A stretch of DNA of 62,977 nt, the filler included. It is 4 parts of 4 records of this genome, joined end to end, with 100 filler letters (N's around TTAATTAATTAA, not from the genome) between each part and the next. Parts side by side here need not be neighbours in the genome. Positions count along the whole stretch, not along the records: positions 19,803 to 47,668 come from DRR723986_1724; 3 more parts are not named here. One strand, written 5' to 3'. Positions within the stretch are counted from its first letter, which is position 1; each line of letters starts with the position of its first letter. Shown here one piece after another: positions 1-62,977 of this stretch. The position numbers were made by a program, and so were the translations under genes. The notes below the pieces were generated by a model. That model was given only the letters and a program-made list of their open reading frames with translations. It was not told the DNA's origin and did no database searches.

Positions 1-729
1 TTCCCAGCCGACCGCGGCGTCCATCAGTTGAGCGGCCAGCGCCCGTAGCGGAATGTTGGCGACCGATTTGGTCCACCGTACTGCCCATTTCGGATTGGCC
101 TGGAGTTTCGCGACGATCTCCGCCACCTTTTCGTCCAGCGTTCCACTATCCGCGACATGGTTCACCAAGCCCAACTCTTGGGCCTTGCGTGCCGACAGCA
201 TCTCGCCCGTCATAAGCAGTTCCTTGGCCCGGGCAAAGCCGATGAGCTGAGGCCAGATCAGGGCACCACCATCGCCGGCCACTAAGCCAGCCTTCACATG
301 AGGGTCTCCGATCACGGCTTTTTCATCGGCAACGACTATGTCGCACAGCAAGGCAATGGTCGCACCAAGTCCTGCGGCAGCACCATTCAGACGACAGATG
401 ATTGGCTTTTCGATGTCCAGGAGGCTGGTCACGATCCGCTTTGCATCCCAGGCGATTGCGCGGAAGGTGGCCGGGTCTGCGATATGCTCTTCAAACCATT
501 CAAAATCTCCGCCCGCACAGAACGCCCGCCCTTTGGCCGTGAGAATAATGATATCACTGCCGGTGTCGCGCTGAAGGTCAGTGAAAACGGTTGCCAATTC
601 GTCATGCATGACACTGTCGACAGGGTTCATCGGGTGCCCGCTGTCGATCGACGCCGTCAGGACACGCCCTGCCCGCTCAAATGAGAAGCGCTCGTAGTCG
701 ACTTTGCAGATATCGAACGATTTACTCAT
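1..729 (-). CDS. Enoyl-CoA hydratase/isomerase (crotonase) family protein, 3' end runs off the window
   Basis: Not in ORF track; manual translation MSKSFDICKVDYERFSFERAGRVL...AFCAGGDF...KPIICRLNGAAAGLGATIALLCD...KAGLVAGDGG has crotonase motifs; ATGA overlap with upstream stop. Confidence 0.92.
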   Translation of the reverse strand, partial: MSKSFDICKVDYERFSFERAGRVLTASIDSGHPMNPVDSVMHDELATVFTDLQRDTGSDIIILTAKGRAFCAGGDFEWFEEHIADPATFRAIAWDAKRIVTSLLDIEKPIICRLNGAAAGLGATIALLCDIVVADEKAVIGDPHVKAGLVAGDGGALIWPQLIGFARAKELLMTGEMLSARKAQELGLVNHVADSGTLDEKVAEIVAKLQANPKWAVRWTKSVANIPLRALAAQLMDAAVGWE

Positions 730-1751
730 GGCTCTTCTCCCACCTGGACGACCCGGCGACCAAAATTTTCTCCATGAAACAGCCCGCAGAATGCGGCCGG
801 CATGTTCTCGATCCCTTCGAACCTCTCCTCCCGGACCGCCAGCTTTCCAGCAGTGATCATGTCGGATAATTCGCTCAAGGCTGCAGGAAATTCACGCGCA
901 AAATCGAACACGACCAAGCCCTGCATCCTGACCCGGTGCGTGATAAAGCGACGCGTATTGAAAATGCCGGGTACATCGGCGTCGCTGAGATTGTAATCAG
1001 CGACCTGCCCCGACACACATATCCGACCGTTCAGGCGCATTTTCGGAAGCACCCGATTGATCATCGCATTACCGACATTGTCGAACAGGATATCCACCCC
1101 TTCAGGCAAGGCCGCGCCAATATCGGCATCCAAATCATCCGTAGTTTTATAGTTGATCGCTGAATCGAACTTCGCCTCGCTGACCAGCCAATCGCACTTG
1201 GTATCAGACCCGGCAATTCCCACAACCTCCGAAGCCCCCCAGGCCTTTGCCAGTTGACCGGCCGTGGCACCGACCGGGCCAGCGGCGGAAGTCACCAGGA
1301 CGCGGTCTCCTTCCTTGAAACCTGCGACCGTTTTCAAGCCGCACCAGGCGGTCAATCCGGGTACGCCCAGCACGCCGATCCAGTAGGATAGCGGCAAGCC
1401 TGTATCAGGTATGCGCCCGATAAACCCCCGACCTGTCTGGATGGAATAGGTGCGCCAACCACCTGCAAAGTAGACGAGCGTGCCTTCGGTCCACTCGTCA
1501 TTACGGGTCGCCTCGACCACGCCTAAAGAGAAGCCGTCTATCGGCTGGCCAAGCGGCAGGGCCGCCGCATAGCTGTCCGTTCCGGACAGGCGGGAGCGGG
1601 TTCCAGGATCGACGGAGTTCCAGATATGGCGGACCCTGAACTGGCCATCCCGAGGCTCCGGCAAAGGGCCTTCCATCAAGGTAAAGTCACTCTCGGCGGG
1701 CACACCAACACAATGCCTTGCCAGACAAACCTGGCGCAAAACTTGGCTCAT
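726..1751 (-). CDS. NADP-dependent MDR oxidoreductase (prostaglandin reductase/CurA-like)
   Basis: SVDP, LGVPGLTAW, AAGPVG, FDNVG, GENFG motifs; ATG at 1751 with upstream RBS. Confidence 0.92.
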   Translation of the reverse strand: MSQVLRQVCLARHCVGVPAESDFTLMEGPLPEPRDGQFRVRHIWNSVDPGTRSRLSGTDSYAAALPLGQPIDGFSLGVVEATRNDEWTEGTLVYFAGGWRTYSIQTGRGFIGRIPDTGLPLSYWIGVLGVPGLTAWCGLKTVAGFKEGDRVLVTSAAGPVGATAGQLAKAWGASEVVGIAGSDTKCDWLVSEAKFDSAINYKTTDDLDADIGAALPEGVDILFDNVGNAMINRVLPKMRLNGRICVSGQVADYNLSDADVPGIFNTRRFITHRVRMQGLVVFDFAREFPAALSELSDMITAGKLAVREERFEGIENMPAAFCGLFHGENFGRRVVQVGEEP

Positions 1752-1876
1752 ATCTTCCCCTTGCACTGTTCATTGCATCTTTTATGGCGCTACTATTCCA
1801 TGATCACTCAATTGCGCAAAGCTAACCAAGGTCATGATCGTGTCAGAACGATCACGATCGAAATTCAGGGGGGCTC

Positions 1877-2320
1877 ATGACGAAGGCATTTCCAGAAAGC
1901 CGCTTTAGTATTCTGACAATCGGCGCGACTGACAAAGAAGCACTCACTCGCTTCTATGTCCAAGTGCTGGGATTCCGGCGTTTTGGGCCGGAGGAAATGA
2001 CCATGCTGGACGCAGGCGGCCTGGTGCTGGGAATCTGGGAGCGTGACAAACTCGCAGAAGATGCCGGCCAGACCCTGTTCCAGCAGGAAGGCTTTCCTGG
2101 CTTCGCCCTGGCATACAATGCAAGGTCTCGAGACGAGGTTGACACGATCTTCAGCCAGCTTGAGGCTTCCGGGGTGACGATCACCAAGCCGCCGCACGAG
2201 ACATTCTGGGGCGGGTATGGGGGATACTTCAAGGACCCGGAAAACAACGCATGGGAAGTCGCATTTAATCCGTTTTGGCCAATCAGCCAGGATGGGCGGT
2301 TATCCTTGCCCGAAGCGTGA
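1877..2320 (+). CDS. VOC/glyoxalase family protein
   Basis: ALAYNARSRDEVD...TFWGGYGGYFKDPENNAWEVAFNP. Confidence 0.9.
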   Translation: MTKAFPESRFSILTIGATDKEALTRFYVQVLGFRRFGPEEMTMLDAGGLVLGIWERDKLAEDAGQTLFQQEGFPGFALAYNARSRDEVDTIFSQLEASGVTITKPPHETFWGGYGGYFKDPENNAWEVAFNPFWPISQDGRLSLPEA

Positions 2321-2353
2321 GCGCACCGCTGAACATCTGAACAGGAGCCTACA

Positions 2354-3532
2354 TTGACCACTATTAGTAGAATAGCAGATGTCCGAAGAGCGGTCGAAGC
2401 ACTGAGTGGCGAACTCGCTGACCGCGCACACGAGATGGACCAGGTGCGCCGCTTGCCCGCTGATCTGGCGCACAAAATGGCATCGACGGGTATCTTCCGT
2501 ATCGTCACACCGAAGAGCCTCGGCGGGTTTGAAGCGTCCGCAAAAGAGGTTGTGGAACTCCTGGAACAGGTAGCCGTCTCGAATGCGAGCGCAGGCTGGT
2601 GCGCGATGATTGCCGGCACGTCTTGCCTCAAGGCGGCGTATCTTGCGCCCGACGTCGCGCAATTAATCTATGCTGATCCAAACAACATCACCGGAGGTGT
2701 GTTCGCCCCGATGGGGCGGGCTGACATCGAGGGGGATTTCTTCCGGGTGAATGGTCGCTGGCAATGGGGATCTGGTGCAGCCAACTGCACCTGGCTGGCA
2801 GGTGGCTGCACCATCTGGGAGAATGGCGAAATGCGCCGCATGGCGAACGGCGCCCCCGAAAGCCGAATGGTTATCTTTCCGGCTAGCAAGGCCCAGCTAG
2901 CTGACGACTGGCATGTCTCTGGCCTGCGCGGTACTGGGTCTGGCTCGTTTCAAGTCAACGACCTGTTAGTCCCCAAGTCTCGCTCTGTCTCCCTCGCTGA
3001 AGACTTGCCGCGTGAAACCGGTGCACTTTACAAGTTTCCGTCCTTCGGTCTGCTGGCGCTCGGCATTGCCGCCGTCGCGATGGGCAATGCCGCCGGGGCG
3101 ATTGACTCCGTAAAAGCAATTGCCGTTGCCCGCGGGCGTCAAGGGTCCAGGAAAACGCTTGCTGAACGGGGAACAGTCCAGCGCACCTTCGCTGAGACCA
3201 CCGCACAGTTCCGGGCCGCCCGCGCTTATCTCTATACGGAGGTAGACCGCGTATGGGATATTGCGAACGCTCTCGCTCCGGACCAGGCGATACCACTCGA
3301 TGTTCGGGCAGACCTCCGCCTGGCCTGCACGCACATGACACGTACTGCAGCTGAAGTTGCACGCTCAGCCTATGAATTAGGAGGAGGAGGATCGCTGTTC
3401 GAAAACTCGGACTTGCAGCGCCGGTTTCGGGATGCGTATGCCGCGACGCAGCACATCATGACTTCACCTGACACTTATGAAATGGTTGGTCGGGTCTTTT
3501 TCGGCGCCCCGCCTGATGGGGCCCTGATTTGA
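2354..3532 (+). CDS. Flavin-dependent monooxygenase oxygenase subunit, acyl-CoA dehydrogenase fold (HsaA-like)
   Basis: PKSLGGFE, SAGWC, NGRWQWGSG, DWHVSGLRGTGS, LQRRFRDAYAATQH; TTG start after AGGAG. Confidence 0.85.
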   Translation: MTTISRIADVRRAVEALSGELADRAHEMDQVRRLPADLAHKMASTGIFRIVTPKSLGGFEASAKEVVELLEQVAVSNASAGWCAMIAGTSCLKAAYLAPDVAQLIYADPNNITGGVFAPMGRADIEGDFFRVNGRWQWGSGAANCTWLAGGCTIWENGEMRRMANGAPESRMVIFPASKAQLADDWHVSGLRGTGSGSFQVNDLLVPKSRSVSLAEDLPRETGALYKFPSFGLLALGIAAVAMGNAAGAIDSVKAIAVARGRQGSRKTLAERGTVQRTFAETTAQFRAARAYLYTEVDRVWDIANALAPDQAIPLDVRADLRLACTHMTRTAAEVARSAYELGGGGSLFENSDLQRRFRDAYAATQHIMTSPDTYEMVGRVFFGAPPDGALI

Positions 3533-3591
3533 TCCTAGGGATTGAGGAAATCCGATTAAGCCAGATGGTGCTGTCATGTGTGAACGGCCCC

Positions 3592-3841
3592 GGTTCTGCA
3601 AGCACAAAGTTTGAGCGAGTGATAATCTGAGGGATGCGGTCATGTGTCCGGCCTGTTTGCGCGGCATGTGACCGCTGGCCCTGATGAAGTCCGCTTCCGG
3701 GTTCCTTTCAGACGATCGAGCTATGACACCCTGACACCACCGCGGAGTATCGCGGCAACAGCCCTATACTGATCATCATCACTCACATTCTGCCCTTACA
3801 GCTTTGGAACGACAGCGATACGCCGTCGCGGTTCGTGTTTT
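3592..3841 (-). ncRNA. Candidate IS1111-type seekRNA/bridge RNA region
   Basis: Long non-coding region downstream of the IS110 transposase stop, the position of the guide RNA in IS1111-group elements; boundaries not determined. Confidence 0.5.
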
Positions 3842-4572
3842 CTATACCATGGCTGGCGCCCGATAAGTTTCACCGCGCGCCATGACGGCCCAGGCAATGC
3901 GCGCCGTTTTATTGGCCATTGCCACGATCGTCCGTCGCTTCGACTTGGTCGCCAGGAGCGATCTGAGCCAGGCTCCTGTCGCTGACGGATTCGTGTCCGT
4001 TCTTCGGATAACGGATGTGGCCCCGACCACCAGGAGGCGCCGGAGATAGCCATCCCCCATCTTCGAGATACGCCCAAGCCTCTCCTTGCCACCCGACGAG
4101 TTCTGTCTCGGTGTGAGACCCAGGAACGCCGCAAACTGCCGGCCGGACCGGAAGACGGATGGATCCGGCACACTGGCTGCCAGAGCCGTCGCCGTCAGGA
4201 ACCCGACACCGGGGATGGTCTCCAGCCTACAGCTGATCTCATCCTGTCGATGCCAGGCCAAAAGCTGGCGCTCCAGGGCATGTATCTGCGCGCCCAATGC
4301 ATCGAGTTGCGTACCGATCCCGAGCAGCGCCATGCGGGCGATGTCCGGCAGCTCGGCATGGGCACCCTCCCGTAGCTCAGCGATCAGCTCCAGGACCTGA
4401 CGCGGTCCCTGAGGCGCGATGATCCCAAACTCGGCGAGATGGCCTCTGACCGCATTGAGCCGCATGGTGCGTTGGCGCATCAACAGATCTCGCGTTCGGT
4501 GAAGCACGAGCCCCCTGCCGATCGGCACTCTTGACCGAAACAAACGGCATGGTGGGACGCGTCACCGCCTCG
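3842..4572 (-). pseudogene. IS110 transposase, N-terminal DEDD domain missing, frameshift near 4510
   Basis: EAVTRPTMPFVSVKS then (other frame) LVLHRTRDLL..RGHLAEFG..IPGVG..GLTPRQNSSGG..KMGDGYLRRLL..ANKTARIAW. Confidence 0.88.
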
Positions 4573-4775
4573 CGGTAGCTGATCCGCTCGCCTTTATAGA
4601 CCAGATAGGGTGTGTCGGCATGCTGTGTCGTGGCGAGCCAGACCTCTCTTACGCTGCCCGGCCAGTTTTTGAAGTCCCTGACAATGTTTCCGAGCACTTC
4701 GGTTTCGATGATCTCGAAATCGCCGCCTGGACCCGTCAGCTTTTCACCGGCTGCGCGCAGTTCTTCATAGTACAT
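4566..4775 (-). pseudogene. 5' fragment of an acyl-CoA synthetase (adenylate-forming enzyme) fused to the IS110 remnant
   Basis: MYYEELRAAGEKLTGPGGDFEI...YLVYKGERISYREA resembles the N-terminus of long-chain acyl-CoA ligases; RBS GAGG upstream. Confidence 0.7.
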
Positions 4776-4825
4776 TTTCTATTTTTCCTCCCCTTCGATG
4801 CCTTGATGCTCAGCGTGCGTCACGA

Positions 4826-5596
4826 TCACGGTTCGTGATTCCACCAGGCCACGTCGGAATAGGCTCGCAGATCGAGTTCGTGGGTCCAGGCCGATCGGTG
4901 CTGGTGCGCCAAGTGATAATAGGTTTCCGCGATTTCCGCTGGTAGGAGAAGTCCATCTTTGCCCAGGCCGCGCGCTTGGCGAACCTTCTGAAACCGCTCC
5001 GGGCCCAACATCCTGCCCAACGTGTCCGGCGCATCTACCGCACCGTCGATGACGATATGGACCACATGGATACCTTTGGATGCGTATTCGGCGTTCAGAC
5101 TCTGGCACAACATCCTGCGCCCCCCCATGGCCGCGGCATGGGAGTGCTGTCCAGCATTGCCGCGAACCGCAGATGTGGCCGAGGTTACCAGCAAGGTTCC
5201 GCGACCGCGTACTTCCATCTTTGGCAGGATTGACCTTGCCGTCCGGAACAGCGCGAATGTAGCCATCCTCCATCCAAGCTCGAACTTTTTGAGTGATGTC
5301 TCCTCTAGCGAACGATTGCCGATCTGTGCTCCGAGATTGAAGAGCACAGTTTCAATGGGACCAATCTGGGTTTCGACGTCTTCAACCAGCGTTTCGATCA
5401 TGTCGTCTTCAACCGCATCGAGCATGAAGCCGCTGGCCGAACCGCCAGCTTCGTGGATTTCAGAAACGAGCTTGTTCAAGCCGTCTTCGTCACTGCGGCG
5501 ACACAGGACGGCGTGATACCCTTCGCGCGCAAAACGCTTGGCGACATTTCCGCCAATTCCGGCACCTGCGCCGAGCACCAACAGGACTTTCTTCAA
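4826..5596 (-). CDS. SDR family oxidoreductase
   Basis: GAGAGIGG Rossmann motif, TSATSA, GIHVVHIVIDGAVD, WTHELDLR; TTG start with GGAGGG RBS. Confidence 0.9.
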   Translation of the reverse strand: MKKVLLVLGAGAGIGGNVAKRFAREGYHAVLCRRSDEDGLNKLVSEIHEAGGSASGFMLDAVEDDMIETLVEDVETQIGPIETVLFNLGAQIGNRSLEETSLKKFELGWRMATFALFRTARSILPKMEVRGRGTLLVTSATSAVRGNAGQHSHAAAMGGRRMLCQSLNAEYASKGIHVVHIVIDGAVDAPDTLGRMLGPERFQKVRQARGLGKDGLLLPAEIAETYYHLAHQHRSAWTHELDLRAYSDVAWWNHEP

Positions 5597-5630
5597 GACG
5601 TATCCCTCCACATGGAAATCGAGACAGACC

Positions 5631-6275
5631 TCATGCGTGCACTTTGCTGAACTGCGCGGCATGGGCTAGGGCAGCTTCGAACTGACGCTTCGCGCTTGCT
5701 GTAAGGCATGGCAGCATAACCGCAAAATGATGCTCGACACATCTTTTCTGGTCTTCCCAGGAAATCTCAACGCGCCCCTCGGCGTCGTGTAGATAATCCA
5801 TCCAGTAGCGGCCGATGATCCAGATGGCACGGGTCAAAGCCTCGAGGTCCTCAACGGCGCCCTTGCGAAACAGGCCCTCCCTGTCGATCCTGAACATAAG
5901 GGCGCGGAACTCTTCAAAGCTTGCGGTCCATTCCGACAGGGGGGTGTCCGGACCTCGCTTGTACTGGGCACGATCGCGCAACAGGAACCGGTAGTTCCAT
6001 GCCAGCTTCATGCCGAACAGCAATCTTTCCACATAGGCATCGGCCACATTCCCTGGCCGCAAACGTGCTCTTCGCGCCTGGGCCTGCGCACGGACATCGT
6101 CCTCAATCCGACTGACGAGGTCACGCTTGGTAGGAAAATGATAGGACAGGTTGCCTTGTGAAATGCCAATCGACTTTGCGATCTCACTCAGCGAAGTTGC
6201 CGCATAACCCTGCTCATTGAACAGCTTCAGGCTCGCTTCAATAATTTGGTCTGCCGTGGACAGTCTCGAATTCAT
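5631..6275 (-). CDS. TetR/AcrR family transcriptional regulator
   Basis: IIEASLKLFNEQGYAATSLSEIAKSIGISQGNLSYHFPTKRDL HTH. Confidence 0.93.
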   Translation of the reverse strand: MNSRLSTADQIIEASLKLFNEQGYAATSLSEIAKSIGISQGNLSYHFPTKRDLVSRIEDDVRAQAQARRARLRPGNVADAYVERLLFGMKLAWNYRFLLRDRAQYKRGPDTPLSEWTASFEEFRALMFRIDREGLFRKGAVEDLEALTRAIWIIGRYWMDYLHDAEGRVEISWEDQKRCVEHHFAVMLPCLTASAKRQFEAALAHAAQFSKVHA

Positions 6276-6295
6276 TTTGACAGCCTACCTCGCAA

Positions 6296-6341
6296 TTGAC
6301 GAATTGGGTTACATGACCTAGAGATTAGGTCAAGACACCTA
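6296..6341. promoter_or_regulatory. Divergent promoter with two TetR-type operators
   Basis: TGGGTTACATGACCTA (6305-6320) and TAGGTCAAGACACCTA (6326-6341); together contain perfect TGACCTA-N5-TAGGTCA; TTGACG at 6296. Confidence 0.65.
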
Positions 6342-6390
6342 TTCATGAGTGTTGAATTGCAGCCCAGGGCATGCGGCGGGAGGAAAAATC

Positions 6391-7035
6391 GTGTCTCACA
6401 GGATTGATGTGTTCTGGTCATTCCGAAGCCCATACTCGTATCTGGTGACCCCTGATCTATTGCAGCTTCGTCGCGACTTTGATGTGCGCGTGGCTCTCCG
6501 GCCGGTCCTTCCCAATGCCGTCAGGTCGAAGGCGCTTCTCTTCGACGCTTCGGACAAGAAGCGGCCACGATACATCGTCATGGATTCGCGACGCCGCGCG
6601 GCTTATTTGGGATTGCCCTTCACATGGCCTAGACCGGACCCTGTGATCCAGGACCCGGACACATATGAGGTTCCAGAGCACCAGCCGCTCATCTGGCGCC
6701 TCACGGCCCTCGGGCTGGCCGCCGAGGCCCGAGGCAAGGGAATTGATTTTGCACACGCTGTTGCCGCGATGATCTGGGGCGGCACGGAGGGGTGGGATCA
6801 GGGCGACCACCTGAAGGACGCTGCCGCCTTGGTCGGACTGGACCTGGCCGAGATGGAAGCCGCGATCGATCTTGAGGCCGTGAGAAACGAAGTCGACGCC
6901 AATCATGAGGCTTTGGAGGGGGCTGGACACTGGGGGGTGCCGACCATGGTCTTCGAAGGCGAACCTTTTTTCGGACACGACAGGATCGAAACCCTGCGCT
7001 GGCGGCTTGAGGGCGCTGGCGTTTCAAGGCGCTGA
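6391..7035 (+). CDS. DsbA-fold kappa-class GST / 2-hydroxychromene-2-carboxylate isomerase family
   Basis: WSFRSPYSY and GHWGVPTMVFEGEPFFGHDR; GTG start after GGGAGG. Confidence 0.88.
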   Translation: MSHRIDVFWSFRSPYSYLVTPDLLQLRRDFDVRVALRPVLPNAVRSKALLFDASDKKRPRYIVMDSRRRAAYLGLPFTWPRPDPVIQDPDTYEVPEHQPLIWRLTALGLAAEARGKGIDFAHAVAAMIWGGTEGWDQGDHLKDAAALVGLDLAEMEAAIDLEAVRNEVDANHEALEGAGHWGVPTMVFEGEPFFGHDRIETLRWRLEGAGVSRR

Positions 7036-7105
7036 GACGGCCCCATACCGCCCCGTCCGCAAAGGTCGGCCCAAAGCAAAAACCACATCAATCGGGAGAA
7101 CAACC

Positions 7106-7717
7106 ATGCTGAAACTTCACTTCGCACCAAACTCTCGCGCCGGCCGAATTGTCTGGCTGCTCGAAGAATTGGGGCTGCCATACGAACTCAACAAAATGTC
7201 GTTCCACCCGAAGGACCTGAAATCGGATGAGCATCGCAAACGCCATCCGCTGGGCCGCATTCCCGTTCTCGAAGATGGCGATGTAACGATCTATGAGTCC
7301 GGCGCGATCGTCGAATACATTCTGGAACGCCACAAGAATGGCGGCCTGAAACCCGCTGCCGATGACCCGCGCTTTCCCGCCTACCTGCAATGGTTTCACT
7401 ATTGCGAAGGCATGGTCATGCCGCCCATCAACACGATTGTCGTTCAGACCATATTGCTGCCCGAGGACCGTCGCGACGCCACGGTGCTCGCCCAGGCCCG
7501 GAAGCTCCTTACCAAGACTCTTGCGCCGGCGGATGAGGCACTCGAAGGCAGGGACTACCTGATTGGCGACGTCTCAGGTGCCGACATCATGCTCGGGCAC
7601 GCCTGTTTCATGGCCAACCGGATGGGCTGCGTCACTGACGAGATGACCAATCTGAAGGGGTATGTGGAGCGGATCACGGCGCGCCCGGCCTTCCAGACCG
7701 CCATCACGATGAAATAG
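7106..7717 (+). CDS. Glutathione S-transferase family protein
   Basis: NSRAGRIVWLLEELG, HPLGRIPVL, IYESGAI, SGADIM. Confidence 0.93.
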   Translation: MLKLHFAPNSRAGRIVWLLEELGLPYELNKMSFHPKDLKSDEHRKRHPLGRIPVLEDGDVTIYESGAIVEYILERHKNGGLKPAADDPRFPAYLQWFHYCEGMVMPPINTIVVQTILLPEDRRDATVLAQARKLLTKTLAPADEALEGRDYLIGDVSGADIMLGHACFMANRMGCVTDEMTNLKGYVERITARPAFQTAITMK

Positions 7718-7854
7718 CGGCCCCGAGGCCGTCATTCTTCACAGAAGTCGAAACATGGGTGCTGTCATTGTCCGTCGTCAGCGAAGAAGGAGACATCATC
7801 GGTGATGTCCCCAAGCGTGAAGACAAAGATGAAAATGACTATTGATGAAACCGA

Positions 7855-9825
7855 CTACTTGACCGTATCGACGGCGACCAAGCCACACTTAATCAGATAG
7901 CTGAATATACCATCATAGAATGACGGTAGACGAGTTTGGTCGGCATCATTTCCGGTGGGGACATAGATAACCATCCCCTGGCGAGCACGGGTCAGGATCA
8001 CCCGGTAAGCGTTTTTGAGATAGAGCTGGCGATCTGCTGAATTTACATTTTGCCAACGCGTGCCCTTAAACGCGTGATGGTTCCAGGCTCCCTCCTGATA
8101 GCGGAGGTCAGCATCCCAGCAGACACCCGCCCAGTCGAGCTCCAGGCCCTGCACATCAAACTCGGTGGCAACCTCTTCGAGGTAATAGGCTGATCGGACA
8201 TCATCTGGCCCATTGAGGAACCAATTTGCCGAATCAATGCTGGCACGTACATTGAGACCTTCGGGTCTCAGCCGATTAGCACCCGACGAGGCAATCAGTC
8301 CATGGCGCTCCGTCCCACGTGCATGTTGACGGAGCCACTCGCGGGCGACATCGATGTCCCGGGTCAGAGCAATCGGATACCGGTCCTTGATCTCCCTATA
8401 GACCCGCTGCGCCTCCTCGGGCCGATTGTCGAGGACGTGACCGACAAACTCCGAAAGCTTCTCCGCTCGGAATGAGCGCATGGACACAGCCAGGTGCAGA
8501 CCTTCCTCCCATTTGACCCGTTCCGACTCCAGAAGCCCATCACGATGCTCTGCGAGGCCGTAGTCAGGATCGTGCAAGCGCTCAGAGACATGCACCTCCC
8601 AATCCGGATAGTGCTCTTGGAGCGCACCCATCCATTCCGCCAATCCGGCTTCGCCAGTGTTGATTTCCTGGCCACCACCTACCAGGCAGATGATCACAGC
8701 CCAGTCTGCATGCCGGTCCATCACGCTGATCAGGAATTGCGGCTCGGACATATCGAAATCCGCCTGCCCGCGCTTCTGCTGCATGAACTTCGACGCTTGA
8801 TCCCGAGTCCAGGCGCGCTGGGCCTCATCGAAGATGACAATGTGCTCGGGCGGTGGCGTCTCCTGCCGCAGAGCCTCATCCCGGAAGTGGTGAATGTTCT
8901 GTACGAAGCTCGACACTTCGCGAAGGGCATCCCCCTTCTTGACCTTGAGACGAGCAACCTGGTCGCGGGCAAGCGCCTCCCGCAAGACAATCACGAGCGG
9001 TCCATTACCGGATAGGAATACCGCCCGCCCCTCCTCATCCTCATGTGAACTCTCCGTCGCGATGTTGAGGCCGGCGAGGGTTTTGCCCGACCCGGGGACG
9101 CCGGTGACAAAGCAAATCGCCTTTTTCTGGTTGGCGCGCGCATCCGCCACAATCTGACGGATACATTCTGTCGTCGCGGTGAGGTTTTGTGCGCCGGCAT
9201 CGGAACGGGCAATTTCTTCGACGGAATGGTTCTGATAGAGCGCCTGAGCCGCTTCGATAATGGTCGGGGTCGGCAGATAGCCGGACTTGGTCCATGCCTC
9301 GGGATCGATCGTGGCTGTCGGTCGAGGCACCAGCCCCCGCAGGAGCAGGGCTAACTCCTTACCGTTGGAGAGGATGGGCGCGGCCACCCAGTCGTCTGCC
9401 CAGTTTGCCTCCTCCGGCGCCACATTGGGTGCCCGCGTGGCGATGAGGATGGGGACGATGGGCAAGCCATGAGAGCCCTTGTGGAAGTTCTTGAGGTCGA
9501 GAGCGTAGTCATACACCTGATCGATGGCGCTACGATCGAAACTCGACGCCCCGACTTTGAATTCCACCACGAAGACGGTGCCATCAAGCAGTAGGACGAC
9601 ATCTGCCCGCTTCCCCATACGCGGGATGGCGAATTCGAAGAAGATTTCGCCGTGATCAAGCGCCCTCAATTCGTCCTGGAGCAGCTCAATCTGTACTTTC
9701 CAAGCATCGCGTTGCGTGAGCTCCAGGGCAAAGCCGTGCGCTGCCGTCAGTTGCCCGAGGATCTCATCGACGGACTGATTCAGGAACCGATCGATCGGGG
9801 CTTGGTAATAGGCCGGCGCAATCAC
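7855..9825 (-). CDS. DUF2075 (Schlafen group 3-like) SF1 helicase with N-terminal PD-(D/E)XK nuclease-like domain
   Basis: EF..PRMGKRADVVLL..VVEFK; Walker A GVPGSGKT; IFDEAQ; FDVQGLELDW; YRVILTRAR; likely GTG start at 9825 (GGAGAG RBS). Confidence 0.85.
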   Translation of the reverse strand: MIAPAYYQAPIDRFLNQSVDEILGQLTAAHGFALELTQRDAWKVQIELLQDELRALDHGEIFFEFAIPRMGKRADVVLLLDGTVFVVEFKVGASSFDRSAIDQVYDYALDLKNFHKGSHGLPIVPILIATRAPNVAPEEANWADDWVAAPILSNGKELALLLRGLVPRPTATIDPEAWTKSGYLPTPTIIEAAQALYQNHSVEEIARSDAGAQNLTATTECIRQIVADARANQKKAICFVTGVPGSGKTLAGLNIATESSHEDEEGRAVFLSGNGPLVIVLREALARDQVARLKVKKGDALREVSSFVQNIHHFRDEALRQETPPPEHIVIFDEAQRAWTRDQASKFMQQKRGQADFDMSEPQFLISVMDRHADWAVIICLVGGGQEINTGEAGLAEWMGALQEHYPDWEVHVSERLHDPDYGLAEHRDGLLESERVKWEEGLHLAVSMRSFRAEKLSEFVGHVLDNRPEEAQRVYREIKDRYPIALTRDIDVAREWLRQHARGTERHGLIASSGANRLRPEGLNVRASIDSANWFLNGPDDVRSAYYLEEVATEFDVQGLELDWAGVCWDADLRYQEGAWNHHAFKGTRWQNVNSADRQLYLKNAYRVILTRARQGMVIYVPTGNDADQTRLPSFYDGIFSYLIKCGLVAVDTVK

Positions 9826-9849
9826 GCGATGTTCTCTCCAATGTCGCAG

Positions 9850-9966
9850 CAGCCTCGGCAGCTTCGCAATGATCTCTTCAGGCTTGGCTCTCTTGCCCAT
9901 GTCTCAACTCCATAATCGGAGCCGGAACTAACTCAAATACTGGACCACTTTCCGGGAGGCAGACCA
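9850..9966 (-). mobile_element. IS3-family left end remnant (IRL, RBS and first ~15 codons of orfA)
   Basis: Begins TGGTCTGCCTCCCGGAAAGTGGTCCA; encodes MGKRAKPEEIIAKL, typical IS3 OrfA start. Confidence 0.72.
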
Positions 9967-10050
9967 AATGCCGGGATGACGCTGCGTCCCCTTGAAGGTG
10001 AGAAATGGCATGAGTTCAAGCAGCGTGTCGATGATGCAAAGATCGCATGA
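9967..10050 (+). pseudogene. 3' fragment of a gene cut by the IS3 end (possibly phage replication protein tail)
   Basis: Open frame from the IS boundary: NAGMTLRPLEGEKWHEFKQRVDDAKIA*, stop overlaps next ATG (ATGA). Confidence 0.4.
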
Positions 10051-10241
10051 CTCTCAAGCACCGCCTCATCCGACTGGAGAAAGAGAACCCGCCCGTCTAC
10101 CGCTGCGTAGATGACATCCCGACGCCCGTGTTGGAAGCGATGGTGCGCGGTGCCTATCGGGAAGGAAACCACACGTCAGAGGAGGCCGCGCTTTATCGCA
10201 AACTTGAGGAAGGCGGCTTTGAGCTGGGGACAGCCCTGTGA
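10047..10241 (+). CDS. Small hypothetical protein (MTLKHRLIRLE...)
   Basis: Coupled overlaps at both ends (ATGA, GTGA); N-terminal motif shared with next ORF. Confidence 0.6.
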   Translation: MTLKHRLIRLEKENPPVYRCVDDIPTPVLEAMVRGAYREGNHTSEEAALYRKLEEGGFELGTAL

Positions 10242-10462
10242 ACCTGAGGATACGCCTTGCCCGCCTAGAACGGAACGCGCCTGAGGACCGGGCCGACGCG
10301 GATGCCCATTTCGATGGCGTGGTAGCGGCAAGCCTGAAGGCAGCTTTCGAGCTATGGCCGGAAGAGGTGTCGGAAAGTCTCTGCCCAGGAGATCGCGCCA
10401 TCCTTGCCCGACTGGACCCGGACTTGCTGGGCCGTATCGACCGGCTGGTTGTCCGTCACTGA
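10238..10462 (+). CDS. Small hypothetical protein (MNLRIRLARLE...)
   Basis: GTGA overlap with previous ORF; shared LxxRLxRLE start. Confidence 0.6.
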   Translation: MNLRIRLARLERNAPEDRADADAHFDGVVAASLKAAFELWPEEVSESLCPGDRAILARLDPDLLGRIDRLVVRH

Positions 10463-10491
10463 CCGCCCGAAATTGGGTTAGACCGGAGCAC

Positions 10492-10630
10492 ATGGGTGGG
10501 TAGTTGGATGGGTAGAAAATCGCATCCAAAATATTTCAGCATAAATTTCAAGGAAATACAGAATGTGGCTGGCGGTGGGAAGTCGACCGGTGTCGAACCT
10601 TCTCCGGACCTAAAATTGTTGATATCATTG
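10492..10630. other. Putative attachment-site junction of an integrated element
   Basis: RTGGGTAG direct repeats, AT-rich tract, degenerate tRNA-3'-like GGTTCGAC...CCGCCA on minus strand, IHF-like TATCAACAATTT. Confidence 0.4.
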
Positions 10631-10687
10631 ACCTTTTGGAGTTTTTCTAATTCCCTCATCGGCCATGCGATATCGTTCTCCAATTTT

Positions 10688-11677
10688 TCATATACGTTGA
10701 CCATCGAGGAATTCGATGAGCTCATTCGAAATCTGATCCGGGCTCTCCTCTGGCGCGCCATGCCCCACCCCTGGCAGCAAAACCTTGCGGACAAGCCCGG
10801 GGTAGATTTCTTCCATCCGGTCATAGAGCGGCTGCATCGCGGTCAATGCCGGGTCCGCCGCTCCGCCAACGAAAAGCGACGGTTGATTTATGGCCTGACC
10901 GGCCCAGGCGGCGGTCAAGTCCCAGCTGAGGTCGCGGCAGCGATAATGCGCCAGCGGAGAGGTAAAGCCGCCCGCGGCGTAGTGCCGGACATATTCTGCC
11001 AGCGCTTCCTCGCCCAGCCAGGCCGGGGCATGGCCAGGGTCGGGCATGGTATCCAGCGCGGTCTCGCCTGGCATCACGATCAGGCGCCAGCGCTCCGCCT
11101 CGCTCGCCGTGCCCGAAATTGCGTTATAGATACTGCGTAGGCTGACCGCTGGATCTTGGTCAAATTGAGCATCGACCAGGCCCGGCTGCTGAAAATAATG
11201 ATGGTAAAACCGCCCTCCGGTGCGCGCCTCAATCTCTGCCCAGCCTGCCGATGGCCGCTGCGGATCGCGCGGTGGGACCACGGTGCTGACCAGCGCTAGC
11301 GCCGGGAACAGATCCGGCCGCAGCCGCGCTGCCGCCGCTGCAATCCAGGCCCCCAGATCGTGCCCGACCAGTGCTGCCTGCCGCTCACCCAGCGTGGCCA
11401 GCAGGGCCACGACATCGCCTGCGCAATGCAGGACGGTGTAGTCCCCCGTGCTGGCGGGTTTGCCGCTTTCGCCAAAGCCGCGAATGTCCGGCGCGACCAC
11501 ACGATAACCGGCCTGCGCCAACGCCACGATCTGATGGCGCCATTCGAACCACGTATAAGGAAAGCCGTGTAGCAGGACGACCAGTGGCCCGGTCCCTTCC
11601 TCGACATAGTGGATGGCGATGCCATTGGCCGCGATCGTGTGATGCGTGAAACTGGCGGGTTCGATAACGGCTGGCAT
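10688..11677 (-). CDS. Alpha/beta-fold epoxide hydrolase family protein
   Basis: HGFP oxyanion motif, APDIRGFG, nucleophile GHDLG, C-terminal GHG. Confidence 0.9.
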   Translation of the reverse strand: MPAVIEPASFTHHTIAANGIAIHYVEEGTGPLVVLLHGFPYTWFEWRHQIVALAQAGYRVVAPDIRGFGESGKPASTGDYTVLHCAGDVVALLATLGERQAALVGHDLGAWIAAAAARLRPDLFPALALVSTVVPPRDPQRPSAGWAEIEARTGGRFYHHYFQQPGLVDAQFDQDPAVSLRSIYNAISGTASEAERWRLIVMPGETALDTMPDPGHAPAWLGEEALAEYVRHYAAGGFTSPLAHYRCRDLSWDLTAAWAGQAINQPSLFVGGAADPALTAMQPLYDRMEEIYPGLVRKVLLPGVGHGAPEESPDQISNELIEFLDGQRI

Positions 11678-11682
11678 CGGGA

Positions 11683-12162
11683 TCAGTTCCCGGCGAAGCT
11701 GGTGATATCGACCGGTGCGATCCCGTTGGCTGTGCAATAATCATCATACCGCTTCAGCATCGACTTCCAGTTCTCGACCGCCAACACGGCGTCGTTCTCG
11801 TCGACGATGTTCCAGTCGCCCATGACGATGTTGAGCGTGACCACGTCCTCCCCCGGTTGGGCCACCGGCGTGTGAGCCGAAGCGGCGGTTTCGAACACGA
11901 AGCTGCCAGGTCCGGCGGTCCAGTCGTGCTCTTTATAACCCCAACTGCCCGACAGCGTGTAAACGTGGACCGTGCCGGAGTGGTAATGCTTGGGCATTTC
12001 CATGCCAGCGGGCACGCGCAGCAGCGATACCCATTCGCCGTTGACCGGGTTCAATCGGATGATCTTGAGCTTGAGCTCTTCCGAATAGGGTAGGAACGGG
12101 ATCCACGGCAGGGCTTCGACGTCGGTTACAGCGGCGCCCACGGCGTTGGCAAAATAGGACAT
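11683..12162 (-). CDS. Cupin, 2,4'-dihydroxyacetophenone dioxygenase-like family
   Basis: PKHYHSGTVHVYTLSGSWGYKEHDW..GPGSFVFETAASAHT. Confidence 0.85.
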   Translation of the reverse strand: MSYFANAVGAAVTDVEALPWIPFLPYSEELKLKIIRLNPVNGEWVSLLRVPAGMEMPKHYHSGTVHVYTLSGSWGYKEHDWTAGPGSFVFETAASAHTPVAQPGEDVVTLNIVMGDWNIVDENDAVLAVENWKSMLKRYDDYCTANGIAPVDITSFAGN

Positions 12163-12187
12163 GGTAATTCTCCCAAGGTTGTTGTGA

Positions 12188-13450
12188 TCAGGCAGCTTGC
12201 GGGCGGCCCGATGTGTTAAAAGGTTTGCCTGCGCGGTAAGCGCCCCACAGGAAGCCCAGCGAGGTGAAGGCAATCAGATCGGCCCCCAGCAGCGGCAAGG
12301 TCCAGGCATCGGCCCGGCCTTGGCCCGCCAGCCAGTCGCTGCCCAAACCGATGGCCATGGCCACGCCGCCGATCATCAGGATGTTGAGCGCCAGGATGTT
12401 GATCCCGGTCGCAGTGGCTTTCAGGTGCGGCGGCAGTTCCGCCTCGATGACAGTGAAAACCGGGCCGTAGAGCATCGTCATGAACAGCACCGATGCCGCC
12501 ATGCCAGCGAGGAACAGAGGCGTACCGGCCGGAAGCAGGCGATAAGCCACGATCAGCGGGATCAGTGCTGCTAGCACGATCAGGCTCGACAGCGCCCGGT
12601 CGATCGCGAAGCGGCGCTGCGCCCAGTCGGTCAGCACACCAGAGCCAACCGCCCCAGCCAGCCCGAAAGTGACGAACATCAGGCCATAGAGGCTGCTCGC
12701 ATCGGCCTTGGCCATCCCCTTGTCGTCATGGAGCCACAGCTGGACGAACGGGCTGCCCGCAACATGCGCGTGCAGGAACACCATCGCCAGCGAGGCCCAA
12801 CGCAGTCGCCGGTTGGCGCGGAACACCTTCCACCACTGGCCCAGTTGCCCGGTGATCGAAACGGGTTCGCTTTCGCGCGGCATAGGATCGCGCACCCGCG
12901 ATACGGCCAAGGTCGCGGCAATGCCAATCAGGCCCATCATCAGGAAAGTGCCGCGCCAGCCCAGCAGCGGCCCGAGCAATCCCGCGATCAGGAAGCTGCC
13001 GCCGATCCCGAGCGGGATCCCGGCAAAGAACAGCCCGATCGCCGCGGCCTTGTGCCGGTCAGGGGTGCGCGCCAGAATGATGTTGGACGCAGTCGGCACC
13101 AGCGTCGCCTCGCCCGCCGCGACCAGCGGGCGCGCGGCCAGCATCGTCCAGAACCCTTGCGCCAGCCCGGCCAGCGCGGTGAACAGGCTCCAGAAGGCGA
13201 CCCCGCCGGTGAGCACCCGCACCCGGCCCAGCCGGTCGGCCAGCAGGCCCGCCGCGACAGAGGTGAAAGCATAGACCCCGCTGAAGGCCAGCCCCGCGAT
13301 CAGCGCGAACTGGCTGCGCGACAGATCCAGGTCGCGCATGATGTCGGCTGCAAAGGCCGCCACCAGTTGCCGGTCGATCTGGTTGACGATGTGCAACAGC
13401 AGAAAGAACAGGACCAGCCTCAGCGAAATCCGATCCGGCGCCGCCGTCAC
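12188..13450 (-). CDS. MFS transporter (spinster-like)
   Basis: NQIDRQ, GLLADRLGR motif A, about 12 hydrophobic segments; GTGA overlap with tauD-like stop. Confidence 0.9.
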   Translation of the reverse strand: MTAAPDRISLRLVLFFLLLHIVNQIDRQLVAAFAADIMRDLDLSRSQFALIAGLAFSGVYAFTSVAAGLLADRLGRVRVLTGGVAFWSLFTALAGLAQGFWTMLAARPLVAAGEATLVPTASNIILARTPDRHKAAAIGLFFAGIPLGIGGSFLIAGLLGPLLGWRGTFLMMGLIGIAATLAVSRVRDPMPRESEPVSITGQLGQWWKVFRANRRLRWASLAMVFLHAHVAGSPFVQLWLHDDKGMAKADASSLYGLMFVTFGLAGAVGSGVLTDWAQRRFAIDRALSSLIVLAALIPLIVAYRLLPAGTPLFLAGMAASVLFMTMLYGPVFTVIEAELPPHLKATATGINILALNILMIGGVAMAIGLGSDWLAGQGRADAWTLPLLGADLIAFTSLGFLWGAYRAGKPFNTSGRPQAA

Positions 13451-14358
13451 GCTGCGGCTTTGAGCGCAGGGGCATCCGCCCCGGTCCAAGCTGTCGGCAC
13501 CATGCTTTCTGACCAGGCCGCAACCCGGTGCAGCAGGCGGTTGCTGGACGTGACGTCTCCGGACACGCCGTAATGGGTCGTGCCGATATTGTCCCACAGC
13601 GCTACGTCGCCCGGTTCCCACTGGTGGCGGACCTGCAGTTCGGGGACCTTGCTCATGTCGTTGGCAATCCGGATCAGCGCTTCGCTGACTTCGGCGTCAT
13701 AACCCTTGATCCGCTGGATATAGGCATTGCCGACGAACAGACAGGGCTTTCCCGTGGTATGGTGGCCCACCACCGCCGGGTGGACCGAATGCTCGCGGTT
13801 GGCGGCGATCTTCTCGATCATCGCCTGGTCGCCGAAATCGTGCCGCATCGCCAGGTAGAGCGAATCGTGCTCCATCTCGACATTGCGGAACAGCAGCTTC
13901 AGCCCTTCGGGCAGACGGTCATAGGCCGAGGTCATGCTGGCCCACATCGTGTCCGCGCCGAACGGCACTTCGGCAGCCTGCAGCACCGACATGATGTTGG
14001 GGTGCTTGCGCGCGGTCACATCGTGGTGCCACAGGTCGGTGGTGGCCTTGGCATGGTCGGTCTTTAGCTTGCGGACCACCATTACTTCCGGGTGGCCTTC
14101 ATCGGCCATGGTCGGGGCAAAGGTGTGTTCCTCCAGCCGGTCGCCAAAGCCCAGCGCAACCTGCTTCATCTGGTCGAAGCTCAGGTTCTGCTTGCGGGCG
14201 AACAGCGCGCCATAGGTCCACAGCGCGTCGCGCAGGTCGGCCCGGCCGGCTTCGTTCAGTTCAGACAGGTGGCAGCCCTCGATCCACCCGCCGATTACCG
14301 GGGTGCGGGGGACGACGCGGAATTGCGAATAGTCGCGGACTTCAAGTGCTGCTGGCAT
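13447..14358 (-). CDS. TauD/TfdA family Fe(II)/2-oxoglutarate dioxygenase
   Basis: WHHDVT (HxD), GADTMWAS, HPAV, WDN..TTH, RLLHR. Confidence 0.92.
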   Translation of the reverse strand: MPAALEVRDYSQFRVVPRTPVIGGWIEGCHLSELNEAGRADLRDALWTYGALFARKQNLSFDQMKQVALGFGDRLEEHTFAPTMADEGHPEVMVVRKLKTDHAKATTDLWHHDVTARKHPNIMSVLQAAEVPFGADTMWASMTSAYDRLPEGLKLLFRNVEMEHDSLYLAMRHDFGDQAMIEKIAANREHSVHPAVVGHHTTGKPCLFVGNAYIQRIKGYDAEVSEALIRIANDMSKVPELQVRHQWEPGDVALWDNIGTTHYGVSGDVTSSNRLLHRVAAWSESMVPTAWTGADAPALKAAA

Positions 14359-14417
14359 GACACTCTCCCATTGCTTGTTCTGTTGCTGCAGGAATGCCCG
14401 ATTCATCCAAGTCTGAT

Positions 14418-14454
14418 TTGACATTCTGGGTCAAATGTTAAACATTTTGGGACA
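14418..14454. promoter_or_regulatory. Tandem AraC-type binding sites
   Basis: TTGACATTCTGGGTCA and TAAACATTTTGGGACA, direct repeats with 21-bp period between divergent genes. Confidence 0.55.
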
Positions 14455-15434
14455 TGGTGCGCGATTCCATCCCCATGGCCCGCAGCGCGGTGCTTGACGG
14501 ATTCGAAGTGACCGCGCGGGACAGCGGGCTGGATGTCGACGCCCTGCTGCGCCAGGCCCGCATCCCGCCCGCCAGCCTGCGCGAAACCGAATTGCCGGTG
14601 CCGACCGCAAGCATCGTGACTTTGCTGGAAGCTGCCAGCCAGGCGGCCGGCAATCCATCGTTCGGACTGCTGATGGCGCAGGCGCGCAGCTTTTCGGTGC
14701 TGGGGCCGGTCGCCATGGTCATGCGCGAACAGCCGGATCTGCGCAGCGCCCTGATCAGCCTGACCCGGCTGGGCTGGGTTCAGGCCGAAGCGCTGGAAAC
14801 CGCGCTGGAGGATGACGGCGAAACCGCAGTTCTGAACTTCACGCTGGCCCCGCACCTGCCGCGACCGGCCACCCAGATCATCGAACTGGCCGTGGCCGCG
14901 ATCGTTCGGCTGCTGCGCCATTTTCTGGGGCCGGACTGGTCGCCCCAGATGCTCACTTTCAGCCATCGCCGCCCTGCGGATACCGCGCCCTATGGCCGCC
15001 AACTGGGCGTTACGCCGGTGTTCCGGATGGAGCGCAACTCCATCGTCCTGCTGACGGCCGACCTCGACCGGCAGATCGCCGATGCCGATCCCGTCTTCGG
15101 CCGCCAGCTTGAGCGCCTGTTCGAAAGCGCCGGCCGTCAACGCAGTGCCGCCCGCAGCGAGCAGGTGGCCGCAGCGATCAGGCGGCTTTTGCCGACCGGG
15201 CGTTGCAGCGCCCCGGCAGTCGCGGACCAGTTCGGGATAGACCGCCGCACCCTGCATCGCTGGCTGACGGCAGAGGGCGAGGGCTTCGCGCAATTGCTGG
15301 ACCGGACCCGCACGGATCTGTGCGCCCAGTACCGCCGCGAAAGCAGCCACAGCCTGACCGAAATCGCCGGACTGCTGGGCTTCTCCAGCCTCAGCGCCTA
15401 TTCACGCTGGCGGCGCTTGCGGAAAACTTCATAA
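14454..15434 (+). CDS. AraC family transcriptional regulator
   Basis: C-terminal RRTLHRWL...SLTEIAGLLGFSSLSAYSR double HTH. Confidence 0.92.
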   Translation: MVRDSIPMARSAVLDGFEVTARDSGLDVDALLRQARIPPASLRETELPVPTASIVTLLEAASQAAGNPSFGLLMAQARSFSVLGPVAMVMREQPDLRSALISLTRLGWVQAEALETALEDDGETAVLNFTLAPHLPRPATQIIELAVAAIVRLLRHFLGPDWSPQMLTFSHRRPADTAPYGRQLGVTPVFRMERNSIVLLTADLDRQIADADPVFGRQLERLFESAGRQRSAARSEQVAAAIRRLLPTGRCSAPAVADQFGIDRRTLHRWLTAEGEGFAQLLDRTRTDLCAQYRRESSHSLTEIAGLLGFSSLSAYSRWRRLRKTS

Positions 15435-15627
15435 TCATCATGGCAATTAAACGGACCTGGCCGATCAATGATGATGGCAGGGCAAGATAGCTTGATTGTC
15501 AAAGCTAAGTCAGAAAATTTATCCGACATTGGCAATGGCTGCGTTGGATCGGGCGTTTAATGGGTTTCGAAAGCTGTTTGCGTCACAGGCGTTCTAATCT
15601 TGTTTCCAACACCCCAAACGCTGATCC

Positions 15628-16371
15628 TCAGACCAGCCGAATGGTCATGCCCGACAATTCGATATTCCCTTGAGCCGTCAGGCAGCCATGCCGGGCAGCG
15701 TTTGCACGCAGCTGCGCGGCGCGGGCGGAGTGCAGGTCGAAGGCGTGGAATCCTTCCCTGCCGCCGCCTGCCAGGGGTTCAAACCGAAGCTCGCCCTCAT
15801 CCAGGTGGATGCGCGCCACCTGGTCGATAGGTTCCATTGGCCGACCGAGGATTTCCCACCAGCGCCCCGCCATGGCCTGGGGGTCAAGCGCGCTTATTCC
15901 AACCCCGGTAATGGCCTCGTCATCGGTAGCGGACTTTTGCCAGTCCGGGCCGCCCCACTCCCAGTCGGACCAGCGCGGCATGTAATCGACGGACAGCAGA
16001 GTTCCGCCCACATCCTTGGGGTGCAGGTGCATGAAGCCTGCGCCACCGCGATCCAGCTGGTCAGCCACGCGCACACCCGCAGCATCAATCCGCGCGCGCG
16101 CTTCCTCTGCCGCGTCGGTTTGAAGAATGACCATATAGCCGCAGTCGCCGCCCTACTTGGCCAGCAAGCGCCCGACGGTGGTGTTTTCCGTGATGGGCGA
16201 CACGAATTCCAGAAAGGTGTTGCCAATCGCATAGACCGCGTTGCGCAGCCCGTAACGCACGATTGCCGGGTCTTCATAGGCCCGACCCAGGCCCAGAATT
16301 TCGTTAGCTTGCGATGTTGCGGCTTCAAGGTCAGCCACGGCCAGTGCAATCTGACGCAGGCGCAGTTTCAT
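15628..16371 (-). pseudogene. VOC/glyoxalase-like protein with in-frame amber stop
   Basis: ORFs 16153-16371 and 15628-16134 share a frame: ...GRLLAK*GGDCGYMVILQT... Confidence 0.8.
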
Positions 16372-16409
16372 CTTGTCACTCCGGTAGTCAGGGGCGGGGC
16401 CATTGCGGT

Positions 16410-17093
16410 TTATCCTCCGTCACGTTCAGTGAGCGCCCGCAGCGCCTCGGGATCGAGGACTGTCAGGCTGCGGTAGGCTATTTTTATGGCGCCGCCTTGC
16501 TCCCATTGCTTGAGCAGGCGGTTGATGCTTTGCCGCGATGTGCCGAGCATCTGGCTCATTTCCTCTTGCGAGAAGCGGAGCGTGACCGGGTGATGGGGGC
16601 CCGCCGCTTCTAGCTCCCGCCCATGCGCCTGCAACACTTCCCGCGCCAGACGGGCGGGCAAGGGGCGCAGCACGGTATCGTCCATCCGGCTGAGGATCAT
16701 GCGATACCGCCTCCCCATCATGGCCAGGAATTGCAGCAGGAAGTCCGGCCGGTGATCGACAAGCTGGTGGACTGCTGCAGCCGGGACGATCAACACGGCG
16801 CTGTCGACAATCGCCATGGCGTCGTTTCCGCGCGGCTCTCCGGAAAACAGGGAGGCCTCGCCGAACCACTGGTTCTGAGTCACCATGCTCAGAACGGATT
16901 CCCGCCCTCCGGCGCTGGTCACGCTGAGGCGCAGCACTCCTTCTTCAACGCAGAACAGCGCGTCGGGCACGGACCCGAACGCATAAAGCTCCTCACCCCT
17001 GCCCAGCAGACGGCGGCGAGCATGCTGGCGCAGCGCAGCATCGAGCTCCGGGCTTAATGTTCCTGGATCGTGCTGCGCCCTGTCGTTGTTCAA
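16410..17093 (-). CDS. Crp/Fnr family transcriptional regulator
   Basis: WFGEASLF..PR cNMP-binding fold, SQEEMSQMLGTSRQSINRLL HTH. Confidence 0.92.
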   Translation of the reverse strand: MNNDRAQHDPGTLSPELDAALRQHARRRLLGRGEELYAFGSVPDALFCVEEGVLRLSVTSAGGRESVLSMVTQNQWFGEASLFSGEPRGNDAMAIVDSAVLIVPAAAVHQLVDHRPDFLLQFLAMMGRRYRMILSRMDDTVLRPLPARLAREVLQAHGRELEAAGPHHPVTLRFSQEEMSQMLGTSRQSINRLLKQWEQGGAIKIAYRSLTVLDPEALRALTERDGG

Positions 17094-17130
17094 CTGCCGA
17101 TGTCCTTGATCCGCCTGTGAGGGCTGGCAC

Positions 17131-18042
17131 TCAACTCGCCAGTGCTTCCTTTAGCCGGTCGCGCCGCTCCTTGAACATCGGAATGTCATCGTAGGGAATA
17201 GCAGGGTTGGAGCCGTCCACGATGTGATCGAGGCGATTTTTGACGATCGGCAGCAGTTCCGGGCTGGGATAGATGTAAAACTGTCCGGCTTCGATCGCCT
17301 GGAACGTGATGCTGGCCACTTCTGCAGGGGTCAAAGAGCCGTTGGCGAGATCCTTGGCTGAAATTGCCTGGGTGGCGAGCTGCGACTTGGTTGGGCCGCT
17401 ATCGTTGGCGAAATCTGCCGGGCGGGTGCGATAGCACTGGCTGATGTTGGTGGACACGTAAGACGGGCAAAGCACCGCTGTCGTTACCTGATCGCCGACC
17501 AGGTCGAGATCGTGGTAAAGGCACTCTGAAATCGCGATCACCGCATGCTTAGACACGCTGTAGATGCCCATGCCCGGTCCCGTGACCAGTCCGGCCATCG
17601 AAGCAGTGTTTACAATGCAGCCTTGATAAACAGGGTCGGCAGCGGCGGCGGCCAGCATCCGCGGGGTAAAAGTGCGCACGCCATTGGCAACGCCATCGAC
17701 GTTAACGGCGAAGACCCACTTCCAGTCATTTTCGGTGCTCTCCCAGATCGGTCCACCTGATGCGACCCCGGCATTGTTGAACACAAGGTTGACCGGACCG
17801 AACTGCCGTTCCACGGCCTCGGCCAGCGCATCCACTGAAGCCGCGCTGGTCACGTCGGTCAGCACACCGAATGCGTCCGCACCGCTGGCCCGCAGCTCTT
17901 CAACCGCCGCATTCATCGCCTCGGGCTGCACGTCGGCAATCACCACCCGCATACCCCGCCTTGCCGCTTCGAGCGCCATCGCCTTGCCCAAGCCAGAACC
18001 GCCGCCGGTTACTACGGCCACGCCGCCTTTCATGTTCTTCAT
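17131..18042 (-). CDS. SDR family oxidoreductase
   Basis: TGGGSGLG, NNAG, NTAS, YSVSK; AGGAG RBS. Confidence 0.93.
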   Translation of the reverse strand: MKNMKGGVAVVTGGGSGLGKAMALEAARRGMRVVIADVQPEAMNAAVEELRASGADAFGVLTDVTSAASVDALAEAVERQFGPVNLVFNNAGVASGGPIWESTENDWKWVFAVNVDGVANGVRTFTPRMLAAAAADPVYQGCIVNTASMAGLVTGPGMGIYSVSKHAVIAISECLYHDLDLVGDQVTTAVLCPSYVSTNISQCYRTRPADFANDSGPTKSQLATQAISAKDLANGSLTPAEVASITFQAIEAGQFYIYPSPELLPIVKNRLDHIVDGSNPAIPYDDIPMFKERRDRLKEALAS

Positions 18043-18077
18043 CTGCGCTCTCCTGAATGGTTCCGGGTCTGGCCCGG

Positions 18078-19583
18078 TCAATAGCTGTAGGAAAAGATCG
18101 GATCGTCGAGATCGATCGCCGGGATCGCCTTGCTCTCGTAGAGATAATCCTGGCTGTGCTGCCATTCCGGCTTGTCACCGCTGCGTGGCAGGCGGTCCAG
18201 GCTGCGTAACAGGTAGCCGGGATTGAGGTATTCGGTGTCAACCCACGGCCGCAGCGGCATGTCGCGGTCTTCCGGGCGCAAGGTCGGCGCAATGCTCTTT
18301 GCGCCGCGCTCCTCCAGATGGCGCAGCAGGCGGCAGACGAATTCGCCGATCAGGTCCGCGCGCAAGGTCCAGCTATAGTGCCCATAGCCATAGATCCAGG
18401 CCATGTTCGGCACGTCGGTGAACATCATCCCGCGATAGGTCACGGACCGCGCGAAATCGATATCGCGTCCGTCAACCCGGAACGGAATCTCCCCCATCAC
18501 GGCCATTTCAAAGCCGGTCGCGGTGATCACCACGTCGCAATCAATCCGGCCACCGGAGGCGAGTTGAATGCCGGTTTCGTCGAAGGCTGCGATCTGGTCC
18601 GTCACGACCGATGCCTTGCCCGAAGCGACAGCCTTGAACAGGTCGCCATCGGGCACGAAGGCCACGCGCTGCTGCATGGGCTTGTAAGGCGGGGTAAAGT
18701 GGCGATCGACATCGAAGCCTTCGGGCAGGCACGCCTTGACCCCATCGATCAGCAGCTTCTTCAGCTTGTCGGGTGCCGCCTGCGCACGCTCCAGCAATTC
18801 GGCGCGGTCTCGCACCACCTTGCGGCGCATGATCTCGTGAATCCAGGCGTCATCGACGTCCAGCTTGCGCAGTTCGTCCGCCAGGCTGTCGGCATTGCGC
18901 CCAGCGGCGAAGTAGGTCGGCGTGCGCTGAAGCATGGTGACATGCGCGCAGCTTTCCGCCAGCGCCGGGATCAAGGTGGCGGCTGTTGCGCCCGAGCCGA
19001 TCACCGTCACCTGCTTGCCGCTGAGATCGAGATCGTCTGGCCAATGCTGCGGGTGGACCACCTGCCCCTTGAACTGGTCAAACCCAGGCCAGTCCGGCGT
19101 GTAGCCTTGAGAATGGCGGTAGTAACCCTGACACATCCACAGGAAGCGCCCCTGCAGATGGACCAGCTCTTCTGTATCACTGCGCTCGACGGCCAGGGTC
19201 CAGCTTGCCGCTTCACTCGACCAATCGGCGGATTGAACCTTGTGACCATAGCGGATGTGCGGCCCAAGATTGGCGTCCTCGATCGCACCGCCAAGATAGT
19301 CCAGGATCTGCTGGCGCGAAGCGATCGGATCACCCTTCCACGGCTTGAAGCCATAGCCGAAAGTGAACAGATCGCTGTCCGAGCGAGTGCCGGGATACTT
19401 GTGCATCAGCCAGGTGCCGCCGAACGATTCCATCGCGTCGAGGACGACAAAGCTCAAGTCCGGGCAGTGCTTGCGCAGCAGCGTCGCGCTACCGATGCCT
19501 GAGATCCCTGCTCCGACGATGATGACGTCGAAGCGCTCGATCTTCTCAGAATTGCGACCGGCATCGGTTGAAACCGCAGACAT
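18078..19583 (-). CDS. Flavin-containing monooxygenase (Baeyer-Villiger, EthA-like)
   Basis: GAGISG, GGTW..YPG.RSDSD, FKGQVVHPQHWP fingerprint, GSGATA, ATG. Confidence 0.93.
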   Translation of the reverse strand: MSAVSTDAGRNSEKIERFDVIIVGAGISGIGSATLLRKHCPDLSFVVLDAMESFGGTWLMHKYPGTRSDSDLFTFGYGFKPWKGDPIASRQQILDYLGGAIEDANLGPHIRYGHKVQSADWSSEAASWTLAVERSDTEELVHLQGRFLWMCQGYYRHSQGYTPDWPGFDQFKGQVVHPQHWPDDLDLSGKQVTVIGSGATAATLIPALAESCAHVTMLQRTPTYFAAGRNADSLADELRKLDVDDAWIHEIMRRKVVRDRAELLERAQAAPDKLKKLLIDGVKACLPEGFDVDRHFTPPYKPMQQRVAFVPDGDLFKAVASGKASVVTDQIAAFDETGIQLASGGRIDCDVVITATGFEMAVMGEIPFRVDGRDIDFARSVTYRGMMFTDVPNMAWIYGYGHYSWTLRADLIGEFVCRLLRHLEERGAKSIAPTLRPEDRDMPLRPWVDTEYLNPGYLLRSLDRLPRSGDKPEWQHSQDYLYESKAIPAIDLDDPIFSYSY

Positions 19584-19649
19584 TTCATTCCTCCAGCGCC
19601 GCGTGTTTGGACGGCGTTGGGGGGTTCCCTAAAGACGATCGACTGGCAA

Positions 19650-19670
19650 AACTGTCGCCTATTGGCAGTT
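19650..19670. promoter_or_regulatory. Palindromic operator upstream of the BVMO operon
   Basis: AACTGTC-GCCTATT-GGCAGTT near-perfect inverted repeat. Confidence 0.45.
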
Positions 19671-19672
19671 TG

Positions 19673-19702
19673 TGTTGATTTCTGCTGAGAACTGACCCGG
19701 GG
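19673..19702. mobile_element. IS21-family terminal inverted repeat at contig end
   Basis: TGTTGATTTCTGCTGAGAACTGACCC resembles IS21 ends; contig breaks here as expected for a repeat. Confidence 0.65.
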
Positions 19703-19802
19703 NNNNNNNNNNNNNNNNNNNNNNNNNNNNNNNNNNNNNNNNNNNNTTAATTAATTAANNNNNNNNNNNNNNNNNNNNNNNNNNNNNNNNNNNNNNNNNN
19801 NN
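19703..19802. other. Artificial contig spacer
   Basis: N44-TTAATTAATTAA-N44. Confidence 0.99.
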
Positions 19803-19962
19803 CGCTATACGTCCGTGCGACTCGCACTAGCTGGCTTGAAGTGATTGGTTTATCAAGTCAGGCCCAGCCAAGTTTTGGGGCTCGAAGCGGCGACCGCTAG
19901 CCGATGCTGGCGGTAGACTATGTTTGTTGGTTAACGGGATCGATTTTCACGGAGGCTTAGAT

Positions 19963-21546
19963 ATGGCGGCTGAGTTGAGTGCGCCAGGTAATCCCGAAGA
20001 CCATCGGAGCCCCGTGGCTGTAATTGACATTGGTGCTACCAGTGTTCGGATGGCCATTGCGGATATTAACGAATCCGGTGAAGTGCATTTGCTGGAGAGT
20101 CTTTCCCAGGCGGTCACGCTAGGGAAAGATACTTTCACGCAGCGGAAGATTCGCAAGAGCTCCATCGAGCAGTGCGTGCGAGTCTTGCGTAGCTATCGCC
20201 GCTTGCTGCAGGAATATGGAATCTCCAATCCAAGGCAGATTCGCGTTGTCGCGACCAGTGCGGTACGCGAAGCCAGCAATCGGCTGAGCTTTCTTGACCG
20301 CGTCTACATTGCAACGGGCCTTGAGATTGAACCCCTTGATGAAGCGGAGGTGAACCGCATCACATACATGGGAGTTCAATCGCTACTGCAGGCCAGCCCG
20401 AAGATAGCTTCGGCGAAGACCATTATCGTCGAAGTAGGCGGCGGCAGTACGGAAATCCTAGTAGTGCAAAGTGGCAACGTGCTGTTTTCACACACGTATC
20501 GCCTGGGATCGCTGCGACTTCGCGAAACGATGGACAACTCCGCGGCAACGCCGGTAAAGCAGCGGACAATCTTAGAAAGCCAGGTCCTGCGGGTTGTCGC
20601 GCAGATTCGCGAGCATGTTAATTCCGATGAACCGGTCAGTATGTTGGCGATTGGCGGCGATGTGCGATTCGCGGCAAAACACTTGTTGGAAAACTGGCAG
20701 CCAGACAAACTCTCGCGACTTGATACCGAACGCTTAAATGAGTTCACACGTGATCTGTTGAAGTTCAGCGAAGATCAAATTGTGACCAAGTATGGGATCA
20801 GTTTTCAAGACGCCGAAACAGTGGGCCCGGCACTGCTGAGCTACGTACTGATTGCGCGTGGATTCGACGCGAAAAAGATTGCCATTGCCGATACCAACTT
20901 ACGCGACGGACTGCTGCAAGACTTGGCCTCGCGTGAGTACTGGACGGCAAATCTTCGTAGCCAGATTATCCGCTCGGCGGTCAGCCTGGGGCGGCGTTTC
21001 GATTTCGACGAAAAACACGCTCGGCATGTTGCGACGCTCTGTCGAGATCTTTTCAACGACCTTGAATCCGAGCACCAACTTGAACCTAAAATGGAGTTGA
21101 TACTCTACGTTGCCGCTTTATTGCACGAGATCGGCTTGTATATAAACGTTCGTGGCCATCACAAACATGCCATGTACCTTATTCGGAACAGCGAATTGTT
21201 TGGGTTGAGTCGGAAGGATGTCATGCTGATTGCGATGGTTGCACGTTATCATCGCCGAAGTAGCCCAATGCCGCAGCATGAAGGCTATGCCACTTTGCGA
21301 CGCAAAGACCGAATCGCGGTTTCCAAATTGGCGGCAATTCTGAGAGTCGCGATCGCGCTAGATGACTCGCGCAGCCAACGAATCAAGAATATTCGCTGCC
21401 GCGTCGACGAAAAGCGGTTCCTTCTGACGGCTCGCGGAATCGAAGATGTGTCGCTAGAGCAGGTTGCCCTTCGGCAGAGTGGTTCTCTGTTTGAAGAAGT
21501 CTTCGGCCTCATTGTGCACCTGCGCGCGGGCGGCCGCGAAGACTGA
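19963..21546 (+). CDS. ppx: Ppx/GppA exopolyphosphatase with HD-like domain
   Basis: IDIGATSVR, VATSAVREA, EVGGGSTE, LRDG, LLHEIG, HHKH. Confidence 0.9.
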   Translation: MAAELSAPGNPEDHRSPVAVIDIGATSVRMAIADINESGEVHLLESLSQAVTLGKDTFTQRKIRKSSIEQCVRVLRSYRRLLQEYGISNPRQIRVVATSAVREASNRLSFLDRVYIATGLEIEPLDEAEVNRITYMGVQSLLQASPKIASAKTIIVEVGGGSTEILVVQSGNVLFSHTYRLGSLRLRETMDNSAATPVKQRTILESQVLRVVAQIREHVNSDEPVSMLAIGGDVRFAAKHLLENWQPDKLSRLDTERLNEFTRDLLKFSEDQIVTKYGISFQDAETVGPALLSYVLIARGFDAKKIAIADTNLRDGLLQDLASREYWTANLRSQIIRSAVSLGRRFDFDEKHARHVATLCRDLFNDLESEHQLEPKMELILYVAALLHEIGLYINVRGHHKHAMYLIRNSELFGLSRKDVMLIAMVARYHRRSSPMPQHEGYATLRRKDRIAVSKLAAILRVAIALDDSRSQRIKNIRCRVDEKRFLLTARGIEDVSLEQVALRQSGSLFEEVFGLIVHLRAGGRED

Positions 21547-21831
21547 GTCGCGTTGGCGTCTATCCCAACGCACCGCATTCTTGCATCGATGTGTGAAGTG
21601 TGACACGTTCGCCGAAATGCTTCCTATAGAAAATACGGAACAGTCTTGGTGATTGGATGCGTGCGAATTCGCACCCTGGCGATGCAATTTCACCACGCTT
21701 AGAGAACTTGCTCTTCCGTCAACGGAACGTGTTATACTTAACTGTAGCGACTGGCAGCGGTGGGGACCGTTTGAGGACTTTGGTGCTCGAAGTCTCGCAC
21801 CTTGTCAGGTGGATTGGGAAAGCAACCGATC

Positions 21832-22722
21832 ATGGCCGATTACGTTTTGCCAGCGACAAGCAGTATGAAACCGACGCCACCAAATACCAACCCAACGGGC
21901 AGCAAGGACCTCTTGCGCAAGGATTTGCTCGTAAAGAACTACGGGGAAGCGGTGGAAGATCCATTTTCGGATGGAGATGCGGCGAAGGAAGCCACGCCGG
22001 CCGTAAAGCTGGAACGATTTCAGACGCTTGAGCGCGTCATCCGCGACACTCCAATTACGGCAGATCCGTATTTGGAACTTGCGAAAATCTATATGTCGCA
22101 GCAGCGATCCGCTGATGCCCGCCGCGTTCTCGACTTAGCATACCAGCGATTTTCGGACATTGAAGAAGTCTGCTTTCTGCGGGAAGAAGCACAACTGCAC
22201 CGCTCATTTCAGTTGCTTCAGGAAGCGACGTCCGAGCATGCTGCCGAACCAACACGACTGACCGAAGAGAGCTTGGACCGCAGTCGGCTCGAATTCAATG
22301 TACTCAAAGAGCAGGTCTGCCACGCGCGGCTAAGTCGAAATCCAAGCCAACAGGAGTTGTATATCAAGCTGGCCGAGGCCCAAGACCAGCTTGGCAAGAC
22401 GCCTGATGCGATTGCCGCACTGGAGAAAGCTGCCGCGGTGCCAGAGTTCCGTGCGCAGGCAGCCCTGCAGCTTGGGCATTTGCTCCGCCGATCGGGAAAA
22501 GTCCCCGAGGCACTCTCGGCTTATCGGCGTGCTGCCATTTTCCGCATTCCGCCTCCTCCTGCTGAGGTCAAGCTGAATGCACTGAAGGCAGCGGTGCAGC
22601 TCGCGGAAGACTCTGGCTTAATCGATTCAGCCCGGCGTTATGCAGAGTTGCTCGTCGAATCGAAGCCCGAACAGGCAGCTCACAAGAAACTCCTTGAGCG
22701 TTTGCAGCAAACTCCGCTGTAG
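21832..22722 (+). CDS. Tetratricopeptide repeat protein
   Basis: TPR-like helical repeats (YLELAKIY, LAEAQDQLGK..AIAALEKA); start uncertain. Confidence 0.8.
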   Translation: MADYVLPATSSMKPTPPNTNPTGSKDLLRKDLLVKNYGEAVEDPFSDGDAAKEATPAVKLERFQTLERVIRDTPITADPYLELAKIYMSQQRSADARRVLDLAYQRFSDIEEVCFLREEAQLHRSFQLLQEATSEHAAEPTRLTEESLDRSRLEFNVLKEQVCHARLSRNPSQQELYIKLAEAQDQLGKTPDAIAALEKAAAVPEFRAQAALQLGHLLRRSGKVPEALSAYRRAAIFRIPPPPAEVKLNALKAAVQLAEDSGLIDSARRYAELLVESKPEQAAHKKLLERLQQTPL

Positions 22723-22808
22723 TCAAAGAGCCTTTGTCTGCGTCCCTCCATTTCTCTTCGTTTAAGTCTTCGTAGCCCGCAGCGGGCGAAGTCTACCGCC
22801 AGCGAACG

Positions 22809-22848
22809 AAAAAAGCACCGCAGCCAATCCAGACTGCGGTGCTTCTTT
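22809..22848. terminator. Bidirectional intrinsic terminator
   Basis: AAGCACCGCAG...CTGCGGTGCTT with A/T tracts, between convergent genes. Confidence 0.8.
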
Positions 22849-22893
22849 ATGTTATTCGCTTGAGGAGATCAAGCGGCATCATGTCACAGCCAG

Positions 22894-23949
22894 CTACTTG
22901 GAAACCGGGATCTGAATCTGGTTTGCTGGCTTGATATTGCTGTCCGCTGCGAGCATCTCATAGCTTAGGCCGAGTTCCGCAATCTGGTCTTCGAGGTCGG
23001 TCTTGACCAAAACGCTGCCCTCAAACTTGCCCTGCCCCTGATTGGGCCGCACGCGAATGTTCACCAAGTGAACGGTCTTGGCCTCCGGTGAAGGCTTGAA
23101 CTCGATGTCCGCCCCTTCGGAACTGATGTCAACAATGCGAAACGCCTCTTTGGCTTTAACCACCAACCGTTTCACAATCTCATCGCCAGCCTCGATGGAG
23201 CCCAGCTTGAACTCCTCAACGCTGGTCTGAACACCGGCGCGTTTTACGCTCGCCATCAAACGAAGCGGAACGCTTGTGATTCGACGGTCGTTGGTATGCA
23301 GGACGAGTTGTTCGTGCAATTTGCCGACCGGCGCGTCGCCGTTGACCTTCGCTTTGATAGCATATCGAACCAAGCCACCGCCTCGCGAGGTTTCCTCAAA
23401 GTCAACCTTCACGAACTTGTTTGGGCTGGTGATCTCGGTGAGTTGCCAGTCGCTGCGGCCGGCGTAAACCAGATTCAGGTTGAGTTCTTTGCCCTCACCC
23501 TGAGTGACTTCGCCGAAGTTTGCTTCGCCAGGATCGATGACAATATCACTGCGGATATAGCCCTTCACCTGCAACTGAATTTCTGTCCAAAAAGGTTGAT
23601 CGATAGAGACAGTTAGTGTGGCAGCTTTGGAACCCGTGAAAGTCCCTGTATTGAACCTCGCAAGGATGGTTCCGGTACCACCCGGTGGGATCGTCTCTGT
23701 TTCGATGATTGGCGTCGTGCATCCGCAGCTAGCACGAATGCCTCGCAGGTGCAAAGGCTTGTCCAGCGTGTTCTTGATTACGAAACGATGTTCGGTTTTT
23801 GCAGCCTTAGCAACGCTACCGAAGTCGTGAGTGCGTTGTTCGAGCGGGATTGCCTGGCGGAGCCAGTCTTGGGCCAAAGAGATTTGCGGCAGGGTAGCGA
23901 CGGCGAGAGAAGCCGTAGCGACGGCGCAGATGCGTACGAAGGGTCGCAT
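22894..23949 (-). CDS. Secreted DUF1573 (Ig-like) domain protein
   Basis: Signal peptide, HDFG, ASCGCT; GGAGG RBS. Confidence 0.85.
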   Translation of the reverse strand: MRPFVRICAVATASLAVATLPQISLAQDWLRQAIPLEQRTHDFGSVAKAAKTEHRFVIKNTLDKPLHLRGIRASCGCTTPIIETETIPPGGTGTILARFNTGTFTGSKAATLTVSIDQPFWTEIQLQVKGYIRSDIVIDPGEANFGEVTQGEGKELNLNLVYAGRSDWQLTEITSPNKFVKVDFEETSRGGGLVRYAIKAKVNGDAPVGKLHEQLVLHTNDRRITSVPLRLMASVKRAGVQTSVEEFKLGSIEAGDEIVKRLVVKAKEAFRIVDISSEGADIEFKPSPEAKTVHLVNIRVRPNQGQGKFEGSVLVKTDLEDQIAELGLSYEMLAADSNIKPANQIQIPVSK

Positions 23950-24431
23950 AGAGTCGGACCTCCAGATTTTACGGAGTGGGATTGGGCACAGGGGATAGAC
24001 CACTTCACAGAGTGGTTTGGGCGTAACCCGGGAAAGTTTGGAGCGGACCCGAGCGACAGCCTGTGGAGGGAGTTCCCTCACCATCAGTTATCATACGCTT
24101 GTCGAGCTCTACACCAAACTAATGACCACAAAATCTTGGACTGCAATAAAGCCCCGCGGTGCCACCAAATTGATGGGAAGAACAAAAAGAAGTGTCCAAA
24201 ATCCCGCAGCCAAACAAGAGGACGCAGCTTAGCTAACCGGACGCCATTTATGCGCTCCGTGGGCGGCCTCGTCCGACCGGGCAACATCGCTGAATAGCCT
24301 TGCAGTAGTCAGCAAGGCGACACCTCTCCGAACATAGGGCTGGTGTACAATGTACATTCGAAAGCTGAAATGAATCCGAACAGAGCCAACCTTGTCCGTT
24401 CCCTCCAATCGCCTCACCAACGCCAGCCGAC

Positions 24432-27400
24432 ATGACCACTTCAGTCCACACAGCTCTCCCAGAAGAACTTTGCCCGGCGCTCCGTCTTGCTGCTGATGGT
24501 CTGCCGTCAGTATGCATTTCCGCTCGGTCGAGCGTCCCCAGAGCTGGAATTGCTAGGGCGAAACGGATTGCCATCGCGTTGGTATTGCTGCCAGCATTCT
24601 GCCTAGCCAGCGTCGCGGATGCTAGTGAGCCAGCCGACCAACCTGTGGCGGAGCCCTCGGAAGAAGTCGATTTCAATCGCCATATCCGCCCCCTCTTCAA
24701 TGAACACTGCACGGCCTGCCACGGTGGAGTGAAACAGGCGGGTGATTTGAGCTTTGTTTATCGCGATTCCGCCTTGAATGTCATTGAACCTGGGGACGCT
24801 GAAAGTTCTTACATTTTAGAACGAGTCATCAGTGACGATGAAAGCGAGCGCATGCCGCCGCCCGAACACGGTCCCGGATTGAACGATGATGAGGTGCAGT
24901 TGTTACGGCGCTGGATAAATGAAGGGGCAAAGTGGGGGAAGCACTGGGCCTTCATCGCTCCCAAACGACAAAATGCACCTGCCGTGCAGCAGACGGATTG
25001 GCCTCGGACTCCAATCGACGCATTTGTCCTCGCTCGGATTGAAAAGGGCGGATTGACCGTGAATCCTCAGACGACGCCAGCCCGTTGGCTACGTCGCGCA
25101 TCTTTGGATGCCACCGGGTTGCCGCCATCGCCGGAGCAAATCAAACAGTTCGAAGCATCTGTTGCGGCCGACGGAGAAGCCGCCTACCAGGCTGCGGTTC
25201 ATCGGTTGCTTTCGACTCCCAATTACGGCGAAAAATGGGCCAGCCCCTGGCTGGACGCGGTTCGCTACGCCGACTCGCGCGGGCTCGGTCTCGATGGACG
25301 CCGTAATATCTGGAAGTATCGCGATTGGGTCATCGATTCGCTAAACCGTGACATGCCGTTCAACGGTTTTACGGTGAAGCAATTGGCTGGCGATCTTCTG
25401 GAAGACGCAACCTTGGACGATCTGGTTGCAACTGCGTGTCATAGGCTAACGCAAACAAATGAGGAAGGTGGTACCGATGACGAACAGTTCCGAGTCGAAG
25501 CGGTCATCGATCGAGTCAACACGACTTGGCAAACTTGGCAAGGAGTCTCATTCGGCTGCGTGCAGTGTCATTCGCATCCCTACGATCCCATTCAACACGA
25601 AGAATACTATGAATTTCTAAGCTACTTCAACAACACGACCGATTCCGATCTTTCCAACGACGCTCCAACTATTCCCGTTCCGATTCGCCCGTCTGATTAC
25701 GCTCGTTCACTGGAGCTATACGACGAGATTCGAGAAATCCAACAGACGCTCTTCGATCGCGCCGAGCAAATCACCTCGGATCAAGTCTGGGGACCAATGG
25801 GGAAACTGAGTGCTTCAACCAACAACACAACCCAGGTCGTCGTGGCCGACGTGGATGGAGTCACTGAAGTACAGACTCGCGGAACCGTCGCCAAATCGAC
25901 AACTGTGATTGTTGAGACTCATGGGTTTGGGGAGCAGCAACTTACGGCAGTTCGTGTGACGGGCCTACCTCGCGATTCTAAAGCGGCATTGCGTGATTCA
26001 GAGTGGGGCTTCGTCATTTCAGCGGCAAAGCTCGAACTGCTTGACAAAGACGGGCAGCCGCAACCAGTGAAGTTCTCGCGCGTGATCGGCGATGAACCAC
26101 ACCCGATACTCGACCCGAACGATAGCTTGAACCCCAAGAACAGCAACGGTGTCGGACCCTACACGCGAATGCACCATGCGAGATCTGCTGTCTTTGTTCT
26201 TGAATCTCCACTGACGGTTGCTGCTGGTGAGGAGCTGCGGATTTCACTCTCGCAGAATATCTTCGCCCTTGGCGCATTCCCATTGGTCGCACCACGTCTC
26301 CGGTTAGCCTATTCTGACGACGCGGCGTGGCAAACGTGGGCTAGTGATTCCGCCTGGACGCGTTTGGCGGCCGCTCGTCGAGAGCAGAAGAAGATTCCGT
26401 CGGTGAACACTCCAGTCATGCAGCGTCGTGCCGATCGTTTTCTCAGGCCGACCGGAGTCTTCAGTCGAGGCAACTACTTGACGAAGGATGGTGTGGTGAA
26501 GCCTGACACCCCGGAGTTTCTGGCAGGGAACCCAGGCGAGAGTCGGTTGGCCATGGCGAAGTGGATTGCCAGTGAGACGAATCCGCTCTCTGCGAGGGTT
26601 CAAGTGAACCGAGTCTGGAGTGCGATTTTCGGAGTTGGTATCGTAGCCACGCAGGAGGATTTTGGATCCACGGGTGACGCTCCTTCGCATCCGATGCTGC
26701 TGGATGATCTTGCAGTTCGCTTTCAAACAGAAATGAACTGGAGCCAGAAAACGCTTATTCGTGAGATTTTGCTAAGTTCAACTTATAGACAGTCTGCAGT
26801 ATCAACACCTGAGCAAAGGAAGCTGGACCCGCAAAACCGTTTGCTCAGCAGAGGGCCGCGCCGTAGGTTGACCGCCGAAGAAGTCCGCGACCAAGCGCTG
26901 CTCATTTCCGGCCTCTTGGTCGACAAGCAATTTGGCCAACCCGTTTACCCACCAATCCCGAGCGGAGTGTGGAATCCATTTCAAGCGGGCGACAAGTGGA
27001 AGACCGCTGAAAAGGGCAATCCGGATCGCTATCGTCGGACGATCTACACGTACACAAAGCGTTCCATCCAATTCCCAATCATGGCCTCGTTCGACGCCCC
27101 GACGCGGGAATCGTGCAGCATGCGACGGCTGCCTTCCAACACGCCACTGCAGGCCCTAATGACACTGAATGACGAAGCGTTTGTCGAGTGTGCTCAGGCG
27201 TTTGCAGAGCGTATGATCGCGTCAGCAGATAAGCCCGAGGCACAGATCAGTTTCGGATACAGGGCAGCAACGGGGCGGATAGCGAGTCCAGCGGCGCTTG
27301 CAATGCTGCTCGAACTGTACAACAGCCAAGTGCAAACGCCCGGCGATCAGGGCGATGGCGAGATTGATCAACAGCAAGCATTAACGCCAGTCGCGCTGGT

Positions 27401-27434
27401 TCTGCTGAACCTTGACGAAGTGCTTAACAACTAA
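24432..27434 (+). CDS. Planctomycete cytochrome c / DUF1549 / DUF1553 (PSD1) protein
   Basis: CTACH, RMPP, HWAF, YGEKWA..WLD..RYADS, CVQCHSH, NPL.ARV.VNRVW, SNTPLQAL. Confidence 0.92.
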   Translation: MTTSVHTALPEELCPALRLAADGLPSVCISARSSVPRAGIARAKRIAIALVLLPAFCLASVADASEPADQPVAEPSEEVDFNRHIRPLFNEHCTACHGGVKQAGDLSFVYRDSALNVIEPGDAESSYILERVISDDESERMPPPEHGPGLNDDEVQLLRRWINEGAKWGKHWAFIAPKRQNAPAVQQTDWPRTPIDAFVLARIEKGGLTVNPQTTPARWLRRASLDATGLPPSPEQIKQFEASVAADGEAAYQAAVHRLLSTPNYGEKWASPWLDAVRYADSRGLGLDGRRNIWKYRDWVIDSLNRDMPFNGFTVKQLAGDLLEDATLDDLVATACHRLTQTNEEGGTDDEQFRVEAVIDRVNTTWQTWQGVSFGCVQCHSHPYDPIQHEEYYEFLSYFNNTTDSDLSNDAPTIPVPIRPSDYARSLELYDEIREIQQTLFDRAEQITSDQVWGPMGKLSASTNNTTQVVVADVDGVTEVQTRGTVAKSTTVIVETHGFGEQQLTAVRVTGLPRDSKAALRDSEWGFVISAAKLELLDKDGQPQPVKFSRVIGDEPHPILDPNDSLNPKNSNGVGPYTRMHHARSAVFVLESPLTVAAGEELRISLSQNIFALGAFPLVAPRLRLAYSDDAAWQTWASDSAWTRLAAARREQKKIPSVNTPVMQRRADRFLRPTGVFSRGNYLTKDGVVKPDTPEFLAGNPGESRLAMAKWIASETNPLSARVQVNRVWSAIFGVGIVATQEDFGSTGDAPSHPMLLDDLAVRFQTEMNWSQKTLIREILLSSTYRQSAVSTPEQRKLDPQNRLLSRGPRRRLTAEEVRDQALLISGLLVDKQFGQPVYPPIPSGVWNPFQAGDKWKTAEKGNPDRYRRTIYTYTKRSIQFPIMASFDAPTRESCSMRRLPSNTPLQALMTLNDEAFVECAQAFAERMIASADKPEAQISFGYRAATGRIASPAALAMLLELYNSQVQTPGDQGDGEIDQQQALTPVALVLLNLDEVLNN

Positions 27435-27480
27435 CAGTGTTTAAGCAGAAGCTCTCGCCGCGCACTACAGTCGCTTCAAG

Positions 27481-29574
27481 CTAGAACGCAAACGAATCGA
27501 CGTCGGCCTGCGGTGCTGCTTGGTAGCCATGCGGTTCCATCGAGCAGCCGGCGCGGCCCTGGCTCAGCGATCGGATCGCCGAGGAGTAGCCAAACAGCTC
27601 CTTCAACGGAGCGAAAGCGATAACGCCGGTCATCGCACCTCGCGCCTCGGTAGAGTCAATGATGGCCCTTCGTTGCTGAAGGTCACCAACGATTTCGCCA
27701 ACATAGTCGTCGGGCGTGACGATATCCAAACGCATGATTGGCTCAAGCAGTACCGGTGAAGCAGACTGCAGAGCCTGGTCAAATCCGTCATTGGCGGCGA
27801 TTCGAAATGCCACTTCGTCGGAGCCAACTTCCCGCATTTCTCCTCCGACGAGACTGATCCGCATGCCCGCGAGCGGGAATGAGCCAATGACTCCGCCACC
27901 CTGAGCGCGAGAGCGTAATTCTTCCAAGACGGCTTGCTTGAGATTGTCCGGAAGAGCCTCCTCGCCAAAGTGACGGTCAAGAACAATCGGATCCGCTGAC
28001 TTGTCTTCCAACGATTCGACCTTCAGATCAACGCGAGCAAACATTTGCGTCGCGCCAATCTGGCGATTGCACTGGCCCGTTGCGGTTGCATCCTGCCCAA
28101 TCGTCTCGCGATAGTTTACGCGTGGTTTGTAGAATTTGACATTCAGGTTGAAGTCACGAGTCAGCCGGTGTTTCACGACATCTAAGTGCAACTCGCCCAT
28201 TCCAGAAATAAGTGTCTGCCCTGACTCTTCGTTCTCAATGGCATCAAATGTCGGGTCTTGCCGCTTGAGCATATCGAGCACTTCACTCAGCTTCTTGCGT
28301 TCGGCGGTATTCTCCGGCTCGATGGCCATCGAAAGAACCGTCTGTGCAAACTGAATACTGGGGAGCTGAATTCCTTCTCGAGTATCACACAGCGTATCAC
28401 CGGTGATCGAAAGTCGTGGGCCAATGGCACAAGCGATATCACCACACTCAAGCTTCTGCACTTGCCCTTGTCGCTCTTTCTTCGTCGCGTGAATTTGCCA
28501 CAACTGGGCGATGTTCTCCTTCTTGTCACGATTGGGATTGTTGACCCTCGAGTTCGCATCCAGCGTCCCCGAATAGACGCGGATCCAGTACAAATCGCCG
28601 GTCTTGGCAGGGAGAATCTTGAAGACTAACGCGCAGAAGGGATCTTTGGGCGACGGGCTACGCGAAAGCTCCTTCTCGGGATTCTTAAGGTCCGTACCAA
28701 CGACGGCTGGTCGGTCCAATGGGCTGGGCAGATAGTGCCCGACTGCGTCGAGAACCGGCTGAACTCCCATTCCGTGCAGTGCGGAGCCGCATAGCACTGG
28801 TTGAATCTGCCGAGTGATACACCCTACACGAAGGGCTTTCCGGACGTCGTCCGGCGTAATCTCTTGTTCTTCGAGCGCCTTTTCCATCAGTTCATTGCTG
28901 ACCGAGTAAAGGGCGTCGAGCATCATTTCCCGCCAACTGTTTGCATCATCCTGCAGTTCTTCCGGGATGTCGCCAACCTCCGTGTTCTTTCCATCGCTTT
29001 CACGATCGAAAGTGAGCATTTTCATATCGATCAAATCGATGACACCGGAGAATGGATTCGCGACATGCTGCGGGCCCATACCGACCGGGATCTGGATCGG
29101 CACGGGCGTGGCACCGAGACGAGGGCCAATCTCGTCCAGCACACGGTAGAAATCGGCACCTTCGCGATCCAGTTTGTTGATGAACACAATGCGAGGCACA
29201 TCGTACTTGTCGGCCTGACGCCAAACAGTCTCGCTCTGTGCTTCGACCCCTTCTCGGCCGCTAAACACCACTACAGCACCATCGAGAACTCGAAGGCAGC
29301 GTTCCACTTCGGCGGTAAAGTCCACGTGGCCGGGCGTATCGAGCAAGTTAATCGTGCTCTTCTTCCAATTGAACGTTACGCAGGCCGAGTAGATCGTAAT
29401 GCCGCGTTCCTGTTCTTCGGGATCATCGTCAGTTTCGGTCGTGCCTGAATCAACGCCGCCAGCACGGTGTTTTGCGCCGCTGACGTACAACATCCGCTCG
29501 GTGACAGTTGTTTTGCCAGCGTCGATGTGCGCGATGATGCCGATGTTTCGAATTGTTTCGAGCTTGCGAGCCAT
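27481..29574 (-). CDS. fusA: Elongation factor G (divergent str-operon copy)
   Basis: AHIDAGKTT, ERGITI, DTPGH, NKLD, GMGELH, LLEP; follows rpsG. Confidence 0.93.
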   Translation of the reverse strand: MARKLETIRNIGIIAHIDAGKTTVTERMLYVSGAKHRAGGVDSGTTETDDDPEEQERGITIYSACVTFNWKKSTINLLDTPGHVDFTAEVERCLRVLDGAVVVFSGREGVEAQSETVWRQADKYDVPRIVFINKLDREGADFYRVLDEIGPRLGATPVPIQIPVGMGPQHVANPFSGVIDLIDMKMLTFDRESDGKNTEVGDIPEELQDDANSWREMMLDALYSVSNELMEKALEEQEITPDDVRKALRVGCITRQIQPVLCGSALHGMGVQPVLDAVGHYLPSPLDRPAVVGTDLKNPEKELSRSPSPKDPFCALVFKILPAKTGDLYWIRVYSGTLDANSRVNNPNRDKKENIAQLWQIHATKKERQGQVQKLECGDIACAIGPRLSITGDTLCDTREGIQLPSIQFAQTVLSMAIEPENTAERKKLSEVLDMLKRQDPTFDAIENEESGQTLISGMGELHLDVVKHRLTRDFNLNVKFYKPRVNYRETIGQDATATGQCNRQIGATQMFARVDLKVESLEDKSADPIVLDRHFGEEALPDNLKQAVLEELRSRAQGGGVIGSFPLAGMRISLVGGEMREVGSDEVAFRIAANDGFDQALQSASPVLLEPIMRLDIVTPDDYVGEIVGDLQQRRAIIDSTEARGAMTGVIAFAPLKELFGYSSAIRSLSQGRAGCSMEPHGYQAAPQADVDSFAF

Positions 29575-29715
29575 GATCGTTTCAACCTTGGACGGGGCAG
29601 TGCACTTTCGAATATTGAAAGCAATGGTGTGTTTGATCGAAATCCGCCGGCGGGATGAGAAGCCAGCAGCAACATTAGATAGTCGTGGTTTGAATTGTGT
29701 TCAGGAGCTGCGCAT

Positions 29716-29750
29716 AAAAAAAGCCGCAACGTGACTACGCAGCGGCTCTT
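29716..29750 (-). terminator. Intrinsic terminator between rpsG and fusA
   Basis: Minus strand AGCCGC...GCGGC followed by T7. Confidence 0.7.
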
Positions 29751-29795
29751 TGTTTTGCAGCTCTCGGCGTCACCTTTCGTAGCGACGCGGGACAA

Positions 29796-30266
29796 TTACC
29801 AAGCGAAGTGAGCAAATGCCTTGTTGGCGTCTGCCATACGGTGCGTTTGTTCGCGACGGTTCATCGCTGCACCTTCCTTGCGGTAAGCGGCCAACAGTTC
29901 GTCGGCAAGCTTCTTATGAGTTGGTCGTCCCTTCTTGTCGCGGACAGCAAGCAGGATCCAGCGAATTGCCAACGACTGCTGACGCGCTCGGTTCACTTGC
30001 ATCGGTACTTGGTAGGAAGCACCACCGACCCGCTTGGATCGTACTTCGATGAACGGCTTCACGTTCTCAACCGCTTGTTCGAACACCTCGATCGAAGGCT
30101 TGTCAGTTACCTTCTCCGCGATCACATCCAACGCGTCATAGAAAACGGTCAGAGCAGTGCTCTTCTTGCCGTCGTACATGAGGCAATTGATGAACTTTCC
30201 AGCCAACAATGACTGAAACTTTGGATCTGGTCGCAACGATGTGCGGCTGGCAGTAATCTTACCCAT
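29796..30266 (-). CDS. rpsG: 30S ribosomal protein S7
   Basis: [28 protein letters not shown]. Confidence 0.98.
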
Positions 30267-30334
30267 TGCTGTGTCGTGTTACCTGCGAAGAGGTTACCTA
30301 GTGATTTGGTTCAAAAATGATTCGTTGCAGTGTT

Positions 30335-30703
30335 CTACGGCTGCTTAGCACCGTAACGGCTACGCGATTGCTTCCGGCCATCTACGCCGAGTGTATCACG
30401 TGCACCACGAACGACTTGGTAGCGAACACCTGGCAAGTCACGAACACGGCCACCGCGGACGAGCACGATCGAGTGTTCCTGAAGGTTGTGACCTTCTCCG
30501 GGAATATAAACCGTGACTTCTTTGCCGTTGGACAGACGAACACGGGTGATTTTTCGCAGAGCAGAGTTCGGCTTCTTAGGCGTCATCGTTCGAACTTGCA
30601 AGCAAACACCCTGCTTCTGAGGGCACTTCTCTAGCACGACCGATTTGGTTGCCTTGCGCTGGACCTTCCTGTTTCGTTTGACCAGCTGGTTGATCGTTGG
30701 CAT
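30335..30703 (-). CDS. rpsL: 30S ribosomal protein S12
   Basis: [26 protein letters not shown]. Confidence 0.99.
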
Positions 30704-30794
30704 CTGTTCGCTTTTCGACCTGTCGTAAGGTTTAATGAATCAAAATCAATTGCGCTGAGGAAGCGGCATCGCCCCTCCCGCACGTTTATCTGAG

Positions 30795-30878
<84 letters not shown>

Positions 30879-31171
30879 TAAACTTGCATGTGACGGCAAT
30901 CCGTACAGACCGCTCGCCGATTCGAATTCAGAAATGTACCCGAAGCAAGGCCGTCTCCACAAGCCCCGATGGCTAGCGAAAGTCATGTTTTTGTCGCTGG
31001 CTTGCTTTCCAACCGAACTTAGCGGCTTGACCGGCTGTCTCTCCTATCTTGAATCGACAACTTGCTGGTCGCGGGCTACCCTCTGCTGCGTAATTGAGCC
31101 CGCTGGCAAATTAGGCCGAGATTGTTGTTCAACTCTCGCGGCGAACAGCGTGAATTTAGCTAACAAGACGC

Positions 31172-32014
31172 ATGATTGACAACGCACCTTTCTATAGCAA
31201 AAAGTTTGGCGAGATAACCGTCGAAGGTTACTCGCGAGCAGCCGTGCAAACGTATTGGCGGATTCCTGAGCTGAAGATCGGCTTCGATCTCGGCGGACAG
31301 CCATGGGATTTCATGGGAACGTCGCGTTGGGCCATCACACACTCACACCTGGACCACATTGCCGCATTGCCCGTCTATATCGCTCGACGACGCATGATGA
31401 AGATGTCCCCCCCGACGGTCTACTTGCCTGAGGGGGCCGTCGACGCGGTCGAGGCTATGCTAAGAACCTTTACCCGACTCGACCGTGGCCGGTTGCCAGT
31501 GGACATCGTCCCCGTCGCGCCTGGCGACGAGATCGAATTGTCTCGCGAGCTGGCTATGACGGTTCACAAAACGGTCCATACGGTTCCGAGCGTGGGCTAT
31601 ACCCTTTGGGAGCGACGCACCAAGCTCAAGCCCGAGTTTCATGGGCTGAGCGGTCCAGAGATTCGTGACCTGCGAATGGCGGGAACCGAGGTAAGCGCTG
31701 AAACGCGAATTCCAGTTGTAGCCTTTACGGGTGATACCAGCCCGCGGGGACTAGAGGAAAACGCCGACTTCCTGAAGGCCCGGTTGCTCATTACTGAGAT
31801 GACCTTCGTAGCCCCTCAGCACCGCAAAGAGAAGATCCACAAGCACGGGCACATGCATTTAGATGACTTTGTCTTCAACCACGACTGGTTTGAGAATCAA
31901 AATATCATCGCATCGCACTTCAGCGTTCGGTATTCTGACAACCAGATCCGCAAGACCGTTGAAAAACGCCTGCCCGGCCTCTGGGACGGCCGCTTGAATC
32001 TGTGGTGTGAGTGA
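31172..32014 (+). CDS. Metallo-beta-lactamase fold hydrolase, RNase Z-like
   Basis: THSHLDH, TGDT, TEMTF, HGHMH, SHFS.RY. Confidence 0.82.
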   Translation: MIDNAPFYSKKFGEITVEGYSRAAVQTYWRIPELKIGFDLGGQPWDFMGTSRWAITHSHLDHIAALPVYIARRRMMKMSPPTVYLPEGAVDAVEAMLRTFTRLDRGRLPVDIVPVAPGDEIELSRELAMTVHKTVHTVPSVGYTLWERRTKLKPEFHGLSGPEIRDLRMAGTEVSAETRIPVVAFTGDTSPRGLEENADFLKARLLITEMTFVAPQHRKEKIHKHGHMHLDDFVFNHDWFENQNIIASHFSVRYSDNQIRKTVEKRLPGLWDGRLNLWCE

Positions 32015-32061
32015 TCGTAATAGGGCCTGCTCAGCCCACAGCACAGAACACTTCAAATAAT

Positions 32062-32100
32062 AAAAAAACGCGGACCAGCAATAAACTAGCCCGCGTTTCT
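32062..32100. terminator. Terminator between convergent genes
   Basis: AAACGCGG...CCGCGTTT with A7 tract. Confidence 0.65.
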
Positions 32101-32125
32101 TGGAGTCATTCGGTTCCAGTAAATG

Positions 32126-32305
32126 CTACTGAACCATAGCCTCAGCAGTATCTTCACTTGAAGACTCTTCGCCTGAGTCACCGCCACCGCCAGGGGTGCC
32201 GACGGTTGGACGATCTACTGGATCGCCATTGTGAACCGCTGTATTGTCTTGGCTGCATCCAGCCAGAACAACGCAAACGCAAATACTGAAAAGTACACGC
32301 TTCAT
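32126..32305 (-). CDS. Small lipoprotein (59 aa), companion of DUF1559 gene
   Basis: Below ORF cutoff; MKRVLFSICVCVVLAG-C lipobox, acidic Gly/Ser tail. Confidence 0.75.
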   Translation of the reverse strand: MKRVLFSICVCVVLAGCSQDNTAVHNGDPVDRPTVGTPGGGGDSGEESSSEDTAEAMVQ

Positions 32306-32324
32306 AATTGAGAATTCCTAGTGT

Positions 32325-33461
32325 TTATTCTGGTACTTGCTCTACCATGCCGTCTGACATACCACCAATTGCGTGCCATACGCGTCGGTCCATGGTCAAA
32401 GCCAGCGACTTCGTAGATACATCACCCATAGTAACGTTAACAACTCCAGTATGGAAGCTGCTGAACTTTGCTGGTCCTGGATAGGCAACGTTTGCACGCC
32501 ATCCCCAGAACTTGCTGGTTGGATCTTGCTGAGGTCGCGTAACCATGAATCGGGTGAAAGCAGGACCGCTGGAAATCCACCAGTGCGATGCGAAGCGGCC
32601 GGTTCGGTTTGCAGGAACTTCGAAAAGACCTGTAACTTCACCGAACATCAGAGTATTCGATGTACCGTCAGTGATACTGCCGAACTTAGTCTTGCTGGCA
32701 CAGTAGAAAATACCTGCAAGCGAGTCGACTGGCATGCCAGCAGTATCTTCCCAAGGATCTTGAGTGTCTTCGTTTCGCCAGTTGCTGCCAATACGTCCAC
32801 CCCATCCGCCGGAGCCTAAGTAATTAGTCTTTCCGACAGTTCGGTGGAAATCACCGAATGATGGTCCAACGGTATAGAAACCAGCAGCTGGACGCCCACC
32901 GGCGGTTGGTGCATAGCACAGAGAGGTAAGAATCGACGTCTCGCCAGATCCGCCGTTTACATCGTCACTTGGACAGGTGAGTGTTGGCAAGCTGTACTGA
33001 GCCCAATCCCAACTCTCGGTTCCCCACCAGTAACGGTTCATCAACTGGCGTGGAGTGCCAGTGGCAGCCCCGTAGCCATCCTGGTCAGGATCCATATTGC
33101 TCGCTTGAGAAATCCCGTTGTATAGAGCAGTTTGCTCCATGTAGGGAAGCAGGTGAGCAATGTGACCAATACCGGAGTGGCGGTTGAACTGGCCACCACC
33201 AAGATATGCTTGGCGAATTGGTGAGCCCTTGACGATCAAACCTGGAGGAAATCGCTTGAACGCACTCTCGAAGTTGTGCGTAGCAAGACCAAGCTGACGG
33301 ACATTGTTCGAGCACTGCATACGACGTGCAGCTTCACGAGCGGCTTGTACGGCTGGCAAAAGAAGGCCAACCAAAATTCCGATGATCGCGATAACGACCA
33401 AAAGTTCGACGAGCGTAAAGCCCATCTTCGGCGCTGATTGCCGACTGAGATTCTTCTTCAT
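32325..33461 (-). CDS. DUF1559 prepilin-type protein
   Basis: GFTLVELLVVIAIIGILVGLLLPAVQAAREAARRMQC.NN, CPSD, DGTSNT...GE, H-X9-D. Confidence 0.95.
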   Translation of the reverse strand: MKKNLSRQSAPKMGFTLVELLVVIAIIGILVGLLLPAVQAAREAARRMQCSNNVRQLGLATHNFESAFKRFPPGLIVKGSPIRQAYLGGGQFNRHSGIGHIAHLLPYMEQTALYNGISQASNMDPDQDGYGAATGTPRQLMNRYWWGTESWDWAQYSLPTLTCPSDDVNGGSGETSILTSLCYAPTAGGRPAAGFYTVGPSFGDFHRTVGKTNYLGSGGWGGRIGSNWRNEDTQDPWEDTAGMPVDSLAGIFYCASKTKFGSITDGTSNTLMFGEVTGLFEVPANRTGRFASHWWISSGPAFTRFMVTRPQQDPTSKFWGWRANVAYPGPAKFSSFHTGVVNVTMGDVSTKSLALTMDRRVWHAIGGMSDGMVEQVPE

Positions 33462-34173
33462 TACATGACCTCGTAGAAGAAAAAATGAAACAGGACACCA
33501 TTTGCGGCAACAGATCCGATGGAACCAAGGATAAATGCAGTTCTGCTAGCCGGTGTTTTAATCGAGTCGGAGTGCGGTGAGAGATGCACACACTTCCTCG
33601 ATGGAAACATTGTTTAGCCGATTCCTAATATTTTCAACTGTTAAGTTTCCAACTTTTTTGAAAAAATGTTCGAAATTCCTATTTTCAAATGAAAGGTAAT
33701 TTAGGGGAAACCGAAGTTAGTCAACGAATACGTTGATGAATCTCACTTCAGGCTTTTGGTCGGATTGCTAGCAAATTAATTCGGCCTTTTCTTTGCAAGA
33801 CTGAAACCGGTCCCTTTGTTCCCTCTCGGTAGAGGTATATCGAACGGGCAGTGGCAATTGTCCTCAGGAATCTCTCCCCTAAATCTAACGGTGAAAGCGT
33901 TGGGTGAGCAGTAAAGTCCGCAACTCTTCCGCCTCAATCCCTTTTCGGCATCCCGCGAAGCTTCTAACGAGACTCAATTCCTTTGCCGTGGCATGCCTGC
34001 CAAGCCGCTTCTTGCTATCTTTAAACACGATCGCTCCCACCCGGACTCTTCCCGTCTTCAGGCCGCTTGGTTCAATCGCCATCCTTGGCGAAGGTGTTCT
34101 ACTTTGCCAAGTCCCAGCGATTCCATGAACCCATATTGATAGAGGATTTGCAGTGCGATACACCCCGGACCGC

Positions 34174-35769
34174 ATGCTGCCCGCACCGAAGCACAGAACC
34201 CACGCAACACCATTTCATCCGAGTACTGCCAAGCCTTCCCGGCGGCAGCTTCTCAGTTGCGCTGCGTTCTTGGTCATGTTGACGAACTTTTCAGTCTTTC
34301 CAGCCTTTACAGTCGCGAGCGCCGGTGAAAACGCTGGTGCAGAAAAGCCCAAGCGTCCAAATGCCGAGCGGCCGAATATTGTCGTATTCATCGCTGACGA
34401 CATGGCATGGGATGATTGGGGTGGAGCCGGCAATCCGACTGTCAGGACTCCGCGACTGGACCAGTTGGCAGCCGAGGGGCTCAACTTCACCAACGCTTAC
34501 TTGACCTGTTCCTCGTGCTCACCCAGTCGCTGCTCAATCCTTACCGGCCTCTACCCTCATAGCACCGGTGCGGGCGAGCTGCACTTGCCGCTGAGCAATT
34601 CGAAGCACCTTGTCACGTCGTATCTTCGCGAGGAAGGGTACTGGACCGCCGCCGTCGGGAAGTGGCATCTTGGTGAAGCGGTTGCCGACCAGGTGGACTA
34701 CAGGAAAGGCTCTTCGCCGACCGCCATGGCAGAGGCTTGGTGCGCCGCCATTGAAGCCTGCCCTGCCGACAAGCCCCTGTTTATGTGGGCCGCGCACAGC
34801 GACCCGCACCGGGGCTACAAGCCGGGAGCAGTTGATCCGCCGCACGAACCGACTGCTGTAGTCGTCCCGGAGCTCTTTCCTGATACCCAGGCCGTCCGCG
34901 AAGATTTCGCTCTCTATTACGATGAAGTTTCACGGTTCGACAACCACGTCGGCCAAGCAGTCGATGCCCTCCAAGCTGCGGGCCGGCTGGACAACACGTT
35001 GATCGTAGTGATGAGTGATAACGGGCGTCCATTCCCGCACTGCAAGACCCGCGTGACTGTACCTGGAGTCAGGACGCCATTTGTTGTTCACTGGCCAAAA
35101 CGACTGAAGTCGAACGGAAAAACCAACGCACTGATCAGTTCAGTAGATCTCGCGCCAACGATCCTTGAAGCCGCAGGTCTACCGGTTCCGGAGCAGATGC
35201 AGGGGCGCAGTTTCCTTGGGCTGCTAACGAGGCTAGACAGCTCCGGCAAAAACGTCGCACCGGAACATAGTGTTCGAAAGTTTGCGTTTGCCGAGCACAA
35301 TTGGCACGACTATCGAGCGTTTGAGCGAGCCGCGATTTCTCAGCAGTTTTGCTACGTTCGAAACTGGCTGCCCAACACTCCTGGGACCCCGCCAGCAGAC
35401 GCAGTTCGCAGCCCGACCTATCTGGAGATGCAGCGACTTGAAACGGAAGGCCAGCTCTCGTCGGTCCAGCGCGAGCCCTTCGTTAGTCCGCGCGCCGAAG
35501 AGTTCTTGTTTGACATCGCAGCAGATCCCAACTGCACGAAAAACCTTTTGGCCAGCGGCGATGAATTGACGCCCGCCCAGTCAGAAGCTCTGGCGGAGCA
35601 TCAGGCGGCCCTGCAGAAATGGATGCAGGACACAGCAGACAGCTTTCCCGGTGAAGACTCGCTGACTCCCGACGGTTTCGATCGAGAATCCGGCGAGCGG
35701 TTGATTCAGGGCACGCACCCTGCTCTTGCAAAAACCAAACGCAAAGCAAAAGCGAAGGCCAAGAAGTAG
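34174..35769 (+). CDS. Sulfatase (sulfamidase-like), possible Tat export
   Basis: RPNIV..IADD, CSPSR, GKWH, SDNG; SRRQLL near N-terminus; start uncertain. Confidence 0.9.
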   Translation: MLPAPKHRTHATPFHPSTAKPSRRQLLSCAAFLVMLTNFSVFPAFTVASAGENAGAEKPKRPNAERPNIVVFIADDMAWDDWGGAGNPTVRTPRLDQLAAEGLNFTNAYLTCSSCSPSRCSILTGLYPHSTGAGELHLPLSNSKHLVTSYLREEGYWTAAVGKWHLGEAVADQVDYRKGSSPTAMAEAWCAAIEACPADKPLFMWAAHSDPHRGYKPGAVDPPHEPTAVVVPELFPDTQAVREDFALYYDEVSRFDNHVGQAVDALQAAGRLDNTLIVVMSDNGRPFPHCKTRVTVPGVRTPFVVHWPKRLKSNGKTNALISSVDLAPTILEAAGLPVPEQMQGRSFLGLLTRLDSSGKNVAPEHSVRKFAFAEHNWHDYRAFERAAISQQFCYVRNWLPNTPGTPPADAVRSPTYLEMQRLETEGQLSSVQREPFVSPRAEEFLFDIAADPNCTKNLLASGDELTPAQSEALAEHQAALQKWMQDTADSFPGEDSLTPDGFDRESGERLIQGTHPALAKTKRKAKAKAKK

Positions 35770-36020
35770 CCAAAGCAGCGAAGCGGTGTTCATTGCTCGA
35801 CGCTTTATAGGTAAGTGCAGTTGCTTGAGTACGATAGGCGCGATTTGGAGACGTTGGCGGACAGTTGAGCACGCGCTGGAGACAAATTGCCACTTGGGCC
35901 TTGCGGCTCAGGGCCGGTGATTTCTAATTCTGTCCTCATACAAGGGTTGGAGACGCGCGAAAATTCGCCGCGTCGTACCCTTCGTCCATTTGACAGTCCC
36001 AGATCGCAGGCCGCACATTG

Positions 36021-37958
36021 ATGAGCACTCTTGAAGCGAAGCCTTCCCACGTCGATCGCCCTTGGGCAATTGACGATTCAGTGAGCCTTTACGGCGTCGA
36101 TCGCTGGGGGGACGGATACTTCTCAATTTCCGACGAAGGGAATGTCTGCGTTTCGCCAGGGAAGCTACTGGAAGAATCGGTCGACCTCAAGAAACTCGTT
36201 GAACGACTCAGGCAACGCGGGCTTGAGCTACCTGTACTCATCCGTTTCAACGGAATCTTAGCTGATCGGCTGAAACGAATCAGTGCTGCGTTTGCTGGCG
36301 CGATCGAACAGTATCAATACAACGGCAAGTATCGGTGCGTCTTTCCGATCAAGGTGAACCAGCAGCGTGAGGTAGTGCAGCAGATTTTGCAGCACGGTGG
36401 CCCACTGGGCGCGGGCGTCGAAGCCGGCAGCAAGCCGGAGCTACTTGCCGTAGTTGCCATGACTGATCCCGCCACGCCGATCATCTGCAACGGCTTCAAG
36501 GACGACGAGTTCATTCGGATGGCAATGTTTGCACAGCGAATGGGACGCACCGTAATACCAGTTGTCGAGAAGATCTCAGAGCTGGATTTGATTCTCAAGC
36601 ATTCCAAAGAAATCGGAGTCCGCCCCACGATTGGGATGCGAGTTAAGTTAGCAACACGTGGAACCGGCAGATGGCAGGCGAGCGGCGGATATCGATCCAA
36701 GTTCGGCTTGACCGTCTCCGAGTTGCTTCAGCAGCACGACCGGCTAGTCGCTGCTGGCATGGGCGACTGTTTTCAGTTATTGCATTTTCACGTTGGAAGC
36801 CAAATTGGCAATATTCGCCAGCTAAAGTCCGCGATCATTGAAGCTTCCCGCGTCTATGTCGACCTTAGCCGGAGAGGTGCCGGGCTGAAGTACTTGGACG
36901 TCGGTGGCGGCTTAGGCGTCGACTATGACGGTTCGCAAAGCGACACTGCGAGTAGTATGAATTACAGCCTGCAAGAGTACGCGAACGATGTTGTACACCA
37001 CGTGATGAGTGTTTGCGACGAAGCCGGCGTGCAGCACCCTGAGCTGCTGTCGGAGTCCGGCCGAGCGGTTGCGGCGCAGCATAGTGTACTGGTCATGGAA
37101 ACGCTGGGCGTGACAAAGCAAGGTGATGTGCTGGCGCCGCCGAGCCAAATTCCTGACGATTACGAGCAACCGGTTCGCGACCTGTGGAACGTCTACCAGG
37201 AGCTTGATGGCAGCGGAAACATCCTGGAAGCCTTTCATGACTCGCAGGATTCACTGGACCTGTGCATGAACTTGTTTAGCGGCGGCTACTGCTCGCTCGA
37301 GCAACGCGTTGTGGCGGAGAATTTATACTTTGCAATTTGCCGTCGCATCCAAGAGCTTTGCGCTCAGCGGGACGAAATCCCTGACGAAGTTGTGAAGTTG
37401 GACAGAATGCTGTCAGACATCTACTTCACGAATTTTTCCCTATTTCAATCCATGCCTGACTCGTGGGCTATCGAGCAGATCTTTCCGGTCATGCCGATCC
37501 ACCGACTCAACGAACGGCCAACGCGGAATGCCGTCCTTGGCGACATCACCTGCGACAGCGACGGCAAGATTGACCACTTCGTCTGTGATGGGCACCACCA
37601 GAAAACAGTACCACTGCATGAACTCAAGCAGGGGGAACCCTATCAGTTAGCGGTCTTCATGGTTGGCGCTTATCAAGAAATTCTTGGCGATTTGCACAAT
37701 CTGTTCGGCGATACACACGCAGTACACGTGGACGTTGACTCCAGTGGTGCCAAAGTTCGATCGATTGTCAAAGGCGACACCGTCCGCGAGGTGCTGGCTT
37801 ATGTACAATATGAGGATCGAGAGCTGATCGACCGACTACAAGACGCCATTGAAGTAGCCGTAGAGTCGGGGAAGATCGACAATGTCCAGGCGGGCGAGAC
37901 GGTTCGCTTCTACGAAAAAGCGCTCACCAATTATACGTATCTCAGCACTCGAAACTAA
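36021..37958 (+). CDS. speA: Biosynthetic arginine decarboxylase
   Basis: FPIKVNQ, EAGSKPEL, HFHVGSQI, DVGGGLG, TCDSDG, GAYQE. Confidence 0.95.
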   Translation: MSTLEAKPSHVDRPWAIDDSVSLYGVDRWGDGYFSISDEGNVCVSPGKLLEESVDLKKLVERLRQRGLELPVLIRFNGILADRLKRISAAFAGAIEQYQYNGKYRCVFPIKVNQQREVVQQILQHGGPLGAGVEAGSKPELLAVVAMTDPATPIICNGFKDDEFIRMAMFAQRMGRTVIPVVEKISELDLILKHSKEIGVRPTIGMRVKLATRGTGRWQASGGYRSKFGLTVSELLQQHDRLVAAGMGDCFQLLHFHVGSQIGNIRQLKSAIIEASRVYVDLSRRGAGLKYLDVGGGLGVDYDGSQSDTASSMNYSLQEYANDVVHHVMSVCDEAGVQHPELLSESGRAVAAQHSVLVMETLGVTKQGDVLAPPSQIPDDYEQPVRDLWNVYQELDGSGNILEAFHDSQDSLDLCMNLFSGGYCSLEQRVVAENLYFAICRRIQELCAQRDEIPDEVVKLDRMLSDIYFTNFSLFQSMPDSWAIEQIFPVMPIHRLNERPTRNAVLGDITCDSDGKIDHFVCDGHHQKTVPLHELKQGEPYQLAVFMVGAYQEILGDLHNLFGDTHAVHVDVDSSGAKVRSIVKGDTVREVLAYVQYEDRELIDRLQDAIEVAVESGKIDNVQAGETVRFYEKALTNYTYLSTRN

Positions 37959-38059
37959 TGCTCGGGTGTATTTGTGTGCTATGCGTTGAGTCCGCGGATT
38001 GCCCGATTGAACCTCACCACCGACGACAATTCTACCAATTCTGCAAGGACTCAATACGA

Positions 38060-39916
38060 ATGAGGAATTTGACGTTAGCCGCCAGTTTAACTGCAACACT
38101 TTGCAGCGGAGCTCTTGCATTTGCGCAAGGCTCAGCTCAAGCGACAAAAACAGAGCCTGTCGTAAAGGATGGAAAATCACAGGTTGTCCGTGGCTTCCAA
38201 GACCCCGATTTCTGGATTCGCGAAGACCTATGGGTCGAAACTGAATTCGACAGCGACGGCGACGGAAAGCTTGATCGGGTGCATGTCGACGTCACGCGCC
38301 CGCAGCAGACCGACACCGAAGGTTTGAAGGTTCCCGTAATTTATGAGTCGAGCCCGTACTACGCTGGGACGTCAGGAAACGCTCGTGACACATTCTGGAA
38401 TGTAAAACACGAACTCGGTGAAACTCCTCCGGACCGACGTTTTTCTCCCGAAGTGCGGCGACGGTCACGGCGACCGATTATCAGCAAGTCCCACGTTAAG
38501 GACTGGTTGCCGCGTGGATTTGCCGTTGTGCACTCCTGCTCACCTGGAACGGGGCTTTCGCAAGGCTGCCCAACCGTAGGCGGCGATAATGAATCGCTCG
38601 CGCCGAAGGCTGTTGTTGATTGGCTGTGCGGTCGAGCGAAAGGGTTCAAAGCGGTTGACTCCGACGAGCAGGTTTTTGCGAAGTGGTCCACCGGTAAAGT
38701 TGGCATGATTGGAACGTCTTATAACGGAACCCTATCGTTGGCGGCCGCGATGACGGGTGTCGAAGGACTTGAGGCCATTGTGCCGATCGCGCCCAACACG
38801 TCTTACTACCACTACTATCGGTCAAACGGACTCGTTCGCTCTCCCGGTGGTTACGAAGGTGAAGATATCGATGTGCTATACGATTTCATTCATTCGGGCA
38901 GCAAAGAAACGGACGAAAAGTGTGATTGTGATGTGCGCGACAACGTGATGCTGAAGAACATCGATCGCGAAACGGGCGACTACAACGATTTCTGGAAGGG
39001 CCGAGACTACATCTATCAAGTGCCGAACATACGCGCTGCGGTCTTCATGGCACACGCCTTCAACGACTGGAACGTGGTACCCGAGCACAGCGTTCGAATC
39101 ACCGAAGCAATCAAACGTGAAGGAAAAGTACCGCTGAAGATGTATTTCCATCAAGGCGGCCACGGCGGTGCACCGCCACTGGATATGCTCAACCTATGGT
39201 TCACTCGGTTCTTGCGTGACGTGGAAAATGGAGTCGAAGAGGGGCCGCGTTCGCACGTCGTTCGTGAAAGCGACGCTCGTGACAAGCCCACCACGTATGA
39301 GGATTATCCGCATCCAGAAGCAGATCACGTGACGCTCTATTTAAAAGGTGCTGCGCCTGAGCGAGGCGAACTAGTACTCGAGTCAACCGATGGGCAGTCG
39401 CCTGAGACGCTGGTTGATAACGTTTCCTTCGATGGAGCGGCCCTAGCGAAGGCAGACGCGACCGAACACCGGCTGATTTATGTCTCCGAGCCGCTGAAGC
39501 AGCCACTGCACATTTCAGGCTATCCGCGCATGAACATTCGCGTTGCTTGCGACCGTCCGGCGGCGAATCTGTCAGTTTGGCTTGTCTCCCTGCCTTGGAA
39601 AAGTGGCGCGGGTTCAAAGATCACGGACAATATCATCACCAAAGGCTGGGCGGATCCGCAGAATCACGCCAGCATCGAAACAAGTGAACCGCTTGTGCCC
39701 GGGCAATTCTATAGCCTGAGCTTCGATATGCAGCCCGATGATCAAATCATTCCAAAGGGCCAGCAAATTGGCCTGATGATCATGTCGAGTGATCGTGAAT
39801 CGACGCTACACCCCAAACCTGGCACCAAGCTAACGGTTGACCTGGAAGGAACTTCGGTGCAACTTCCTGTCGTAGGTGGCATCGAAGCGGTCCGAGAGGC
39901 GACGAAGTCGGAATAG
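38060..39916 (+). CDS. Xaa-Pro dipeptidyl-peptidase (S15), secreted
   Basis: DSDGDG..D, ESSPY, GTSYNG nucleophile, DWNV, GGHG; signal peptide. Confidence 0.88.
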   Translation: MRNLTLAASLTATLCSGALAFAQGSAQATKTEPVVKDGKSQVVRGFQDPDFWIREDLWVETEFDSDGDGKLDRVHVDVTRPQQTDTEGLKVPVIYESSPYYAGTSGNARDTFWNVKHELGETPPDRRFSPEVRRRSRRPIISKSHVKDWLPRGFAVVHSCSPGTGLSQGCPTVGGDNESLAPKAVVDWLCGRAKGFKAVDSDEQVFAKWSTGKVGMIGTSYNGTLSLAAAMTGVEGLEAIVPIAPNTSYYHYYRSNGLVRSPGGYEGEDIDVLYDFIHSGSKETDEKCDCDVRDNVMLKNIDRETGDYNDFWKGRDYIYQVPNIRAAVFMAHAFNDWNVVPEHSVRITEAIKREGKVPLKMYFHQGGHGGAPPLDMLNLWFTRFLRDVENGVEEGPRSHVVRESDARDKPTTYEDYPHPEADHVTLYLKGAAPERGELVLESTDGQSPETLVDNVSFDGAALAKADATEHRLIYVSEPLKQPLHISGYPRMNIRVACDRPAANLSVWLVSLPWKSGAGSKITDNIITKGWADPQNHASIETSEPLVPGQFYSLSFDMQPDDQIIPKGQQIGLMIMSSDRESTLHPKPGTKLTVDLEGTSVQLPVVGGIEAVREATKSE

Positions 39917-39973
39917 CAAGCCGTTACTTCCAACCATGTTCACGCTTGTTGATTTAGCAGTTTGGAGGCGGCG

Positions 39974-41539
39974 ATGGCGATGTCTGACGATCTATTTGGT
40001 GAAGTTTCCATTCGGTCGGCACGCTGCCGGATGCAACGCTTTGCGAGTGCTACTGGCTGTTTTGCAGTGATGCTCGCCGCGTTGGCCTTTGCTACAACCG
40101 ATGCCTCGATAGCAAGCGAAACTCGAGCGGTAGGCGATGCTGCTGAACCGCAGGGGACGAAGCGACCGAATGTCTTGCTGATTTGCGTCGACGATCTGCG
40201 TCCAGAACTTGGTTGCTTTGGTAAGGACTACATTCGCTCTCCCAATATCGACGCGCTCGCCGCCCGAGGCGTCGCGTTCACTCGGCACTACGTCCAAGCT
40301 CCAACGTGCGGGGCGTCACGTTTCACCCTCTTAACGGGGCGATACGGAAGCGCGGGTAATGACGCCTTGTTCCGACGCAGTAAGTTGCTTGCAAAGAAGC
40401 CATCTGAGGTTCCTGCAAGCATGCCGCATTGGTTCCGATCAAACGGTTACACAACAGTTTCCGTCGGAAAGGTGTCCCATCATCCGGGTGGGCGAGGCGG
40501 AAACCGCTGGAATTCGCCAACCGAAATTGAGATGCCGCTATCGTGGGATTCGCACCTGCTGCCAGCAGGACCGTGGCAAGACCCGCGAGGCTGGATGCAT
40601 GGCCTGGCGAACGGCGAAATTCGCAACGACAAGCGTCGCAGCGATGGCAAAGTGGAGATGGACCTATTTCAAGCTGCCGAGGGAGACGACAGCATTTATC
40701 CTGACGGGCCATCGGTCGATGTGGCACTCGAGCAGTTGACGTCACTTGCGAAGGCGGACAAACCATTTTTCCTGGCGGTGGGAATCCTTCGCCCTCATTT
40801 ACCATTTGGTGCGCCGAAGAAATACTTGGACTTGTACGCGGACGTACAATTACCGCCGATCCCGCACTCATCAAAGCCAGCCGGGAAGACGACTTGGCAT
40901 CGGTCCGGCGAGTTCATGAAGTACGATTCTTGGGGGCGGGACCCGAGAACCGACGCTGAGTTTGCCACCGAAGTGCGACGGCACTACGCGGCCTGCGTGA
41001 GCTACGCCGACGCTCAAGTTGGCAAGTTGCTCGCGCGATTAAGTGAGCTCGGTGCGGACGAGAACACGACGGTGCTACTGTGGGGAGACCACGGTTGGCA
41101 CCTGGGCGAGCACGGCATCTGGGGAAAACACGCTCTGTTTGAAGAATCCCTGCGCTCGCCGCTGATCATCGCTGGCCCTGGCGTAGAAACCTTCGGCAAG
41201 TCGGAGGCCGTCGTGGAAACGATCGACGTGTTCCCAACCCTGTGTGAACTTTCGGGGATTGGACGCCCTCCTGAGCCAGCATTGCCCGGCGATTCGCTCG
41301 CGGAATTGCTCAGTGGCGACGCTAACGACGAGGAGGTCGAAGACGGCTACGCGTTCAGTTACCAAGGCCGCGCGCGAACCGTCCGAACCGCCACACATCG
41401 GGCGATCTTGCACAACGACGGTTTCGTCGAGCTGTACGACCACAGATCTGCAGAGGGCGAGACGGAGAATATCGCAAAGGATTTTCCAGAGCTGGTTGCG
41501 AAGTTGACGGCTGCGATCGAAGCTCGCTTGGGCCAGTAG
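39974..41539 (+). CDS. Sulfatase (iduronate-2-sulfatase-like)
   Basis: VDDLRP, CGASR, GKVSH, RPHLPF, GDHG.HLGEH..WGK; start uncertain. Confidence 0.9.
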
Positions 41540-41574
41540 CAACGAATTCTCGCTTGATCGAATGGGAGGCACCA

Positions 41575-43905
41575 ATGAGTGGTCGTTCAAAAGCCTGCGC
41601 ACGCATCGCCTTGTTCATCTCAGTATGCTGTAGTTCGCTCGCATCCACGGCATTTGCTCAGCTCAAAATTGGCACCGCGAAAGTTGACGTAACTCCGGAG
41701 CAGTTGCCAGTCATCGTCAACGGCAGCATGACGAGCAAGCTGGCCAGTGAGGTGAAAACGCGTGTCTCGGCAAGGGCGATCGTGCTCCAGCGCCAAGAGA
41801 AGCGGATTGCGATGGTCGTTGTCGACAGTTGCATGATGCCTCGACCTTTCTTGGACGAAGTCAAACGAGTTGCCAGTGCGAAGACTGGAATCGCAGCCGG
41901 CGACATGATGATCAGTGCAACGCATACGCACACCGCACCGAGCGTCATGGGCGCGTTGGGGACCAACGCGGATGCGAGTTACGTTCCCATTTTGCAACGG
42001 CGAATTGTCGAAGCGATCGAGCAGGCCAACCGCACGCTCAGCCCGACACAGGTAGGCTGGGGAAGTGTGGACGCACCGGAGTACACAGCATTGCGTCGGT
42101 GGGTGCGGCGATCGGATCGGATGGAACTGGATCCATTCGGCAATCGAACCGTTCGAGCCAACATGCACGCGGCTAAGAATCTTGACAATGTCGTCGGGGA
42201 AAGCGGTCCTGAAGATCCACAACTTTCAATGATCTGCTTTCGAAGTCCACAAGGCTCAGTACAGGCAGTACTCGCCAATTTTTCCATGCACTACTTCGGC
42301 GACCAGAATATCAGCGCGGATTACTTCGGACGATTCTGCGACCGTGTCGAGCAGCACTTGGACAGCAAGAACCAAGCACTTAACCCGCAAGCGCCGGAAT
42401 CGCTAGTGATCATGTCGCACGGTTGCAGCGGAGACGTGTGGCGTCGGGACTACGCCGCTCCAATCGAACAGGCTGGCAATTCGAAAGCTCTCGAGCAAGG
42501 AGCGACAACTCAACGGAAAGCGGCACCGGAGCATCTCAACGATATAGACGGTTACACTGACGGGCTGGTCGCACTGGTTAGCGGAGCTCTTGAGGATGCC
42601 GAGTATTCCGAAGATTCAACGTTGGCAATGACTCAAGCCGAGTTGGCGCTGAAGTACAGGACTCCCGACGCGCAGCGACTGCATTGGGCAACGGAGATTG
42701 CCACTGACCTGGGCGACCGACTGCCCGAAACGCGTGAGGAGATCTATGCGCGTGAGCAAGTTTTCTTACATCGAATGCAGCGGACGAAGGTGCTTCTACA
42801 GGCAATTCGCATTGGTCCGATCACAGTCGCAACCACTCCCACCGAGACCTACGCGCTGACTGGTCTTAAGCTGAAACACCAGAGTCCGTTTGCTCGCACG
42901 ATGGTGATTGAACTAGCCAATGGTGGCGACGGCTACGTTCCACCGCCTGAACAACATCGCTTGGGCGGCTACAACACGTGGGCCGCTCGCTCCGCTGGGC
43001 TCGAGGAAACCGCGGAACCGAAGTTTGTTGGCCGACTACTCTCGATGCTGGAGACCGTTACCGGTGAACCGCGTCGCGAATATCGCCAGTCGCCTGGCGG
43101 TCGAGCAAAACGGATTCTTGACGCCAAACCGACGGCCTATTTGAGACTTGACGAGTTTTCAGGCTCGACAGCTAGGAATGCCGTTACTGGTGCAAGCGAT
43201 GGTACTATCGAAAACGGGGCGCTTTATTTTCTAGCCGGCGACGATCGGGCGTTTACCGATGGCGAACCGAATCGGTGCCTACATCTGGTAGACGCACGTG
43301 TTCGATGGGATTTTCCGCAGCCTGTCGCTAAATACACCGCCTTCTTTTCTGCTCGGAACGGCCTTCCACTCGATTCGCGAGACGTGATTGGTTGGCTCTT
43401 CTCGAACGATGATCCTTGGTCATTGAGTGATGATGGTGTTCACGTTGGAATCTTCCGTGGTGGCAAAATCGGTGTCCAAGTTGGTCAGCGGAGAGAGATC
43501 AGTTCCAGCCCTCATTCCTCAAGATGGGGTTGGCATCGCTACTGCGTGCGACACTCGGGCACCAAAGTTGAAGTATTTATCGAGGGAGTCATCGAGCCGG
43601 TTGTGGCGATTGCGATGAATGAGGATCCGGCTGAAGAGCACTCGTCGAACTTAACGTCTGCGAAAAAGAATTTGAACTCGCAGCGAAAATTGACGCGCGG
43701 ATCGGAATCTCTGTATTTCGGTGGTCGCAGCGACTTGGAAAACGGCCTGGAAGGGCGACTGGATGAAGTTGCCGTCTTCGATCGGGCCCTTTCCACGGAA
43801 GAAATTCACCGACTGCTATCGCTGCCTCCTGCCACTGGCGTTAAGGCTGGTGTTTCGAATGGCATAGCGGCCGAGCCAGACTTAGCGACCGAACCAGAAA
43901 AGTAG
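41575..43905 (+). CDS. Neutral-ceramidase-like metallohydrolase fused to LamG-like domain
   Basis: ISATHTHTAP, NFSMH, GCSGD, GYVP..GGY; C-terminal GRLDEVAVFDRALS.EEI. Confidence 0.8.
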   Translation: MSGRSKACARIALFISVCCSSLASTAFAQLKIGTAKVDVTPEQLPVIVNGSMTSKLASEVKTRVSARAIVLQRQEKRIAMVVVDSCMMPRPFLDEVKRVASAKTGIAAGDMMISATHTHTAPSVMGALGTNADASYVPILQRRIVEAIEQANRTLSPTQVGWGSVDAPEYTALRRWVRRSDRMELDPFGNRTVRANMHAAKNLDNVVGESGPEDPQLSMICFRSPQGSVQAVLANFSMHYFGDQNISADYFGRFCDRVEQHLDSKNQALNPQAPESLVIMSHGCSGDVWRRDYAAPIEQAGNSKALEQGATTQRKAAPEHLNDIDGYTDGLVALVSGALEDAEYSEDSTLAMTQAELALKYRTPDAQRLHWATEIATDLGDRLPETREEIYAREQVFLHRMQRTKVLLQAIRIGPITVATTPTETYALTGLKLKHQSPFARTMVIELANGGDGYVPPPEQHRLGGYNTWAARSAGLEETAEPKFVGRLLSMLETVTGEPRREYRQSPGGRAKRILDAKPTAYLRLDEFSGSTARNAVTGASDGTIENGALYFLAGDDRAFTDGEPNRCLHLVDARVRWDFPQPVAKYTAFFSARNGLPLDSRDVIGWLFSNDDPWSLSDDGVHVGIFRGGKIGVQVGQRREISSSPHSSRWGWHRYCVRHSGTKVEVFIEGVIEPVVAIAMNEDPAEEHSSNLTSAKKNLNSQRKLTRGSESLYFGGRSDLENGLEGRLDEVAVFDRALSTEEIHRLLSLPPATGVKAGVSNGIAAEPDLATEPEK

Positions 43906-44034
43906 GGGCAAACAACTAGCCAGCAAAAGTAGACTACGCGGGGCGTCGGCAGTGTGTTACAATTCGGGACTTCGTGAATTTGGTGGCCAATCTTCGGCCG
44001 ACAATTGAAACATTTGTATTGTGAGAGCGACTTA

Positions 44035-44124
44035 GTGGGCGTAAAGAAAAGCGGCAAGGGACGACGTAAGGTTGGCCGAAAGAAGAGACGCATGCGAGCA
44101 AAGATCCGTCACCGCAAGAAATAG
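44035..44124 (+). CDS. 29-aa Lys/Arg-rich peptide, candidate small ribosomal protein
   Basis: GTG start after GAGAG; MGVKKSGKGRRKVGRKKRRMRAKIRHRKK*; upstream TG-N-TACAAT. Confidence 0.7.
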   Translation: MGVKKSGKGRRKVGRKKRRMRAKIRHRKK

Positions 44125-44205
44125 ACGATCTTTCTAGCTGGGTTAGCGTTAGGTTTCCTGAGCAAGGGTTCCTGCGTTTTAGGTGCGTCGATTTCAGCAT
44201 CCCAA

Positions 44206-45663
44206 TCAGTGCATCCGCCCTAGGATTTGACTGAGTGGAACGGGCCCAGCGACTCTAGAATCAGTGCTTATCGGCTGATTATCCCCAAGCAAATAGAACT
44301 GGTCCTCTTGGAGGGCCAGTGCTTCGCTGCTGCGCCCCGGTTGGCGGCCACTCGTGCGGACAATAACATCGCGCGAAAGGCGAACGCCCTGGACGCGATT
44401 CGGCGCGCCAGCGGTCCTGACCTCTATCTCGAGCAGCCGCGGCAGATTGAACAGCGACGAGCTGTCTTGGTCGGCGACCTGCAGCCGATCCCCGGCTATC
44501 TCCTGCTCTTCTGTCATCTGATCAATGGGCTGTCGATCTAGTTGAATCTTGCCATCCTGGGCAATCGTCAGGGCACCATCGCAAAAAGCCACCTCAACGC
44601 GCCGTTTGGCGATTAGCGGGTAAGCTTGCTCGGATGCGGTTGAATCCTGGACATGCCCTTGCCGGACCAGTTCAAGTGAAACTTCTCTGGCGGGAAAGCC
44701 ATAAGTCCAACTGATCCGGATGCGAAACGGTCCACTCGCGTCATCTTCAACGCCTGACTGCTGATTCGCGGGCATGCTGATCGAACGCAAATCGATCGTC
44801 AGGAGAATATCGCTGGTTCGCAGCGGTACGTAGGACGCTCCTTGATTGAGAAGACCGTCGTCGCTGAGCAGAGTAAGTTCTCGAGGTGTTTCGGCCTGCC
44901 AGCGAACTTGGAGCAGTCCCTCGCTGGCTTGCGCCGAAAAGAGCGAACCCGCATTGCCGCCCAAGCTTTGGGGCGTTCCAGACATCCTATCCGCTGATCC
45001 TGGAATATCGAGTTGATCAATTAGAGGCGACATCGTTCGAATCGCTGCAATCGGCTTCCGAAGCAGCCTTCCGTCGATCCAGAATTCACCACCAGCGGTG
45101 GCTACTTGTTCGCCGGGCAGGCCCCAAATTCGCTTCAGCAGCGGAGCGCCACCTGGCATGTCAGGGCCCTCAATTCCAGGGGTTTCGGCCGCTACTACAT
45201 CAAAACGATGGAGGCCTGCGTGCGACGGACGCTCCAGCGGAACGATTCTGACGATGTCGCCGCGGCTCGACTGATCTGCGATCGAGCAATCAGCCGCACA
45301 GTACGAGCACGTGCATGGTAGCTCTCTCCGAAGTGCTTCTGCCGCAACGACATACGTTCGCTTGCAGTTTGGGCAAAGGGCATTGAAGTGTCGGCCTACG
45401 ATGCCGGGAGCCATCGAATTGGTAACGACTTTAAACTGCTGAAGCCCGGCTTCTTCGGCCTGCGATCCTCGGTTGGTGCGAGCTGTGGAGAGATTGCTGC
45501 GCAGAGTCCCGTGATTGCTCGGGGTCTCGTGATTGCGCTGGGCCTCGGAATTCCGCGGGGCACTGCCGGCGAACAGCCCGAGATGCTGTCCTGCTAGAAA
45601 AGCCCCAATTGCGCAAATGAATATCAGTGCAATCAAGAGCCCGCTATTGCGACTGATCGGCAT
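44206..45663 (-). CDS. Signal peptidase I (S26) with CxxC/CxxC insert
   Basis: N-terminal TM, NSMAP (Ser), LKRIWGLPG (Lys), GDN..STDSR. Confidence 0.85.
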   Translation of the reverse strand: MPISRNSGLLIALIFICAIGAFLAGQHLGLFAGSAPRNSEAQRNHETPSNHGTLRSNLSTARTNRGSQAEEAGLQQFKVVTNSMAPGIVGRHFNALCPNCKRTYVVAAEALRRELPCTCSYCAADCSIADQSSRGDIVRIVPLERPSHAGLHRFDVVAAETPGIEGPDMPGGAPLLKRIWGLPGEQVATAGGEFWIDGRLLRKPIAAIRTMSPLIDQLDIPGSADRMSGTPQSLGGNAGSLFSAQASEGLLQVRWQAETPRELTLLSDDGLLNQGASYVPLRTSDILLTIDLRSISMPANQQSGVEDDASGPFRIRISWTYGFPAREVSLELVRQGHVQDSTASEQAYPLIAKRRVEVAFCDGALTIAQDGKIQLDRQPIDQMTEEQEIAGDRLQVADQDSSSLFNLPRLLEIEVRTAGAPNRVQGVRLSRDVIVRTSGRQPGRSSEALALQEDQFYLLGDNQPISTDSRVAGPVPLSQILGRMH

Positions 45664-45847
45664 CTTTTCCCTTACAGTTACGGATCTGTCCACTCCGCGG
45701 TGGACGCTGACGCTTGACAGCTTAGGGCCTGAAGTTGATCCTTGGAGTCCCAGCCGGATACTTCCCGTGGCATTTTAGGCACCGGGCGGGCCTCTGGGCT
45801 GTTCAAAGCGGCCACTGATGGCAGATTTTTAACCTTGAGAAATGCAG

Positions 45848-47266
45848 ATGAGTACGAGTGGAAACCCTCAAACGATGTTCCAGAAGATCTGGGACCGTCA
45901 CGTCGTTCACGCCGAACCGAGCAAGCAGACGATTCTCTACATTGATCTGCAGCTTGTTCACGAGGTGACGAGCCCGCAAGCGTTTGAAGGACTTCGACTC
46001 GCTGGCCGCCAGGTTCGACGCCCGGAGCGCACAATCGCCACGCCTGATCATAACGTTCCCACCACCGACCGAACGCTGCCGATTGCGGACCCCATTTCGA
46101 AGGCACAGGTCGACAAGCTGCGGGAAAACTGCAACGAGTTTGGCATCAAGCTGTATGACCTTGGGCATGCTAACCAAGGAATCGTGCACATCATCGGCCC
46201 GGAGCTTGGCTACACACAGCCTGGCATGACAATCGTCTGCGGCGACAGTCACACGGCGACCCACGGAGCTTTCGGGGCACTTGCTTTCGGGATTGGCACC
46301 AGTGAAGTTGAGCACGTTCTGGCAACTCAAACGCTCCTGCAGTACCAACCGAAGACCTACGAGCTTCGCGTCAACGGTGATCTTGCCGAAGGCGTAACGG
46401 CGAAGGACCTGATCCTGTATTTGATCGGACAGATCACGATGCATGGCGGAACGGGCTATGTGCTCGAATACACCGGTTCAGCCATTCGCAATCTTTCGAT
46501 GGAGGAGCGGATGACGGTTTGCAACATGTCGATCGAGGCAGGTGCCCGTGCCGGTATGATTGCTCCTGACGAAACGACGTTCGACTATTTGCGTGGTCGT
46601 CCGCACGCTCCAGAGGATTTTGAAGCCGCCGTGCAGCAGTGGAAGACACTGCCCAGCGATCCAGGTGCACACTATGACAAGGTGAGCAAATTCGAAGGGG
46701 CCGACATTGAGCCGCAAGTCACCTGGGGAACCAACCCTGGGCAAGTGTGTTCAGTGACCAACCAGGTGCCTGATCCTGCCGGCGCGGGCGATGAAACCGA
46801 GCAGAAGACGACTGCAGCATCCCTGGAGTATATGGGCCTGAAAGCAGGCACGCCGATCACGGATATCGGTATCGATCGAGTCTTCATTGGCTCTTGCACA
46901 AATGCTCGCATCGAAGACTTGCGTGCGGCTGCCAAGGTTGTCAAGGGTTACAACGTGAACGGCAAAGTCAATGCGATGGTCGTTCCTGGCAGTGGGCAGG
47001 TCAAGCGTCAGGCGGAGGAAGAGGGGCTTCACAGAGTCTTCCAGGAAGCGGGCTTCGATTGGCGAGAAGCGGGCTGCAGCATGTGCTTGGCGATGAACCC
47101 AGACCGGCTAGAGCCCGGTGAACGCTGTGCTTCGACCAGCAACCGAAACTTCGAAGGCCGACAAGGTAAAGGCGGGCGAACACACTTGGTTTCACCGGCA
47201 ATGGCCGCGGCTGCCGCCATTCGTGGCCACTTTGAAGACATCCGCCAGTGGGACTACAAAGCCTAG
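45848..47266 (+). CDS. leuC: 3-isopropylmalate dehydratase large subunit
   Basis: [37 protein letters not shown]. Confidence 0.98.
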
Positions 47267-47326
47267 TTCCAACGACCACTTCCAAGCACGAATGAAACAA
47301 TCCCCCACAATAGCAAGACCCACGTC

Positions 47327-47668
47327 ATGGAACCATTTGTAAAGCACGAAGGGCTCGTCGCACCGCTTGATCGAGCCAATGTTGATACCGACCAAATCAT
47401 CCCGAAGCAATTCTTGAAGCGAATCGAACGCACCGGATTTGGTGAATACCTGTTCTTCGACTGGAGATTCCTCGATGACGGTTCGCCCAACCCTGAATTT
47501 GAATTGAATCAACCCTCTGTTTCCGGCAGTTCCATTCTGCTGGCACGTCGCAACTTTGGCTGCGGCTCCAGCCGTGAACACGCCGTATGGGCACTGGATG
47601 ATTATGGATTCAAGGTAGTGCTAGCTCCTTCGTTCGCGGACATCTTCTTCAACAACTGTTTCAAGAAC
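47327..47668 (+). CDS. leuD: 3-isopropylmalate dehydratase small subunit (truncated by contig end)
   Basis: [24 protein letters not shown]. Confidence 0.97.
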
Positions 47669-47768
47669 NNNNNNNNNNNNNNNNNNNNNNNNNNNNNNNN
47701 NNNNNNNNNNNNTTAATTAATTAANNNNNNNNNNNNNNNNNNNNNNNNNNNNNNNNNNNNNNNNNNNN
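47669..47768. other. Artificial contig spacer
   Basis: N44-TTAATTAATTAA-N44. Confidence 0.99.
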
Positions 47769-48204
<436 letters not shown>

Positions 48205-48528
48205 GCGATTTTCCAAGGCAGGCGTGCCCTGCCTTGGAGCCCCCATTGGTTGCATGGCCACCGTACGCTGGCCTCACCATTCCTTCACCCTGCCCGCCTA
48301 CAACCCACCCCGTCGCGACATCGCTGCGGGCTGACATTCCGTGGCACATTCGGAAAACGAGGTCTGCCTTACAGGCAGGCCGCACTGAACCGTTCAGGGT
48401 GCAGGGTGACACCTGTCTCACATCTCCGATCCGGCGGCGCCGCCATATCTTAACGGCCGAGCAGTTTCATCGAGTATCAAGCTATCCACAAACCGCGCAG
48501 GCGCTGCCTGCCGCGGGGCAATGTGCTA

Positions 48529-49134
48529 TCACCACATGGTGTCCTTGGCCCGCGCGCCCCATGCGGCGTCATAGGGCGCACCGCCCTCTTCTCCGCTGGT
48601 CATCTCGGCCAGAATTTCGCCAACGGTGGGCAAGCCGATGCTTTCGTCCACGCCGGCCCATGTGCCCGCCCGCATCAGGGCGCGGGCGCATTGGGTGTAG
48701 ACCTCCGCGATCTGGATCACGATCACAGAGGCAGGCTGGCGGCCTTTCTTTTCAAACCGCGCGCGCAGGTCTGTATCATCGGTCAGATAGGCAGTGCCGT
48801 TGACCCGCACCACGTTGTTGGAGCCTGGCACCACAAACATCAGCGACACGCGGCCATCCGTCACGATATTGCGCAGCGAATCCAAGCGGTTGTTGCCGCG
48901 CCAGTCGGGCATGGCCAGTGTGAATTCGTCCAGTTCCGTCACCACGGGGCCATCATCCCCGCGCGGACTGGCGTCCGTACCCTCGGTCCCGACGGTGCTG
49001 AGAACACACAGCTTTGAGGCCATGATCCACTTGCGATAAAGCGGCGTCAGCCGGTCCGCGACCTTGCGCAGCGACGGTGCGCCTGCCTGCCCATAGAGCA
49101 CCTCAAGCGCCGCGATGTCGGTGATCTTATGCAT
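48529..49134 (-). CDS. Pyridoxamine 5'-phosphate oxidase-like FMN-binding protein
   Basis: DASPRGD, PDWRGNNRLDSLRNI, QCARAL. Confidence 0.88.
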   Translation of the reverse strand: MHKITDIAALEVLYGQAGAPSLRKVADRLTPLYRKWIMASKLCVLSTVGTEGTDASPRGDDGPVVTELDEFTLAMPDWRGNNRLDSLRNIVTDGRVSLMFVVPGSNNVVRVNGTAYLTDDTDLRARFEKKGRQPASVIVIQIAEVYTQCARALMRAGTWAGVDESIGLPTVGEILAEMTSGEEGGAPYDAAWGARAKDTMW

Positions 49135-49855
49135 CCGGCCTTCTCCACCCGGCTTCAAGCAGCAGATCTTCCGAGGCCCGTTCAACCCGTGTTTCCAGCT
49201 CGGCCATAAAGGCCTCCTTCGTCAGGCCCGCCTCAATCGGTGTCAAAAACTCAACCACGGCCACTCCTGGGCGCCGATAAAGCCCCCGGCGCGGCCAGAA
49301 GTAACCGGCATTGGTGGCCACCGGCACGCAGGGCTGGCCCAACTGGCCATAAAGCACGGCAGTGCCGACCTTATAGGGGATATGCGCCCCCGGCGCGACA
49401 CGGGTGCCTTGGGAATAGATCACCAATTGCCCGCCTTCCATGCGGCCCGCGTTCACATCCTCGATCATCTTGGCGATGGCCTTGCCGCGTTTGCCGCGAT
49501 CCACCGCGATCATCTCCATCCGTTTGGTGTATTGGCCGATGACGGGGGTCCAGTGGATCTCGCGTTTCATGATGAACTTGGCCCGTGGCAGCGCGTGAAA
49601 GATCATGATGATGTCCAGAAACGACTGGTGTTTGGCCGCAACCAGAACCTCGCCCTGCGGCACCTCGCCGCGCACTTCGCTGCGCAAGCCGATCAGCCAG
49701 CGGGCCGACCACATCGCATAGGCCGCATAGGTTTTACAGGCCTTATAGGCCCCCGCCTTGGAAAACATCGCCCAGGGGGCAAAGGCCAGCCCGATGATCG
49801 GCATCGCGATGGTGACCTGAATGATATAGATGATCGAACGCACCCATTGCAGCAT
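49127..49855 (-). CDS. 1-acyl-sn-glycerol-3-phosphate acyltransferase family
   Basis: KHQSFLD (HX4D), VDR, QGTR, VPVA. Confidence 0.9.
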   Translation of the reverse strand: MLQWVRSIIYIIQVTIAMPIIGLAFAPWAMFSKAGAYKACKTYAAYAMWSARWLIGLRSEVRGEVPQGEVLVAAKHQSFLDIIMIFHALPRAKFIMKREIHWTPVIGQYTKRMEMIAVDRGKRGKAIAKMIEDVNAGRMEGGQLVIYSQGTRVAPGAHIPYKVGTAVLYGQLGQPCVPVATNAGYFWPRRGLYRRPGVAVVEFLTPIEAGLTKEAFMAELETRVERASEDLLLEAGWRRPDA

Positions 49856-50760
49856 TATGCCAACTCCCTCAATGTCCGCCGCGCGGCTGCGCCTGTCGCG
49901 GCAAAGGCCACGGCCCCGGCCAGCACCGGAATGAGCAGCGGAAAGATCCAGTGAACGCCCTGATAGCCAAGCCCTGTCAGGAACCCCGGTGCGTCAGAGG
50001 CATCGGGCATCAGCACCATCGCAATCAGCCCGGCGCCCGTGCCAACCGCCGCGCCGGAGAGAGCCCGAAGGGTAAAGCGGCGGATGAAGGCCTGCGCGAT
50101 GTAATCGTCTGTCGCACCGACAAGGCGCAGCACCGCGATCACCTGTGCATTGGCGGCCAGTGCGGCCTGCGCGGCAAGGGTGATCATTGCTGCCACCGCC
50201 GCCGCGATCAACAAGGTCGAGATCCAGCCCAGCATCCGCAGCCGTCCGGCTGCGTCAATCAGCGGCTTGCGCCAACGGCTGTGATCGTCCAGCACCGCGC
50301 CCGGCACTTCGGCGGCCAAACGCAGGCGCAGCCCGGCGGCATCCATGCCTTCGTCGTTTTCGATCACTTCGATCAGGCGCGGCACCGGCAATGTGTCCAG
50401 CGCCAGATCGGGGCCAAACCACGGCTCCAACAAAGCTTGCTGATCGGCATCCGTCAGGGCGCGGGCGCTGGCCACACCCTTGGTGGTTTCCAGAATGCGC
50501 AGGGCGGCATCGGTCTGGGCCTGCCGCTGATCCAGTGGCGCAACAATGCGCAGGGTCGCGGAGCGGGCCAGCTCATCGCCCCAGCGGTCCGCCAAACGCC
50601 CCGCCGCAAGGGACAGTGCCAGCGCAAAAACCGCCAGAAACGCCATCGCCGCCGCCGCAAACAGGGTCAGCTGCGCGGTAAAGCCCGAAGGCGGGACAAC
50701 GCGGTCCGCTTGCCGGTCACCCGCGATCAACCCGCGCAGATATTTTATGTTGGCGATCAT
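49855..50760 (-). CDS. ftsX: Cell division permease FtsX
   Basis: LLEPWFG..LPVPRLI, LRLVGATD; 4 TM; follows ftsE. Confidence 0.92.
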   Translation of the reverse strand: MIANIKYLRGLIAGDRQADRVVPPSGFTAQLTLFAAAAMAFLAVFALALSLAAGRLADRWGDELARSATLRIVAPLDQRQAQTDAALRILETTKGVASARALTDADQQALLEPWFGPDLALDTLPVPRLIEVIENDEGMDAAGLRLRLAAEVPGAVLDDHSRWRKPLIDAAGRLRMLGWISTLLIAAAVAAMITLAAQAALAANAQVIAVLRLVGATDDYIAQAFIRRFTLRALSGAAVGTGAGLIAMVLMPDASDAPGFLTGLGYQGVHWIFPLLIPVLAGAVAFAATGAAARRTLRELA

Positions 50761-51434
50761 AGGTCCGCTCCCGCCAGTTGCACGCGGCGGTTGGCAATGC
50801 GCAGCACCCGCGCCTGAACATGTGCCTTGGTGGCACGGATCAGGCTCAGATCATGGGTGGCAATCAGCACGGTCTTGCCCATCTTGTTCAGCTCGATCAA
50901 CAGCCGCAAAAGCCGTTGCGACATCTCCCAGTCGATATTGCCCGTAGGTTCATCCGCCAGCACCACATCCGGCGACATGATGACCGCGCGCGCCAATGCG
51001 GCGCGTTGGCGTTCACCGCCCGACAATTCCGGCGGCAGGGCATCGGCGCGGTTGGTCAACCCCACCCAGGACAGCAGTTCATCCAGATCGCCGTTGGCCG
51101 CCTCTGCATGACGCCCCGACACCGTCAGCGGCAGACAGACGTTTTCCGAAACGCCCAGATGATCGAGAAATTTGACATCCTGATGCACCACCCCGACCCG
51201 GCGGCGGATCTGCGCGATGTCATCACGATCCAGCCCGCGCACATCCGCGCCAAACAGACGGACATGCCCCGCCGTAGGCAACAAGGCACCGTAGCACAGC
51301 TTCATCAATGTGGTTTTGCCAGCCCCCGATGGGCCGGTCAGAAAATGAAAGGAACCTGGTGCCAGCTTGAGCGATATGTCGGATAACAATTCGCCGCCGC
51401 CATAGCTGTAGGCCACGTTTTCGAGCTCGATCAC
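50757..51434 (-). CDS. ftsE: Cell division ATP-binding protein FtsE
   Basis: GPSGAGKT, LSGGERQR, LADEPTGN. Confidence 0.93.
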   Translation of the reverse strand: MIELENVAYSYGGGELLSDISLKLAPGSFHFLTGPSGAGKTTLMKLCYGALLPTAGHVRLFGADVRGLDRDDIAQIRRRVGVVHQDVKFLDHLGVSENVCLPLTVSGRHAEAANGDLDELLSWVGLTNRADALPPELSGGERQRAALARAVIMSPDVVLADEPTGNIDWEMSQRLLRLLIELNKMGKTVLIATHDLSLIRATKAHVQARVLRIANRRVQLAGADL

Positions 51435-51599
51435 GAAAATACCCCGTTATAATTGACCTGTTGTGCCTCAGCATCGCTTGGGTTTCAATGCACCACTTCG
51501 GACCAAACCGGCCCAGATTGCACTTTTCCTGTGGGAATCTTGGACATATGGTGCAGGTGTTATACTAAATCTGGTTTGAGTAATGTTGCAGGAAACAAA

Positions 51600-52460
51600 A
51601 TGAGGCTGACCTGTCCGAATTGTGACGCGCAGTATGAAGTACCGGACGAGGTCGTTCCGGTGGCCGGACGCGATGTGCAATGTTCCAATTGCGGTCAGAC
51701 CTGGTTTCAGCATCACCCCGATCACCCCCCTGCCGATGAGGACGAAACCGACCTTGGTCTGGGCAATAGCGCCCCCGACGAGGATGAAGAGGTCGCGCCC
51801 CCTCCACCGCCGCCGCCACCTGCCGTAGAAGAGCCGCAGCGCCGCCAGCTTGATCCGGCTGTGGCCGACATCCTGCGCCAAGAGGCCGAGGCCGAACATG
51901 CGGCCCGCCAAGCGCGGCAGGCACAGGCGCTGGAAACCCAGCCCGATCTGGGGCTGGACACCGGCAACGATCCTGCGCCACACGGCTATGATGACGATGA
52001 TGCCCCCGCCGCAGCACAGGACCAGCGTGCGCTTGAGGCCAAGCGCCGGATGGCGCGGATGCGCGGCGAGGCAGAACCGGTGTCCGAAGCCGCGGCCAAT
52101 GCGGCGGCACTTTCCTCGCGGCGTGAATTGCTGCCCGATATCGACGAAATCAATTCCACCCTGCGCAGTGACAGTGACCGCAGTGCCGGAAGCCGGGATG
52201 CCCATGGCAGCCATGCCCCGCAAGAGGTGAAAAAGCGCAAACGCGGGTTCCGCCGCGGGTTTGCGCTGATGATCCTGATCGTGTCCGTGATGGCGCTGGT
52301 CTATATCTTTGCACCGCAGATCGCGCAGCAATTGCCACAAGCCGATCCCTATCTGTCATCATATGTGACCTGGGTGGATGGGTTGCGGGCGATGCTGGAT
52401 GTGCAATTGCAACGCTTGCTGACATGGCTCGACACAATGGCGAGCCAGTCGGCCTCCTGA
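51600..52460 (+). CDS. MJ0042-type zinc-ribbon membrane protein (ZitP-like)
   Basis: CPNC...VQCSNC..TW, acidic/Pro linker, C-terminal TM; divergent from ftsE. Confidence 0.85.
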   Translation: MRLTCPNCDAQYEVPDEVVPVAGRDVQCSNCGQTWFQHHPDHPPADEDETDLGLGNSAPDEDEEVAPPPPPPPPAVEEPQRRQLDPAVADILRQEAEAEHAARQARQAQALETQPDLGLDTGNDPAPHGYDDDDAPAAAQDQRALEAKRRMARMRGEAEPVSEAAANAAALSSRRELLPDIDEINSTLRSDSDRSAGSRDAHGSHAPQEVKKRKRGFRRGFALMILIVSVMALVYIFAPQIAQQLPQADPYLSSYVTWVDGLRAMLDVQLQRLLTWLDTMASQSAS

Positions 52461-52479
52461 TCACAACGCCGATCTTACG

Positions 52480-55113
52480 TTAAAACCGTTCCAGCAAGCG
52501 GTTGAGATAGTCGCGTTCCAGTTCGGGGCGCTCTGTCTGCCCGGAGCGGCGGCGGATTTCATCCAGCAAACGGCGAGCACGGTCCGCGCCGTCCGGCCCC
52601 TGTGCCAGCGGCCCATCCGAACTGTTGGCGCCATTGCCAGCCTGTTCGCGGCCCAGTGGATCCCTGTTGTCGGCGCGGCGATCCGACTCCGTTGCGCCCT
52701 GGCCCGGCTGGCGGTTTTGTTCGTTCTGGGCCATTGCCTCACCCAATGATCGCATGCTTTCGCGCAGCGCTTCCATGGCTTGCGCCTGATTGTCGATGGC
52801 CTCGGCCAGATCGCCATCGCGCAGTGCCTCTTCGGCCTGATCCATCGCACGGCCCGCACGGTCCAGCGCCTCGCGGGCGGCCTCGCCCTCTTCGGTGCCG
52901 CCTCCGGGCAACCGGCCCTGCTGGCGGCGCAGCTCATCGCGCAATGCCTGCTGGCGTTCGGCCAGACTACGCTCGCCGTTCCCATCACCCTCGCGCGGGG
53001 CGCCCTCTTCGCCGCCCTCGCCGTTCTGGCCTTGCTGCTCCCCCTGGCCCTGACCGCGCCCGCCCTGGCCTTCATGGCTCTGGCCGCGCCCCTGACCGCC
53101 ATTGCGACCCTCGTTGCCATCGCTTTCGCCCGCCTGTGCGCCGGGGTTGTATTGTTCCTGCAAATCGCGGAACGCCTGATCGCTCAGCCCCTGCTGTTCG
53201 CGCAACGTATCGGCCAGCCCTTCCATCGCCTGCTCACCGGGGGTCTGGCCTTGCTGACCCTGCTGCCCTTCGGTGACACGCATGTTTTCCATCAGTTCCT
53301 GCAATTCTTTCAGCGCTTCGGCGGCCTCGGCCATGCGGCCTTCTTCCATCAGCTCCTGAATACGATCCATCATGGCTTGCAGATCGTCCTGGGTCATCTG
53401 CATGCCCTCGCCCTGCTGCTGTTGCTGCCCCTCCGGCCCGCCCTCTTCTTGCTCCTGCGCCTGCTGGCGCTGCAATTGCTGCAAATAGTCTTCGGTCGCG
53501 CGGCGCAGCTCGTCCATCAGCTCGGCAATCTCTTCGTCCGAGGCACCGTTTTTCATCGCCTCGTTCAAGCGGTCCTGCGCCCGGCGCATCCGGTCCAGCG
53601 CATCGGCCAACACGCCCTCTTCCAGCTCAAGCGCCAAGCCCCAGAGATCTTCGGCAATCTCGCTTTGCACCTCGTCCGACAGGCCATAGCTGGCGTGAAC
53701 TTCCAGCTGCCGCACCACCCGGCGGAGCCGCAACGCAGAGACCTCGGTGCGGAACACATCATCGGGGCGGTAAGACACCGCGCGCAGCACCTGCGCAATG
53801 CGCGGCCCGTTGGATTTGGACCACAGCAAATCGCGCCGCATCTCGATCACCGCCGCCGCCGCCGGAGCAAAGAACCGCCGTCCGGGCAGGATCATGTCCT
53901 GTGGCACCGTTTGTCCCGATTGCTCGGCCGCGTCCAGAACGCTGAGCGTCAGTTTGATCGGCAGATTGGCCCAAGGATGCTTGGAGAAATTGTCGATCAG
54001 GTTCTCTTCGAACTGCGCCCGATTGCCAGAGATCGGCGTTGGCAGGGGCACGATCACCTCTGGGCGCGGATCGGGGTTCGCGGCCAGACCATAGCGCCGG
54101 TCCACAGCGGCCAAATCAAGGATAATGCGCGCCTCGCCCGCCTCGACGCCATAATCATCCTGCGCGGCAAAAGGCAAACGCATCTCGCCCAGTGCCGACA
54201 CTTGCGGATCGCCGATCACCTCCACCTCCGGTGCGCTGTCGGGGCGCATAGCCACTTGCCAACTGCGCCCGCCGGGGCCGTCGATGACAATCTCGCCGTC
54301 CTGCAAAACCGTGAAATCCTGTGCAACTTGCGTTGCGACGTCTTGTTGTGGTCCGTCAGGGGCCACGCGGCCCGAGACCGTTTCGGCGACCTGCAATGCC
54401 CCCACATCGCCGTAAAGGCGCAATGTGATCAGCGTGCCCATCGGCAATTCCAGCGCCCCGGCGTCCAGATCATTGAGGTAGAGCGTCGGCTTGCCGGTAT
54501 AGCGCGGCGGCTCTGCCCAGCCTTCCCAGACCGGGCCTCCCGCCAGATCACCCCCGCCCGGCGCCATATCCGCAACCGACGCGACCCGCAGGAACGAGCC
54601 GAACACCAGTGCCACCACAAATGCCAGAAGCGCGGCATAGCGCAGTGCATAAGGATCACGCGATGCGATCCGCAGGTCCGCTGGCACGGGTTTGGCCGCT
54701 TCGGTGCGGGCTGCCATCCGCGCCTTATGCGCCCGCCACAGCGCCATCGCCGCGTCATCCTGTGTGCCGATGGCCGCATCGTCCAGCATCGCCTGAATGG
54801 GCCGGCCCGGCAGGCTTTGATCCAGCCGCGCCATGGCGTCCGCCGCCGCCGGGAACCGCAGCCCCCAGACCCCGCGCAGCGCCGCACCCAAAGCGGCCAC
54901 TGCCAGTGCGGCACCCACACCCCAGACCATCTCAACCGGGGCAATGTCTTGCAGGCCCAGCATCAGCGCAGCCAGACCCAGCAGAACAATACTGATCAAT
55001 GGCCAGAACCGCCGCAGCAAAACCTCGGCCACCATCCCCGCCCGTGTCAGGCGCAAAGGCCAGCGCAAACGCGCCAGCGCCCGGCGTTGTTCATTGGGGG
55101 TGAATGTGGCCAT
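52480..55113 (-). CDS. TIGR02302 / DUF4175 family protein
   Basis: DPYALR, W..PP.YTGKP, HPWA, RDPLGR, ERDYL.RLL; synteny with lysA. Confidence 0.9.
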   Translation of the reverse strand: MATFTPNEQRRALARLRWPLRLTRAGMVAEVLLRRFWPLISIVLLGLAALMLGLQDIAPVEMVWGVGAALAVAALGAALRGVWGLRFPAAADAMARLDQSLPGRPIQAMLDDAAIGTQDDAAMALWRAHKARMAARTEAAKPVPADLRIASRDPYALRYAALLAFVVALVFGSFLRVASVADMAPGGGDLAGGPVWEGWAEPPRYTGKPTLYLNDLDAGALELPMGTLITLRLYGDVGALQVAETVSGRVAPDGPQQDVATQVAQDFTVLQDGEIVIDGPGGRSWQVAMRPDSAPEVEVIGDPQVSALGEMRLPFAAQDDYGVEAGEARIILDLAAVDRRYGLAANPDPRPEVIVPLPTPISGNRAQFEENLIDNFSKHPWANLPIKLTLSVLDAAEQSGQTVPQDMILPGRRFFAPAAAAVIEMRRDLLWSKSNGPRIAQVLRAVSYRPDDVFRTEVSALRLRRVVRQLEVHASYGLSDEVQSEIAEDLWGLALELEEGVLADALDRMRRAQDRLNEAMKNGASDEEIAELMDELRRATEDYLQQLQRQQAQEQEEGGPEGQQQQQGEGMQMTQDDLQAMMDRIQELMEEGRMAEAAEALKELQELMENMRVTEGQQGQQGQTPGEQAMEGLADTLREQQGLSDQAFRDLQEQYNPGAQAGESDGNEGRNGGQGRGQSHEGQGGRGQGQGEQQGQNGEGGEEGAPREGDGNGERSLAERQQALRDELRRQQGRLPGGGTEEGEAAREALDRAGRAMDQAEEALRDGDLAEAIDNQAQAMEALRESMRSLGEAMAQNEQNRQPGQGATESDRRADNRDPLGREQAGNGANSSDGPLAQGPDGADRARRLLDEIRRRSGQTERPELERDYLNRLLERF

Positions 55114-55151
55114 GGCAAACCTTTCCAAAAGGCCGTGTCAGCAAGATGCCG

Positions 55152-56417
55152 TCAAAGCCATTCAGGAATGGTATCGCGATTTATCATTTCGTCAAAGGTC
55201 GGCCGAGCGCGGATAACCGCGAATTGATCGCCATGCACCAGAACTTCGGGGATCATGGGGCGCGAATTGTATTCACTGGCCATCACTGCGCCATATGCGC
55301 CTGCACTGCGAAAGGCGACAAGATCCCCTGCTTGCAGGGGCGGCATCGGGCGCTGTTTGGCAAATGTATCGCCGGATTCGCAAACCGGCCCGACAATATC
55401 AATCGGCTGCGGCTCAACCCCGACGGCAGGTTCAATGACCGGCACGATGTCGTGATGGGCCTCGTACATCGCCGGGCGGATCAGATCGTTCATCGCCCCG
55501 TCAATGATCAGAAAATCGCGGCCCTCGCCGGATTTCACATAGATCACCTCACTGACCATCAGCCCCGCGTTGCCGGCGATCAAACGCCCCGGCTCAATCT
55601 CGATCTCGCAGCCCAGACGGCCCAGCACCCGCTTGACCATCGCGCCATAGTCGGAGGGCAACGGCGGGTCGGCGTTGCTGCGCTCATAAGGAATGCCAAG
55701 GCCGCCGCCCAGATCCAGCCGCCGGATGGTGTGACCATCCGCCCGCAGTGTCTCGGTCAGTTCCGCCACCTTCAGATAGGCCTGCTCATAAGGCGCAAGA
55801 TCGGTCAGCTGGCTGCCGATATGCACGTCGATACCGACAATCTCCAACCCCGGCAGGGCGGCGGCCATCGCGTAGACCTCGCGCGCACGGGCGATGGGAA
55901 TGCCGAATTTGTTCTCGGATTTGCCGGTGGCAATCTTGGCGTGGGTCTTGGCATCCACATCGGGGTTCACCCGAATGGTGATCGGGGCAGTGACGCCCAT
56001 CTCATCCGCCACCGTGCTCAGCACGGCCATCTCCGGCTCGCTTTCCACGTTGAACTGGCGAATGCCCCCTGTGAGGGCCAGCGCGATCTCCTCGCGGGTT
56101 TTGCCAACGCCGGAGAACACGATCTTGTCGCCCGGCACACCAGCGGCCCGTGCCCGGCGGTATTCGCCGCCCGACACCACATCCATGCCCGCCCCGGCCT
56201 GCGCCAAAGTCTTGAGAACTGCCTGATTGGAATTGGCCTTCATCGCATAACAGACCAGATGCTCCGTCCCCTCCAGCGCCTCGTCAAACAGACGGAAATG
56301 CCGCTGCAACGTCGCTGTCGAATAGACATAAAACGGGGTGCCGACCGCCGCTGCGATCTCTGAGATAGGCACATCTTCTGCGTAAAGCGCGCCGTCACGA
56401 TAAAGAAAGTGATCCAT
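55152..56417 (-). CDS. lysA: Diaminopimelate decarboxylase
   Basis: YAMKAN, DVVSGGE, HIGSQ, EPGR, CESGD, GAYG. Confidence 0.97.
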   Translation of the reverse strand: MDHFLYRDGALYAEDVPISEIAAAVGTPFYVYSTATLQRHFRLFDEALEGTEHLVCYAMKANSNQAVLKTLAQAGAGMDVVSGGEYRRARAAGVPGDKIVFSGVGKTREEIALALTGGIRQFNVESEPEMAVLSTVADEMGVTAPITIRVNPDVDAKTHAKIATGKSENKFGIPIARAREVYAMAAALPGLEIVGIDVHIGSQLTDLAPYEQAYLKVAELTETLRADGHTIRRLDLGGGLGIPYERSNADPPLPSDYGAMVKRVLGRLGCEIEIEPGRLIAGNAGLMVSEVIYVKSGEGRDFLIIDGAMNDLIRPAMYEAHHDIVPVIEPAVGVEPQPIDIVGPVCESGDTFAKQRPMPPLQAGDLVAFRSAGAYGAVMASEYNSRPMIPEVLVHGDQFAVIRARPTFDEMINRDTIPEWL

Positions 56418-56458
56418 GTTCTTTCTGGCCCTAAATATTCCCGCCGGAGGCTCCCCGG

Positions 56459-56776
56459 CTATCTGATGGGCGCTGACCGCAGAAATAGATAAAGCGGCAG
56501 CCCACAGCTTACTCCAATACAGAAGGTTGCAGGAATGGCAATCAGCGCGGTCCAGTTTCGCCGCACTGCAACCTCGGCGATGATCCAGACCGTCAGGGCA
56601 ACGGCGGCAATGGTCAGATCCCAAACCAGCCCGCTGCTGGCGGCATTGGCGTGCCAGGCGTCAACCATCGCCGCGAGGTCAAAACCGTTCTGCCCGAACC
56701 AGCGCAGGAAGTAATACATCGGATGCACCGCACCCCAGACCGCCAAGGCCAGATAGATGAGGCGCAGCATGGACAT
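56459..56776 (-). CDS. DUF2834-like small membrane protein
   Basis: Three TM segments, WDL, GVSCGLPLYLFLR. Confidence 0.8.
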   Translation of the reverse strand: MSMLRLIYLALAVWGAVHPMYYFLRWFGQNGFDLAAMVDAWHANAASSGLVWDLTIAAVALTVWIIAEVAVRRNWTALIAIPATFCIGVSCGLPLYLFLRSAPIR

Positions 56777-56777
56777 C

Positions 56778-56951
56778 TCAGAAGGTCTTGACCACACCGA
56801 CGTTCACATGGCCGCTCACATGAATGCCCGGTGTCGTGTTTGTCGGTTTTTGGCGGGTGTCGGCATATCCGGCCCGGTCATCTTTGGGATCAGGCGGACC
56901 GCAGGCGACCAGCAAGGTCAGCATGCCCACAAGGGCGGTATGGCGGATCAT
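56778..56951 (-). CDS. Small lipoprotein (57 aa)
   Basis: Below cutoff; [17 protein letters not shown]...GIHVSGHVNVGVVKTF; ATGA overlap. Confidence 0.72.
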   Translation of the reverse strand: MIRHTALVGMLTLLVACGPPDPKDDRAGYADTRQKPTNTTPGIHVSGHVNVGVVKTF

Positions 56952-57124
56952 GTCATCCGCCCCGATGGAGCAGGCAGGCTGATGGGTTCGATACCGGCCA
57001 GCGATGCAAATACCGTGCCACCAGCATTCGGGTTTGTCATATTGGAGGCAGGCCGGACCGGTTCACCATCCGCGCCGCAGCTTGCAAGCGCGGTCAGTGC
57101 CAACAGTCCGATGAGCCGTTTCAT
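56948..57124 (-). CDS. Small lipoprotein (58 aa) downstream of argH
   Basis: Below cutoff; [29 protein letters not shown] overlap with argH stop. Confidence 0.78.
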
Positions 57125-57544
57125 GACAGGATGTCCTTCCAGCGTTTGATCTGCATCCGCACCTGCGCGGGCGCGGTGCCACCATAAGACATACGCGAGT
57201 TCACCGAATTTTCCACACCCAGCACATCAAAAACATCTGCGTTGATCTCGGCATGGACGCTTTGCATCTGCTCCAGCGTCAGATCCGGCAGGTCGCAGCC
57301 TTGGCTTTCGGCCATGGCGACCAGCGATCCGGTGATGTGGTGCGCATCGCGGAACGGCAAGCCCAGCACCCGCACCAGCCAATCGGCCAGATCGGTCGCA
57401 GTAGAGAAGCCGCTGCCCGCGGCGGCGGCGAGGTTTTCGCGCTGGCCATTCATGTCGCGCACCATGCCTTCCATCGCGGCCAATGCCAGCATCAGGTTGT
57501 CAGCGGCGTCAAACACCTGTTCCTTGTCTTCCTGCATGTCCTTG
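57121..57544 (-). CDS. argH: Argininosuccinate lyase, C-terminal part
   Basis: [31 protein letters not shown]. Confidence 0.95.
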
Positions 57545-57644
57545 NNNNNNNNNNNNNNNNNNNNNNNNNNNNNNNNNNNNNNNNNNNNTTAATTAATTAA
57601 NNNNNNNNNNNNNNNNNNNNNNNNNNNNNNNNNNNNNNNNNNNN
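57545..57644. other. Artificial contig spacer
   Basis: N44-TTAATTAATTAA-N44. Confidence 0.99.
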
Positions 57645-57771
57645 CAAGATCATGCGCCGTATCCTGCGCAAGATCGCCGAAGACAGCTTCGACAGCCTGG
57701 GCGACACCTCGACCCTGGCCGATCCGACCGTCGTCGACGACCTGATCGATAACCGCCAGAACCGCGGCTGA
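57645..57771 (+). CDS. acs: Acetyl-CoA synthetase, last 41 codons
   Basis: [33 protein letters not shown]. Confidence 0.9.
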
Positions 57772-57797
57772 CCGGCGCACTCCGGACCAAGAAACGC

Positions 57798-57826
57798 AAA
57801 AAGGCTCGCCACCCGGCGAGCCTTTT
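57798..57826. terminator. Bidirectional intrinsic terminator
   Basis: AAAAGGCTCGCC-ACCC-GGCGAGCCTTTT. Confidence 0.85.
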
Positions 57827-57858
57827 CAGTTTGGTTGACCCGTCTCGAAAAGCTTCGA

Positions 57859-59283
57859 TTACCTCGAAACGTAGATCTGCTGGATCTTCTTGGCGATATT
57901 GGCAAAGGCGTTGATCAGCTCGTCCGAACTCGTCGCCTTATAGAAATTGCCCGTGCTGGCGCAGGACTGCATGTTTCTCGACCCGGCCGAGGTGTTGCTG
58001 GTGCCGAAATAGACGCCGAAGATCGAAATTCCTTCGTCCTTCATGGCCTGGCAAAGCGCACGCTGAGCCGTTGAGGAATTGTTGCTGTAGCTTTCGCTTT
58101 CGCTGCGTTCCTGCCACTGATTGACCGTGACCGTCTCACACTTGTACTGCCAGCCATGGCGTCTGGAATAAACCCAGTCGCATTCTTCCCGTTCGCCGAT
58201 GTATTCGTAGTACCGGTTGTTGTCCCCGTCGGTCATGATGATCGCGAACTTGAGAACATCCTCGTTGTCATAAGGCTCCGGCTTGCTTGCAAGGGGCCAT
58301 ACGTCCGAATAGTTCGGCGAGATGCTGTTCCAGCCCCAGACCACACCGGTCTGGCCTGCCGTACCGCCGTTATCATCCAGGTCGGCGATCGCATCGAGCA
58401 ACTCGTCCCGGTCGGATGTCAGCGGGATCATCTTCGACGTGCTGGAACAATTGTTGCTGCCACCGCCGTAAAACACGGCCTTCGGCGGCGGATCGGTCTT
58501 GTCGTAGTAATTGTAGGTCTTGTCGGTGTAGCGAACTTCGTAGAGATCTTCGCCGTCGTCGTAATCCTGGCGTTCCGTCACGCATTTGCTGCTGTCGGCA
58601 TAGCCGAAGAGGCCGCCCTTCACCTTGGAAGCGTAAGCTCCCAGGTTGACCCCCTGGCTGTATGGCACCAGCGAGATACGGACCTTGCTTTCGGATTCTT
58701 CGGTTCCATCCGGGATCAGGATGTTCACCAGACCTTCGGAGGCATCCCGCAGCGTATCCATGTCGTTGCGCATGGACCCGGTAACGTCGACGACGAGGGC
58801 CAGTTCGACGTCAAAGCGTGAGTAGGTGACCTGTGAGCTCGTTCCGAAGCTGAATGTTTCCGGGCCGAGGGCACTCCTGCCGTATCCGCCCATGTCGATG
58901 AAGTAGTTCTTGAGAGATGCCGTGGACGTTACCTTGATGGTGCCGTTGTCCGGATCGACGACGAAATCGAGATTGTCGATTGCCTCGTCCAGGAATTCGA
59001 CGTCGGCCAGGTTCGCCTTGAAGGAATCCGCCAGTGCCTGCTTGATCTGGTCGTCGCTCATGACGCTGGTCGACAGGTCTGCCGCGACCGAAAGTGCCGC
59101 TGCATCAATCGCAAAGGACAGTTTTTCGCGCGCATTCACCGTTCGGGACACGTCGATGGTAATCCCTGCGATCACGACGATCAGGATCACCAGCATGCCG
59201 AAAATTGGCAAAATGGATGCTTTGCGGTCGCCGGTAAACTCTGCAAGCAGGGATCGGCAAATGAGACGCTTCAAATACTGCAT
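57859..59283 (-). CDS. TadG-like pilus protein with vWA domain (copy 1)
   Basis: Pilin-like N-terminal TM, IDAAAL, MIDAS DVTGSM, MTDG, CAS. Confidence 0.88.
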   Translation of the reverse strand: MQYLKRLICRSLLAEFTGDRKASILPIFGMLVILIVVIAGITIDVSRTVNAREKLSFAIDAAALSVAADLSTSVMSDDQIKQALADSFKANLADVEFLDEAIDNLDFVVDPDNGTIKVTSTASLKNYFIDMGGYGRSALGPETFSFGTSSQVTYSRFDVELALVVDVTGSMRNDMDTLRDASEGLVNILIPDGTEESESKVRISLVPYSQGVNLGAYASKVKGGLFGYADSSKCVTERQDYDDGEDLYEVRYTDKTYNYYDKTDPPPKAVFYGGGSNNCSSTSKMIPLTSDRDELLDAIADLDDNGGTAGQTGVVWGWNSISPNYSDVWPLASKPEPYDNEDVLKFAIIMTDGDNNRYYEYIGEREECDWVYSRRHGWQYKCETVTVNQWQERSESESYSNNSSTAQRALCQAMKDEGISIFGVYFGTSNTSAGSRNMQSCASTGNFYKATSSDELINAFANIAKKIQQIYVSR

Positions 59284-59433
59284 TACTGCCTCGCCATTTT
59301 GTGAGACAGTTAGTCTAGAAAAGTACCTAATTCCTTAAACGGAATGTAGAAAATAGGGGGTTGTTTCCGTTTGGTAAACCAATCGGAAAGAAACGAGACT
59401 GACGCTTTTCGCTGGCCGGTCGTCCGGCGGTTC

Positions 59434-60837
59434 TTATTTGGACAGGTAGATCGACTGGATCTTCCGCGCGATGTTTGCGAACGCTCCTATGAGTTCATCG
59501 GACGATGCAGCCTGATAATAGTTTCCCTGGCTTGCGCAGGACTGCATGTTTTTTGCCCCTGCGGATGTATTGCTGGTTCCGAAGTAAACTCCGAAAACCT
59601 GGATGTTGGCAGCCTTCATGGCCGCACAGATGTCTCGTGAGCGGACGGAAGAGGTGTTGTTGTAGCTTTCGCTTTCACCTGTTTCCCGCCAGGCGTTCAC
59701 GGCCACTGTGCTGCATTGCCAGGTCGACTTGCCGTTTTTCTTGACCCAGCCGCACTGCTCCTCCTGTTCGATATATTGGTAATACCGGTTGTTGTCGCCG
59801 TCAGTCATGATGATCGCGAACTTGAGCGTATCGCCGTCTGAATAGGCCGCAGGCGCGCTGTCCGCAGGCCATACGTTGACGTAGTTCGGCGACAGGCTGT
59901 ACCAGCCCCAGGCAACCCCGGTCTGACCCGCCGTACCGCCAGTGTTGTTGAGAGCGGAAATCGCCGGTAGCAACGTGGAGCGGCTCTTGGTCAACGGCAC
60001 CAGCTTGGACGTGGAGGAGCAACTGCTGCTGCCCCCACCAAAAAAGGTTTGTGCCGGAGGAGGGCTGGACTTCTTGTAGTAGTTATAGGGATCGTCCGTG
60101 AGCATGACCTCATAGGTGGAATAATCCTGACGTTCCGTGACGCAGTTGCCGCTGACGCTGTAGAAATCGCCGCCCTTCACCTTTTTTGCATAGGTGCCGA
60201 GGTTGACGCCCTGGCTGTAGGGAACCAGCGAAATGCGCACCTTGGCATCGTCTTCTTCCACGTCCTCGGGCAGCAGGATGTTGACCACCGCCGCCGAGGC
60301 TTTGCGCAGCGTGTTCATGTCACTGGAGGACATCGAGCCGGTGACGTCCACCACAAGAGCCAGCTCCACATTGAACTTGGAATAGGAGACCTGTGAACTG
60401 GTTCCGAAGGCAAAGGTCTCCGGACCCAGGTTCTTCATCATGTAGCCACCGAAATCGATGAAGTAATTCTGCAGGCTGGCCGTAGAGGAGACCTTGATGG
60501 TTCCGTTTTCCGCATCGACCACAAAGGTCAGGTTCTTGATGGCTTCGGCCAGAAACTCGGCGCCGTCCAGGTTGGACTTGAACGAATCCGTCAGCGCCTG
60601 CTTGATCTGTTCATCCGTCATGAGCGATGTCGACAGATCCGCCGCCACGGACAGTGCGGCCGCATCGATCGCATAAGACAGCTTCTCACGGGCGTTGACC
60701 GTGCGCGAAACGTCCACGGCTGCGCCCATGACGACGATCAGAAAAATCACCATCAACGCAAAGATGGGCAACACGGCCCCTTCACGTTGCGTGAGAAATC
60801 GTCTGTTTATTTTGAAATTCCAGAAAAGAAGAGACAT
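59434..60837 (-). CDS. TadG-like pilus protein with vWA domain (copy 2)
   Basis: EGAVLPIFA prepilin-like site; clear paralogue of copy 1. Confidence 0.88.
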   Translation of the reverse strand: MSLLFWNFKINRRFLTQREGAVLPIFALMVIFLIVVMGAAVDVSRTVNAREKLSYAIDAAALSVAADLSTSLMTDEQIKQALTDSFKSNLDGAEFLAEAIKNLTFVVDAENGTIKVSSTASLQNYFIDFGGYMMKNLGPETFAFGTSSQVSYSKFNVELALVVDVTGSMSSSDMNTLRKASAAVVNILLPEDVEEDDAKVRISLVPYSQGVNLGTYAKKVKGGDFYSVSGNCVTERQDYSTYEVMLTDDPYNYYKKSSPPPAQTFFGGGSSSCSSTSKLVPLTKSRSTLLPAISALNNTGGTAGQTGVAWGWYSLSPNYVNVWPADSAPAAYSDGDTLKFAIIMTDGDNNRYYQYIEQEEQCGWVKKNGKSTWQCSTVAVNAWRETGESESYNNTSSVRSRDICAAMKAANIQVFGVYFGTSNTSAGAKNMQSCASQGNYYQAASSDELIGAFANIARKIQSIYLSK

Positions 60838-60917
60838 GTATGGCGCCGCCTCAAGGGAGATAAAGACAGCTACTACACACTTTAAGAAAAAACAGTGAAT
60901 GAACTTTGGGAACTAGG

Positions 60918-60932
60918 TTAAAGCCTCGTTAA
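60918..60932. promoter_or_regulatory. CtrA binding box
   Basis: TTAA-AGCCTCG-TTAA, ~80 nt upstream of tadG-like copy 2. Confidence 0.7.
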
Positions 60933-61081
60933 AATCAAATATTCAACGGCATAAATACATCTACTGGATGTCAACTGCCAGTTGCCTGCAACGTGGAATA
61001 GGCGCTTCGACGCAGTCGCGTAGGCGTCGTCACAAGGGCTTTTGATGACCCCGCCTGAAGGCTCGCAATACGAACCGGAGA

Positions 61082-61639
61082 CTACGGTTCCAGCTCGGTA
61101 TCCCAGTAGAGGAAATCCAGCCAGCTATCGTGCAGATAGTTGGGCGGGAAACCGCGGCCATTGTTGTGCAGGTCCTGGATGGTCGGCTGGAACGGCATGT
61201 GCATCGGCCACATGTTCAGTTGCTGGCACGACTTGTTGGACTTGCGCAGATTGCAGGGGGAGCAGGCGGTGATGACATTGTCCCAGGTCGTCAGACCACC
61301 CTTGGAACGCGGCACAAGGTGGTCGAAGGTCAACTCATCCTTGGAGCCGCAGTACTGACACTGGAATTTGTCGCGGAGAAAGACGTTAAATCGGGTAAAG
61401 GCAGGGTATCGGCTGGGTTTCACGAAGGTCTTGAGAGAGACCACACTGGGTAATCGGAACTCGAAGCTCGGACTTCGAACCGCAGCATCGTATTCGGCAA
61501 CGATGTTCACCCGGTCCAGGAACACAGCCTTGATGGTATCCTGCCAACTCCACAGCGACAGGGGGTAGTAGCTCAAAGGCCGGTAATCCGCATTGAGCAC
61601 CAACGCCGGATGGGCGCCCGACGAAACCGCTATCGTCAC
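61082..61639 (-). CDS. HNH endonuclease
   Basis: CQYCG..LTFDHLVPRSKGG..WDNVITACSPCN; GTG start after GAGGAG. Confidence 0.92.
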   Translation of the reverse strand: MTIAVSSGAHPALVLNADYRPLSYYPLSLWSWQDTIKAVFLDRVNIVAEYDAAVRSPSFEFRLPSVVSLKTFVKPSRYPAFTRFNVFLRDKFQCQYCGSKDELTFDHLVPRSKGGLTTWDNVITACSPCNLRKSNKSCQQLNMWPMHMPFQPTIQDLHNNGRGFPPNYLHDSWLDFLYWDTELEP

Positions 61640-61972
61640 CTTCCGCTCCTCATTCCAAGAGCATGCCGAATCCACACGTGGATGCGTTGCTCTAACGACT
61701 TACGTTGGATCAACTTCCAGCAATCAGGTGCCAACTGACAGCGCGTTGACCTGTCGGAATGTCCGTTATCCGGTCAATCGGACAGCGGAACAGTCCTTTT
61801 GTGACGGGAGTATTGTAGTGCCGAGGTGACAGTCTTGTGAAGCCCGGGAAAATCATTTCTGAGTGCAGTTGTCGCCAGATCAGACCCGGCAAAGGATTTT
61901 TCTTAACTACATGAATTATTTACGCAAAAGCAAAATCCCCTGCGTCATTGTGACTGTTTTACGGGGAGAAGC

Positions 61973-62000
61973 AAAAAGGGCGCCTTGCGGCGCCCTTTCT
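61973..62000 (-). terminator. Intrinsic terminator after leuC
   Basis: AAAGGGCGCC-loop-GGCGCCCTTTTT on minus strand. Confidence 0.85.
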
Positions 62001-62022
62001 CACGAACCGAAATGCAGTCGAA

Positions 62023-62977
62023 TCAATTCGTCGTCCACTCGCGGATATCGACAAAATGGCCGGCGATTGCTGCCGCTGCCGCCATGGCCGGCGAAACCAG
62101 ATGGGTCCGGCCCTTGTGACCCTGACGGCCTTCGAAGTTGCGGTTGGACGTCGACGCACAGCGCTCGCCCGGCTTCAGCTTGTCCGCATTCATGGCAAGG
62201 CACATGGAGCAGCCCGGCTCACGCCATTCGAAGCCTGCTTCCTTGAAGATGATGTCCAGACCTTCTTCCTCGGCCTGTTCCTTCACCAGACCAGAGCCCG
62301 GGACAACCATGGCGCTGACGCCTGCCGCCACCTTGTGATTGCCGATGACGGCCGCAGCAGCACGCAGGTCTTCAATGCGGCCGTTGGTGCAAGAACCGAT
62401 GAAGGCGCGGTCGATCCTGATGTCGGTGATCTTGGTGCCTGGCTGCAGGCCCATGTATTCCAGGGCGCGCTTCTTGGATTCGCGGCGGTTTTCATCAGCG
62501 ATTTCGGCCGGATCCGGCACGACACCTTCCACCGAGATGACGTCTTCCGGAGACGAGCCCCAGGAAACGATCGGCGGCAGGTTGGCAGCGTCCAGCTCGA
62601 TGACCTTGTCGAAATAGGCATCCGCATCCGAATGCAGGGTCTTCCAGTAGCCGAGAGCCATGTCCCAGGCTTCGCCCTTGGGCGCCTTGGGGCGGCCTTC
62701 GATGTACTTGTAGGTGATTTCGTCCGGTGCAATCAGGCCTGCACGCGCACCAGCCTCGATGGACATGTTGCAGACCGTCATGCGGCCTTCCATCGACAGG
62801 GCACGGATTGCTTCGCCGGCATACTCAATCACGTAGCCGGTGCCGCCTGCGGTACCGATCTTGCCGATGATGGCCAGAACGATGTCTTTCGCAGTGACGC
62901 CGGCAGGGATCTTGCCGTCGACCTTCACCAGCATGTTCTTGGCTTTCTTCTGGATCAGCGTCTGCGTGGCCAGAACG
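62023..62977 (-). CDS. leuC: 3-isopropylmalate dehydratase large subunit (5' end off the window)
   Basis: [41 protein letters not shown]. Confidence 0.97.

Follow-up and report, generated by a model that had tools for sequence, protein, structure and literature searches.

A near-universal gene for a tiny hyper-basic protein in a planctomycete class: a candidate ribosomal protein

We have found a small gene encoding a 29-residue, hyper-basic peptide that is a near-universal single-copy gene of its planctomycete class and is under strong purifying selection. Judged by its sequence, the peptide family matches no named family and is not recognisable as bS22/mS38 or eL41. The peptide is probably a ribosomal protein, and its placement in the particular inter-subunit pocket that holds bS22 or eL41 is a more tentative proposal. 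The original prediction, made from the DNA alone, had presented the locus as a candidate novel ribosomal protein with its own promoter. The presence of a genuine, lineage-restricted gene for a tiny, hyper-basic and unnamed protein withstood the comparisons described below, whereas membership of the bS22/mS38 family was borne out neither by the family models nor by hhalign or shuffled sequences.

A hyper-basic 29-residue reading frame in an intergenic gap

The window, by which we mean the whole stretch of DNA analysed (62,977 nucleotides), encodes a LeuC that is at most 87% identical to the LeuC of Pirellulaceae MAGs, and the window therefore derives from a Pirellulaceae-like planctomycete. The elements of the small gene and its immediate upstream region are as follows.

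44035–44124, plus strand: coding sequence of the 29-residue hyper-basic peptide, with a GTG start at 44035 and a TAG stop at 44122–44124; the translation is MGVKKSGKGRRKVGRKKRRMRAKIRHRKK
44023–44027, plus strand: weak Shine-Dalgarno-like GAGAG, 7 nt 5' of the GTG, without a 4-nt core match
43955–43963, plus strand: TGTTACAAT, proposed as an extended -10 element, 71 nt 5' of the GTG, unsupported as a promoter
44005–44034, plus strand: TTG-initiated in-frame extension of 10 codons, outside the protein; the flanks are not conserved and the orthologues start at the position corresponding to 44035

As originally described, the peptide is GTG-initiated and carries 17 basic residues among its 29 (9 Lys and 8 Arg, 59%) and neither Asp nor Glu, with a computed pI of about 12 and a computed mass of 3518 Da, or 3387 Da once Met1 is removed. 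It also lies alone in an intergenic gap, as had been noted: the gap spans 300 nt between a 783-residue ORF on the plus strand, which stops at 43905, and a convergent 495-residue ORF on the minus strand, which ends at 44206. The ORF listing of the window shows the frame of the peptide only in its TTG-extended form of 39 residues (44005–44124). When we screened for hyper-basic ORFs of 18–60 residues with at least 45% Lys/Arg and at most one acidic residue, the 29-residue ORF was the sole one in the 63-kb window, and the same screen of 29 planctomycete loci around leuC yielded four ORFs, all of 18–20 residues.

Purifying selection on the coding frame

Synonymous-biased conservation across relatives, which the original prediction had proposed as a check, was found. 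The 22 orthologues align codon by codon without a gap, with a mean pS of 0.775 and a mean pN of 0.103 over 231 pairs (pN/pS of 0.13), and the small gene is under strong purifying selection. For 21 of these sequences (L083, with its short flank, was omitted), the column identity to the majority base is 0.92, 0.94, and 0.52 at codon positions 1, 2, and 3, respectively, against 0.38–0.47 in the 100-nt flanks on either side. The conservation is bounded by the start and stop codons and bears a period-3 signature in the plus frame. Because this signature begins and ends at the start and stop codons, the overlapping minus-strand ORFs and the TTG extension are excluded as the conserved reading frame.

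The orthologues are 83–96% identical and start at an aligned ATG or GTG. In a set of 41 orthologues, comprising the window and 40 loci of the long type, the start codon is ATG in 35 and GTG in six, the latter group consisting of the window together with its closest relatives. One of the motifs GGAG, GAGG, or AGGA occurs at positions -18 to -4 in 35 of the 41 orthologues, compared with 2–6 of the 41 in windows further upstream. The GAGAG sequence proposed as the ribosome-binding site is thus only partly upheld: a motif is present 7 nt 5' of the GTG and Shine-Dalgarno-like motifs are the rule among the orthologues, but the copy in the window is weak and belongs to the six of 41 that lack the 4-nt core.

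With near certainty, positions 44035–44124 constitute a real protein-coding gene. The chance that the locus is instead a fortuitous ORF, a leader peptide or uORF of a neighbour, or the antisense shadow of a minus-strand gene is negligible, for although the ORF is short, two longer minus-strand ORFs overlap it (43806–44093 and 43934–44200), and an antisense frame clusters over eight loci, the third-position variation is confined to the plus frame, the conservation ends at the start and stop codons, the amino-acid sequence itself is conserved beyond the mere presence of an ORF, the antisense cluster is a mirror of the conserved codons, the downstream gene is convergent, and the neighbours vary among genomes. 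In many genomes, the small gene is overlapped by antisense ORFs of 75–118 residues, which form BLAST clusters solely because they mirror its conserved Lys/Arg codons.

Transcription signals

The small gene had also been credited with its own promoter on account of an extended -10 element. Although TGTTACAAT is indeed present at 43955–43963, this claim found no support. The motif TGNTACAAT has one match in the window against 0.59 expected, and at least one match arose in 44 of 100 shuffles. A scan of positions 43700–44400 for sigma-70 promoters and intrinsic terminators returned none of either, and a -10-like hexamer precedes 17 of the 41 orthologues, compared with 15.2 ± 2.7 in shuffles. The upstream 783-residue ORF lies on the same strand and ends 130 nt 5' of the small gene, and co-transcription with it is therefore possible. 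Folding of the downstream 90 nt gave a mean z of -1.0 across the orthologues, with 11 of the 41 below -2 and the window itself at +0.7. The 10 sequence sets listed as sharing words with positions 43600–44500 are all of DNA type and none of RNA type, with a best word share of 0.47.

A near-universal gene within one class of planctomycetes

Whole-genome six-frame searches located one full-length copy in each of five close relatives (5/5), including the isolate Stieleria bergensis, at 83–93% identity. We then searched the family, order, and class around one close relative (G002), as well as two samples of the phylum, with profiles A1, A2, and A4 built from the orthologues.

Family of G002, profile A1: 96/101 genomes matched
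Order of G002, profile A2: 142/151 genomes matched, 141 of them at E ≤ 4e-7
Class of G002, profile A4: 149/151 genomes matched, all at E ≤ 2.2e-6
Even sample of the phylum, profile A1: 31/401 genomes matched at E ≤ 1.3e-7
Smaller sample of the phylum, profile A2: 11/151 genomes matched

The small gene is a near-universal single-copy gene of its class, which is presumably the Pirellulaceae/Pirellulales lineage of the Planctomycetia. The family and order searches returned a single match per genome, bar three genomes with two. In the genomes G391, G559, and G634, two equal-scoring copies reside on different contigs, reflecting either assembly duplication or a real second copy.

Profile A4 matched none of the 151 genomes from the phylum of an Acidobacteriota MAG and none of the 120 genomes from the phylum of a Thermodesulfobacteriota MAG, and the absence of the gene outside Planctomycetota refers to these two unrelated phyla with their 271 genomes. 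The lineage specificity suggested earlier therefore holds at the level of the phylum (0/271 in the other two), but the gene is not confined to a narrow lineage, as it occurs in 149 of the 151 genomes of the class and has variants elsewhere in the phylum. These variants, found in other planctomycete lineages, comprise the 26-residue forms MAKPRRRRKIGSKKRRARWKVRHKIT and MAFKPRRRRKIGSKKRRMRKLRSKKK and one form of 30 residues. None of 1000 shuffles reached the alignment score between the window peptide and the 26- and 30-residue variants, which are homologous to the peptide. All 24 long-type carriers from the 401-genome phylum sample recur in the class sample, as opposed to none of the 13 carriers of short variants, and the short variants therefore probably lie outside the class.

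The small gene shifts position around the genome. Neither tblastn with the peptide nor blastn with the region gave a match in 80 leuC-anchored loci, and synteny with leuC, which we had considered, is thereby ruled out. We sought conserved neighbours in 22 and a further 20 loci and found none beyond those of close relatives and one antisense artefact; throughout these 42 loci, the small gene never adjoins translation genes.

Some observations concern the genes on either side. The upstream 783-residue ORF (41554–43905, plus strand) looks secreted and shows a weak match to a neutral ceramidase at the N-terminus and a match to Laminin_G_3 at the C-terminus. The downstream 495-residue ORF (44206–45693, minus strand) resembles an S26 signal peptidase of unusual length, with an N-terminal hydrophobic segment and a Cys-rich CPNC...CTCSYC stretch ahead of the peptidase domain. 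In the leuC loci, an S26 peptidase neighbour is common to only the two closest relatives, and the 495-residue protein is only about 26% identical to their leuC-adjacent counterparts.

A conserved core and a predicted helix

The peptide family is built around a 20-residue core, GRRK(V/I/L)GRKKRRMR..IRHRK, which is almost invariant; class-wide, the core GRRKVGRKKRRMR(A/S)(K/R)IRHRK is essentially fixed. Within it, G14 and the Arg/Lys positions are invariant and M20, I24, and H26 nearly so. The N-terminus varies across the class, with forms such as MGVKKSGKG..., MASRRRGKG..., and MGRRRGTG....

AlphaFold2 models the peptide with an extended N-terminus followed by one 20-residue helix (residues 11–30 of a 31-mer) at a mean pLDDT of 76. 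The modelled helix is straight, without a bend of the kind described for bS22. A Foldseek search of the PDB with this model returned no match at E ≤ 10, a result of little informative value for so short a peptide.

Comparison with known tiny ribosomal proteins

The ribosomal protein bS22 forms a bent helix in a pocket of 16S h2, h27, h44, and h45 and contacts 23S H68 and H70. This pocket is occupied by bS22 in Actinobacteria, Bacteroidota, and Borrelia, by mS38 in mitochondria, and by eL41 in eukaryotes. The planctomycete peptide shares several traits with the bS22 proteins of the PF08213/NF047430 type, known from Actinobacteria, as mS38, and from some planctomycetes: a length of about 30 residues, 50–60% Lys/Arg, a Met-Gly start, and a stand-alone gene that gene callers often overlook or over-extend. 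More generally, it has the size of about 30 residues, the content of more than 50% Lys/Arg, the lack of acidic residues, and the stand-alone gene that characterise bS22/mS38. Unlike the PF08213/NF047430 proteins, however, it lacks the KKRRKKMNKHK motif and possesses RRK(V/I/L)G(R/S)KKRR instead.

Database models gave no evidence of a known family. Neither the window peptide nor the three variants matched any Pfam or NCBIfam model at E ≤ 10, and phmmer and hmmsearch of the PDB sequences with the window peptide, a 26-residue variant, and profiles A2 and A4 gave no match at the same threshold. PF08213 had no match in the five relatives and none over the cut-off in 101 genomes of the order. NF047430 had none over the cut-off in 151 genomes of the class, where seven weak matches all fell at other loci. 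Searches of five genomes at E ≤ 10 with PF05162 (eL41) produced only weak matches, none of them at the locus of the peptide. As positive controls, planctomycete peptides of the PF08213 type match NF047430, and a profile of them finds the mycobacterial bS22 and the mitochondrial mS38 chains in the PDB.

Direct comparison between the two families gave the same picture. The hhalign probability for A2 against A3, a profile of planctomycete bS22, is 2.2% over six columns, and in pairwise alignment to bS22 real and shuffled sequences have equal mean scores, with a fraction of 0.31–0.51 of the shuffles at or above the real mean. No sequences intermediate between the peptide family and bS22 were seen among 273 representatives (see below). 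The HMM comparison with mS38/bS22, put forward with the original prediction, thus turned out negative, PF08213 and NF047430 being unmatched and hhalign and shuffles showing no similarity beyond composition. In a feature search with the Atlas language model, the nearest named neighbour was a PF05162 cluster (0.90), and a cluster with 26% PF08213 members scored 0.87; both are leads only.

Canonical bS22 does occur in the phylum. PF08213 exceeds its cut-off in 15 of the 151 genomes of the phylum sample, where it detects canonical bS22-like ORFs (MGSLIKKRRKKMNKHK...), and these 15 genomes do not overlap with the 11 carriers of the small gene in the same 151. A further 10 genomes that carry variants of the small gene have no PF08213 match. 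The two families thus share a phylum but never a genome, although this complementarity of PF08213-type bS22 and the small gene essentially reflects about one event in the phylogeny. Neither family was found in about 125 of the 151 sampled genomes, and consequently the bS22 pocket may not always be filled.

The peptide might, in principle, be a true but extremely diverged member of bS22/mS38 (PF08213), in which case there would be no new family. The equal length, the common MG start, and the basic run that precedes one hydrophobic and one small residue point in this direction, as do the mutually exclusive occurrence inside one phylum and the two feature-search neighbours mentioned above. We nevertheless consider such a relationship unlikely, given that both bS22 models failed to match, the hhalign probability is about 2%, shuffled sequences score just as well, and intermediates are lacking among the 273 representatives. 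By sequence, the peptide may be a bS22 diverged past recognition or may have arisen independently.

According to a study on Porphyromonas gingivalis, the bS22 pocket holds proteins of different sequence in different lineages, and convergence is suggested there (PMC12123416). The bS22 of Borrelia burgdorferi (bb0822) has 30 residues with 61% Lys/Arg, is GUG-initiated and unannotated, and is almost invariant in its lineage; the authors predict more such finds (PMC10618245). Our peptide resembles it in being similarly small and basic, in standing alone in the genome, in its occasional GTG start, and in having escaped annotation (PMC10618245). It differs from the bS22 of Bacteroidota and Borrelia, including that in the F. 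johnsoniae and P. gingivalis structures, in having no PDB match at E ≤ 10, a comparison that assumes these chains to be in the set searched. The eL41 protein is described as a single basic helix of about 25 residues in the same inter-subunit pocket as bS22 (PMC10618245). In contrast to eL41 of eukaryotes and archaea, the peptide family has an additional Gly-rich N-terminal tail of about 10 residues.

A probable ribosomal function

We favour a ribosomal role because the gene is distributed and selected like a core housekeeping gene, being near-universal, single-copy, and under strong purifying selection as genes of ribosomal proteins are, because the family and canonical bS22 are mutually exclusive among genomes, and because the AlphaFold2 model combines an N-terminal tail with one helix. 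A further reason is that Borrelia bS22 closely matches the peptide in all properties other than sequence (PMC10618245).

We propose that the peptide would be a constitutive tiny ribosomal protein, with the extended N-terminal tail and the single basic helix buried among rRNA helices. Its most likely site would be the small-subunit interface pocket, where h44 and h45 meet 23S H68–H70. The peptide would there stand in, within its class, for canonical bS22, which was not found in the class but is present in other planctomycetes. We put forward with reserve, as a possibility, the full proposal that a previously undescribed ribosomal family, unrelated in sequence to bS22, mS38, and eL41, universal in Planctomycetia and represented by 26-residue variants elsewhere, came to replace canonical bS22 in the interface pocket of the decoding centre.

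Tiny ribosomal proteins such as bL37 and bTHX are placed differently in the ribosomes of other phyla, and the peptide could be ribosome-associated without being an equivalent of bS22, either as a large-subunit or otherwise placed tiny protein or as an assembly or hibernation factor bound in some states. The conservation and the phyletic evidence apply equally to such a protein, the family has no sequence similarity to any protein of the bS22 pocket, and a predicted single straight helix specifies no site. On the other hand, no curated family of tiny proteins matches either, and the only positional hint, the absence of canonical bS22 matches from these genomes, points to the bS22 pocket. We consider a role elsewhere on the ribosome rather unlikely.

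It is improbable, finally, that the peptide is a non-ribosomal nucleic-acid binder, i.e., a nucleoid compaction factor resembling protamine or histone H1, or a general RNA chaperone. Its extreme positive charge without any acidic residue would suit such a function, and so would its restriction to Planctomycetota within the genomes searched, the solitary gene, which shows no association with translation genes, and the failure of every ribosomal model to match. However, non-specific polyanion binders keep their composition and not their sequence, whereas a near-invariant core is typical of peptides in a fixed RNA pocket. The 20-residue core of our peptide has Gly, Met, Ile, and His almost invariant class-wide, the pN/pS is 0.13, and the same genomes yielded no canonical bS22. 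Since Gly14, Met20, Ile24, and His26 are fixed, a peptide in an rRNA pocket fits better than a non-specific polyanion binder.

Should the peptide be ribosomal, a major class of bacteria with unusual cell biology would carry, in every ribosome, a component that is absent from annotations and structures. Should it also reside in the proposed pocket, the inter-subunit site by helix 44, which adjoins the decoding centre and the aminoglycoside site, would repeatedly have come to be occupied by tiny basic peptides that are unrelated to one another. The family would then be the third or fourth sequence to have solved the problem of this rRNA pocket independently, and it would merit a ribosomal-protein name of its own. 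Its presence there would also have implications for the way in which ribosomes acquire proteins and for differences in aminoglycoside sensitivity between lineages. In Mycobacterium smegmatis, deletion of bS22 leads to higher aminoglycoside sensitivity (10.1101/2023.03.31.535098).

Annotation of the small gene in databases

Among 5.8 billion clustered proteins, we retrieved 109 relatives of the peptide; all named ones are called "hypothetical protein", and none of the 109 carries a Pfam domain of relevance. HMMER searches of 1.84 billion representatives gave 273 matches at E ≤ 1e-3, in almost all of which the peptide forms the extreme C-terminus of a longer call. The longer database calls are false N-terminal extensions caused by the choice of start codon. 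Four database proteins (P0159, P0174, P0163, and P0168) run on with a Trp directly past the normal end of the peptide. We considered such fusions as functional hints and rejected them, reading the Trp at the normal end as read-through of a TGA stop. Some pipelines may thus have decoded TGA as Trp when translating planctomycete contigs, creating false C-terminal extensions. Our literature searches found no work joining bS22 with Planctomycetes, none on the core peptide string, and no planctomycete ribosome structure, small-protein, or Ribo-seq study.

A core gene of an entire class has thus been omitted or over-extended by gene callers, and a profile such as A4 would mend thousands of annotations. 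The antisense ORFs over the small gene could likewise mislead gene callers and give rise to spurious protein families.

Canonical bS22 ORFs of the PF08213/NF047430 type, with 29–34 residues (MGSLIKKRRKKMNKHK...), are found in planctomycetes outside the class of the window (loci L130–L139, e.g., L132:1501–1593 and L133:365–454, both on the minus strand). They are often embedded in longer open frames and would then be over-extended by gene callers. Several of the matches in L130–L139 cross a stop codon, and the bS22-type ORF of L137 ends early, at 22 residues.
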